Below, in pieces: positions 1 through 64,000 of a stretch of 64,000 nucleotides of DNA (positions are counted from its first letter, which is position 1; every line of letters begins with the position of its first letter). Source of the DNA: Octopus sinensis (lineage: Eukaryota); contig NC_043002.1 of assembly GCF_006345805.1 (NCBI RefSeq), forward strand, positions 15,004,001 through 15,068,000. The letters run 5' to 3'. The notes under the pieces are model-generated. The model was not told the origin of the DNA and did no database searches. It saw nothing but the letters and a program-made list of their open reading frames with translations. Both the position numbers and the translations under genes were made by a program.

Positions 1-486
1 TGAAGATGATGTTTAATGTTGTTATATGTGATAGCGTGCAGAGTACTTGGTGTGAAAAGGAAGAGAAGGATTTCATTGTAGTCAAATCGATAAATGGGTT
101 TCGCCATTGTTTGGAAGGAACCAAACGCATCGAAGTTAGTTTGGTATGATAAAATATATTATATAAAGTAAAATAGAGTTATACTCTGATACAGGGTAAT
201 GATAGAAAATATGAGTTTACACACCACTGAATACTCGATAAGCGTTGCTGTTATTTTTTCTCTTTCTGAAGAAGGGAAAGAAATAAAGGGTGTAATATAT
301 TTTGTGGTTTTACACATACATTAATATACGAAGTGTTTTTCTTAAGGACAGCATTTAAATATGCAAATCAAATATTTTATAACGGAAAATAATTACCACC
401 GTGATATAGGGTTAGAAGCTATATAATCCAACCTAAACACATTGACACACGGACACACATATAAACACACACTCAAACACACGCAA

Positions 487-517
<31 letters not shown>

Positions 518-1730
518 CACGCATAATCAATATACATAGAATAAAAGCATCTGTGTGCGTGCGAGTGAGTGCGGTGTATTTGTAGCTTCTAACTTTGTAT
601 CATTACGAGACTATATTACCTCCTATGCTACACGCCATTTGCATTTTGAAATATTTATATTTTTTTATAAATAAAAGAAAATATTCTACATCTACGTAAA
701 TAATATGTATTTAAAACTTGATCACTTCTTTTCCATTTGTAGAAAATCTACACACTAGAATCACTTATTTCAGAGTAACCCATTCGCCAAAGCAGAGAAG
801 CTTGCAGTCTATCATTACAATTTGTTACTCTGTTGGCCTGCTTTACATCATGTAAAGTACTTTATCTCACTGAAGTTAATGTTTGATTCGGTTATCACAA
901 AGGTACATCACACTTATCGATTTTTTCTACACTGGAATAATCCTTTCCTTCCTTTTCACACTTACTAAGTGCACAGCACGCTATCACATAAAACATTAAA
1001 CACTATCTTCGCTTTATATATGAAATGCTTATGCATAAAACTAACAATGAATATCATATTTCTATTGAAGGATGTGCACGCAAATCTCAACCGTGTGTAA
1101 ATTAATATAGACAGTTTTATCCATCATAACGGCATTTCAGTACTTTCCTGTGTAAAATTTCTTGTCAATTTCGGCATGAGATTGGATCAAAAGATCATAT
1201 CGAATTTTCTTCCACCATCTAGTATACAGGAAGATTTAACGGGGATATGACTGATCTTGAAGGTTAACTAGTTTATATTAGGTTTCAGTTTGATGATAAA
1301 TTCTTGTGCCGATCTTAAATTGGTATTCATAATTATCGTCCATATAGATATATTTAGGACTAACCCTTATACGGGCACATATATTTCTTCGTGTCAGCGG
1401 GTAAATCTTCAATTTCAAGCTCATATGGCAGTAAAGATAACTCACCGCAGGCAGATAGAAGTCACTTATTAATCGTAAGATGTCAGGATGTTAATTCATT
1501 GTAAACGTGAACGAAGAATACGAATCTAGGTAACTTAGACTTCTTTGAAATAAATAATAGATAGATGGCAGTTATCGTATCTTTATGCAGCATAAAGTTA
1601 AATCTTTTATTATAGTTCAATTAATTGTCAATCGAATTGAATGTAGATTGAATTGTTTCATATATTAAGTAAAAACTATATGAGTGTGGATATTGTGATG
1701 AGATTATGAAATCGTGAGATTCTTACTTAC

Positions 1731-2100
1731 CTGTACTTGTGGCGACATTCACCCAGGGCGGATTGAGTCGGCTTCTTCTACCACCCTCGAGGCAGAAGAA
1801 GTTTCGTGAGAATATGTGGATTTCACAAGCGGTCTCCAACAATCCCGCATGTAGAGACATCCTGTTTGCCGCAGATTGTCCGCAGACGCAGGGACAGAAC
1901 GACCGAGGAGCCGCCGGTTTCCGAAACAGACACTCCGAGGATTTTCACCAGAGCCCCGTCTGCCGGGTTGTAGCCCTAATACCACTCGGTGTCAGACCAA
2001 TCCACCTTGGGTGGCCCTACCAGGAACCGAAGTTCCCGACGGCATAGCTCTGACACTACCCGTTGCCAGCGTCCACGCCACTGTGAGGAAGGGATGGACT
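1731..2100 (-). other. GC-rich segment ending in a strong splice donor; candidate first exon of an unidentified host gene running leftwards
   Basis: GC-rich island in AT-rich DNA. The minus strand reads CAG|GTAAGT at 1731/1730. An ATG at 1860 is open to the donor (MSLHAGLLETACEIHIFSRNFFCLEGGRRSRLNPPWVNVATST). No family recognised. Confidence 0.35.
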
Positions 2101-2827
2101 TTGGAGATTCACTTCTTAATGACAATATGTTCCGTTTCAATTTTACTCAGTTGTATATGTTCGCACGCACACCTATGGAGGCGTATTTGAGCACATTGTC
2201 TTTGGTATTTAAAGGATCAGAAACTGTTTGCAGATATTATATTCATTAAGTTCCCTTTTGATCTAGTTCCATTGGGGCTTCAAAAAATAAATCAATAACA
2301 TTCAACTTGCTAAATATTTCAACGCTCTCATCAACGTAACTATCATTGTCATTGCTAACGTTTTCAGTAAGATAGTAATATCACGGCAGTAAAATCGCGA
2401 GCATTATCTTAATGATCTTAATTTTTATTCAAACGTGTAAATTATGCGCGTAATATCCATGATGCAGGCGAATATCTATTCATAAGGATCATTATAACTA
2501 TAATGATGTAAAAAAAAATTCATTGGCGTGCACATAATTATCCTTATCCTCGGAATCATCTTAATCGTTAACAACACAACATGGATTTCTCCACGATCTT
2601 CATCATCTCCGTAATCATTTTATTATTACTCGGAATAATGATGCACCAGGTTTTTTCCTCTCATTTACTTGTACCTTTTTCAACAACAAAAACAACAGCA
2701 ACAATAGAAACGACAACAACAACTAAAACAATAATAATAATAATAATAGTATTGTTACTTTGCTGCATGTACTTTGTACGCACTTTTTGACAAGTTGTGG
2801 TGCACCTGAGCACAGTATACAATAATT

Positions 2828-2885
<58 letters not shown>

Positions 2886-3300
2886 TTTTTTTTCTTTTTT
2901 CAAATTTTCTTCCATTTCTTGCCGGGTGTCTTCCCGACTCCTAGGGCAAAGAAACTCATAGTGTATATTGGTAGGCCATTAAACCAAACTCAGTAGTTCG
3001 TTCATTTTTTTTTTTTTTTTTAAAGTTAAATTAAAATGCATGAGCAGCAACAGTTCTCACATCGACAATGCTCTTCTCAATACGTGTGATGTACCAGTTA
3101 AGACAATCTTTTGCACTTCTTGCAGGGATGGTAAGCCAGGGATCATTCTCATATAATTTTCGGTTCCCTTCTTGATCATTCCTAGTGCTCCTACGATCAC
3201 TGGTATTGTAACCACATTTTCTCAATTTCAATGAGTAGGTCTTTATATTTTCTGAGCTTGTCAAACTCTTTCGCTGAGATATTATGATCACAGGGGATGC

Positions 3301-3302
<2 letters not shown>
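2886..3302 (-). mobile_element. 5'-truncated R4/Dong-like non-LTR retrotransposon (C-terminal restriction-like endonuclease region plus 3' UTR)
   Basis: Minus translation ISIPCDHNISAKEFDKLRKYKDLLIEIEKMW / VTIPVIVGALGMIKKGTENYMRMIPGLPSLQEVQKIVLTGTSHVLRRALSM* (one frameshift) is typical of the R4/Dong C-terminus. Flanked by (TAA)n on both sides. Confidence 0.8.
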
Positions 3303-3384
<82 letters not shown>

Positions 3385-3520
3385 TTATTTTTATTATTAT
3401 TATTATTATTTTTATTATTATTATTATATTATTATTTTATTATTATTATTATTATTATTTTTATTATGATTATTATTATTATTATAATTACTATTATTAT
3501 TATTATTATTGTTATTATTA
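3301..3520. repeat. (TTA)n microsatellite
   Basis: Direct reading; source of the poly-Y/poly-I ORFs. Confidence 0.95.
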
Positions 3521-3529
3521 ATCCATTCT

Positions 3530-3735
3530 ACTAGATTCACAAGGCCTGGATTTTGTTGGGACGAGGACAGTATTTAACACGAATCCCTGTACTTTACTGG
3601 TACTTATTTTATCAACCCCGAGTGGATAAAAGGCAAAGGTGACCTCGCGGAATTTGACCTCAAACATAAAGACGGACGAAATGGGGCTATGCGTTTTGCC
3701 CGGCGTGCAAACGATCTTGCCAGCTCACCGCCTCA
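3530..3735 (-). mobile_element. tRNA-derived SINE (family B, Nin-like central domain)
   Basis: Reverse complement of the ggcggtgagctggca...aggtcaaattccgcg...ggggttgataaaataagtaccag motifs shared with the 7349-8155 copies. Confidence 0.75.
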
Positions 3736-3802
<67 letters not shown>

Positions 3803-4231
3803 GTTTCATCATCATGACCTTTAGCTTTAGAAATACTGCCTTAGTAGAATCCTGAAACGACCTAGTTTTGTATAAGAAAATGTTAATTATAGTCGATAAT
3901 TTCGGAACGCAGTAATGTCAGCTTAATTTTTTATCATTTCTAGTGGAAAAATATGCAAGATATTAACTATGCATGATAGTTATTCTTTCATTACATAAAT
4001 GCATCATTTATCAGTTTTTAAGTCAATCGACATAGCAATTCCACTCTTCAAAGAACCCTAAATTTCATTATCTATAGGTATCTTATCCAATATTTCTGTC
4101 TAGGAAAGAAAGCAAATGGTAGTTTATTTACATTTATAGTCGTATGTATAGTCGTATGTATGTATGTATGTTGTATGTATGTATGTATGTATGTATGTAT
4201 GTATGTATCTATCTATCTATCTATCTATTTA

Positions 4232-4315
<84 letters not shown>

Positions 4316-4419
4316 TGATAGAAGTTGTAAGACAGCAAAAGAATGAATGACACCTCGATATTATGTAAATAGAGGAATGTATCTGTAAATGTAATATGTA
4401 ACAATTATTTGGTAGCCGT

Positions 4420-4480
4420 GATAAAACTCCGAGTTTCGGAAGCCGGGGTGGAAATCCAAACCGACATATTTTCAGTTATC
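4420..4480 (-). ncRNA. degenerate type-I hammerhead ribozyme in a Penelope-type repeat
   Basis: GGAUAA-CUGAAAA-(stem II GUCGG/CCGGC)-GAAA-CUCGGAGUU-UUAUC. Stem I GAUAA/UUAUC is perfect, but core G8 is changed to A. Confidence 0.55.
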
Positions 4481-4563
4481 CGGTCATCGGAAAAGATGGT
4501 ATGAAAATGACCGTTAAACAAAGGGAAATTACTGTGTGATTGACCGTTATTAAGACAAAAGAG

Positions 4564-4615
<52 letters not shown>

Positions 4616-4639
4616 TATTATTCTCATACACACACACAT

Positions 4640-5025
4640 GGATAGAAGCACTCCGTCGGTTACGACGATGAGGGTTCCGGTTGATCCGAATCAACGGAAC
4701 AGCCTGCTCGTGAAATTAACGTGTAAGTGGCTGAGCACTCCACAGACACGTGTACTCTTAACGTAGTTCTCGCGGATATTCAGCGTGACAAAGAGAGTGA
4801 CAAGGCCGGCCCTTTGAAATACAGGTACAACAGAAACAGGAAGCAAGAGTGAGAGAATGTTGTGGTGAAAGAGTACAGCAGGGATCACCACCATCCCCTG
4901 CCGGAGCCTCGTGGAGCTTTAGGTGTTTTCGCTCAATAAACATTCACAACGCCCGGTCTGGGAATCGAAACCGCGATCCTATGACCGCGAGTCCGCTGCC
5001 CTAACCACTGGGCCATTGCGCCTCG
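4640..5025 (-). mobile_element. tRNA-derived SINE (family C)
   Basis: Minus-strand head gaggcgcaatggcccagtggttagggcagcggactcgcgg...gtttcgattccc (A/B boxes). Related heads near 36530-36690, 36960-37126, 38700-38920 and 63230-63395. Confidence 0.8.
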
Positions 5026-5227
5026 AAGACACACACACATTTATATATATGTGCAGAGTTACATGCAAACACATATACATACATATTTCACCAGCACTTA
5101 CGCCATAAAATATCTTTATTATTGTCACACAGCCTTCTGCGCATGCGGGCATATAGTTGTTACTATTGTGGTCACGTGATCGATGTTTGAGCCTGATTGC
5201 GCCATTTTGTTTCTGGCTTTACAGTGT

Positions 5228-5410
5228 AAGCATGACCGATCCACTAGCAATGTGCACCAAAAGAAGGCAAGAAGCAGTGATCCGATTTCTCTGGTCGGGT
5301 GATGTGTCAAGTGCTGAAATTCATCGGAGGGATTCAACACGCTACGGTGATTGTGCACTACCGCATAGAAGTGTGTATAAAAACATTGAGAAGTTTAAAA
5401 ATCGCAAAAG
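5228..5410 (+). pseudogene. mariner transposase N-terminal HTH fragment
   Basis: MTDPLAMCTKRRQEAVIRFLWSGDVSSAEIHRRDSTRYGDCALPHRSVYKNIEKFKN resembles the mariner QRAVIRFL...AEIHRRL...YG..AL...VY.W...FK pattern. Confidence 0.75.
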
Positions 5411-5570
5411 TCAGTATGGCAATAATAAATATATATTATGGTGAAAGTGTAGATACATTTTTGCCTTCCCTTATTCGTACATATATATACATACATACAT
5501 ATATACGTACATACATACATACATACATGCATACATACATGTATGGACACTCACACGTTGTTTTATATAA

Positions 5571-5994
5571 ACTTTTACTCTTTTACTTGTTTCAGTCGTT
5601 TGACTGCGGGCAAGCTGGAACACCGCCTTTACTCGAACAAATCGATGCCAGGACTTATTCTTTGGACGCCAAGTAGTTATTCTATCGCTCTTTTTTGCTG
5701 AATCGCTAAGTTACGGTGACGTAAACACACCACCATCGGTTGTCAAGCGATATTGAGGGACAGACATACACACAAACACAAACACAGACATACAGACACA
5801 CGCACAGACACACACATATCTATATACACATATATACGACGGGCTTCTTTCAGTTTCCGTCTACGAAATCCATTCAGAAGCCTATGGTCGGCCCAAGGCT
5901 ATAGTAGAAGACACTTGCCCAAGGTGTCACACAGTGGGACTGGACCCGGAACCATGTGGTTCGTAAGCGAGCTACTTACCACACAGCCACTCCT
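5571..5994 (-). mobile_element. tRNA-derived SINE family A (CORE-like domain, internal microsatellite, CR1-like tail), full length
   Basis: Head ggagtggctgtgtggtaagtagc...gggtccagtcccac, CORE-like ccttgggcaagtgtcttc, tail cagtcaaacgactgaaacaagtaaaa. Confidence 0.85.
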
Positions 5995-6258
5995 AAGCCT
6001 GTAGTAAAGATAAGAGTTCAAAATTGATCTATTTCTATCGCAACACTAAAACGGTAGACTGGACAGCCTCCACATTTGAACGGGTACTTTGAGAAAACTG
6101 GAAGGAGAGTTTAAGCCTAAAAAAGAGTTAATCATAGAAAAATAAATAAGTGAATTTGGCACAAACTTATTACTGGTTAACATTCGTTCCGTACTTCTCT
6201 TCTAGTAAAATTGCGCTTTAATATTACCGTGTAGATCCCCACGGGCATACAGTATAAG

Positions 6259-6862
6259 AGGAAGCGAGCTGGCAGAAACGTTAGCATGTTGGGCTAAATG
6301 CTTAGCGGAATTTCGTCTGTCTTTACGTTCTGAGTTCAAATTCCGAGGTCGACTTTACCTTTCATCCTTTCAGGGTCAATAAATTAAGTACCAGTTTCGT
6401 ACTGGGGTCGATGTAATCGACTTGTGCCCTCGCCCCATATTTCCGGCTTTGTGTCTAGAGTAGATAAAATATTTCCGTGTGGAATATTTCGTCTGTTTTT
6501 ACGTTCTGAATTCAAATTCCTTCGTAGTCGACTTTGCTTTTTATCCTTTCAGGGTCGATAAATTAAATACCAATTTCTTTATTACCCACAAGGGGCTAAA
6601 CATAGAGGGGACAAACAAGGACAGACTTAGGTATTAAGTCGATTATATCGACCCCAGTGCGTAACTGGTACTTTATTTATCCAGTTAGGCACTGGGGTCG
6701 ATATACTCGACTTAATACCTATGTCTGTCTTTGTTTGTCCCCTCTATGTTTAAAGAAATTGGTATTTAATCGATAAATTAAATACCAGTCGCGTTCTGGG
6801 GCCAATCTAATCGACCCCGCCCCCCACTCCCCTAAAAAATCTTCGGTCTAGAGTAGAAGAGA
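6259..6862 (+). mobile_element. cluster of family B SINE pieces, including an inverted segment (~6570-6680)
   Basis: Repeated gagttcaaattcc...ctttcatcctttcagggtcgataaattaagtaccag motifs. Confidence 0.8.
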
Positions 6863-7348
6863 ATATTTCTTGTGGGGAAATTAGTGTGGTTGAATATAGT
6901 ACAGTGAATCTTTGCTATCCTCGACAATTATCGTTACTTCCCTATTATTTCTCTATTATAAACGTTTTAACCTTTCAAGACCCGGTTCTTTTAATTCTCA
7001 CAATAATATATAGACTTACTATTTACATATAAGATCAAAATCTCAATACCCGTCGACGTATTATACACATGTTTGGAGTTCCCACTCATGTACCACCGCG
7101 TTCTACTATAAATTATTCGCTCGTTTGCCTGGAATTTTGTATTCTTTCACCCTTAAAAGCTTAAAGCGCTCTCTTGTGAATTTTGTCGATTATGCTCTCA
7201 TTAACACGTATTCCCTGGCTCCATTTCCTTCATTTCTAACTGAATTTATAATGACTTCTCGTTTATGGCTTCGTAGCTAAACATGATTGAGTCCTGATAT
7301 TACAGTATTCTTCTGTCTTCCATTAACTTAATGCAGTCGAATATATAA

Positions 7349-8155
7349 GGCGGCGAACTGGCAGAAACGTTAGCACGCCGGGCGAAATGTGTAGCCGTAT
7401 TTCGTCTACCGCTACGATCTGAGTTCAAATTCTGCCGAGTTTGACTTAGCCTATCATCTTTTCGGGTTCGATTAAATAAGTACCAGTTCCACACTGAGGT
7501 CGATATAATCGACTTAATCCGTTTGTCTGTCCTTGTTTGTCCTCTCTGTATGTAGCCTCTTGTGGGTAGTAAAGAAATAGGTTTTTCGCCTGCAGCTACG
7601 TTCTGAATTCAAATTCCGCCGAGGTCGATTTCGCCTTTCTATCCTTTCGGGGTCGATTAAATAAGTATCAGTTACGCACTTGGGTCGATATAATCAACTT
7701 AATCTGTTTGTCTGCCCTTGTTTGTCCTCTCTGTGTTTAGCCTCTTGTGGGTAGTAAAGAAATAGGTATTTCGTTTGCCGTTACGTTCTGAGTTCAAATT
7801 CCGCCGAGTTCGACTTTGCCTTTCATCCATCCGGCTGTCGAATAAATAAGTACCAGTTACACACTGGTGTCGATGTAATCGACTTACTGCCTTTGTCTGT
7901 TCCCTCCATGTTTAGCCCCTTCTGGGCAATAAAGAATAAAATATAAGCCGGTTAGCTAACAGAAACATTAACTCGCCGGACGAAATGCTTGCGATATTTC
8001 ATTTGCCTTTTGTTTCTGAGTTTAAATTCCGCTGACGTTAATTTGCCTTTCGTCCTTTCGCAGTCGATCAATCAAGTGCTAGTTGCTTATCGGGGTCGAT
8101 CTAGTCGAATGACCCCCACCCCTAAATTTTCTGGCCTAATGACTGGAGTAGAAAC
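7349..8155 (+). repeat. head-to-tail array of ~4 family B SINE units (~185-230 bp each)
   Basis: Units at about 7349-7580, 7581-7764, 7765-7940 and 7947-8155. Units 2 and 3 lack the A-box head. Confidence 0.85.
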
Positions 8156-8295
8156 GAAATACAGGCGAAAATATACTTGTTTTGTACTAACATAGGATAC
8201 TTTCAATTTCGTAGGAATATCGTTTCTAAATTCGACCAACTTCAAAATTCAAATGGCTTATACCGTTAGTTACATTATTTACATTAGACAGATAT

Positions 8296-8552
8296 TTGTT
8301 GGTTGTTAACACAACGTTTCGGCTGATATACCCTCCAGCCTTCATCAGGTTTCTTGGGGAACTTTCAAACCTGCGTTCTCATTCCTAAGGTATTTTACGA
8401 TGTTGTTGTTATTATTATTATTATTATTGTCATTATTATTATTATTACATTATTATTCAGGTCATTGCTTGGATTCGAACTCGGATTCTTGGGGTTACTA
8501 GCCCGCGCTCTTAACGACTACGCTATATGACCGTATAATAATACTGTAATTA

Positions 8553-8586
<34 letters not shown>

Positions 8587-8720
8587 GATAATAATAATAA
8601 TAATAATAACAACAACATCGTAAATACCTTAGGAATGAGAACCCAGGTGCGAAATTTCCCAAGACAACTGATGAAGGCTGGAGGGTGTATCAGCCGAAAC
8701 GCTGTGATAACAACCAACAA
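8296..8720. repeat. inverted pair of Penelope-type terminal repeats (~120 bp arms)
   Basis: 8296-8420 is the reverse complement of ~8600-8720. The plus-arm hammerhead (8662-8708) has U16.1 changed to C. Confidence 0.85.
8308..8354 (-). ncRNA. minimal type-I hammerhead ribozyme (Penelope-type)
   Basis: AGAAAC-CUGAUGA-A-GGCUG-GAGGGUAUAU-CAGCC-GAAA-CGUU-GUGUU. Core intact, palindromic ACGU stem III, GUU triplet, one mismatch in stem I. Confidence 0.7.
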
Positions 8721-9418
8721 GATGAGGATAAATATTCTTCAAATGTTAATTATGTAATTATGTACATTATATGTAAATAATTGCTCATTTATTAAATATA
8801 GAACTATAGGTAATTACCATAATTTCTACTTTTCGACACATCGGTCTCAACTAATATTTAATTGAATTATTATTCACGCTTTTCCTAATTTATTACGATT
8901 TTGATTATATTTATTTATTTTGGGTACACAGCTTATGTTAAATCTGTGTGTATTGATTCTTCTTTTCTCTTTCTCAATTCTTTTGCTGATCCCAAGGTTA
9001 ACTGATAAAATTTGAGCATGTTCGAATATTTCTCTCCCATCCGCATTCAAATCTCACCCGCTTATCTCATTTCGTGCACCAACCATATGAATGGCAGGTC
9101 ATTATCTTTACCAATATCACAACTAACCCTTGAGTTTTATTGCACGAAGCTTTCTTCCCCTAACAACCACACCACTTCAGTTCCTGTCACAGCGTTCTCT
9201 AACTTGCATATATTTTATTCTATTTTCGAACCGCTCCAATAACAACCACTACCGCCGCCGCCGCCGCCGCCGCCACCACCACCACCACCACCACCACCAT
9301 CATCATCATGATGAATACTGCTGTAACTATTATGTTTATTTCTGCTTCTCATTGGCCTTTTTTTTTACTAATTGCAATTTCTTTCATTTCAGTTATATTT
9401 TTCAATTATATATATATA

Positions 9419-9760
<342 letters not shown>

Positions 9761-9764
9761 AATA

Positions 9765-10330
9765 CGATTTCGTACGGCGTTACCTGTTCATGACAAACTG
9801 TCAAGGCAGGGAATTGCCGTCTCGCCGACATGTCCGAGGTGCGAACAGGACAGGGAAACAGTCTTGCACGCATTTGTGGAATGTTCGGAATTAAAAGGAC
9901 TGATAGTTTTCACAGAACATCGATGAGAAGAGTGCAGCTATCAGATGAGTCCATCATCGAGATTGTGCCGTCCCCTTCCCTTAGAGGGAAGAGAAAGGCC
10001 TGTTATCTTCTGCGTGGTAGCTGTATTAAAAGAAGCGGTATGGAAGATACGTATTAAAGGAATAGTGACGAGTACCGTTGTATCCGGCCAGGGGTTGGTC
10101 AACTGTTTTAGTTATCACCACAATAGTAGGAACTGGTTGGAGAAGAGGTGCCTGTCACGACAGAGATTCGGAAAAAAATGGAAGCTTGTAGTTAGAAAGC
10201 TGGGAGTGATTGGCACCAAGTAAGTGGAGCCCTGGAAAAAAGCAAAGGTTCTACCCTGGTGGTTGAACGCCTTTCTTGCAGGCACCACATTCTGTGAAAC
10301 AATGTCTATCATTAATTAAATAAAAAAAAA
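9765..10330 (+). mobile_element. 5'-truncated Tx1/L1-clade LINE 3' end
   Basis: ALPVHDKLSRQGIAVSPTCPRCEQDRETVLHAFVEC is a C-terminal CCHC motif homologous to the 57.0-62.1 kb element. A-rich tail at ~10320. Confidence 0.8.
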
Positions 10331-10444
10331 TTAATGTTAATTATAATTTCAGTTCATTCATAAAAAGCTACTTCATCTTTTTATGTTTGTCTGTCGTTGT
10401 TTGTCCCCTCTCTGTAATGCCTTTGTAGCAAAGTTTTATGAAAT

Positions 10445-10830
10445 AAAGTAGCTAGCTTACCAACCACGTAGTTCTGGGTCCAGTCCCACTACGTATCACC
10501 TTGGGCAAGGCTCTTTTACACCAGCCATGAGCCGATCAAATCCTGTGATTGGATTCGGTAGACAGAAGCTAAAAGAAGCCCGTCGTATGTAGGTATGTAT
10601 ATATATATATGTGTGTGTGTGTGTGTTTGTCCTCCCACCATCGCTTGATATCTGATGCTGGTTTGTTTACGTCCCTTTAACTTAGCAGTTCGGCAAAAGA
10701 GACTGATAGAATAAGTACTAGGCTTACAAAGAATAAGTACTGGGGTCGATTTGCTCAACTAAGGGCGGGACTCCAGCATGGACGCAGTCAAATGGCTGAA
10801 ACAAGTAAAAGAATGCAAGAATAAAAGAAT
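10445..10830 (+). mobile_element. family A SINE
   Basis: B box, CORE-like segment and the same 3' tail. Confidence 0.85.
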
Positions 10831-11352
10831 GAATAATAATACAACCGTTCTCATTATTCTATTCTTATCCGTATCGTTGCCATTCGGTTTTACATTCGCC
10901 TATCCCCCTTTTTATGCTTGTATAATTATAATTCTTTTTAGTAGTTATAGAAGTATTATTCATATTATTATTGTTATACCCCGAGCAAATAGCAGAATTG
11001 TTACGCGGCGGACAAAATGCATATCTGTGATATATCCATATTAACGTTCTTATTTCAAATTCGAGGGAGGCCATCACTGTAAGTCACCGTTCCGAGGTCG
11101 ATCAAATAAGTACCCAATTAAGCATAAGTGTTGATATAATGGCCTGGCGCATCCCTTAACAAAATTTAAGAGCTTGTGCCAATGTTATAAACGATTGTAA
11201 CTGTAAAATAGCAAGCAGGCAGAATGCTTACAATGCTGGACAAAATGCCTAGTGACTTTTCTACTGATTTTACGTTCTGAGTACAAGAGCGGGGACGACA
11301 TCACCTATGATTCTGGTAAGCTGGAGTAAAATTTGAGAAGTAAATAGAGAAT

Positions 11353-11490
11353 ACCAAACTCATTCCCTATGGATACCGTATTTATTACAATGAGTGGCTT
11401 GTAAATGTATCTAACTCGCGTTCGCTCGTTAGATACGTTTACAAGCCACTCGTTGTAATAAATACGGTATCCATAGGGAATGAGTTTGGT
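11353..11490. repeat. near-perfect palindrome (63 bp arms, 12 nt spacer), probably a MITE
   Basis: accaaactcattccctatgg...gtatctaac | tcgcgttcgctc | gttagatac...gagtttggt, with two mismatches. Confidence 0.9.
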
Positions 11491-12239
11491 GTTTTATTTA
11501 TTACACACGAATAAACGACCATATTTTTATTAACCGTCACCGTGACCTCGGGTCATCACCATGGATTGACCAATCAGAAGCAGCGCTCGCAGTATCTGAC
11601 ATATGTTAGATACCAAAAATATCTCAAAGTGTTCTCACTCATATGTGTGTAATAATTCGACTTACCCCTTCCCTAAATTTCAAGCATTCTGTCCACAGTA
11701 GACGGGGTTATTAATTTTATTATTATTACTGGTATTTTTTTATTCTGTTACTATCAATGTTGATGTTAGTCTTATTATTAGCATTATTTCGTGACTATAA
11801 GTGATTTATAGTTTCACTAAAGACTTGTATATTAGCAACACATCGTCAATCTCACGTGTACTACGAAGCGAGCTCATTTATTGGAGCTGCAGTAATTATT
11901 TTAAGGTGAAGTATCTTATTTTAATTTTTATTTTATTTTATTGTTCTTATTTTTATTGCTGTTATTCGTTGCCTCATTTATTTTCTTCTTCACTTATTTG
12001 TATCTATTTTTCATCATTAGTTTTCTTTCCTTATTTTATACTTATATATGTTTCTTCTCTAAAGAGAATCATAAGATTCGTGTAAGACCACAAGTCTTTG
12101 TGCTAGCCTTTTGAAGAGCCACTCCAGTGTAATGAACTGCACGTTTTATCTAAATTTGCTCATATGGAACCATTTAAATGCAATGGCATTAGCAAAGAGT
12201 GGTACCGAAACAATTTTTTCCTGTACATTTTTTCTTCTC

Positions 12240-12550
12240 TCTGAGAAACCCTTCGGTCATGATTGACCGTGGGATTGCACCAAGAAGGTTGCCCTCCAAG
12301 GTACAAATCCACGCAAGGTCTTTATCGAAGACCGGCGGTCGCCCATGAATACCATCCTCCCCTCTCCATACAACCCGTGTTATCCAAGGGAAGAGCAAAA
12401 TCTGATACAGCTTTACATCAGTGCTACCGCAATTCATTTCTACAGCTCATTGAACTGGAGCTACCTGAAATAAAGAACCTCGGCCAAGAGCACAATACAC
12501 AGCACGGACCGGGATTCGAAAACACTAACTCATTATTGTGAGCCATGCGA
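12240..12550 (-). mobile_element. tRNA-derived SINE (family D)
   Basis: Homologous to 55075-55385 (cttcggtcatga.tgacc...ttatccaaggga...tggagc.ac.tgaaataaag...gattcgaa). Confidence 0.7.
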
Positions 12551-12599
12551 GATATTTAGGAAGATAGATTAGATTGAGAGAGAGAAAGAGAGACCGAAT

Positions 12600-12835
12600 T
12601 AAATATATTTCTTTCCTACCCACAAGGGGCTAAACACAGAGGGGACAAACAAGGACAGACAAACGGATTAAGTCGATTATATCGACTCCAGTGCGTATCT
12701 GGTACTTAATTTATCGACACCGAAAGTGTGAAAGGCAACGTCGAACTCGGCGGAATTTGAACTCAGAACTTAACGGCAGACGAAATACTGCTAAGCATTT
12801 CGCCCGGCGCACTGACGTTTCCGCCAGCTCGCACT
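12600..12835 (-). mobile_element. family B SINE, full length
   Basis: Reverse complement of the unit at 7349-7580. Confidence 0.85.
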
Positions 12836-13016
12836 CTTCAGCCCGAAGTATATAAGCATCACAGTATTATAATATGGAGAATTAAAGAAACGAACTAATT
12901 TTTCTATAGGCATGAGGATAGCCATGGATACGTTAAAAGATGTGAAATAATGTATCAAATATTACTTTACATTTCCATATTGAATTTTGTAAATAATTAT
13001 TTATCGGTGCTTTGAC

Positions 13017-13177
13017 AGGAGTGGCTGTGTGGTTAGTAGTATGCTTACCAACCACATGGCCCCGCGTTCAGTCCCACTACGTGGCAATTTAGGCAAGTTC
13101 TTTCACTATAGCCTCGGGCCGATCAGAGCCTTCTGAGTGAATTTGGTAGACGGAAACTGAAAGAAGCCCGTCATACA

Positions 13178-13268
<91 letters not shown>

Positions 13269-13478
13269 TGTGTCTGTGTTTGTCCCAACCAACATCGCTT
13301 GACAACCGATGCTGGTGTGTTTACGTCCCCATAATTTGCGATTCGGCAAAAGAGGCAGATAGAATAAGTACCAGGCTTCCAAAGAATAAGTCCCGGAGTC
13401 GATTAGCTAGATTAAAGGTGGTGCTCCAGCATGGCAGCAGTCAAATGATTGAAAAAAAGTAAAAGAGCAAAAAAGAGT
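13017..13478 (+). mobile_element. family A SINE, full length
   Basis: ggagtggctgtgtggttagtag head through the cagtcaaatgattgaaa tail. Confidence 0.85.
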
Positions 13479-13546
13479 AATGAGAGATTCAATGTACGTA
13501 CACATAAATGCGCACACAAGAGCACACACGCCCACGTATAATTATA

Positions 13547-13624
<78 letters not shown>

Positions 13625-13972
13625 TATGTATTTTACTCGCATGGAAAGCGATTATGAGTGTTTTGTGAGGAACTTTATTCAGCTACTTTTTGCCTAATAA
13701 AGCCTATGGCATAACAAAAGCCGTGTAGCAGATATATTAAAGTAACTTAATATAATTCTTTCCCGCCTACATATTCATTTCCTCGTTTATATATGCACGA
13801 CAGCGACGAGAAGATACGCATTAGTATGGCGATTGTGTATGACTTTTAATTTATTTCTCCTAAATGACACGCACCCGATGTATTACTTGCAGAGATATGT
13901 AAGAGAATAACTATTTATATTGTATCTTCGTATACAAACAAGCTCATACATACACACATGCACGCATATACA

Positions 13973-14033
<61 letters not shown>

Positions 14034-14141
14034 GTGTGTATGGGTATATAAGTGATTGCGTTTATTTATGTATATATAGTTAATATTGTTATGTAATGGT
14101 ACATAAACATATACGTACACATGCGCGCTTCGGCGCACGTG

Positions 14142-14184
<43 letters not shown>

Positions 14185-15124
14185 TGATAGGTAGATAGGT
14201 AGATAGATAGATAGATATATAGAGAGATACGTGTATAATTATATTTGTACATACACACGGAGAGACAGGTTTACGCATAACACTGAGACAATCATAAGTC
14301 AGGTACACACATAAAATCTGAGTACTGATATATTTTTATACGTATTTAAACCTAAGTGAAAATGCCTCTGGAAATTTTCGTGTTAGCGCGTCGATGTATT
14401 TTTGCATTTCTCTTTATATCACTGTTCGTTTTCGCTATAATTTGCCTCGTACTTTCTTCACTGCTTATCAATACCGATAAAATCTCATATTCCTTTAACT
14501 TCTTTCTAGCATATCTGTACGTACGTGCCTGTGTTTGTTCATGCTTCTTTTAACGTTTGTCCATGTGTACATTTTTGCGCGTGTGTTAGCGTCGTAATAA
14601 TTGTTTTTATAATTCTATGTGTATTTCTGTACAATAATACAATCTTTCATTCTTCTCTACGGAGCTGATTTCTTCTTCTATTATCATTCTGTATATCATT
14701 ATGCCATCACTTTTGTATAATTGCCTAGCTCTTAGGAAACAGATTTCCCTTGAAGGCCAGATTATAGCACAGTAGGTGAATAATACTAAGTGAAATGTTA
14801 TATAATCACATTTTTCTAAACCTCTCTTTAACAGATTTGTTCATATGTTGTTTCTGCACTATACATATTTAACTTTACATTACTGATATGTTAAGGCATT
14901 TATATATACACCTATATAAAAATTAGGGCGGGATAATGATAAAAAACGCACATACTGTTAAAATCTAAGGGACATGCTCAACTGTACAAGGGCAAGCAAC
15001 TGATAGATAAATCTGGGGTATGTAGCCCATCTTCTACACCAAGATAATACACACACATAGTAGAAATTCCTATATATTAAGATCAGAAGCCATTAGTGCC
15101 ACTGTTTTATAGTGCTTAAGGGCA

Positions 15125-15320
15125 TTTATTATTATTTTGATTATGCTCCGGTTTCGTGGGTACTAATTTACTACCTGTTTCTTTAGGTATTCAGGAATTT
15201 TCGGCAGTCTTTCAAGGGCTTGTATCAATCCTGATAATTCTTGCTGCCCCTAAGAAAGAAACGTTCTGTAGGAGCTCTATTTCACTCGCCTCCAGCCATT
15301 TGTCTATATATTGGCTTTTT
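15125..15320 (-). mobile_element. R4/Dong-like LINE C-terminal fragment (second subfamily)
   Basis: QYIDKWLEASEIELLQNVSFLGAARIIRIDTSP* resembles the IELLQK..LLGTARILR terminus. It abuts a (TCT)n/(TAT)n tract. Confidence 0.55.
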
Positions 15321-15345
15321 TCTTCTTCTTCTTCTTCTTCTTCTT

Positions 15346-15376
<31 letters not shown>

Positions 15377-15379
15377 TTC

Positions 15380-15447
<68 letters not shown>

Positions 15448-15487
15448 GTCGTTGTTGTTGTTTTTGTTGTTTCTTTTCATTATACTA

Positions 15488-15556
15488 CAAATTTTCTTCC
15501 ATTTCTCACCGAGTGTTTTCCGTATACCTAGGGCAGAGAAGCTAATTGTATGCATA
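15488..15556 (-). mobile_element. extreme 3' end of the same R4/Dong-like family as 2886-3302
   Basis: caaattttcttccatttct...cctagggca.agaa.ct matches ~2901-2970. Embedded in (TTA)n. Confidence 0.75.
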
Positions 15557-15569
15557 ATTATTATTATTA

Positions 15570-15727
<158 letters not shown>

Positions 15728-16173
15728 GTTGTTGTTGTTATCATTATTGTGAAAAAGAAGGGAATCAACACTATCAAGTGAATAGTTTCATATTGGTTAA
15801 CCGCATAAGGACGAAGTGCTAAGTTTGTGAAGGGTGGATTTGAATATAAAAAAAAAACCTGAACAAATATTACAAGGCATTCTATTTGGCGCTTTAACTG
15901 TTCTGTTACTTCATCGCTTTTGCATTTAGACGTAATGCAGTATGACTTGCTGATTTTTCCCTTCAAATATCAACGGTGTTCAATCGCGTTCATTGATGGC
16001 TTTCCCATTAATGCATCTATGTACAGTAATTGTGTTCTGTTTCCCATACACTATAATATATAGAGACTTGTGATAAGGTAAATATCTGCATGACTGCTTG
16101 CGCTGTTTTAGTTGGAGAGAAAGTATGCCCTGCGACTTCTCTCTTATAAGATATTTTCGGAAAGCATAGGCAC

Positions 16174-16735
<562 letters not shown>

Positions 16736-19180
16736 GTGTATATATGCCCTCTCTTTCTAAGCAAAGTAGTTAGAGATTTGGCTGTTATGTCTAGCCAATT
16801 AATTCGTCACCTGCATCTTGTGTCTTTTGGATTCATACTAAAATATATTTTGTCTCCCATAATGAATCTTATCGTTAATAACTCTTTTTAGTTGTGTTTA
16901 TGAGCTATTTTCTTCCCTGATGTCTTCTTCCTAGTATATTATTGCTTTTGTTTGTTAATCTTCATAAAACAGGATTATACACATGTGTCAGTTATATTTA
17001 TTTCGTCTCTTCTTTCGTTTTTGTAATCTTCCTGCTTCTAATATTCCCAAACGTGTAATTTTCATTGCAGTTTTACTTTCCGTATTTATTCATCTCCTCT
17101 CTAATCCTTCATCGCCAATTTCGTCAACTTCTTTGTAAAGGATGTTTTCCTCATTTCATATTTTTCATATTATTCCATATATCTTTTTTTTTCTTCGTCA
17201 TATCCCCGTTAACACAATTCTTCTCACAAGTCTCATCACTCCCTGATCTAATTATTATCAATTCATCTAGTTATATATGCTGCTGTTTCTAAATTCTTCT
17301 CATTTTCAGGCATGCATCCCCAAGTCTTTTTTATGTTTTCAATAAAGCACTACAGTAAATTACATTACTATAACGCTAGTAATCACCATTTTTTGGGGCT
17401 AAATTGATTGATGTATTCGGTTCCTCTTAATATCATACACGACTCCATTATAACTTACATGTTTTTTTCGCCATTCCTTTAATAAATGAGTACGTTGCTA
17501 TGAAGTGTTAAGAGACACTTTATTGGAAACAAGATTGTTATTACATTGCTACTAGCATTATTAAGAATATTTTGGGTGTGACAGAATGAATAAGTACGCA
17601 GGTAGAATATATTTCATGTAGTATTTAATTATAAACCCTTAGTTGCGGGTTCAAACGCTGGCGGAAATCGCGCTGCTCAACACGATTTTGCTGTCAAAAA
17701 AATTTACAACAGCCAAGTGTTGACTTTTGATGTAATGGACGATATACAAAAAACAATGCAATGGCGGTAAGGATTATTGCTTCTATTGTTTGTCATCTTT
17801 GTCTTTTGCAGTTACACTATCCCATAGTCCATTTTTTAGAAGAGTAATTTGCTTTGTCATTTAATTTCAAAAATCGAATCTCTTCCAACTCGACTATGCG
17901 TAATCGATTTCTTTCTATCAGAAATTCCATTTCTCCGAATTAGTTCTTCGTAACCTTCTGAAATTTATTTTTCCTGTGAACATTTGTTTTATCTACGAGA
18001 AAGATATCCAGATTTGCTATCATCTATTTTGATTTATTTAAATACGTATGACAGAATGTATCGCGTTTCAATTTAAATCTGTTGTATTGCGTGATATAAA
18101 TAATATTCAAACATAAGCATATTCATAAAATTCTCATAAGTACGAAAAAAATATGCGTAAAGTGGTTTTTGACATTACAATTTGAAGAAAGAATATCATA
18201 CATTGGTGATTATCAAAATCTATCTTCAAGCCATAAGAACGAAATATTTATTTCCAGGTTATCCATCTTCGTTAATCCCGTAACTATCCCTAGGTCGATC
18301 ACGACGACGAGTCTTTATGTTGATCTGATAAACAAGAAACCTGGTCGTGAAATAAATGTGCAAGTGGCTGAGCACTCCACAGACACGTGTACTCTAAACA
18401 TAGTTCCCAGAGAGATTTAGTGTGATGCAAATTGGGCATTAGTCGCTCATTTTAATTACAGGTACTTCTCGTTTTTACCAGCTGACTGGACTCGAGTAAC
18501 GGAAAATAAAGGGCCTTGATGAAGGACACCGGTAATCGAAATCAGGACCTGACAATCGAGTTGCCAATACACGTAAACGCTGAGACACGCGCCTTAACAA
18601 ATCGTGTAAATAGAAACAATAACGTAGGGAAATCTGGAACTTTTCATCTAATTGATATAGTAGATAGATTTAACTCACTTAAATGATATTATACACTCCT
18701 AAGAAGATGTATATCGTGAATATGAATGGCCAAACTTTTCATTCACATTTATTCGCTTCATCACGGCTAAAGCTGTCCACGAATAATAAATAACTATGCA
18801 ACTATAGCATCGAGAATTAAGATGCCTCTCAATATCCGTGTTCTACCTAATAATATGGAAGGTAACGTTACGATGTTAATGAAAGTAGTAGGAAGCGACG
18901 TATCTTGAGAATGTTGCCTCATCCGCCACAATATATGTACAAACACACGCACACACACACACAGCCACACCCACACATATACACATAAATGTCGAACGCT
19001 GAAAAATAGTGCTCAATACCGCATTGGGGGATAGATCTTCTTTATTTGCGAATTAAGACTACCGTAAATTTCACGTTAAGAAAAAGAGGAAAATATCTTA
19101 ATATCTTAATTTTTTAAGCCGACCACATGGATGAATCGTGTTCGTCTTCCACTTGGATAAATAACTAGACACACACACAC

Positions 19181-19213
<33 letters not shown>

Positions 19214-21040
19214 TGTATGTATGTATGTATGTATGTGTGTTTGTATGTTTACATTACTACATTATTCATTTTTGCTCCTCTTGGTTTCAGCCAACCGGTG
19301 GCGGTGATGCTAGAGCACCATGCCTATTTTGAAACTTTGCTTATGATTCTCTCTCGGCTTATTTACTCAGTCTGGTGGCGCTTCACATCACAACTCATGT
19401 ATGTTCCTTTGTCCCATCTGTCGACCCATTTGGTTTATGAGGGATTTTGACACCTCTGTCAACGTATATATATATATATATATATATATATCCTTACATA
19501 GTGACCTGTACGATTGATTGGGGAAGCAGTGTCGTTACAAATACTTGATATTTATTCAAATATTCCCAAGCTCTCAAACGTTTTTAATATACAGCTCTGA
19601 AAATTAGATGTGATATGCACATGCTATACATTTACAATCACAAATAACAATTGAGTTTACCATGAGTTCTAATTTTTCCAACTATATTTTCAATGAAGTC
19701 TTAAATAATTCTAAATAACAATACTCCCTTACATCAAAATGCGCACTGTAATTTTACAGACAAAAGAGAAAATAATATAGAAAAATAAAAACAATCACTA
19801 AGATATTAATTAATAAATCAAGCCATTTGGTTTGATCTGATTTCCTTTTATCTTAATCAAATTGAGTCTACAAAATTAATACACACTGTGTATTCAATGA
19901 TTTGGCTGTTTTTCTAATTAAAACAAACACCTGATCAGAAACAATATTTATAAAGCTAAATAGAATCTATCGCTTTGTGGTTTCTGGAACTTTCAATTAT
20001 GTTTTCAAAATTAAAAGCAAATATTACTTTTGCTATAAGACGTATATTCCGATCTCAAATATCAAAATTTGTATAGTGCGGTACATTTCATTCTATATAA
20101 AATATATTTAACTTCTTCTGGAATGATTCTGCAATTCCGAAGTAACGAATAAAAAAAATATTTTTAGGGTGAAAAGATCCTTGAAATTATGGTCATTGCA
20201 TACTACAGAATGTTGCACCTTTCAAGTTAAAGTTAAGACTGAAAACGAGTTGGAATCCCTGTTGTCCTTTCTGTGAAAAAGCTGGTGCGGTGCATGCTTG
20301 ACACAAATAACTAACTCTATGTGTATCAGGTTGATTTACATTAAGTCTGTAATCATTTAGAAGATACTTTTTTCTAAATCTGACCACACTTTTGGAATAC
20401 TCTATTATAAAGTTGTACAATGCTTAATGTAGAGTCAAATGGAAATTCTGTAAGTCAGTTCTTAAAAATATATGGTTTCTTTCATTCTAAAATATGTTCA
20501 TATATCTTAACATTTGCTTCTTCATTTATATTTCCTTGTTTTATGTCTGTATCAAGTAAATTCACTATATTTCAAAAATGAGAAAATATACTTGCACATA
20601 GCTGGAACACCTTTCAAGAATCAATAAAAAAAAATGAGTGGGAAGTATAAATTTTTATTTATGATTCTTTTTGAGAACTCAAAGAACACATTCACAAATA
20701 TATTACTTTTACCTTTTAGAAGAAACATTATGTTTGTAAACCATAACTTATCATTTGCTGTGTTTCAAGCATACTATTCATTCAACAAATAACCATATGT
20801 TTGAATATATCATTCAAAATATTGTTTTCTAACACTAAACTGCATTAATCTTTATAACGTATAGTACTAAAACTTCAGACATCATATATGATTGATTATG
20901 ATGGTGGCATCTATGCACCTTCATTTGAAACTATTTAAATTGTTTCTAAAAATCTATCAACAATTAGGATTACAGATTTAAGTAATGGTGTATAAAATGT
21001 CACCATATTATCATAGCGTTATGGTCACGTCTTAATATAT

Positions 21041-21338
21041 GCAAGAGTTGTGGCATACTCCTGTGATCCAGCTACTCGGAAGTTCGTTCGGTGGGCAAAT
21101 TTCAGAATGGGAATGTTTGGAGTTGGTATTTTATAGCAATCACTTGTCCGCGCTGAGCTCGGCATCAATATGGTGCATGTGAAGAAAATCATCAGAACCA
21201 GATTTTCTAAAGGATGCGTGTCGATACAGCCTAGGGCAGAAATACATTACGCAATAGCCCACGTGTCGAACAGTAGTGGGATCGCGCCTGTGCAAAGTCG
21301 TCAACTGCCAGCATGTTTGATACAACTGAACACAGACA
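21041..21338 (+). ncRNA. RN7SL: 7SL / signal recognition particle RNA homologue (298 nt) with a divergent S domain
   Basis: Alu-domain motif GUGGC...CCUGUGAUCCAGCUACUCGGA. Blocks UCGGCAUCAAUAUGGUG (21159-21175) and CAGUAGUGGGAUCGCGCCUGUG (21271-21292) match metazoan 7SL as recalled. Helix-5 pairings hold (21086-92/21325-31, 21121-26/21301-06, 21159-65/21263-69). A TTTT Pol III terminator follows at 21339-21342. Confidence 0.9.
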
Positions 21339-21614
21339 TTTTGTATAGGCACATGTGGATCTACTTGTTACAAGTTTGCTTCTGAGGAACATTTTTCTGA
21401 GATCAGTCCCACAGTGTGGCATCTTGGGCGAGCGTCCTCTATTAGCCACGACACATTCTTTATTTTCTCCCCTTGTTTCTTTCTGTGGAAGAGCGTAGGC
21501 TCGAGACATTAAAGAGTTTTTTTCACTTCCCGAGCGTTATCTCTTTGTGGTCTATACCACATGTCTTCATCTTTTGTTTTTCTGTAAATTCTCCCTATAT
21601 ACATATACATATAC

Positions 21615-21715
<101 letters not shown>

Positions 21716-21773
21716 TATATATATATATATATTTATATATATATTATATATTTATATATATATATTTATATAT

Positions 21774-21823
<50 letters not shown>

Positions 21824-21964
21824 CGATATAGTGTATATTTATACACATAAGGAATCCACTTAACGTGAATTCAACACATTAGAAAGAACAGCTAGGTTCC
21901 GTAAACCACAAAAACAACGGATACGATTCGACAGGAATAAATTTGGAAATGAAAAACATTTACC

Positions 21965-22322
21965 AGTTCAAATCCAGCGTGTTTCGAAGGTGAGGACAGA
22001 ACACGTCTCGTCGGCGGCCTTATTCAAGTAAACATGTTTCTTCCTGCGCTCCTGAAAAAAATTTTTCCTCGTCTACGCTTATAGGCCCTCTTTATTTGTT
22101 TTCCTGTCCTGTTTCTATTCCTTCTTGTACTGTATTTTTGGTAATTGTATTTTTATTTTGTATTTGTTTTTAATTGTATTGTTTTTACGTCCTGTTTTTG
22201 TCACATATTTTTTCATTGTTTTTACCCCTCTGCAAAGGAATTTTATTTAATTCTTTCGCAGGAAGGACTAGTTCTACGAGACGTATTCTGTCCTCACCTT
22301 CGAAACACGCTGGAGTTGAACT
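21965..22322. repeat. inverted repeat, 47 bp arms (45/47 identical), ~265 bp spacer
   Basis: agttcaaatccagcgtgtttcgaaggtgaggacagaacacgtctcgt at 21965-22011 and its reverse complement at 22276-22322. Confidence 0.9.
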
Positions 22323-22638
22323 AGGGACAGCTGATGAAGGGGATTTGTCGTTGTGTAGTTGTCTTGTACTCTGTTTTTTCGTTGTAAAAAAATGGTCCGT
22401 TCCATGCTGTTTTTACGTTTTCGTTTCTCGTTGAATTCTACGTCTATTTGTGGTGTACTGTACACACGTATATATATTTATATATGCATGTATATATACA
22501 TGTAGATGTAGGTACGTACATATATGTTTGTATGTATGCATATATTTTATTTATTACACTATTGTATGACTGAGCGACTTCGCGTCGATTCGATTCGATT
22601 CGTTTGGTTTCGTTTCGTTTCTTCTTCTTCTCTAAGCT

Positions 22639-22701
<63 letters not shown>

Positions 22702-25700
22702 TGTTGTTGACGCGTTCAAAATTGGTCTGTATTTTGTAATAAAGTGAGTCTCTTCACCAATTCGTTGGCTACATGTTGTATCGCCCCTGAATTGGTAGAG
22801 GGTAACAATTGTGAAGCTTGGATTTATGTTATTGGCGCAAATTTCTGTGTTGGCTGAATGCTATTTTTGTGTTTTGGGGACTTTTGATCTGAGATCTGTG
22901 CCGAGGCATTCTTTTACGTAGACAATATGCAAGAGAGATCAATATACTATGTCATGGCCTAAGCCGAAAATATAACTATACTTCGCTTGATGACATTCTC
23001 CCAAATTTGTTTAACCACTATCAAGCACTTAGATATGTTATGATATGAATACATTCCGCTATAGCACGACGGTTTGTAACAATTCGGCTGTGTCATAGAA
23101 TTCTAATCAATGTTCTATCGATGTTGGTGCTGCCTGATAACATATTGTAAACTCAGTTATACCTATACTTGCTTATTAGTCATCCATCGGCATATGCCAA
23201 GCTGAAAGAAGGATATCAATGAAATACTTTAACATATCTTACTGAATATGTTCTGTATTCAAGAAATATGGTTCATTCAAAATAACAGCTTAGAAGCACA
23301 ACACGCGAAATAGTCCTGAATCTTCGAGAGTTTCTTATTAGCAGATGACAAGCTGTGAAACCAAGGAAAATACAGTACCTAACAGTTGTTATTATCTGTC
23401 GTAACAAACTACTATTTATTTTTTGAAAGAGCATAGATATGTTCTACACACATCCTCAATAACGAAGCACCACCTCCATAAGGAAGTTGTGACCCGCATG
23501 GATAAAATGCGGCAGACACTTCACATTCGTTTCTCCTCAGAAGACACTCATTAAAAAAAACTCTGCTATGAAATCTTTCTCCACACCAATTGACTGACAG
23601 AAGTTAAATAGAAACGATAAAACCAGCTACTAACGTAAGTGATAATGGGCTGCAACATCCAATGGACCTGTCTCCCTTCTTCCGACGTTATAAGTAACAC
23701 CCGTTGTTGCGTAGAGTGTTTTAATAAATAGTACTGTATATGATCGTACGACGTTAGGGGATATTCGTTGCTTATAAAACAGCGTTATCTCTCAGTTTGA
23801 ACGTGCACAGAAATAGTTCTTAAGTGGAATATACATTTATTGTATACTTTCCATATGAGTATTCAGCACAAAAATTCCAAAAGGTACTTTCAAATAAACT
23901 CTCCGTAAATTTTACCAGAATTATTCATATCAACATTTAATTATTTTTTATTCAAACAAGCTAGCACTACTTGGCGACGTTGAATTAATTTCTGAAGAAT
24001 TAATTGTTTCATAAATATATTGCGAAAATTTATAGGGAAATTCAATAGAGCTTGGAAGGAAATATACATCCTTTTATTTCATTCAATGATTAAATTATGA
24101 ACCTTTCAAGTGTTTAACGCATTTGAAAGAAATAAACGAATTATGTAATAAAATTGCTTAATATGAATGGCGTCTTGCTTCGCTGAATTGAATATTCAAT
24201 ATTTGAAATAATTTATCTATTGTACGAGATTGTTTTACCGTACAGGGAAGTAACAAAAATGAATAACTTCTATACATACGAACTGAAACTAAATATAGTA
24301 ATTTATGAGTGTATATTGTTATCAATGGACAAATATATAATAGACAGTAAAATATTCCACATGCCGAAATAAATTTATTGTGAACTTCATAATCGGTACA
24401 ATGCAACCAGACTAATATTTTATCATCTTAGCATAACTTTATAACTACATATATTCTAGGATGGCATGTTCAGTATATTTTGCATTATGTCCGGATAAAT
24501 TATAGCTGATCTGTTTTAAGGAAGGAGTATTTTATATACCGATATACTGCTTTTAATAAGAAATATTAATAGTTCATATTGGTAAATGTTTTAATATAGT
24601 CTATTCATTACACTCAGTCACAAAATATTAGATGAAAGGAAAGAGTACTGACAAAATGAAAATCGAAATCAATAAGGAAAATTAAATTACGAGGTATTTA
24701 AATTGATGTGATGATATATCAATATATATATATTATAACATAATAAATAATGTGCCATGAATGTACAAAAGTGTATTTGAATTTCAATTATACACAAATT
24801 GCTTTAATGTATGTTTTCTTACAAAAAAAATTACTGAAATAATTAAAGACAAAAACATAACAAATTGATGATAAATCAAATTGTTTCTTCTTTCCTTTAT
24901 GAAATATTATTGTATATAAATGATATTTGCTGAAAGGTAATGATATTATAAAGATATCATTAAACATCAATAGCTATTTTATTTGTTAAACAAATAGAAT
25001 TAATATTTTGTGTAAAAGATTAAGAGCGAATAATTTCGAAAGAAAAATCAGTTTTTTTTCTTTATTATATACTCATTGAGATCGTGAGTATATATTTTTT
25101 AGAATGCGCCAAATATAATTTCTGTGATTCTATATCAGTTTTAAACACACAAGAAGTGCTTCAATTCACACAAATATGCGTTGTTATTTTTCCACTTTTG
25201 TGTAATAAAGTGGTTTGTGACGAATAATTTGTAGTTGTCTGTTTATTATTTTATGTTAATTTCCCACTAAGGAGACACAAAAGAAGATCGAAACTCCGCA
25301 GTGCCTAAACGATCCCTTCACCGATGACCTGATATATAACGTATGCTACGTAAGCATCGCCTAAAGGAAAGAGACGTTCTCCGATGACGAACAGATTGCG
25401 GCGGTCATTCACTTTTGCCTCAGGCAAGATGCATTAAGAACGCATAAATATATTGTAGTTAGGATAGTTGCTCGAAAATTTGCTCTCTGCAATTCTATGA
25501 GGAAATGTAACATGTGTACTACTGTTTTTGTAATTTCCAAGGAACATAAGTTTAAAAGATGTGTCATATTTTATGAACTCTAAGTTGATTTGATAATCTC
25601 ATGCATAGTAGGTCCAGAAATGGTCAATTATTTTTATGAGAAACGGGGCAGTCACATTAACCATTATATAATATTATCTGAAAGGCTACTAAAAAGTGTT

Positions 25701-26513
25701 TTTTTGTGAAATATATTACGTTTACATTGAAAACTTTTTTATACATCTGTTATGAAATATGTCCTCACAATTAAATGTACTTTTTAACATTGACCAAGAG
25801 GCATGATATCCAAAACAATGACTCAGTTAATTATGTATTCATTTGATGTATCCATCAAAAATAAAAACAAATACACCTACTTCTGTAAAAGTAAAATCTA
25901 TTCTACTCATTGATAAATTTTATGTTAGCAAGTAAGCACGTTTGTTTTCAAGAGAAAAATGAATGGAAATAAATAAAGGGTTAACAAAAATACTTAAGAT
26001 GTTACGAGCATTAATATGAATTTCTTCTTACTAAAGCACACGCCAATTTCTATTTTATTTCTTTTGCTAACAATATTTTATACCTCTAATATACGAACAT
26101 TTCAGCGTAAAGCAAACTACGGTATCATTTAGTACAAAATCAGCTGGATCGAAATAATAATCACATATCAGTCGTTATGCCGTATGTACACTTCTATGCA
26201 TTTACGTCTGGAAGCAACATGTTTTTGACAATAGCAAATATAATTTAATCGTAGAATGAATAACGACCTCAGCGAGAGATAATATATTAAAGAATATATG
26301 ATATTCAAGAAAAAAATCCATTGAGTCATATATTTGTTATAACTTATAATTCTTCCATATGCAATTCATAATGGTGTCTTTGGATATTGCTATTTGATTT
26401 CCAGGAAGAAGCAGATTGAAAAGACCTTTAATTAAAGGTAATTCAAAGAATACGTAGATTCTTTTTGTGATCATGGCAATATTGCGAATACTCGTTTACC
26501 TTATTCTTTAAAA

Positions 26514-26705
26514 CAGCGCTTCTTAAACCATGGGTTGCGACTCCATTTGGGTTCGCGAAGTGAAATGCTGGGGTCATGAATATCACATTCAAACACTTGA
26601 TTTTCAGTTTATATTTTATTTTACCAACACATATTAAGTACTCTAGGTCGTAAAAAACTCGTGATGAAAAATGGGGTCACGAACGAAAAGGTCTAAGAAG
26701 TTCTG
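26514..26705. mobile_element. hAT (Charlie-like) MITE
   Basis: Imperfect TIRs cagcgcttcttaaacc / ggtctaagaagttctg. Flanks ctttaaaa / ctatagaa resemble an 8 bp hAT target-site duplication. Confidence 0.6.
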
Positions 26706-28799
26706 CTATAGAAGATAGTGTGATATTAGAAACGTTTTGATACAATATCAATCAAATAAAATATGTACTTATAGCCACTTACATTTCTTCTGATGAGGGA
26801 GAGATTTGATGATTGATTGTTTATTTTCGGCATATCCAATAGTGATGTAGAAGTCTCTTCGTTGAATTGCATAAATGGACGAATATTTGTCTTCTAACAC
26901 GAGCATAGCCGGTGACCGAGAAGTGACAAATTCGACGGATTAAATGTTTTAAGAGATATTTGGTTGTTCTTTCTATAAGAATGCGTAAGAGTCTCATCTG
27001 TTTGCACAAAGCAATCTGAATGCCGAACATACTGATCTTATATTTATAACTCTATAGTTTGTGCAATAAATGATTGCTTGCAAGATTTATGAAATCGCTT
27101 AATACTTCTATAATTTCTTACTCGTGTAAATTCATAGAATTTGCAATATATCATGTTCTCAAATCGTTTTGATGCTCTATAAAAGAAATTAATCGCAATA
27201 TAATTTGTAGTTTGCCAGACATAGATATGCAGAAACATATTTGATCGATATATTCTATGGATTATCTTTGCAACTATGTAGACAATAATAGTACAACGAA
27301 TTCTCTGAAATGTCTTGTTACAAATAAACAATAGAGTGTCTGAAATGAATCTCATTCCGGTTGTTGATTTTCTGAAAGTTATTCGGAGAAGAACCAAATA
27401 ATCTAAGATTGCGTTGAGATTATCAGTGCTGTTTTCCGAAGATATACATTGTATTCTATTATATTAGCATAAATGGAAACCATAAATTATCATCTAAAAT
27501 TAAATATGTATTTCGGAATATATATCTATTGAGATTCAGGTGAAACATTCGATTGTTTTTTTTTTATCGGAATATCTGAACTTAGTTACGATGAATACAA
27601 ACATGCAGGCATGATAATATTACTGCGACAACACACATACTTTTCTGCAAACACTTTGACTTTGCATGCACAGAAGAAACTACAACCCGGAAAAGATGCA
27701 GTGAAGTTGCTGCGACTTTTTTGCAATACATTCTGATATTAAAAAAATAGAAACCAAAGGAGTAAATAATGTAGTCGCCGAAAAAATGGAGGTAGATACT
27801 GCAATTGATTTTAGACGATCTTTTGACACAATTTTAGAAGGAAATGAGAAAGGTAAAAACAAGAAAATCCTTCTGAGTAGAAGTATTAATTGCTGGGGCA
27901 GAGAAGAGAGCTAGATCATGTTCATACTGATTAAAATTGGAGCCTTATGAAGATTGGCAAATAATCTGAGGACAATCACAGAAATAATAGGAATGGGTGC
28001 AGAAAAGGGAACATATCTCCGAGGTTCATTACCGTAAAAAATAATCAGCGCAATGACTCAACCGATTTGCGCCGCAGAAACAGAAAATAAACTTATCTAC
28101 AAAATTTTCGAAATGCTCTGCTCTCCACACATGCATATAAATATACGTGTGCATATGTATACAAATTTACATACGCTTCTATCTATTTATCTATATCTTA
28201 TATATGTGTGTGTGTGTGCGTGTGTGAAAATCACGTGATCAAGTGACTGACCAGAATATCAGATGTTCTTACATGAGGCTGGTTACAACGTGCTTTGCAT
28301 CTTTTTACCATTCGAATGAATCATCCCGCCTAGCCAGGCGAGAGATAGATAGAGAGATAGTTAGAAAGATATATAAACATATACATGAATATATCTATAA
28401 ATATAGTGATATATGTGATTATATATGTAACGTCATATTTATGTACATAAGAGTGCTCCCTACGCAATGTTCTTAGTTTATGCAATGCAACTAGAAAATA
28501 AGTGGAATTATCAAAATACACTTTATGCTTTTAAATATATCTTAAGATGCCTTAACAATCAGACAAGGAAGTAGATGAGTCTAGATATGCTCTGTAGTTG
28601 AACAATCAATGCTGTTGAACTCTCTATATGAAAATAAATTCGGTTGAATTATGTTCTGTATTTCTTTGTGATTCCATTTCTCAGCATCAGAAAGTAACGG
28701 TGTATGACGCGCATTCTATAAATTTTGATTCTTTCTCAAGAGTGACACGCATTCATTCGAGGTAGATAACTCCACTGCCGTTTTAAGAAGAGTTTCCTA

Positions 28800-29590
28800 A
28801 CATCAAATCAGTTGTTGTAGCATATCAACTACATCCAGGCGATTCCATGGATGACATAAGACAAAGGGAGTGTGACGTGCAGTATTGTGAGGCCCGTCTC
28901 CGTCTCTTAGTTGGCTTGCAGGATATAATTTGCACTGGTTCATTGTCCTAGTGTAAGTGACTCTGACTTGAGCGGAAGAGCTAATGCCTTTTGCGACGAA
29001 ATACCATCCTGAACCTCCTCAAAATCCAATTGTCGACAGTCTTAAAATGTATATGATGCCCTTGCAGTCGAAAACAGCAATAATCATTCGCTTCCTGGTA
29101 GACTTGCTTTGCCAGTGTGCTTCCGTTGGTTTCACTGTCTATCTGTGTGTGGATCATAACCGTACACCCAGTTTCCATCACGTGTCATAAGAGACTCAAG
29201 TACTGAAGGTAAAGTGCTCAGTCATCCTCTTGCTGTGGCCATCGAGTCCTTCTTTTACTTCATGACTAATCTCCCTGGAAACACTTTGCAGAAATTTTGC
29301 GCATGTTCAGATCTTGATGAATAATTCTGTGCACAGTCACCATGCAAACCCAAAACAGCATGATTGAAATTATAGAGACTTTGTCTTCATTCATTAAATT
29401 ACGGATTTTCTCAATCAACTTTGATTCTCCCACGTCACTCTCTCTTCTATCGAAGAAAGAATTCCCGGCTTATAAAAGCTATTCCACGAGTAGTAGCAGT
29501 CTTTCATATATTTCGCAAATTCTGCTTGTTCTGCCTAACACAAAACATTATTGGAAAGGGAGGTTCAAAATTGCCTTCACGTTACAACTA
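28800..29590 (-). pseudogene. decayed mariner transposase
   Basis: Minus-strand LMTRDGNWVYGYDP (cf. TGDETWVYGYDP) and MIIAVFDCKGIIY (cf. VM.TVFFD.KGI). Confidence 0.7.
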
Positions 29591-30533
29591 CTTTTCTGCA
29601 AACTGCTAAGCTGTGATAAGTAGAGTTTAGCAGGCTGTATTGAAAGCGGTGTTACAGCCTTATCGTTCAATCTAGCATAAATTTGGCCGGCCAGCTTATT
29701 AGACATATAGTAATAATATACTAAGATTATAATAACGTAAGACAATTATTACTGCTTCTTCTAAAAGCCCCTCAAACCGTCTGAAATGCACTTCGTATCT
29801 ACCTCCAGCCAAATTCATATGATTTAGCAAACGAGAGTTATTTGACGATACTTCGATCTGATATAAATACCTTGCAAGTCTACAGATTTTACTCACTCTC
29901 ATCGAAATATGACTTGTATGTTGGTATAATACCGTGTACAGTTCACTGAATAAAACAGTGTAAAGATTACATCTTGGAAACCGTTGATTATTGGTGTGAA
30001 CTAAGTTTCGCTAGAGGCTACGAAACGAGAATAAACATAGTGTACTATGAAGAACTGATCGGAAACTACACTAGCTTACGCTATGTGAAAATATTATTCA
30101 CATGACACCAGGTCAGCTAAGAGATATTATGGATAACACAGTCTCTGTATAGGTACAGATAACATTGAAAGACATTTTACAAACAGAAACAATAAACTTC
30201 TTATCAGAAAATATCATCAATACTCAAAACATACAATACATCTCTCTTGTTCGTAGTCCTTGACTGTGATAGCTACACGCACGTCATACCATGCTCGTTG
30301 CCTTTAGACGGAGCAACTACTCATCACAAAAAAAAAAAGTGCTCGCTTGTTAGGCGTGGTGTATTAGTATTCGAATTGCTGCGGGGATAGAGATGCAAAC
30401 TTTCTCTCATTCTTTCCTCCTGCATCTTGCAGCTCACCTGCGACGGAGCAGCGTCCTGTCCTGTTGGGAATCTCTACATCAAGGAAACCGGGAAACCGGT
30501 CCTATGATCCAGGCACGGCTCGAGAAAGAACAA

Positions 30534-30567
<34 letters not shown>

Positions 30568-31327
30568 TTGATTTTCTCAGATAAAAGCACGTGACGGAAG
30601 ATATAAAAAATGTTATAATTTAAATATAGTGTGGACTAGCACTTTTGCACTTACATTTTTGCTGGTCGTCTCACATCATCACCTCTCATTCAGAATCCTT
30701 ATTACAAATTATAATGATTGGGTATGGATATGACACACAACAGGCACAATGTTTCATTAAAAAAAAACACAATGCGTAATATCCACTTATAAGTTTGCAA
30801 TTGGTAGCAATTTACAATAGTGGCCGAAAACTTTTGCACGGTACTGTATACAGGCGTAGGCATGGCGGAATATATACAAAGCTTGCTTCCCAGGCGCATG
30901 GATTCATTTTCAGTCCCATTAAGTGACATCTCTCTCAAGTATGTTCTGCTATAGCCTCGGGCCAACTAGATAATCTCAGATTGAGTTACGTAGATGGAAA
31001 CTGAAAATAGTATGCTACAAACACGCACGCACCCACAAACACACACACACATCCACAAATGTGTATATAAATTTATGTCCGTGTATTTTTGACTCTGTCG
31101 CTGGATCTTTTTAACAACTGTCGGTTGAATTATGCTGGTACAAACACACAAAGCCACATATCTCTACATGCATATGTATTTTCACATATGGATATATTTG
31201 TGTGTTTAAAAAATGTGTATGTGTATATACGTGTATCGTGTTCATATGGACAGGAGGATATATATATCGCAGATTGATTATATATTTATCCATATAGAGA
31301 GAAGTGTATTTCTAATGCAAATTTCGG

Positions 31328-31362
<35 letters not shown>

Positions 31363-31377
31363 ATATATATATATAAC

Positions 31378-31457
<80 letters not shown>

Positions 31458-31540
31458 GGTCCCGGGTTGATTCGGGGTTAACCACAGTAAATAAGGTACT
31501 CAATACATAGCAGAGTAAAATTAATTTATTATATAGAAGG

Positions 31541-31591
31541 AGCTTCTACAGGACTAGAACTGTTTCATTCAAGAGAAATCATCAGGAAGCT
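31541..31591 (-). ncRNA. type-I hammerhead ribozyme
   Basis: AGCUUC-CUGAUGA-UUUC-UCUU-GAAU-GAAA-CAG-UUCUAGUC-CUG-UA-GAAGCU. Stem I has 6 bp, stem III has 4 bp, triplet GUA. Stem II is weak, with a U-U closing pair. Confidence 0.7.
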
Positions 31592-31595
31592 AGTT

Positions 31596-31656
<61 letters not shown>

Positions 31657-31672
31657 TATATATATATTATAT

Positions 31673-31727
<55 letters not shown>

Positions 31728-31744
31728 GTATTTATATACATATA

Positions 31745-32351
31745 CGAAGAAGGCAAGCAGGGCAAGCAACAGATAGGCGGCGATGGGGAAACGGAAAATA
31801 ACCACCCGGATGAAAATACCTATGCAGAAAGGAACCAGTGGACAACCGTCCAACGGAGGAAGAAAAAACAGAGAGGAACTGGGGACAAGAAAACCCAGAT
31901 AACATGCAAATTCTTCCGGAATGGTACCTGCTGGCATGGAGAAACAGGGGAAGGATGCAGGTTCGCTCATCCCAGGCCCTATGGAATTTGCATCAAACCC
32001 ACTCGACCAAAATGCCTTAACCAAAACCAAGACCGAAACCAAAACCAGAACAAATACAAGCTGCCCCAGAAATATGCAGACATAGTGCGTAATGCCCCAA
32101 CAAGGAGAAGGCGCACATTTGCAGAGGAAATGCAGACGGCGGCAGCAGAACAAAGAAATTTTGTGGAAATAGCAGATAAAATTGTGGGACAACTGGCCTG
32201 GATACATCGTCTTCAGAGCCAGGGGCACTCACAACAGCACTCAAGACCACCACAATCAAGGGACCCAGAGTGGCCACCGCTGACACCAGCCCAGGTGCCA
32301 CACCGTCAGCCTTTATTGACACCCCAAATATCTCACCAGTGCTTCTGCTGA
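31745..32351 (+). CDS. LINE ORF1 (5'-truncated) with a CCCH zinc finger
   Basis: [23 protein letters not shown] (C-x7-C-x8-C-x3-H), preceded by a basic [10 protein letters not shown] patch. Confidence 0.75.
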
Positions 32352-33976
32352 ATGTCAGAGGTCTGGTGAAACCCACTAATATGAGTAAAATTCCTTACCT
32401 TAGGGACTTAAGCACAAGCAACCATGCAATATGCATAGCGCTGACTGAAACGCACCTGTCAAGCAGTATAGCAGATGCAGAAATACACATACCAAAGTAT
32501 ACTGTTTTTCGGTCAGACAGGAAGGAAAGAACTCATGGTGGGGTTGCCCTGTACGTCCGTGAAGATGTCACACCCATAGTACTGTTGACACACTCAAACT
32601 CAGTCTGTGACACACTGATAGTACACATGAAACAACCGAAAATAGTAATATGTGTCACATATCGGCCACCAGACACCCCTAGTCATGAAGGAGTGTTTGA
32701 AGATAGCCTCACAAGAATAGAAGAAGTCCTGGACAAACTGGACCAGGGTAACACCATTCTACTGCTGGGAGATTTTAACCTTCCGAACGTCAAATGGCCA
32801 CATGGCCATCTCCTCCCTGCAATGACATCACTTGAACAGAGACAGACAGAGTCCTTGTTGGCTCTCACACGCAAGTTTTTCATGGAGCAAGCAGTGCTTC
32901 GGCCAACAAGAGGTGAGAATGTCTTGGACCTCTGTTTCACAAGCAACCCGATGCTCATCCACAACATAATGGTAACACCAACAATTCTCTCAGATCACAA
33001 CTTAGTAGAGGTAATGATATATGGTATGAGAGAGTTAGTTGAGACGCAGCCATTAGAAAATACCACAGGCCTATCCAGTCTAAACTTCCATAAGGCAAAC
33101 TGGAAGAAGATCAACGAAGAGATCCGAAAACATGACTGGAGTACCTTCATCACCACACAAGACACCAACACACATTTCCAACATTTCATGACAACAATAC
33201 AGAACATATGCCATAAGTTTGTCCCGGAGAAAAAAGCTAGCGGGCATAGGAACGTTATTCCCAGAGACAGGAAAATACTTATGAGGCGAAGAGCTAAGCT
33301 CTCGAAGCAACTGAATGCACGGCAGAGAAACAATGAGGGACACCACCTGAAACTTTTTGAAACGGAAACTGCACTCAAACTTTCCTATGAGAAGGAGAGG
33401 GCAGAGAGAGAAGCCAGGGCCATAGAGAATATTAAAACAAACCCTAAAGCCTTCTTTAAATTTGCGAAAGAAACCACCTCGGTACACTGCAAGATTGGCC
33501 CACTCTTTGATAAAAAGGGCTCTCTAACTGAGGACCCCCAAGGGATAAGTGAAATACTAAAGGAACAGTATAAAAGTGTGTTCACATCCCCTCTTGGGCA
33601 CATGCAAATCACAAACACAGAAGTTTTCTTTGATGCCACAACACTCCAACACCAAACAACAACCATCGACCACATAGACATAACAGAGAGGGATGTAATA
33701 TCTGCCATAGAAGAAATAAGAATAAACTCAGCTGCTGGACCAGATGGATTCCCAGCAGTCCTCCTAAAAACGTGCAGGCATGCCCTAGCGGGACCACTGA
33801 AGAAGCTCTTCAGTGGTTCCTTGGCTAACGGTAAACTGCCCAGGGCGCTAAAAGAAGGCACCATATGCCCTATCCACAAAGGAGGGAGTAGAGCAGAGGC
33901 CAAAAACTACAGGCCAGTCTCCCTGACGTCACACATAAGTAAGGTCATGGAACGAATCATCAGAAAAAAAAACTGA
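32270..33976 (+). CDS. LINE ORF2, endonuclease to start of RT (568 aa open segment; RT continues through frameshifts to 35285)
   Basis: ORF track plus the motifs above. The frame breaks at the A-run 33964-33973. Confidence 0.9.
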   Translation: MATADTSPGATPSAFIDTPNISPVLLLNVRGLVKPTNMSKIPYLRDLSTSNHAICIALTETHLSSSIADAEIHIPKYTVFRSDRKERTHGGVALYVREDVTPIVLLTHSNSVCDTLIVHMKQPKIVICVTYRPPDTPSHEGVFEDSLTRIEEVLDKLDQGNTILLLGDFNLPNVKWPHGHLLPAMTSLEQRQTESLLALTRKFFMEQAVLRPTRGENVLDLCFTSNPMLIHNIMVTPTILSDHNLVEVMIYGMRELVETQPLENTTGLSSLNFHKANWKKINEEIRKHDWSTFITTQDTNTHFQHFMTTIQNICHKFVPEKKASGHRNVIPRDRKILMRRRAKLSKQLNARQRNNEGHHLKLFETETALKLSYEKERAEREARAIENIKTNPKAFFKFAKETTSVHCKIGPLFDKKGSLTEDPQGISEILKEQYKSVFTSPLGHMQITNTEVFFDATTLQHQTTTIDHIDITERDVISAIEEIRINSAAGPDGFPAVLLKTCRHALAGPLKKLFSGSLANGKLPRALKEGTICPIHKGGSRAEAKNYRPVSLTSHISKVMERIIRKKN

Positions 33977-35358
33977 TCACGTTCCTCGAAGAAACTAACC
34001 GTCTCACTGACACACAGCATGGCTTTCGCCCAGGAAGAAGCTGCCTTACGCAGCTGTTACAACACTACGACTGGGTACTGAAACAACTACTGGATCGCTC
34101 ACAGGTGGATGTGGTATATCTCGACTTTGCGAAGGCCTTTGACAAAGTCGACCACGAGTGATATGTCACAATTTAACTCAGACCGGCATAACAGGAAAAG
34201 TAGGTGAGTGGATACATGACTTCCTGAAGGACAGAAGCCAGATGGCTGCAGCCAATGGAGCCCTCTCGGGAAAGACACCAATAGCAAGCGGAGTGCCACA
34301 GGGCACAGTCTTGGGACCCTTGCTGTTTTTGGTGGCGCTCTCTGACATGCCTTGGTAGCACAACACATCCCTCACTAGCTATGCTGATGACACAAGGTAG
34401 CACAGGCAATCAAAAACCCAGCTGATGCTGACCTTTTACAACAAGATCTGGATGCCATATACAATGGGCTGAAGACAACAACATGCAATTTAATGCTGGT
34501 AAATTTTCAAGCCTTACAATATCAAGCTGTAAACACATATACATTAAAAAACAACTATACTGGTCCAGGAGGGATCGAAATCCCAGTATCGAAATCAATA
34601 CGGGACCTGGGGATAGACATAGTGACGATGCATCTTTTTCTTCACGCATCGCGAAGGTGGCGACAATGTGCAGACGACTCACTGCTGGATCCTGAGGACA
34701 TCCGGACAAGAACTGCGAGACCATGTTGACACTATGGAGGACATTTGTCCTAAGCCGCCTGGACTACGTGTCCCAACTGTGGTCACCGCATAGTGTGAAA
34801 CTAACACAGAGCTTGAGACAATCCAAAGACATTTCACCAAGAGGATTTCCACCATGAAAGAAAAGAACTATTGGGAGAGGCTTAGGGAAATCAATTTGTA
34901 CTCCTTGGAACGAAGACGAGAGAGATATGCAGTGATATACATATGGAAAATCCTGGAGGGACTAGCACCAAATTTTGGAATTGAGAGCTGTTCCAATCCC
35001 CGTACAGGACGTCACTGTGTGGTGCCAAAGGTCCCGTCTTCCACATCCAGGGTAAGGAGCAGATACTGTAATAGCCTGGGGTTCAGGGGCCCTCAGCTGT
35101 TCAACAAAATGCCAAGAAAACTAAGAGATCTACATGATGCGGATGTGGACATTTTCAAAAAACATCTAGACAAGCTGCTTTCCGGGATCCCAGATGAACC
35201 CACTGCAAGGTACGAAGGTAACCTAAGGGCAGCAGCTACAAACTCTCTCTTAGATCAGTGGCCAGCCACGCCAAACTGGACTTAGAGAGGGTAGCAACAA
35301 GGGCGGTGGCCCAGCATGGCCTCAGCCAGATGGCTGAAACAAGTAAAAGTGTAAAAGA

Positions 35359-35389
<31 letters not shown>

Positions 35390-35515
35390 TATATTTAACA
35401 ATTAAGGATAACTTCTTAATAAGGAATCTTAACAAGCAATTATCAGGTAGATAACGTGAAAAACCCCATAAGAGAAAAATTTCGAAAATAATTCTTTCTT
35501 ATTGAACATATTAAT

Positions 35516-35820
35516 TTATATATAGAAGGCATTATTACACATAAGTGCCTCACGCTAAGAGGGACATCAGTCATTTCTACCAAAAAATTTTACTAATCAT
35601 ACCCAATGCAATTTTTCAGTAAGACTGATGAGCATGGTCGCAAATTCTTCTGCGGTAAGTGCGAAATCACAGGTGATATAAGACTAAATTCATTTTTTAA
35701 ATGTCTTGCTTTGAAAAATTGCATTGGGTATGATTAGTAAAATTTTTTGGTAGAAATGACTGATGTCCCTCTTAGCGTGAGGCATTTATGTGTAATAATG
35801 CCCTCTATATATAAATTATA
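35516..35820. repeat. inverted repeat, ~108 bp arms
   Basis: taatttatatatagaaggcatt...caatttttca versus tgaaaaattg...gccctctatatataaatta. Confidence 0.9.
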
Positions 35821-35877
35821 TATATATATATAAAAGGAGATGTGGAACACGAATTGTGATATATAAAAAAAGGAAAT

Positions 35878-36217
35878 GAAGAAAATGCTGACAAAATAAT
35901 TTAAGTAAGGGAGAGTGTATTTAATTAGGTGAAAGTTATTTTTACCCGTTGCGCATTTGTTATGCCTATCAAAAGATATATTTTTAAGAGCGATAGAGTT
36001 CCTTTCTGATAGATTTTTTTTCTCTTATCTGACTTTTGCTGTCTCGCAAAGCCAACATAAAGTCAGATAAGAGAAAAAAATCTATCAGAAAGGAACTCTA
36101 TCTCTCTTAAAAAAATTTCTTTTGATAGGCATAACAAATGCGCAACGGGTAAAAAGAACTTTCATCGTATTAAATTACACTCTCACTTACTTAAATTATT
36201 TTGTCAGCATTTTCTTC
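35878..36217. repeat. palindromic MITE-like element, ~155 bp arms, ~30 nt spacer
   Basis: gaagaaaatgctgacaaaat...ttatctgacttt versus aaagtcagataag...gtcagcattttcttc. Confidence 0.9.
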
Positions 36218-36227
36218 TTCATTTTCG

Positions 36228-36259
<32 letters not shown>

Positions 36260-36262
36260 CTA

Positions 36263-36353
<91 letters not shown>

Positions 36354-36395
36354 TATGTATATATATATTATATATATATATATATATATGTATAT

Positions 36396-36683
36396 ATGTT
36401 ATTTATTTATTTAATTATTTATGCGCCCTTTTTATGCCCAGCTAGGCTCATGGGCACTGTTTTCACGGTTTCTATGGCGTACGTCATACATGTGGTCGGG
36501 ACGTTACTCAAAAAACAGGAAGAAACGGTGAGAGACGTTGGGACGAAGAAGTACAACAGGGGCCACCAACCCCCTGCCGGAGACTCGTTGAACTTATGTG
36601 TTTTGCGCAATAAACACACACAACGCCCGGTCTGGGAATTCAAAACCAATCCTCCGACCGTGAGTCCGTTGCTCTAACACTGG

Positions 36684-36779
<96 letters not shown>

Positions 36780-36790
36780 ATATATACATA

Positions 36791-36830
<40 letters not shown>

Positions 36831-37121
36831 ATATGTATATTTATTTAATTATTTATGCGCCTTTTTATGCCCAGCTAGGCTCATGGCATGTTTTCACGGT
36901 TTCTATGGCGTACGTCATACCCCATGTGGTCGGGACGTTACTCAAGAACAGGAAGAAACGGTGAGAGACGGTTGGGACGAAAGAGTACAACAGGGGCCAC
37001 CAACCCCCTGCCGGAGACTCGTTGAACTTTATGTGTTTTTGCGCAATAAACACACACAACGCCCGGTCTGGGAATCAAAACCACGATCCTCCGACCGTGA
37101 GTCCGTTGCTCTAACCACTGG

Positions 37122-37126
<5 letters not shown>
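36396..37126. repeat. tandem duplication (~295 bp unit plus (TA)n) containing a family C SINE head
   Basis: Copies at 36396-36688 and ~36830-37126 differ mostly by small indels. Confidence 0.85.
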
Positions 37127-37208
<82 letters not shown>

Positions 37209-37210
37209 TG

Positions 37211-37276
<66 letters not shown>

Positions 37277-38599
37277 CTGTGTTGTGTGGTGTGTGTGTGT
37301 TGAGTGTGGTGGGGACTAAAATATATGCTTTCATCATTATATACGTTTGATATATTTTAGATACTTGATTTTTCTGACATGAAATTGTTTCTTTAGTTTT
37401 ATTCTCTCCAGTATATAAGTATCCATCCACATTTTCTTCATGGGACATATCGAAAGTATTATATAAAGTACCACTTGAAAGGATTTTCAATACATCTGAT
37501 TTGCTGTACGTTTGAAAAACGGATGAAAAAATAACGTTAATTTCTTAAAATCACTTAAGAATAAGCATATCGACAATATTAGGAATGTAGAAAAAAATTG
37601 CTGCCCAATGCATTGAAAGGGAATTACAGACTCCATGGCACTTTACAAGTAGCTCTCTTTATGTGATATTATTTTGGAATATGCATTATAGAAATGTTGT
37701 ATGATTTTATATTATATGTATAAATGTATACATAAAGCGATAAATAGATAAATAAATAAATATATATATATATTTATTTATTTATTCATTTATTCATTTA
37801 TTTATCTATTTATGTATATATATATGTATATATGCGTTTATATATGTGTATATATATATACATATATATATATATATCATTATATGTATATATGCGTATA
37901 TATACGTATATATCTGTGTTTGTGTATATACATGCATATTTACTTTGTTGCAGCTATATCACGGACGTAATATATATTTCTTTATTTTCATTGTTTAATC
38001 CCAATCAAGATTCATTTAGCGTGCATTGAATATTTGGTAAAATGTAAACCTTTATATTTTATATTTATTTTATTAAGAAAAAAACTACACATATACCAAA
38101 ATGTTACGGAAGATATACAGTTACAATTTAGTAAAAACGTTTTCTTTCCCGACAAAGTTGAGAAAAGAAAGAAAGTGAACGCTATTCTATGTATTTTTAA
38201 AATACGTAATGTATAGAATATTAGATACATTTTGAAACATTTTTCTAAACGCTGGTGAAAAGATTTAGATGTTTAGATTCATTAGACGTATTTCCGTTCG
38301 GACAATTACTTGGTGCTATGAAGTAAAATGAGATGACAGCCAAAAGCTTTAGTGTGTAGTATGTAGTAGATGTATTATGTCGGTTATATAATCTTATACA
38401 AACACATGAAACCGAACTGAATGTAAATACACGTATATATATATATATTACTGATTCAAATATTTGTAACAATGACAATATAAAGATATTGATGACGACA
38501 TGTCTCTCTGAATATCAGGAGAAAGAAAGGTGCAGCGTGACAGAGTATTTAAGTAGCTTTTTCGTATTCCCGCAGCACACCATTCGGTCCTGTGTCACC

Positions 38600-38920
38600 G
38601 ATCAACTTGTTGTTTGTTTGTTCCTTCTCGAGCCATGCCTAGCTCATAAGGGCCGGTTTCCCGGTTTCCTTGGCGTATAGGTTCCCCACCTGGACGGGAC
38701 GCCGGTCCGTTGCAGGTGAGCTACTAAATGCGGGAGGAAAGAGTGAGAAAAATTTGTGGCGAAAGAGTCAGCAGAGTTTCGCCATTATCCTCTGTCGGAG
38801 CCGCGTGAAGCGTAGGTGTTTTGCTCATAAACATACACATCGCCCTGTCTGAGATCCGAACCCGCGATCCCTCGACCGCGAGTCCGCTGCTTTAACCATT
38901 AGGCCATGGGCCTCCACACT
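38600..38920 (-). mobile_element. SINE with a family C head and a distinct tail (tail also at ~30400-30535, + strand)
   Basis: The tail gttccttctcgagccatgcc...ccggtttcccggtttccttg is the reverse complement of 30480-30535. Confidence 0.7.
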
Positions 38921-40421
38921 GATCGACTTGCTGGTCAAATGTTTACCGCATTAAGTCAACCCCAATAGTGTGAGTATATTTAGTAGACGGTAACTAAAAG
39001 ATACCATTTTCATTTATATACGTGTGCATGCGTGTGCCTGCGTGCGCATATGCGTGTCTGTATTTCTCTTTATTCATCACATCCGTTTGAGAACACTTGT
39101 TATTTTGCTTTTTTACTCGTAACTTAGCATGTCGGCAAAAAGGAAAAATAGCATATGATAAAATTTTTGAGAGCGATACCCTAGAAGGGCCACAATCCAA
39201 TGACTGAAAGAGTTGAATGACTTATCTACGACTGAAATATATTCAATTTTTGTTGCTAAATAAGAAACCGCCAAGAAGTAGGTATTACACCGGAAAATTT
39301 CTGTAGTAGTGTATATTGAAAATATAGCTTTTGGTATCCAGAAATGTTCCCTTAATTCATGTGTACTACCGGGTCCTTTTCTTTGGCTTTCTACGTTTCT
39401 AGATGGCTTCTTTCTCGAAGCAAGAGAAGTGAGTTTATTTTTAGTCTGCCGCCAATGTGACATCAGACTTTAGTAATTATTAGGTAGATTATTAAGTGCT
39501 GAATACACCATAGGATCAAATGCCTATGTATTGCATTATTTTCTTCATAATGTTAATGATGGATGGATTAGTAAGCTCAAACCTTGAGTTCTGTAATTAA
39601 ATAAATAGAGAAGGGACCTTCAAATGAATATAAGAGGAACACGGGTATAATATTAGCAGGGGACATATATTTCTGTTTCAAGAATATCGATCAGAACGAG
39701 AGAAAAGTTACACTTTATATTACTGTAATTTGTTTGAAATTACAATTAAAAATGAATAAATTTATTTCAGATTATTTTCAAGTAGAATTACAATTTAATG
39801 AAGATTAAATGCATTACTCGTTGTATGATAAAAAAAATATCTCATATTTTGTTTTCTTTCTGGTATGTGGAATAATTCTTCGATTAATTTACATATCATT
39901 CGTTTTTGATTTGCATGCGTATTAAATTCATTAGTAAAATTAATTAATGTTCATTATGGATTATCACAACGTGAAAACATATTTTAAGAAAGCTTAGAAC
40001 TGTAAAATCGTTATTTTTTAAAACATTTTCCATTTAGTTTTCTTTCTGAGCACTAGTTACTAAATGCGATCAATAGTAGTGGAACATAGTTGTATAAAAT
40101 CTGAATATAGTAGTAATTTCAAGATTATTTGTAGGATAGTGTCAATACCAAATATTACAGGTAATAGCTGAGATCCTGATGTGCTTCAGTTTCAAGATTG
40201 ATTCATCAGAGATTATTGGATAAATACGAAACTATTTATAAATATCATATATATATATAGACGCAAGCGTGGCCATGTGGTAATAAACTTTATTCCCAAC
40301 CACATTGGTCCAGGTTCAGCACCATTGCGTTACACTTTGGGCAAGTGTCTTCTACTATAGCCTCAGGCAGACCAAAGTCATTTATGTGGAACTGGTAGGC
40401 AGAAACAGGAAGAAATCCATC

Positions 40422-40500
<79 letters not shown>

Positions 40501-41155
40501 GTAGAGTTTACGAAAAAAACAAAAGACGAAGAAAGGTGGTGTACAAAACAAACAGATGTGTTAGTATAGCGCTCAGGAATAGAAAATGTATTTTACGTTT
40601 CGCGCCTACGAACTTCTACAGAAAGGGACACAGGAAAAAATACAAGGAGAGGAAAAAATGTGTGTGTAGTGGCTAACGATCTGTCATGGTTACTAACTTC
40701 GGACAGAAGTGTCTCACAAGAGAGCGAAACGTAAGTCACAGAGAATTGCTAAAACCAATAATTAACGCAACCAAACTTCCAATAATATATTTGTTTTATC
40801 CTTTTCTGCCCATTTTTTCAAATATTCTCATCACACTGTTGAACTTCGTTATGTCCTTAACATGTCCCTGTTACCAAAGACTACATATATACATGTAATG
40901 TGGCAATTATGCAAAAAACTTTTTTGAATTCATAATATTCAATGTTGCAATTATGTAAAAAAACTTTTGAATTCATAATATTCTATGTTACTTTGACAAT
41001 CTTTTCCAAAGAGTGAAAACCGGGTAAGTAAATAAACATCTTTTAAATTGCATTTTCAAACCTTCTTTCGTATATATATAATCCATCGTGCGATACCCCA
41101 CAATCAACTTTGTTATATATTATATATATATATATATATCTATATATATATATAT

Positions 41156-41189
<34 letters not shown>

Positions 41190-41211
41190 ATTATATTCAT
41201 TGAATATACAC

Positions 41212-41243
<32 letters not shown>

Positions 41244-41348
41244 TATATATATAAAATATTATTAGAGACAAAACCACTATTTTGCAAAACAAAAACAAGG
41301 AAAGACTTAATCAATACATAAAATTTTAATAAATAGTCAAAAAAACCG

Positions 41349-41391
41349 CCACTACAATCGTTTCTTGTCTTGATCGACAATCTTCAGGTGG
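41349..41391 (-). ncRNA. type-I hammerhead ribozyme in a Penelope-type repeat (41263-41420)
   Basis: CCAC-CUGAAGA-UUGUC-GAUCAA-GACAA-GAAA-C-GAUU-GUA-GUGG. Same family as the 63.5-63.8 kb palindrome. Confidence 0.75.
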
Positions 41392-42348
41392 ACTTCCAAT
41401 AAGTCAATTTCAAATATAACATTATTTACATGCATATGCATATGTAGTTATTTATGTATATGTATATATACACATATGTATATTATATGTATACGTATAT
41501 GTGTGTAGTTGTATATGTATATGCTTTTACTGCGACGGTTATATATATATTTATATATATATAAGCATGTATGTATCTGTCAATCTATCTCCGTCCGTTT
41601 TCCGTAACTAAATAAATTGCACTTAACGTATTTTAAACCTCACATGCAAGGTTATACAAATCACAAAGCATTTGCCATTTCCAAATTTATATGCTTCTAC
41701 TTTCTTAATATTTACTAGGGACTTCTAGCAGGTGTATGTGACACAGCTTTAATACTTCACAAGTATTACCATAAAATATCACAAGGTTTCTGTACTTAGA
41801 ACATCCGTAAATTAAATTCTATTTTGGTATTTACAGATAAACCGATTTAACATCAATATCTTCTCCACAAATAGTTGTAATCTGCATAAATACATAAGAA
41901 TTTGTTTTTAAATCCCATTAGGTTTGGCGAACCCACAGAGCATATTTTCAGTTCCTCTTATATTGTTAGCATAATGGAAAAGTTTATGCTCTTCTATTTC
42001 CAATTGTTGGTAATTGAAATAACAAGACGACATGGCTTGAACTTCTGATTCTGTACAAGATTTATGTTTCGTATCCAAGTAATTTAACGTTATGTTAGTT
42101 ACATTTTATATGAGCGAAACCTCTGTGTCTATTCATTGCAAACGAATGTACATCAGACTACATGCGCAAGATCTTCACTTGCTATTTTCCACAGGCAGAT
42201 TTAAAATCACTTATTTAAAGTAAGCTTCCACGTTCACATTTAAACGAGGAAAATGGGAGCTATATGAATATATATATATATATATATATAACATTATTGG
42301 TGAATTGAAGAAATGGAGCTGAACGCAGATTGAACAGAAATCGTTTTA

Positions 42349-42438
42349 TTTCATTCTACACGTGTTTCGAAAGGCACAAATTAACAAAATCCGATTGAAT
42401 AATGGGACCATATTGTGTCTTTCTCTTCAGGAAGAAAA
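42349..42438 (-). ncRNA. type-I hammerhead ribozyme with a long stem II
   Basis: UUUUCUUC-CUGAAGA-GAAAGACACAA...UUGUGCCUUUC-GAAA-CACGUG-UA-GAAUGAAA. Stem II 10/11 paired, palindromic ACACGUGU stem III, triplet GUA. Confidence 0.8.
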
Positions 42439-43779
42439 AAGGAAATCCTTGGAAAAACAAAAAAGAACAGAGGCGGAGCAAAACAAATCGAACTGTGCAT
42501 CCTAAGAGCCCATGGCGAAACTCCATATATTTGGTATTGCTTTGCTTCAGCGCTATTTCGCCATCCTGGGGCTATAATAGTAAACACGTCTCAAAGTTGC
42601 CACGCAGTAGGATTGAACCCGAAAACATGTGGTTGAGAAGGATGGCCATATTTCAAGTTTATTCCAGTCCATTTGCAGCTAAGTATATACCAATGTTATC
42701 TATATATTTCCATGTATATTTTCATTTGATTGTATATTCTTGTCGTTCATTATACTTTATCTAGAGATTTTCCACGCATAACGTATATCAGTGTAATTTT
42801 TTTTGTAGAGTTACACTTGCATTTATATTCTTAAAATGTTTTACATCTGATGATATCTGCTTTCATTTTGTTTTACACAGTCTAGTAGCACTGATTTATC
42901 AACATACTTTTAGAATTTTGCAGTTGCATATTCAATTTGAAGAAAAAAGATACAGAAAATACGGTTGTAATTACTTTGATGATGAACATTTTGTTTTTGA
43001 TTCTTTTCACCATTTTTAAACATCAAACTGCATTACATTTCTGATATCTGTGTTTGAGATTAAAAGACGTAATTATCTTTCGACTATTCAATTCTTGTTA
43101 TATACAGAAAAAATATTCCATCAATCAGTCTTTTGTTAAATCTACTTTTATTGCGTTCTTGATTATTTTTTATCAATAATGAACTGACTGCATGTTGTAG
43201 TTTGTTATCATAAAAGTAAAGTTTCATCTAATCAAATGTTGCTAGTTTTGACACGTTTGTCAATGACTGGGTATTTCTTAACGTATGATAATAAGGGTTA
43301 TACTACGTTGTAAAAGTAGTGTTGTATCCATTCACAATCGATTTAAGAAAGGTCACAAAATCTTTCAATATGCAGCATTAAAAAGTATATGGGATAACGT
43401 ATTCTTATAGAGTAATCTTCACTAGGTAACCGCTTGATTTTGAGCTCGGCCCCCAGCGCTCGGCAATTTGGTGACAACAAATATCGCTCCAAGCCGATTA
43501 ATTACTTGAGTGAAGTTTCTGAATAGAAATTGTGCCGAAGTCCTTCGCAAGTAGACACGCACGTACATACATACATACATGCATGCATACATACATACAT
43601 ACATACACACATGCATGCATGCATGCATACATACATACATACATACATACATACATACATACATACATACGTACATACATACGCACATACATACATACAT
43701 ACATACATTACATACATACATACAATATGTGTTATCCTAACACGTGACAACACGTATTGGCTCGTTTAAGCCGTTATAA

Positions 43780-44010
43780 ATATATTTCTTTACTGCCCAC
43801 TAGGGGGAAAACATAGAGAGGACAAACAAGTACAGACAAAGAGATTAAGTGGATTATATCGGACCAGTGCGAAACTGGTACTTTATTTATCGACCCCGAA
43901 ATGATGAAAGGCAAAATCTACGTCGGCGGAATTTGAACTCAGAACGTAACGACAGACGAAATACGGCTACGCATTTCGCCTGGCGCGCTAACGTTTCTAC
44001 CAGCTCGGCT
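43780..44010 (-). mobile_element. family B SINE, full length
   Basis: Reverse complement of the 7349-7580 unit. Confidence 0.85.
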
Positions 44011-44233
44011 GTCATAAATAAATGGTTCAACAATAAGGACCGATGACAGAAGTAGCACACTTAAACAAAAAAATGTACCGGGAGCAATTTGATTGGCTGA
44101 AGGCATCATCGGTGAATGACACCGATAAATGATTGAAACGGTAACCACATATTACTCTTCCCTTTAATATAATGAGCGTTAAAATTTAGATTTGGAATGA
44201 ATTATCTTTACAGTATAAATGGAAAATACAAAT

Positions 44234-44628
44234 ACTCTTTTACTCTTTTACTTGTTTCAGTCATTTGACTGCGGCCATGCTGGAGCACCGCCTTTAGTCG
44301 ATCAGATCGACCCCGGGACTTATTCTTTGTAAGCCCATTACTTATTCTATCGGTCTCTTTTGCTGAACCGCTAAGTGACGGGGACGTAAACACTCTAGCA
44401 TCGGTTGTCAAGCAATGCTAGGGGGGCAAACATAGACACACAAACACACACACACACATACATATATATACGACAGGCTTCTTTCAGTTTCCGTCTACCA
44501 AATCCACTCACAAGGCAATGGTCGGCCCGGGGCTATAGCAGAAGACACTTGCCCAAGATGCAACGCAGTAGGACTGAACCCGGAACCATGCAGTTTGTTA
44601 GCAAGCTACTTACCACACAGCCACTCCT
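44234..44628 (-). mobile_element. family A SINE, full length
   Basis: Head at 44628; tail ggcggtgctccagcatggccgcagtcaaatgactgaaacaagtaaaagagtaaaagag. Confidence 0.9.
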
Positions 44629-44869
44629 AGGCACTCTTTAAGTAATAATCTAACCATTGTCCAAGTGAGTAACGTTCCACGAAGCCCAAAGATTACAATG
44701 AATCGAACAATCTAAAAGATACACCCTAAAATATATGTAATTACGTATAGTCCCCTGCATGTCTGATAGTTATAAATTCATACTAGACTTACACACGATA
44801 TAAATCAATTATAATGAAACATGTTATTGCGAGGAATCAGAAAATATTGTATCAAGAAGAATCTTTCTA

Positions 44870-46139
44870 CGAGGGGCGTTCAATAAGTAATGCCCCTGAC
44901 CCATTTCCCATAGCAGTAGAGCAACGACACTTGGCACAGTTATTAGTCTTTTCATACATAGGAACTACACAGAGTTATGCATTTCTCCCATCGTTTGATA
45001 CAGCTCTGGACACCGTTTATGTAGAAGACCCCAGCTTGGTCCTCCAACCACGACGTGACTTCAGAAATCAAGGCTGCATCATCTGGGAAACGTTTTCCTT
45101 TCAAAATCAACTTCATGGCTGGGAAGAGGTGAAAATCAGAGGGTGCAAGGGGAGGAGTTCATAGCTGCACGCCTGTGCTTCTGATCTAGCGACACGCGAG
45201 TTGTGGACGGGAGCGTTGTCCTGCAGGAGGAGGATGTATTTGCTGATCTTGCCCCGCCTCTTGATTTTGATAGCTTCTCTTAATTTCCTCAAAAGTGAAG
45301 CATAATAGGCTCCTGTAATTGTGGTACCCTTTGCCAGGAAATCTGTCATCACTACTCCGCCCTGGTCCCAGAAGACTGTGAGCATAACCTTGTCAGCGGA
45401 GGGCTGCACCCTTGCCTTCTTTGGAGGAGGTAAGTCACGGTGCTTTCACTGCATTGAATGGGCTTTGGTCTATGGATCATAGTGATGGACCCAGGTTTTA
45501 TCCTGTGTGATCAGTCTTTTGAAATATTTTGACTCATCTTCTTGGCACATCTCCAAATTCATCCTCGAGCACTCAACGCGTTCTTGCTTCTGGAAAGGTG
45601 TGAGCAACCTGGAAATCCATCTGGCAGACACCTTTTCCATATGCAAATGGTCATGAATGAAATTTTCCACAGACCAGGTACTAATCCTGACCTTATGGGC
45701 TTTTTGGCGAATAGTTATGCGTTGACCTTCCAAAATGGCAGCCTCAACTTGACGGACAGACGTCTCATCAACGGCAGAAGGGGGCGACCAGATCTGGGAG
45801 CTGTTTCTACAGAGTTCCTACTATGTTTGAATTCACAATGCCAGCGTTTTACAAGGTCATATGATGGGGCATCATCACCATCAGTTACTTTCATTTCATC
45901 AAAAGTTTCCCGTGGTGTGCGTCCTTTCAAATACAAAAACCAGATCACTGCTCGACACTCAACAGGCTCCATTTCACACTTAACTCAGTTCAAACAGCTG
46001 TAAATCAGAAACCACAATTAGTTAAGGGCTGTGATTCGCCACTTAATCTATAGAGGTATAAATACGTGCACATGCAAGATTTCAGCTAGATCAAACAATT
46101 GCAAATGGGCCAGGGGCATTACTTATTGAACGACCCGCG
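44870..46139 (-). mobile_element. complete mariner (DD34D-type) transposon with a disrupted transposase
   Basis: TIRs cgaggggcgttcaataagtaatgcccctg / caggggcattacttattgaacgacccgcg with TA on both sides. Motifs MEPVECRAVIWFLYLKG (ATG 45972), ITQDKTWVHHYDP, KVMLTVFWD, LLQDNAPVH, LAPSDFHLFP. Frameshifts are present and HPPYSPD is lost. Confidence 0.95.
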
Positions 46140-46371
46140 TATGCGCATTCGATAATCAATCAATTCACCTGAAATGTGATGTAATCCATTTACATACGGC
46201 ATTTATACATCATACACGGATATGGCCATGCGTACATACACAGATATCAACTTAATATATATGTAAATGTACATATATATATATATATTAATATATATAT
46301 ATAATATATATATATATATTATATAACATATATATATATAAACGTATGTTAGAGCATCCGATTCTGTTAAT

Positions 46372-46601
46372 CTTTTATTCTTTTACTTGTTTCAATAATT
46401 TGACTGCGGCCATGCTGGAGCACCGCCTTTAGTGGAGCAAATTGACCCCAGGGAGTCATTTTTGTAAGCCTAGTACTCATTCTATCGTTCTCTTTTGCCG
46501 AACCGCTAGATAACGGGGACGTTAACACACCAGCATCTGTCGTCAAGCGATGTTGGTGGGACAAACACAGACACACAAACATATATACACACATATACAT
46601 A

Positions 46602-46642
<41 letters not shown>

Positions 46643-46840
46643 TGTGTGTGTGTGTGTGTGTGTGTGTAAATATATACGACGGGCTTATTTCAGTTTCCGT
46701 CTATCATATCCACTGACAAGGATTTTGTCAGCCCATAGCTATAGTAGAAGTCACTTGCCCAAGATGCCACGTTGTGGGACTGAACCTAGAATCATGTGGT
46801 TGGTAAGCAAGCTACTTACCACACAGCCACTCCTGCGCCT
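46372..46840 (-). mobile_element. family A SINE, full length
   Basis: Head, CORE-like segment and tail. Confidence 0.9.
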
Positions 46841-47500
46841 TCTTAAAATATTATTTACACATCACTGAGAAACAAAGCTAAGTAATTTTAGTGCAGCAGA
46901 AAACATCACCAACAGACAAACAGTTCTAAAATGTATTGATTTTAGCGTAAAATGTATATTCCAGATGAGCAACTCTTATTTTAAATAAAAATGTCTTTAT
47001 CCTGAATTTGTGATGAGTGTTTAAAGAAATGTATTTGCCATTGAATTGAAAAGTACGAATGGGATTATGATATGAACACCAGAGATGTAGGAAAAGAAGA
47101 AACGTTTAATTAATTAAATTTGAACCCTTAGTGATTGGATCAAGCATTGTCGAAAATTACAAGGGATGGATTTCATGCTAAGAGCTAAGATACCACATGA
47201 ACAAAATTACTACAGATAACGTTCTCTGTTTAGACACATGCACAAGATACACCCTGAATATAGATGTAAATGTATGGGACTATAGAGAAACCAGGATGGC
47301 AACATCTGCATCATAGCATAAGTCTCAAGAATGAAATGCTGTCTCGAAACCTTTGATTTCATTCACAGATAGAAGTGTTTTCTCATATAACGTAATTGAC
47401 GATGCACAGTAGAGCGCTCATATACGTCTCATATTGCGAAATGCTTGGATTACTTGGACAGTGTTCTTGCTACAGGATATTCTATCTGAAAATCTATACA

Positions 47501-48325
47501 TACGAAGGTCAAACGGACGATGAACAAGGAACTATTTACTAACACTCAACAGAATACGTGCAAAGAGGTGCTGTTATTTTTCCATTATATCTATCTCGAA
47601 ATATTCTTCACGATATCACACAGAGTACATACAAGATGCATTCCTAATAAAGCTGCATCACCTCTTCCAATTGTCTTTTCTGTATCCTACAACACAGTGA
47701 TTGTAGTTAGTCATTCCTAATTCTCCTGAGGTATGCACTGACTTGATTTTGAATATGAACAACATGTAGAGATGTACTTACCTCATCGGGTGAATATATG
47801 AACTTGACTCAGTCAATGGCGCATCAAGTGACAATCTAGCTGTTTTCGTTGATGCAGAATAAAAGACGCTGATGTGATCGATGATGGAAGAATGCAATAT
47901 GTGTTGGTATTTGAATTTAGAGAAAAGAAAGTCCGGCAAAATACCACAAACAAACAATCATATTACCACGAATCGGAAACAACCGCATCACAGAAATTCA
48001 TTCATCGAAACATGTTCTACAATTTGTATTCTTGAAATGTGCAATCTCAAAGCTAACAACGTCCTTGTTGCAAATATTGAAAGGTTTCAAGCATTCATAG
48101 TCGTTTGCTAATTTGCCTTTCCTTGCATATACGTCATATGTACGTATTATGTATGCACTGTTGACTCTCTCGTCGAAGACAGCGTATGACCATTCAGCAA
48201 TTTGCCGAATGAGATGCACAAATGATTTGTTTATAGTGATCAAAATGTGTGTGCCGCACATTAGATCACTCTCTTCATGAAAAGGTTGTCTGAGAAGGTG
48301 CACGGTGTATGTATAGACCTTCGTA
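47501..48325. mobile_element. old mariner-like derivative
   Basis: Terminal inverted tacgaaggtc / gaccttcgta resembles mariner TIR ends. Interior highly decayed. Confidence 0.5.
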
Positions 48326-48512
48326 TGACTGAAAAGGTTCACGGTGTGTCATCATAGTGCGTTAGGTGTTGAAGTGAATACAGAGCAACGTGAGATGAAT
48401 TGTTTTGCTAAAGAACACAACGCACAATCCGGTTTAGGAATTGAAAGTGAAGTATGATCTCGCGATCGTGCGTCCAACATCCTAACCTCTAGGCCATGTG
48501 CCTTCACATGTT

Positions 48513-48544
<32 letters not shown>

Positions 48545-48563
48545 GCGAGAGAGAGATAAATAT

Positions 48564-48630
<67 letters not shown>

Positions 48631-48850
48631 TAGATATATTTCAAAATGTAACCACATGTTAATCGTTGGCGATTTTCTTCCTCCATCTTCCCTTCTATTG
48701 GACTTTCCAGCGTTTCCGAAGAAGAACGCCTGCTCGAAATCTTGACCCATCTGTGTTTCCATCATTGTGTGTACGCTAAATACTTTACATCTTTTCATGT
48801 ACCACGTCCTCGCGTTACTATTTTTCTCATTTTGTCTCCTTCTATGGATT

Positions 48851-48936
<86 letters not shown>

Positions 48937-49496
48937 AATAGAGATAGAGAGACATATATATAGAGAGAAAGAGACCGAGAGTAGCGAGAATGCGAGAGAT
49001 ACACATATATATAGAAAGAGGAAATTAAAGAGATATGAATATACTATATATAATTTTTAGATATATGCATATTTTCGTCCTATATAGTTGTCTATATATT
49101 TTATACAATCATAACTTGTAGCTAATTCGATTATCATATTATGAAGGAAGGTAGTTATGGAATTGTCTTTCTTGTATCACACACTACTTTCAAGTATATA
49201 AGGCTCATGCTGATATTGATCAACTGTTTTCAGCAAGAGACCTATATTTTATGAAACGGATTTTTCAGATAATTGATTTCAGTACGATCGTAATTGTGTT
49301 ATATACGCTATAATAAGGGTTAATTGCAAAATGGTGTTTGTGACCCATAACTACAACAACAGTATCACGCTTAGGTAAGCATTCTATTCTAGGATCTAAT
49401 TTAATATTTTGTTTAGCCGTGATCCTCATCCAGAATCGATATTATTGTGAATTTAGCTGCGGTGTTTTGTGATTCAGCATATATATCTTATTATAA

Positions 49497-49935
49497 TCTC
49501 TTATTATAAAAGGCAGATTTTATCTGCCTCCCTTTGGGAGTTATACAAATCTACAATATAGGATTTCTTCAATTACAATTTACCTAGCATTTTTAAGAGT
49601 ACAATGCATCGCGTCATGCCAGGTCCAGTTTTCAAAATTTAAACTCTAATTAAGCAAAATTTACAGAAAACTCACATTCTGGTGTGTGTCAAATGCTTTT
49701 CTTAGTCTGGTTTACACCACACGCAAACGCACACACACAGTGGGCAACGAATAAAATGAAACTAATTCACTTACTGTAGTGAGTGATTCTTTCACTCTGC
49801 TCCCACTTCCTCTTTCCACACATAGACACGCAAATATATAAATAAAATTGTAAGCTAACGTGCGTGTGTGTCAGTGTGTGTGTATGTGTGTGCGTGTGTG
49901 TGTGTGTGTGAGGGTGCGTGTGGTGTGTGTGGGCG
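49497..49935 (+). mobile_element. non-autonomous Helitron 5' part (unit B)
   Basis: TC start tctcttattataaaaggcagattttatctgcc. Homologous to 51438-51950. Confidence 0.75.
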
Positions 49936-49999
49936 TGTGCGTGAGTGTGTGACAGGAAAGTTTTTACGATGAATATAAGACCTATATCCAAGTAGCAGA

Positions 50000-50265
50000 A
50001 AGATAAGACAGTAAGTGTGTATTTGAGGGAGATTTGGCTGCTATTTCTAACCATGTCTAGCTGCCATGTAGGGGTCTCCCTCATAGGCTCATACATATAC
50101 ATAGATAAGACAGTAAGGTGTGATTTGGGGGAAATTTGGCTGCTATTTCTACCAGGTCTAGCTACCATGTAGAGGTCCCCCTCATTGGCTCATATATATA
50201 TACATACATAAGACAGTAAGGTGTGATTTGAGGGAGATTTGGCTGCTGTTTCTACCAGGTCTGTT
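50000..50265 (+). repeat. ~100 bp tandem repeat, ~2.6 copies
   Basis: ataagacagtaag...gatttggctgctatttct recurs at ~50003, ~50105 and ~50208. Confidence 0.85.
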
Positions 50266-50626
50266 AGGCCTTCTCATGTAAACTCAAGCTTTCTCATGCC
50301 TTGAACATAAGACCAAAACAGAGAATGTATTCTTTTATTCTTCTGCTTTTTCCAGCCATTGGTCTGTGGCCATGCTGGGGCAATGCCTTGAAGAATTGTA
50401 GTTTAATGAATCAACTCCAGTTTTATTTTTGTAAGCATTGTACTTATTCTATCTGTTTCCTTTGTCAAACCACTAGGTGACAGGGATGTAAACAAAACAA
50501 CATTCGTTGTCAAGCAGTGGTGGAGGACAATCACAAGCACAGACACGCACACACACACACACATACATGCATACACATATAACACACATACATACAAACA
50601 CATATATATATATGTGTATATATATA

Positions 50627-50883
50627 TTGCAGCGTGGAAGGTGTTTGTAAGCCATTTAAGAAACACACAAAACCGTTACATTCACTTCAACATTTAAATT
50701 TAATTTGCCAAAATATTTTCGTCGCTTTGAGACCGCGACCTGTTCACTGACAAAAATATCGTGCTAACAGGTCGCGGTCTCAAAGCGACGAAAATATTTT
50801 GACAAATTAAATTTAAATGTTGAAGTGAATCTAACGGTTTTTGTGTGTTTCTTAATGGCTTATAAACACCTTCAACGCTGCAA
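50627..50883. mobile_element. palindromic MITE, ~118 bp arms
   Basis: ttgcagcgtggaaggtgtttgtaagcc...cgacctgtt versus aacaggtcg...ccttcaacgctgcaa. Confidence 0.9.
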
Positions 50884-51046
50884 CTGTTTTCGTTCCAGCA
50901 CACGATCTCAGATCAAGTCACTTGCTATGCAAGTACATCTCTCTGTAACTATTATATATTTATATATATATATATATGTATATTGGTAAAAACAGTAAGA
51001 TAACAAAAGAAAGAAAGAGACCTCAATATTATGTAAATAGAGGAAA

Positions 51047-53152
51047 TCTTTATATATAAAAGTGAGTTGTGTGTCTGTCTCCTACGATTTAGATTCCTAA
51101 CTACTCCCACATTTTGCGGTTCAGTTTAACCAAAACCGGGTATCTTATAGTCGTGATTCATATCGAGACCGTCTGGGTATTAGCGCGCGTCTACGATGAG
51201 TCTACGATTTAAAAAAATTAACCATCAATTTTTCCCATTGTTAATCCATTTTGACATATATAAGGGAAGTAACTCTCTAAAATTTATTATTAAATCTCAG
51301 AACGTAAAAAGCTACAGTAACACCCCTCCCCCTTTGTGGTTAGCCATATTGAGATGGCTATTATACTTTACATCTCTAAAAATGCTTATATAATTATTTC
51401 CCTTACAAACCCGAGCAACGCCGGGCGATACTGCTAGTCTTATTATAAAAGGCAGATTTTATCTGCCTCCCTTTGTCTCTTATAGAAATCTACAATATAG
51501 GATTTCTTCAATTACAATTTACCTAGCATTTTTAAGAGTAGAATGCATCCGGTCGTGCCAGGTTCAGTTTTTCAAATTTCAACCCCAATTAAGCAAAATT
51601 TAGAGAAAACTCACATTGTGGTGTCTAAGTCAAATGCTTTTCTTAGTGTGGGCTACAGCACACGCAGACGCACGCACGCACAAACGGAGCGAACTGTTTC
51701 ACTGACGCTATCACACTAATTTCTCCTCCTTTGTCTTTGCAAGTGTGCAACGATTAAAGTGAAAGTAATTCACTTTTTGTTGTGAGTGACTCTTTCACTC
51801 TGCATTCCCACTTCCACTTTACACACATAGACACGCAAATATATAAATAAAATTGTAAGCTAACGTGTGTGTGTGTGTGCGTGTGTGTGAGTGTGTGTGC
51901 GTGTGGTGTGTGTGAGAGCGTGCGTGTGTGTGTGTGTGTGTGAGTGTGTGACAGGAAAGTTTTTTAGGACGAATATAAGACCTAAAGTATATCCAAGTAG
52001 CAGAAAGATCGCCCAAAAGTGCATATAGATATTTAAATGTATTTATATATTCATCTATACACAGATTTATGTATAATGTGTGCGTATATATTTCCATAGA
52101 GGTAACCTTTCACTCCATACAAAGTTTTTTAGGACGAACATAAGATCTAAAGTCATCTCTAAGTAGCACAAAGATCGCCCAAAAGTGTATATAGATATTT
52201 AAATGTATTTATATATTCATCTATGCACACATGTATGTATAACGTGTGTGTATATATTTCCATAGAGGTAACCATTCAATCCATACAAAGTTTTTTAGGA
52301 CGAAAATATTTATATATAAAAGAAAGTTTGTGTGTCTGTCTACTCCGATTTAGATTGCTAACTACTCCCACATTTTGCGATGCAGTTTAACCAAAACCGG
52401 GTATCTTATAGTCGTGATTCATATCGAGCCCTTCTGGGTATTAGCGCGCGTCTACGATGAGTCTATAATTTTACAAATAATTTACCATCATTTTTTCCCA
52501 TTTTAATGCATATTTCTTTAAATAAAGGGAAGTAACTCTCAAACTTCACACCAATATGCGTGCTCATATGCGACGTAATATCACATCAGCAGCATTTCCT
52601 CACACCCTCCTTGCACATGGCGAACGCAAAATACCAGGGGATGAAAATGGTAATATTGCCATCGATTCCATTTGTACCATTGTTAAGACGCCTTCTGATC
52701 TCAGAGATGCAGTGTTCCCAGATCTACAAGCTAATTATCAGAATATGGATTGGATTGGCAAAAAGGCTATACTGGCCCCGACGAATAAAACTGTTCACCA
52801 TATTAATGAAGAAATGCTAAAACTCATTCCTGGGGAAGTCTATGTATATCAGTCTATCGATACAAATCCTGACCCAGAGGACGTCATCAACTATCCAATA
52901 GAGGTACTCAATTCCTTTGAGCACCCCGAACTACCATCACACTTTCTCAAACTTAAAGTTGGTGCCCCTATAATGCTCATCAGAAATTTGGTTCCCCCAA
53001 AACAATGCAATGGCACACGTTTGATCGTTAAGTCCTTATCTCCCAACGTAAACTTATATCAATATTTGCCTGAATAATCATCATAATTCAGTGCAATCAT
53101 TAACAGTACTTTCAAGCAATTCAGCCCCGTGCAACGCCGGGCAATTCTGCTA

Positions 53153-53153
<1 letters not shown>
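51047..53153 (+). mobile_element. composite Helitron: unit A (51047-51437) + unit B (51438-~52306) + unit A' with helicase fragment (52307-53153)
   Basis: TC 5' ends. 3' hairpin plus CTAG ends (cccgagcaacgccggg...ctag at 51437; cccgtgcaacgccggg...ctag at 53153). Direct CTAG|TC junction. A ~165 bp internal tandem duplication at 51955-52305. Confidence 0.85.
52541..53077 (+). pseudogene. Helitron PIF1-family helicase C-terminal fragment
   Basis: KLHTNMRAH...AILAPTN...YQSID...YPIEVLNS...LPSHFLKLKVGAPIMLIRNL..PKQCNGTRLIV are standard Helitron helicase motifs. Confidence 0.9.
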
Positions 53154-53188
<35 letters not shown>

Positions 53189-53246
53189 CATATATGTATC
53201 TAATCATGCATATATATAATTCATAGATATATTATTAATAAATATA

Positions 53247-53287
<41 letters not shown>

Positions 53288-53295
<8 letters not shown>

Positions 53296-53491
53296 ATATT
53301 TCGGAATGGTCATTTTGCCAGTTTAGCCAATAAAAACACACGCGCTATATATTTGGTGTTATTTTGCTTCAGTGTTATTTATTTTTTACATTAATCTTAA
53401 TCTTATTTCGGCCAAATAACACCAAATATATAGTTCGTGTATTTTTAATTGGCTAAACTGGCAAAATGACCATTCCGAAATATAACAATAT
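53288..53491. mobile_element. palindromic MITE flanked by TA
   Basis: attgttatatttcggaatggtcattttgccagtttagccaat versus attggctaaactggcaaaatgaccattccgaaatataacaat. Confidence 0.9.
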
Positions 53492-53864
53492 CTGTTTCAA
53501 CACACGACTTCACATAAAAAAATTTTGCACAACAAATACTTGAACGTATATATATATATATATGTGAGCTACGATTTGAGAAATCAACTCAGGGAGAGTA
53601 CCTCTCCAATATACTACTGGTAGTGTACCCATTTATCCATACCCATGTACTAGTTATTGCATGCCAAAAACGTAATTCAGCATTATATATGGGTGGAAGT
53701 AAAAAGTGTTTTACCCTTGAATTATACGGCAAATAGGAAAGTGAAGGGTATTTTATATATCTTCTCTACTTTCTCATTTGCCGCATATATACATACATAC
53801 ATACATACATACATACATACATACATACATACATACATACATACATACATACATGCATACATAC

Positions 53865-53899
<35 letters not shown>

Positions 53900-54179
53900 T
53901 ATATGTATATTTATTTATTTATTATTTTTTTTATTTATGTTATTTTATCTAGTTTCAGGTCACAAGCTGTGGCCATGCTGGGGCACCGCCATTTGGTGTG
54001 GCTACATGACTTTACTTCACGAATGCTTTTTAGCAATTGCCATTTGGTGCATCAGACAGTTCGATGCAGCGCCCTCATCTGCATATATTTTGCTTTTTAG
54101 TTTCAGCTCGGCGCTTCGGCCATCCTGGGGCACCGGTGTTTTACTATTATTATTATTATTGACAGACTCCTGTAACATG

Positions 54180-54900
54180 GGGCATTTGGTGAACAGGGGA
54201 TTTTGATGTCGCTACCCTCAATTGCACATTTACCGCGAGGTAGGATCATCTCATCTATGTCTTGTAGTATATGTCGATGTTATCCATCGTAAATGACTTG
54301 CTGATATTAGCTGAGGCGGCTAAGAAATCCACTGGGTCGTTTACTTCACTTTATTCCAAAGCAGTGGTAAAGAAACTTTTGAACTGGTCAATCAGTAACT
54401 CACTTATCCTGGTTAGTCTATCTGCGAGGGATCCATCATTTTGGAAGAGAGGTCCTATTTTGCAGAGTACTGAAGGCCTTTGTCATTTTCTTAATGATGT
54501 AATTATTACCCAGCCTTCTTTGTCTGCTCTCTCCCTCACAAAGGATTGTGGCAGGCTTTTTTCAATATCCATCAGTGTTGTTATTAGGCGGGACCTTTCA
54601 CTACTTTTCAAATATATATATTTGGTCTCTTCCCTCACCCAGTTTGATTCTCCACTCATCTACCCAAAGTCTCACTTCCCTCCGCGCATTCTCCCATCAC
54701 ACATCTGTCCTCTCCAGTGTGGGTGAGCATGTGTTTGTTTCAAGTGAAGGTGGATGTGTATATACATTTGGGCGCATGTATGTTGGTGTGCAGGAGCGCA
54801 TGCAGAGGTATGGACATGCGCGCTTACGTCAATACTATGAACTTTTTACCCCTATACCTTTACTCCCTCCTGTTACTTAGCAGTCATTCTAATAGCTACT
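54180..54900 (-). mobile_element. decayed CR1-group LINE ORF2 fragment
   Basis: Minus translation PSVLCKIGPLFQNDGSL...ISELLIDQFKSFFT parallels TSVHCKIGPLFDKKGSL...ISEILKEQYKSVFT of the 32-34 kb ORF2. Confidence 0.7.
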
Positions 54901-55074
54901 TTTGTCTTGATGACGGTCAATCACACAGTAGTTTCCCTTTTTTTAATGCTCCTATTCATAGCATATTTTTCGATGTCCCGATAACTGAAGAGATGCCGTC
55001 GTGAGTTTCCGCCCCGACATCATGGCTACCGAATAATTGACACATATATTTACAGATGCTGCCGAACTGAGACC

Positions 55075-55385
55075 GCCTTCGGTCATGACTGACCATGCGG
55101 TTGCACCTAGAAAGTTACCCTCCCAGGCACACGTCCGGTTTATGGATGTCCAGCAATCGCCCAAACATACCGGCCTCCTCTCTCCACGCTAACAGTCTTA
55201 TCCAAGGGAAAGGCAAAGGCCGATATAGCTTAGCACCTGTGATGTCGCAACTAATTTCTAGAGTTGAGTGACCTGGAGCAACGTGAAATAAAGTCTTTTC
55301 CCCAAGAACAAAACACGCAGCCCGGCCTTGGATTCGAATTCACAACCTCATGATCGTAAGCTCGATGTTCTAACAACTGAGCTGT
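55075..55385 (-). mobile_element. family D SINE
   Basis: Homologous to 12240-12550. Confidence 0.7.
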
Positions 55386-55729
55386 GTGTCTTCAGATTTG
55401 TTTGACGAAAAAGGCTGTGCTCCAGCATGGTCGCAGTCAAATGTTTTAAACGAATAATTGAATAAAAGATTATATATATATATATAATAAAATATTAGGA
55501 AATAAATCCAAAATTACAGGGAAAAATCAGATTTAGGATTAAATCCAATTTTATAGTATAAATATATTATATTATATTAAATTAGAGATAAAACCACTAT
55601 TAGGCAAATCAAACAATGAAAAACGTAAGCCAATACATAAAATTAATTAATTAATATTATTTTAAATATATATCAAAAGTATTAAAAGTTTAATAAAATA
55701 TATATATAATATATAGAGAGAGAGAGAGG

Positions 55730-55828
<99 letters not shown>

Positions 55829-56048
55829 GATATAGATAGTAGATAGATAGATATACACGTATATGATTTGTCGTAAATTTATGGAAATGATATCCCATAA
55901 AATAAATTCTGTTAAAAATGTAGAAGAGAAGATGTTACAATGTGTAAGAAAATGTTTATTCATGCAGACATTCCTATCGTACCAAGATATAAAACATGAA
56001 AATTCATGGCTGAATTGAATTAAATAATTCAACTCCACTATGAAGTTG

Positions 56049-56079
<31 letters not shown>

Positions 56080-56933
56080 TGTGTGTGTGTGTGTGCGTGT
56101 GCGTATGTGTGCGTGTGTAACGCATCTCTGCTTGTCTGCGAGCTGATGTATGTGAGACCCGTAATATAGCAATTCAGAAAAGAAACCGATATCTTATTTT
56201 TAGGGCTTGAAAGAATATAAATAAGTACAGGTGTCGTTTCGTTCAACTAAAAAATAATCCAATGTGGTGTCCCAGGGTTACCGTAGTGTAATGTCTTTAA
56301 CAAGTGGTAGATACATAAAAGAAAAGTGATGTTCCATGAGCACATGGTGTACCAGGTAATCAGATGTTGCTATAAATCGCTGGTCACAATGCCCTTTGGC
56401 TAGGCAAGCAGATCAATAATCCACGAAGGGGACGTCGTAGGGACCGCCACCTACAGCTGTGGAACAACGTGAAATAAGCTGTTTCGATACATATCACAAG
56501 GCGCTCCCCAGTTCGGGAAACGAACCCATGATTTGTAATCGTAAGTGCATCACCCCTAACCATTAGGGCACTCAGCATATGTATACATACACACATACAT
56601 AGAGAGAGGGACAGAGAGTGAAATGGAGGGTAATTAGTATAACAATCGTTTCGGCTTCGTTCTGCACTGCCCGATGGTGGGTGGGGAATGACGTACTGAT
56701 ATCACTTGCAATGTGCACAGTGCAGCGACCTCATCATATGACGCAAATTGCTTTCCAATGTCATAAGATCTACATTTCAATTTGAATACAAAATAATATG
56801 GTGGTCGTAAGTTGCTACCAGTTCAGATGTACACGCCTGGGAGCTTACCAGTAAAGCACGGTATATACACACACACACACATATATATATATATGTGTGT
56901 GTGTGTATGTATATATATATATATATATATATC

Positions 56934-57005
<72 letters not shown>

Positions 57006-57459
57006 TGTTTCTTTATTAGCCACACAGGGCTGCACACAGATAGAACAAATTACAAGGTAGAGCTTTTCTTTTGGGGGTAAAAAAAGGGAGTGGTGGTTTT
57101 CGATCAAAAGGGATCGTAAAAGGAAAGGAAGAGGACAAAAAAGGGAGGGGTTAATAAAAAAATAAAAAAAAAGGTGGGGGGAGAGCAAAAAAATTGATCA
57201 ATAGGGATCGTTATCACAGAAATGTCAATATGAAGTGTAAAGGGGAGGACAGGTGAGGTTTACCCGTGGAAAGAAAAGCCTACGAAAAAGACCACGGTAA
57301 CCTCGGTCAATGAAGTCACATGTTATATTTCTTTTTTTTCTTGCAAACAAGCAACTCTCTGTATTAATTTTTATGGTTCATAGAATCATAGTCAAGGTGG
57401 CTTCGTCATTCATACGTGCCATCTTTGCTACATTCACCCATCTTTTTTTAAAACATTCA

Positions 57460-59652
57460 CTAGACAGAACTTGCCTCTCTACTCTCACTTTCCTCTTCAA
57501 GTGATACTTGAAGAAGTTGATGAGAGATTGACCAGAGAGGAAAGTGTTTGTCTCTAATCCTTTCAGGCGCGTCCACCAGATACATTCTTTCGCCATAGCC
57601 ACAAGTATGATAAAAATAGCTCTTCCTTCCGTTTGAAGGAAGGAGGCGTGACGATATTAACGATAGTCTCGGCTGATAACCGACACGTCCCACACGTGAC
57701 AGCAGTCGTTCGACATAAGCCCACAGGTGGGAAATTGCTGGACACTGCACGATTGCGTGCAGAGCGGTTTCGTCGCTCTGCCCGCATCTCGGGCAGGTCG
57801 GCCCCGTGTTTCTCGAGCCATGCCTATAGTGCTTATCCCGAACGGGTAGCGCTTCTCGGTAGCACCGCCAGGCCAGGGATCTCTGGAAGTTGTCCATAGG
57901 TCCCGGGCCGAAAGTCGTTTGAAACAGGCGGGTCAGGTATTCCTCGTCGACGCCCAGGTTTGCCCCGAGCTCGTCGTCGTACCTCCCCTCCACTAATCCC
58001 CTATAGAATGCTTTGGTTGTGTTGATGTCACTCAAGGTCGACCCGGGACGGCAGAGTTGCTTGAGAGCAACGCGACACTCGCGGTGCCATTCGCCCTTCC
58101 TCGGCCTCTTTTTGATCCACGACTGTAGTTCGGTCATGGAGACGAGTTGCGGGAATGCGTGCCTCACAAACGGCGACCACACCTGTTCACCGTCGTCTAC
58201 ATAGAGTCGGAGATGTCGCAGTCTCAGCGCGTGTCTGCGCATCATCAACCATGGTATGCCCAGCCCTCCTTTTAACGGGTGTTGACAGCAAATGGATCGC
58301 CTGACCATCGGGACGCATCCTTTCCATAAGAAGCGGAAGAGGATGCGTTCTAGTTTGGTGATGGTAGGGTCGGGACAAGGTACGACGGTCAGGCGGTAGT
58401 AGATGATGGACGCGATGTACGCGTTCACCACCTCCGCCCGACCTTTTAGGGACAGTTTCCTCTCGGCCCATTGCTGGGCGAGAGTGACCACCCTACTCAT
58501 TATCACGTTCCAGTTCTTCTCCATTTGGAGGTCCGGACCGAACCAGACCCCGAGCAACTCAACCGGGCCGTCTGTCCAACGTCCCACGACGGAGGTACTG
58601 GTGGACGGCATGGGCTTGCTTCTCCAGGTGCCGAGCCGCAAGCCCACTGACTTTTCTCGGTTGATTTTTGCTCCTGTCACCGCATCGTAGTCTTTCAGTG
58701 TCTCGCCGACCCGCTCGATGTGCTCGTGGCTTGACACTATGACGGTGACGTCGTCCGCGTATGCCGACACGCTCGTCCCGCATCCCAATTCTCGCGGGAT
58801 GCCCCTCAGAGTCTCCAGCTTCCGCAGTAGTGGCTCAAGAGTCAATACGTATAGAAGCGCCGAGAGGGGGCATCCCTGACGGACCGAACGTGCAATTACG
58901 AAAGGTCTCGATAGATGTCCATTTACGCGAATTACCGAACGAATGCCTCTGTACAAGGCAGCTATCCAGCCGCGGAAGACGGGACCGAAACCAGCCGCTC
59001 TCGGGACTGCCTCCAAGTATCGATGGTCTACCCTATCAAAGGCTTTCGATTGATCCAAGTTGATCAGGGCCCCACCCATGCCAGGTTCGTTAACTACCCT
59101 GTCTATGATGTAGCGCATCAGATGGAGGTTGTCATGGATGCTCCGACCCGGCACGGCGCACGTTTGTGCGTTGTCGACCAGCTTCTCGATGACAAGCGCC
59201 AACCTCTTGGCTAACACCTTTGTCAAAATTTTCAGGTCTGCATTGAGCAGCGTGATTGGTCTAAAGTTATCTATATTGTTTCCCTTGTTTGGATCTTTCT
59301 TCAGCAGAGTTACAGCTCCTCGACTCACAAAACCGGGTATGCTCCCGTTTTGCTGCCAGTTGCAGTATACCGCTGCCAAGACGTCCCCAAACAAGTCTGG
59401 CATACAATTGTAAAACTCGTAGGGTAGACCATCCAAACCCGGTGATTTGTCTCTCGAGCATTCTGCTATCGCTTCCTGCACTTCCGCCGCCGTGATGGCA
59501 CCTTCGCAGAACCCTGCCTTTCTTGTCGAGAGTCGTGGCAGGCTATGTAGGTAGGCACTGAAGTCTACCCTACGTTCTTGCCCTCCACTCGTCCCGAACA
59601 GTCGGGCAAAATGCTGCTGAAAGGCCTCACACATTTTACTTGGCTCGAGCAA
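57460..59652 (-). CDS. Tx1-like ORF2 reverse transcriptase segment (730 aa open; true C-terminus shifts frame and ends at 57378)
   Basis: ORF track plus RT motifs. Confidence 0.9.
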   Translation of the reverse strand: MLEPSKMCEAFQQHFARLFGTSGGQERRVDFSAYLHSLPRLSTRKAGFCEGAITAAEVQEAIAECSRDKSPGLDGLPYEFYNCMPDLFGDVLAAVYCNWQQNGSIPGFVSRGAVTLLKKDPNKGNNIDNFRPITLLNADLKILTKVLAKRLALVIEKLVDNAQTCAVPGRSIHDNLHLMRYIIDRVVNEPGMGGALINLDQSKAFDRVDHRYLEAVPRAAGFGPVFRGWIAALYRGIRSVIRVNGHLSRPFVIARSVRQGCPLSALLYVLTLEPLLRKLETLRGIPRELGCGTSVSAYADDVTVIVSSHEHIERVGETLKDYDAVTGAKINREKSVGLRLGTWRSKPMPSTSTSVVGRWTDGPVELLGVWFGPDLQMEKNWNVIMSRVVTLAQQWAERKLSLKGRAEVVNAYIASIIYYRLTVVPCPDPTITKLERILFRFLWKGCVPMVRRSICCQHPLKGGLGIPWLMMRRHALRLRHLRLYVDDGEQVWSPFVRHAFPQLVSMTELQSWIKKRPRKGEWHRECRVALKQLCRPGSTLSDINTTKAFYRGLVEGRYDDELGANLGVDEEYLTRLFQTTFGPGPMDNFQRSLAWRCYREALPVRDKHYRHGSRNTGPTCPRCGQSDETALHAIVQCPAISHLWAYVERLLSRVGRVGYQPRLSLISSRLLPSNGRKSYFYHTCGYGERMYLVDAPERIRDKHFPLWSISHQLLQVSLEEESESREASSV

Positions 59653-59946
59653 TTCGCGCCCCTGTTCATCTACCAGTGACCGAATGGTGGCTTTGTTGCC
59701 TGTTGCGCCTCTGCCACCCGGGCCTCTCTCGCGGCTCCAACACCTTCGTTCCTTAGAGCACGCATCCTAGCTCTGACAGCACATCCTTCGTGTTTGGCGT
59801 TGAAGTGTTGGTCGAGGGCAACCTCGCCGCCAAAACGTCGGATGCGATGCCGCTTCTAATTGCCTCTTCTAGCTTCTTAACTAGCTCACCCTCTACTCTA
59901 TTTCTATCTATGGCTAGTGATTTGCTGTACCTAATCGCTTCTGCTT

Positions 59947-60812
59947 TTACTGCTCTCTTGCGGGCAAACCACCATTGTTGTTGATGATGGCTCCCGTCAA
60001 AGCCCTCTTTACTAGTGTGCTAATCCGGTCTCTGAAAACTTGTCTGGACGGGAATGATTCGTTCAGTTTCCAGTACCCAGGACCCTGTCTATGTGCCTTA
60101 TCTAAGTCTAGCGTACACGTCACCAATTTGTGATCCGTGTAGCTGACTGTGTGGAATTGTGGACATCCTAAGTTATCCTTGTCTACTGTCCTACACAGTA
60201 TCCTATCTAGATACGATCTCGACGACCCACTGCGGTTGCTCCATGTCCACGTTGGAGCATTTGGGTGGTCGAGTCGGTACCTGTCAGACAGTTGGACTCG
60301 TCTGAGCAGGTCTCTGAGGCATTTGCATCCCCTTCTGTTTCTGTCTCTACCCACGTAGTCTACATGCGTGTCCAAGGTAGCATTCCAATCCCCCACTAAG
60401 AGTAAAGGACGAGACGTTCCCAAGAATACTTCTAGACGTCGCGAAAGAAATCCGCCCGACCTGTTAAGGGCGGTGCGTAGACTGATACGAGTCGAAAAGC
60501 GCACCCATTGCTGCCGTCAACATCCAGAACGACCAGTCTACCCTCCGGGTCTACGAATATCGTCTTGACTTCGAGATCGAGGCTCTTGTGAAAAAGTACC
60601 GCGGTGCCACTACCGCCCATCCTCGGCAGACAGGGAGCGAAATAAATGTTAAACTGTCCGCCAAACATGGACTTTAGGGCCCGTGGCTCGTGGAGTCTGG
60701 TCTCACTTATGGCTATGATTCCCAAATCATGTGACTTGATGTCATTTAGGAGGTATCCTTGTTTCCAAGGAGACCCCAAGCCACGCGCATTCACACAACC
60801 AATCTTGACCAT
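59947..60812 (-). CDS. Tx1-like ORF2 APE endonuclease segment (frameshifted near 60440)
   Basis: ORFs 60432-60842 and 59947-60504 together carry the APE motifs. ATG of MVKIG at 60812. Confidence 0.85.
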
Positions 60813-60960
60813 GATTCTATTGGGGTGTGTGCTTAAAAACACAAAAATGAAAGTACAGAGAGTTACTTACTTGTGTCGAAAGTTTTGGCTTCCTCGTTCT
60901 TTGATGTGTCTTCGAGGAGGTTTTTATACAGTTTTTGGGACAGATATTTCTGGAAACCCC

Positions 60961-62106
60961 CTACAGCATTGGGGAAGAGGGCTTTGGGTTTGTGGTGTTG
61001 TGTTGGGTGATGTGTAGTATCTTGATGTGTTTGGGTGGTGTAGTGCGTGGATGATTGCTATTTTTAAAGTCATCTTCACAAATGTTTGTGTATCCTGTGA
61101 TGTACTCCATTAGTTTGGAGTCTTTGGTGTCTATCGCTGATAGCATTTGTTTTGTGGTGTTGGTGCTTGTTTTGTTGTGTATGGAGTTTTCAGGGTTCAG
61201 TATCTCCTGCTTTGGTTGCGATTTCTTGTTGGTTTTTCTTGATCTTTTTCTTTTACCCCCTGTGACTATTGCCATTCTGTCGAACTTTCGTCGTTGGACG
61301 ACGTGTCCGAATCAGAAGAGGGTAAAGGCAAAGCGTTTGGATCTATATGTGTGTTTGTAGAAGGTGTTGTTGTTTTGTGTGGTGTTTGTGTTGTTGGGGT
61401 ATTAGGGGCAGAATTTGTCTTTTCGTCATTGATATTTGTTTTTTTGGTTGTTGTTCTTGGTGCTGGTGTTGGTTTGTCTTTTGATGTTGGTGGTGATGTT
61501 GCTTCTTTTGTTGGTTGCGATGTCGGAGGTAATTATTTTCTTGGTGATGTGGTTGGTGAGGGGGAAACAGTTTTGTATCGTCCGCTGTTTTTCCTGTCTT
61601 TTGGGTTGAAGGAGGTGTGGGTAGCAGGGGTTTCCTTCCAGGTTTGGGGAGTGGTTGTTGTTGCCTATTTCTGACAGCAGTTGGGCACTCATATCTAAGG
61701 TGTGCCTCACTGTTGCATAAATAGCATCTTGGTCTCCTGCCCTCCACCACTACATACAATTTTTGGTCGTTTGCCAGTTGAACAAAGGCTGGTAAATTGT
61801 TTATTACTTCTTGGGAGATTTGAAGAAATATTTCGAGTTTTTTACCCGTCCAGCTTTCCTCTGGAATGTCAGCTGTTTCTAAATATCTACTTCTTCTATA
61901 TCGGAGCAGATGGCCGATACCAGCCACTGGGTATTCACCATGGCAGCACATTATTTATTGTGACTTTCGTAATTCTGCGCCCCAGGTAGCTTGGTACCAT
62001 TGTTACCTGGTCTGTGCGCAGAGTAAGGGTTGAAAACCTTTTTGCTAGTTCTTCCGTATGGAAGTGAACTTGCACGGTAGCAAATTTACTTCCCCAATTC
62101 ACATAA
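60961..62106 (-). CDS. Tx1-like ORF1 (frameshifted, 5'-truncated): RRM-like region, CCHC knuckle and low-complexity tail
   Basis: VQVHFHTEELAKRF...PSYLGRRITKVTI and LYVVVEGRRPRCYLCNSEAHLRYECP; basic GGKRKRSRK tail. Confidence 0.8.
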
Positions 62107-62137
<31 letters not shown>

Positions 62138-62138
62138 T

Positions 62139-62205
<67 letters not shown>
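62107..62205. repeat. (GATA)n microsatellite at the Tx1 5' junction (matching tract 56934-57005 at the 3' junction)
   Basis: Direct reading. Confidence 0.95.
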
Positions 62206-63035
62206 CATCCAATGATACAATCTCCTTCGCTTTCACTCTTCGTAATGTCTATCTCAATATCTTTATACAAATATAATCATACAGTAACATATATTTTAGA
62301 GCTAGATTACTGCAAATATAAACATATGTATGCATATATATATGTCTATGTCTGTGTTAATGTGTGTGTGTGTTATTTTATGTTTGTCTCTTTGTACATA
62401 GATATTCATAGATGCAAAAAGTGTGCGCATATATAAATGCACAGCTTGTGCAGATGTTTTATGCTTTTTAATATATTTATGCGTTTAACTCAATTCCGAT
62501 ACATTTGTGAACACTTATCAGGCCCAATTCTAATATACTTTTCAAATACTGTATGTATCGTCATATTTCCTATGACAAGCATAAACGTGAGTATATTGAT
62601 TGCTACTAATAGCAAAACTAAAATAATGATCAATAAAAATATATATCAAAAAAGGAGAAAAATAGTATGTACATTAAAAAACACAAAGATGTGCGTACAT
62701 ACATACATACAGAAAAGTTATAACTTTCTTCGAAACTAATCAAAACATATTACGTGATGTACATATTAATGGAATATTTATCGACTCAGCTATAAGTGTT
62801 CGTTACTAAGGAGTAGGTAATTTCCAGATTCATTTCAAAGTATTTATCGAGAAAAATGATTCATCGGTTCATCACGTTCGTGATTTAGGATTTTGGTTAC
62901 ATATATTTATCTATCTGCCAAACTATTTATGTGTGTATATATACATGAATGTATGTATGTGTATGTATGTAAATATAAATATATAGAGAGAAAGAGAGAA
63001 ATACAGATATATGCACGTATCTATCAATGTGTATG

Positions 63036-63068
<33 letters not shown>

Positions 63069-63089
63069 CTATATATATATATATATATA

Positions 63090-63395
63090 GCACGTGACCA
63101 CATGACCGACCAGACCATCAGATGTTGCTACACATCGCTGATCACAATGCCTTCGCATTGTTTTAACCTTCGAATGACGCCACCCCGCTGGCTAAGCGAG
63201 CAGGCCAACAGTAGAAAGAGTGAGAGAAAGAGTGGTGAAAGAGTACAGCAGGGATCGCCACCTTCCCCTGCCGGAGCCTCGTAGAGCTTTAGATGTTTAC
63301 GCTCAACAAACACTAACAACACCCGCTCTGGGAATCGAAACCTCTATCCTACGACCGCAAGTCCGCTGCCCTAACCACTAGGCCATTGCACCTGC
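63090..63395 (-). mobile_element. SINE with a family C head
   Basis: tRNA-like head at ~63395; tail related to 28225-28350. Confidence 0.75.
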
Positions 63396-63419
63396 ACACC
63401 ACACACACACACACACACA

Positions 63420-63470
<51 letters not shown>

Positions 63471-63561
63471 ATATTAATTCGAGACAAAACCACTATTTTG
63501 CAAAACAAACAAGGAAAGACTTAATCAATACATAACATTTTAATATAAAGTAAATAAACCG

Positions 63562-63605
63562 CCACTACAATCGTTTCATGTCGTCAAATGACATTCGTCA
63601 GGTGG
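63562..63605 (-). ncRNA. type-I hammerhead ribozyme (left arm)
   Basis: CCAC-CUGACGA-AUGUC-AUUUGAC-GACAU-GAAA-C-GAUU-GUA-GUGG. Confidence 0.8.
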
Positions 63606-63657
63606 ATTTCCGATTTTCAAATCAGTTTCAATTGAACCTGATTTGAAAATCGGAAAT

Positions 63658-63701
63658 CCACCTGACGAATGTCATTTGAAGACATGAAACGATTGTAGTG
63701 G
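63658..63701 (+). ncRNA. type-I hammerhead ribozyme (right arm)
   Basis: CCAC-CUGACGA-AUGUC-AUUUGAA-GACAU-GAAA-C-GAUU-GUA-GUGG. All core residues and stems I-III present. Confidence 0.8.
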
Positions 63702-63869
63702 CGGTTTATTTACTTTATATTAAAATGTTATGTATTGATTAAGTCTTCCTTGTTTGTTTTGCAAAATAGTGGTTTCGTCCCGAATTAATATTATATAATA
63801 TTTTACTATAAAATTGGATTTAATCCTAAATCTGATTTTTTTTCCCTGTAGATTTGGATTTATTCCTAA

Positions 63870-63964
<95 letters not shown>

Positions 63965-64000
63965 GTATGTATGTATATATGTTGTATATTGGTGGAGGCG

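What the first reader, a model, noticed from the sequence alone, without database searches (positions are those of the whole stretch)
21041..21338. Full-length 7SL/SRP-like RNA with preserved Alu domain and helix 5 but an altered SRP54-binding loop
Seen: 298 nt followed by TTTT. Alu helix 3 pairs GAGU/ACUC, and the UGU turn and CAGCUACUCG are kept. Helix-5 changes relative to human 7SL (recalled, not aligned by software) preserve pairing, e.g. CACUA->CGCUG opposite UAGUG. Two blocks of 17 and 22 nt are unchanged. Helix 8 (21229-21252) reads GCCUAGG-GCA-GAAA-UAC-AUUAC-GC instead of GCCCAGG-UCG-GAAA-CGG-AGCAG-GU. The GAAA loop and compensatory A-U/G-C pairs remain, but the CAGG/AGCAG internal loop has become UAGG/AUUAC, and helix 6 is weakly paired. 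Established: that loop is the near-universal SRP54/Ffh binding site, and the Alu domain binds SRP9/14 and arrests elongation. Inference: damage concentrated in the S domain fits neutral decay poorly. This could be a variant Pol III RNA that keeps SRP9/14 binding without SRP54, loosely analogous to primate BC200/Alu RNAs as translational regulators. A decayed paralogue remains a real alternative.
Basis: partly seen in the sequence, partly recalled or inferred. Interest (0 to 1): 0.8.

Follow-up and report, generated by a model that had tools for sequence, protein, structure and literature searches.

The report
Decayed 7SL (SRP RNA) gene relic
This is a real but badly eroded copy of the signal-recognition-particle RNA gene in a repeat-rich cephalopod genome; its damage is spread over the whole molecule, so it looks like an ordinary dead gene copy and not a specialised new RNA.

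Summary
The 298-nt element at 21041-21338, followed by TTTT, is a true full-length homologue of metazoan SRP/7SL RNA. I fished 23 full-length invertebrate SRP RNA genes (plus two cut by contig ends) from metagenomes using an 18-mer of this copy. They score 164-283 bits, form 88-99% of the consensus base pairs, and all carry CCAGG/CAGCAG in helix 8. The window copy forms only 73% of those pairs (65% in the Rfam alignment). The SRP fold threaded onto it has about -9 to +14 kcal/mol, against an MFE of -86. It has changed 29% of the positions that are near-invariant in the panel. The damage is not concentrated in the S domain: pairs are intact in 18/27 (Alu) versus 36/49 (S), and invariant columns are changed in 6/23 versus 14/68. 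Changes are biased from G/C to A/T. GC content is 46% in the copy, 60% in intact genes and 31% in the flanks. Retention of pairing matches a neutral-decay simulation (P = 0.12). The TATA box that 16 of 22 panel genes carry starting at -34 to -30 is missing. Best reading: an old, non-functional 7SL gene relic. No cephalopod canonical 7SL could be retrieved, and expression and orthology were not testable.

The parts
21041..21338 (+). Body of the 7SL/SRP-RNA-derived element. It is full length and colinear with the metazoan SRP RNA model.
   Evidence: Rfam RF00017 at 82.5 bits, E 3.7e-19, model positions 1-299. Aligned to 23 intact SRP RNAs in A1.
21339..21342 (+). T4 run at the 3' end. It sits where all panel genes have a Pol III terminator of four or more T.
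   Evidence: Sequence; comparison with the 3' flanks of the panel.
21042..21080 (+). Alu 5' domain: helix 3 (21042-21048 with 21057-21063, 6/7 pairs), U-turn UGUGAU (21062-21067, with an A>G change at 21065), helix 4 (21067-21071 with 21076-21080, 4/5 pairs).
   Evidence: Six of 23 panel-invariant columns are changed here.
21085..21103 (+). 5' strand of the Alu-proximal part of helix 5. It pairs with 21321-21339 in only 8 of 15 positions.
   Evidence: in the Rfam alignment the first 12 pairs of helix 5 read xxx||x|||xxx.
21148..21175 (+). Best-kept block: the 5' strand of distal helix 5 and the junction. It contains the 18-mer AGCTCGGCATCAATATGG (21156-21173) that I used to fish the panel.
   Evidence: H5f 14/15 pairs.
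21166..21205 (+). Helix 6 remnant. The tetraloop GAAA (21184-21187) still fits GNAR, but the closing pair is A.A and the stem forms 10/15 pairs.
21218..21261 (+). Helix 8 remnant. The GAAA tetraloop (21239-21242) is kept. The 5' side reads CUAGG (C>U at 21232). The 3' side reads AUUA instead of AGCA (21247 G>U, 21248 C>U). There is a 4-nt insertion on the 5' side. The stem forms 6/11 pairs.
   Evidence: All 23 panel genes read CCAGG...CAGCAG.
21263..21292 (+). Second well-kept block: the 3' strand of distal helix 5, including CAGTAGTGGGATCGCGCCTGTG at 21271-21292.
20991..21040 (+). Upstream flank. TATAAA lies at -50 (20991-20996), ATTATCAT at -34..-27 (21007-21014) and TAATATAT at -9..-2 (21032-21039). 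There is no canonical TATA hexamer starting at -34 to -30, where 16 of 22 intact panel genes have one.
21389..21850 (.). Unrelated neighbour: a dispersed SINE-like repeat (21389-21595) with other copies in the window in the opposite orientation, followed by a (TA)n/(TATACA)n microsatellite (21596-21850).
   Evidence: Self-BLAST.

Best explanation
This is an old, non-functional relic (pseudogene) of the SRP/7SL RNA gene in a cephalopod, octopod-like genome. An SRP RNA gene copy landed or was left at this site. Its mode of origin is unresolved. A DNA-level duplication is slightly favoured, because there is no A-rich tail or target-site duplication and the T-run terminator is in place. The copy then lost selection and accumulated about 0.3-0.4 substitutions per site, mostly G/C to A/T, drifting toward the AT-rich composition of its surroundings. 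As a result the RNA, if it were made at all, could no longer adopt the SRP rod. The universal SRP54-binding loop of helix 8 is destroyed, helix 6 and the Alu-proximal stem are eroded, and no correctly placed TATA box is left.

Shown here: homology, loss of pairing, loss of motifs, compositional drift, and the even spread of damage between the Alu and S domains. Inferred: lack of transcription and function, the mode of origin, and the age.
For: - Rfam score: 82.5 bits here, against 164-283 bits for 25 intact invertebrate SRP RNA genes that share the same 18-mer. Even a copy rearranged by internal tandem duplications scores 173.8 bits.
- Consensus pairs that are canonical: 73% here against 88-99% in the panel, and 78/120 in the Rfam alignment. 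The panel structure itself covaries strongly, with 37 pairs changed on both sides and 0 of 500 shuffles reaching the observed values.
- Energy of the SRP fold threaded onto the sequence: +13.8 kcal/mol (MAFFT alignment) or -9.4 kcal/mol (Rfam alignment), against an MFE of -86. The panel gives -52 to -118 kcal/mol.
- 45 of 154 near-invariant columns are changed (29%, Jukes-Cantor distance 0.37). These include AGCA>AUUA and CCAGG>CUAGG.
- Damage is evenly spread: Alu versus S pairs 18/27 versus 36/49 (p = 0.60), and invariant columns changed 6/23 versus 14/68 (p = 0.57).
- A neutral-decay simulation reproduces the number of surviving pairs (P = 0.12).
- GC>AT changes occur at 30/102 sites and AT>GC at 8/52. 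GC content is 46% here, 60% in the panel and 31% in the flanks.
- There is no TATA hexamer starting at -34 to -30, where 16 of 22 panel genes have one.
- The setting is a repeat desert of LINEs, a mariner remnant, a Pif1 fragment, SINE-like repeats and microsatellites.
- Mutated extra SRP RNA copies beside one canonical copy are documented in another lophotrochozoan (PMC2770079).
Against: - The canonical 7SL gene of this species or of any cephalopod could not be retrieved, so the ancestor is approximated by a non-cephalopod panel.
- The copy is still full length with few indels, keeps a T4 terminator, and keeps the H3/H4 hairpins (10/12 pairs).
- Two long unchanged blocks form the two strands of distal helix 5. 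Taken together, two runs of this length have a permutation P of about 0.01, or 0.12 once the 18-mer I fished with is excluded. A post-hoc split of helices is uneven (45/54 versus 24/41, p = 0.01).
- The MFE z-score did not discriminate: -0.77 here, while intact panel genes range from -4.9 to +0.6.
- Expression was not testable.
Confidence: 0.88

Rival explanations
1. A specialised, transcribed 7SL variant. Pol III would still transcribe it, and the RNA would bind SRP9/14 through its Alu 5' hairpins but not SRP19 or SRP54, acting like scAlu or BC200-type RNAs.
For: H3 and H4 keep 10/12 pairs. The loop sequences GUGGC and AGCUACUC, which make the tertiary loop-loop contact, are present, as is a T4 terminator. 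Helix 8 and helix 6 motifs are hit. There is mild unevenness of decay.
Against: The Alu domain as a whole is no better kept than the S domain (18/27 versus 36/49 pairs; 6/23 versus 14/68 invariant columns changed). The Alu-proximal helix 5 stem, needed for the folded Alu domain, forms 8/15 pairs. The U-turn carries a change at a panel-invariant A (21065). There is no TATA box at the conserved position. Pairing retention and the substitution spectrum fit neutral decay.
Confidence: 0.05
2. One member of a dispersed, 7SL-derived repeat family (a SINE-like element or a retrocopy made by the abundant LINEs of this genome).
For: LINE endonuclease and reverse-transcriptase ORFs are plentiful in the window. 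A SINE-like repeat lies just downstream. A Pol III transcript ending in U's could carry the T-run into a retrocopy.
Against: This is the only copy in 64 kb even at E<=1. The complete S domain is retained, unlike Alu/B1-type SINEs. There is no A-rich or LINE-derived tail. Only one chance-level 6-mer is shared between the flanks.
Confidence: 0.04
3. It is the working SRP RNA gene of this species, merely very divergent.
For: It passes the Rfam gathering score, is full length and has a terminator.
Against: The universal AGCA/AGG SRP54-binding loop is lost. 27-35% of pairs are broken. The SRP fold is not thermodynamically viable. The score lies 80-200 bits below every intact comparator. A bivalve 7SL-derived tail keeps the helix 8 motif at the codon-determined bases.
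Confidence: 0.02

Closest known systems
Metazoan SRP RNA / 7SL RNA (Rfam RF00017, clan CL00003)
   Same: The same length, order of helices 2-3-4-5-6-8, U-turn, GNAR-type helix 6 loop, GNRA helix 8 loop, distal helix 5 blocks and terminal T-run.
   Different: It scores 82.5 bits against 164-283. Some 27-35% of pairs are broken. AGCA has become AUUA and CCAGG has become CUAGG in the SRP54 site. The helix 6 closing pair is lost. GC content is 46% against 60%. The upstream TATA box is missing.
7SL/SRP RNA pseudogenes and mutated extra copies. Humans have many (my own knowledge). Schistosoma mansoni has one almost canonical SRP RNA plus candidates with point mutations (PMC2770079).
   Same: A full-length or near full-length gene copy with scattered point mutations, sitting outside any recognisable functional context.
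   Different: Nothing of substance. This one is unusually old (about 0.37 substitutions per site at normally constrained positions) yet still colinear.
7SL-derived SINEs and small RNAs of mammals (Alu, B1, scAlu, BC200, 4.5S)
   Same: They derive from 7SL, and the Alu 5' hairpins are retained.
   Different: Those elements have lost the S domain, carry A-rich tails, are flanked by target-site duplications and are multi-copy or demonstrably expressed. None of this is seen here.

Membership tests
Functional metazoan SRP RNA (RF00017) | Covariance-model score above the curated gathering score | tested here: met
   82.5 bits against a cut-off of 70. Intact comparators score 164-283 bits.
Functional metazoan SRP RNA (RF00017) | Helix 8 with a GNRA tetraloop and the conserved SRP54-binding internal loop (5' AGG / 3' AGCA) | tested here: not met
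   The GAAA loop is kept, but the 3' side reads AUUA (21246-21249) and the 5' context reads CUAGG. All 23 panel genes read CCAGG...CAGCAG.
Functional metazoan SRP RNA (RF00017) | Helix 6 hairpin with a GNAR tetraloop (SRP19 site) | tested here: inconclusive
   The loop GAAA fits GNAR, but the closing pair is A.A and the stem forms 10/15 pairs.
Functional metazoan SRP RNA (RF00017) | Long helix 5 rod that holds the Alu and S domains together | tested here: not met
   47/71 pairs in the Rfam alignment and 43/57 in the panel alignment. The threaded fold has -9.4 or +13.8 kcal/mol against an MFE of -86.
Functional metazoan SRP RNA (RF00017) | Alu 5' domain: helices 3 and 4, their loops, and the UGUNR U-turn | tested here: inconclusive
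   H3 forms 6/7 and H4 4/5 pairs and the loops are present, but 6/23 invariant columns are changed, including the A at 21065 in the U-turn.
Functional metazoan SRP RNA (RF00017) | Pol III signals: upstream TATA box near -30 and a T-run terminator | tested here: inconclusive
   T4 is present at 21339-21342. There is no TATA hexamer starting at -34 to -30, where 16 of 22 panel genes have one; only ATTATCAT at -34 to -27 and TATAAA at -50. Cephalopod promoter elements are unknown.
Functional metazoan SRP RNA (RF00017) | Expression and assembly with SRP proteins | not testable with these tools
   No RNA-seq or binding data are available.
7SL-derived SINE / processed retrocopy | A-rich or LINE-derived 3' tail and flanking target-site duplication | tested here: not met
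   The 3' end is followed directly by TTTTGTATAGG. Only one 6-mer is shared between the 80-nt flanks, as expected by chance.
7SL-derived SINE / processed retrocopy | Many dispersed copies | tested here: inconclusive
   A single copy in the 64-kb window. The whole genome could not be searched.
BC200/scAlu-like regulatory RNA | Alu domain selectively conserved relative to the rest, and expressed | tested here: not met
   Alu versus S domain: pairs 18/27 versus 36/49, invariant columns changed 6/23 versus 14/68. Expression is not testable.

The most novel reading that the evidence does not exclude
The relic is still transcribed by Pol III from its internal 5' elements and T4 terminator. It would yield an octopod-specific small RNA that keeps the Alu 5' hairpins and the distal helix 5 blocks (the SRP9/14 and SRP68/72 contact regions) but cannot bind SRP19 or SRP54. 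That would be a 7SL-derived regulatory RNA arising independently of the primate and rodent cases.
Probability: 0.04. Interest if true: 0.55.

Novelty: new member of a known kind. Interest (0 to 1): 0.1.

Why it matters
It matters little. The element is one more dead copy of a housekeeping RNA gene. Its practical value is for annotation: an Rfam hit just above the gathering score in a cephalopod genome should be labelled an SRP RNA pseudogene, not the SRP RNA gene. Only if it proved to be expressed and conserved would it bear on whether 7SL-derived regulatory RNAs have arisen outside mammals.

Tried and rejected
- I translated the element in six frames into one pseudo-protein to fish for spurious ORFs called on 7SL genes of relatives. 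There were no hits at E<=10.
- I repeated this with a 'repaired' version in which panel-invariant bases were restored. It returned only four annotation artefacts (a carp, a cichlid, the bivalve Dreissena polymorpha and one ENA contig), none from a cephalopod. DNA for the Dreissena protein was not on record.
- Exact look-ups of three window ORFs found nothing on record.
- The 18-mer gave nothing in viral contigs. In GTDB genomes it gave only chance bacterial matches, none 7SL-like.
- None of the metagenome loci shares repeats with the window, so none comes from a close relative.
- The MFE z-score is not a usable criterion. Intact panel genes range from -4.9 to +0.6 and the window copy has -0.77.
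- I considered rescue of broken pairs by A-to-I editing. Only about 5 of the 26 broken pairs are A.C (my count by eye from the strings), so I dropped the idea.
- Two literature searches for cephalopod 7SL found nothing relevant.

Full report
**Observation.** The Rfam scan of the whole window gives one hit above the gathering score. It is Metazoa_SRP (RF00017) at 21041-21339 on the + strand, covering model positions 1-299, at 82.5 bits (cut-off 70) and E 3.7e-19. It remains the only SRP-like hit at E<=1; the other low-scoring hits are microsatellite artefacts.
- a 298-nt body followed by TTTT at 21339-21342;
- the helix 3 pairing GAGU/ACUC;
- the UGU turn (UGUGAU, 21062-21067) and CAGCUACUCG;
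- helix 8 at 21229-21252 reading GCCUAGG-GCA-GAAA-UAC-AUUAC-GC.

The homology is therefore real and the coordinates are right.

**How intact it is, judged against Rfam.** I parsed the cmscan alignment.
- Only 78 of the 120 consensus pairs are standard pairs: H2 2/3, H3 4/8, H4 3/3, H5 47/71, H6 12/18, and the helix 8 region 10/17.
- Sixteen of the 68 upper-case (most conserved) consensus positions differ. They include the G and C of the AGCA motif, at 21247 and 21248.
- The minimum-free-energy fold (-85.4 kcal/mol) is not the SRP fold, and its z-score against dinucleotide shuffles is -0.70.

**Comparators.** No eukaryotic genome collection can be searched by DNA with these tools. I therefore scanned the metagenome contigs for an 18-mer of the element that differs from the human sequence as I recall it: AGCTCGGCATCAATATGG, at 21156-21173.
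- Of the 72 loci returned, 25 carry SRP RNA genes scoring 164-283 bits. Twenty-three are full length, and two are cut by contig ends.
- They come from termite-gut, marine and sediment samples. Their taxa are unknown, and none shares repeats with the window.
- They are diverse, with pairwise identity from 64% to 100%.
- Their RNAalifold consensus (96 pairs) is strongly supported by covariation. 95.6% of cells are paired, 37 pairs show changes on both sides, and 0 of 500 shuffles reach the observed values.
- All 23 full-length genes read CCAGG...CAGCAG in helix 8 and have a GGAG-type helix 6 loop.

**Window copy against the panel.**
- Pairing: the panel members form 88-99% of the consensus pairs and the window copy forms 73%.
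- Fold energy: the consensus SRP fold threaded onto each sequence gives -52 to -118 kcal/mol for the panel. For the window copy it gives +13.8 kcal/mol, or -9.4 kcal/mol with the Rfam alignment, against an MFE of -86.
- Identity: the nearest panel member is only 63% identical, less than any pair within the panel.
- z-score: the MFE z-score proved useless as a criterion, because intact genes range from -4.9 to +0.6. I give it no weight.

- Per-helix pairs: H3 6/7, H4 4/5, Alu-proximal H5 8/15, central H5 5/6, 8/10 and 3/4, distal H5 5/7 and 14/15, H6 10/15, the single junction pair 1/1, H8 6/11.
- At columns invariant in all 23 panel genes, the window copy has changed 6/23 in the Alu 5' domain. 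In the S domain it has changed 14/86, or 14/68 after removing the 18 columns fixed by my fishing pattern (p = 0.57).

What is true is that decay is somewhat patchy. The two strands of distal helix 5 are nearly untouched, while H6, H8 and the Alu-proximal stem are hit hard. A post-hoc split gives p = 0.01. A permutation test on unchanged runs gives P of about 0.01 when both runs are counted, and 0.12 once the fished 18-mer is excluded. I regard this as weak and partly an effect of how truly invariant the columns are. It is the only observation that leaves room for a more interesting reading.

**Signs of neutral decay.**
- At near-invariant columns, 45 of 154 are changed (29%, Jukes-Cantor distance 0.37).
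- The rates at paired and unpaired columns are similar (25% and 36%).
- G/C>A/T changes occur at 30/102 sites and A/T>G/C at 8/52.
- The element has 46% GC, between the 60% of intact genes and the 31% of its flanks.
- I applied the observed substitution spectrum at random to the panel consensus. This leaves 24.3 +/- 2.8 of 36 testable pairs intact, against 28 observed (P = 0.12).

They are mostly one-sided transitions to G-U, such as CACUA to CGCUG. Only one pair, in apical helix 8, changed on both sides from G-C to A-U.

**Gene signals and origin.**
- Sixteen of 22 panel genes have a TATA-like hexamer starting at -34 to -30, and all have at least four T's at the 3' end.
- The window copy has the T4 run. 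It has no canonical TATA at that place, only ATTATCAT at -34 to -27, TATAAA at -50 and TAATATAT at -9 to -2.
- There is no A-rich tail. Only one 6-mer is shared between the flanks, as expected by chance. A classical LINE-mediated retrocopy is therefore not indicated, and a DNA-level duplicate is slightly favoured. This point remains open.

**Context.**
- The window has 27-54% GC in 2-kb windows and about 31% around the element. It is full of transposon remains.
- Pfam confirms LINE endonuclease and reverse-transcriptase ORFs (32270-33976 on +; 57460-60842 on -), a mariner transposase fragment (45113-45409 on -) and a Pif1 2B-domain fragment (52556-53077 on +).
- A SINE-like repeat and a long (TA)n tract lie directly downstream of the element.
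- There are no tRNA genes.
- The 730-aa reverse-transcriptase ORF has its closest named relatives in Argonauta hians (66% identity) and Acanthosepion pharaonis.

**What could not be done.**
- I could not obtain the canonical 7SL of this or any cephalopod.
- The nearest approach is an annotated Dreissena polymorpha protein whose C-terminal tail is translated 7SL. It reads LLPAVFPPWA, the reverse-strand translation of the helix 8 region. This fixes the G and C of AGCA and the GG that follows, so at least one mollusc keeps the motif.
- Expression, orthology and genome-wide copy number are untested.

**Conclusion.** The element is an old, decayed relic of an SRP RNA gene. It meets the Rfam threshold. 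As a functional SRP RNA it fails on the helix 8 motif and the helix 5 rod, and it is equivocal on helix 6, the Alu 5' domain and the promoter. Comparable mutated extra copies beside a canonical gene are known in other animals, for example Schistosoma mansoni (PMC2770079). The specialised-variant idea is not excluded but has no positive support, and I give it about 5%.

Noticed in passing
L112:2288-3909 (ENA ERZ26168041, contig ctg190119): A 7SL gene in an unknown eukaryote has been expanded internally. A 54-bp unit from the 3' S-domain segment is repeated about 15-25 times and a 50-bp unit from the Alu 5' domain about 3.4 times. The locus still scores 173.8 bits on RF00017 and is called as a 570-aa 'protein'.
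   Followed up: partly
P0121, P0122, P0123: Annotated proteins of Cirrhinus molitorella, Dreissena polymorpha and Simochromis diagramma (an 'Ikaros isoform') end in tails that are translations of 7SL RNA sequence. These are probably gene-model artefacts that absorbed a 7SL gene or pseudogene as a terminal exon.
   Followed up: no
L002, L003, L007, L016, L023, L050, L056, L060, L061, L069 (metagenome Ga0224511): One metagenome holds at least ten different contigs with SRP RNA genes. Several share the upstream motif AGTTTATAACCCCG at about -32 and a downstream TTCGCGTTTT. This looks like a multi-copy 7SL gene family of a single unidentified invertebrate.
   Followed up: no
window 57460-60842 (-): A LINE with endonuclease pieces (59947-60842) and a 730-aa RT plus zf-RVT ORF. 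Its closest named relatives are in Argonauta hians (66% identity) and Acanthosepion pharaonis, which places the window in a cephalopod.
   Followed up: partly
window 32270-35285 (+): A second LINE: a 568-aa ORF with an endonuclease domain, followed by a 143-aa ORF that looks like a typical RT C-terminal tail. It sits in a locally GC-richer stretch (41-46% GC).
   Followed up: partly
window 45113-45409 (-) and 52556-53077 (+): A mariner-type transposase fragment (Pfam Transposase_1, E 2e-18) and a Pif1 helicase 2B-domain fragment (E 1.5e-14, possibly Helitron-derived).
   Followed up: partly
window 21389-21595, with copies at 40503-40642, 46742-46797, 5902-5942 and 44540-44585: A dispersed SINE-like repeat, typically followed by (TA)n/(TATACA)n microsatellites. 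The copy next to the 7SL relic lies in the opposite orientation to the others.
   Followed up: partly
window 63572-63691, 5474-5544, 46573-46655 and many others: Dozens of sub-threshold Rfam 'microRNA' hits (MIR7504, mir-297, mir-3149, mir-1277). All fall on AT-rich microsatellites and palindromic (TA)n tracts and are low-complexity artefacts.
   Followed up: no
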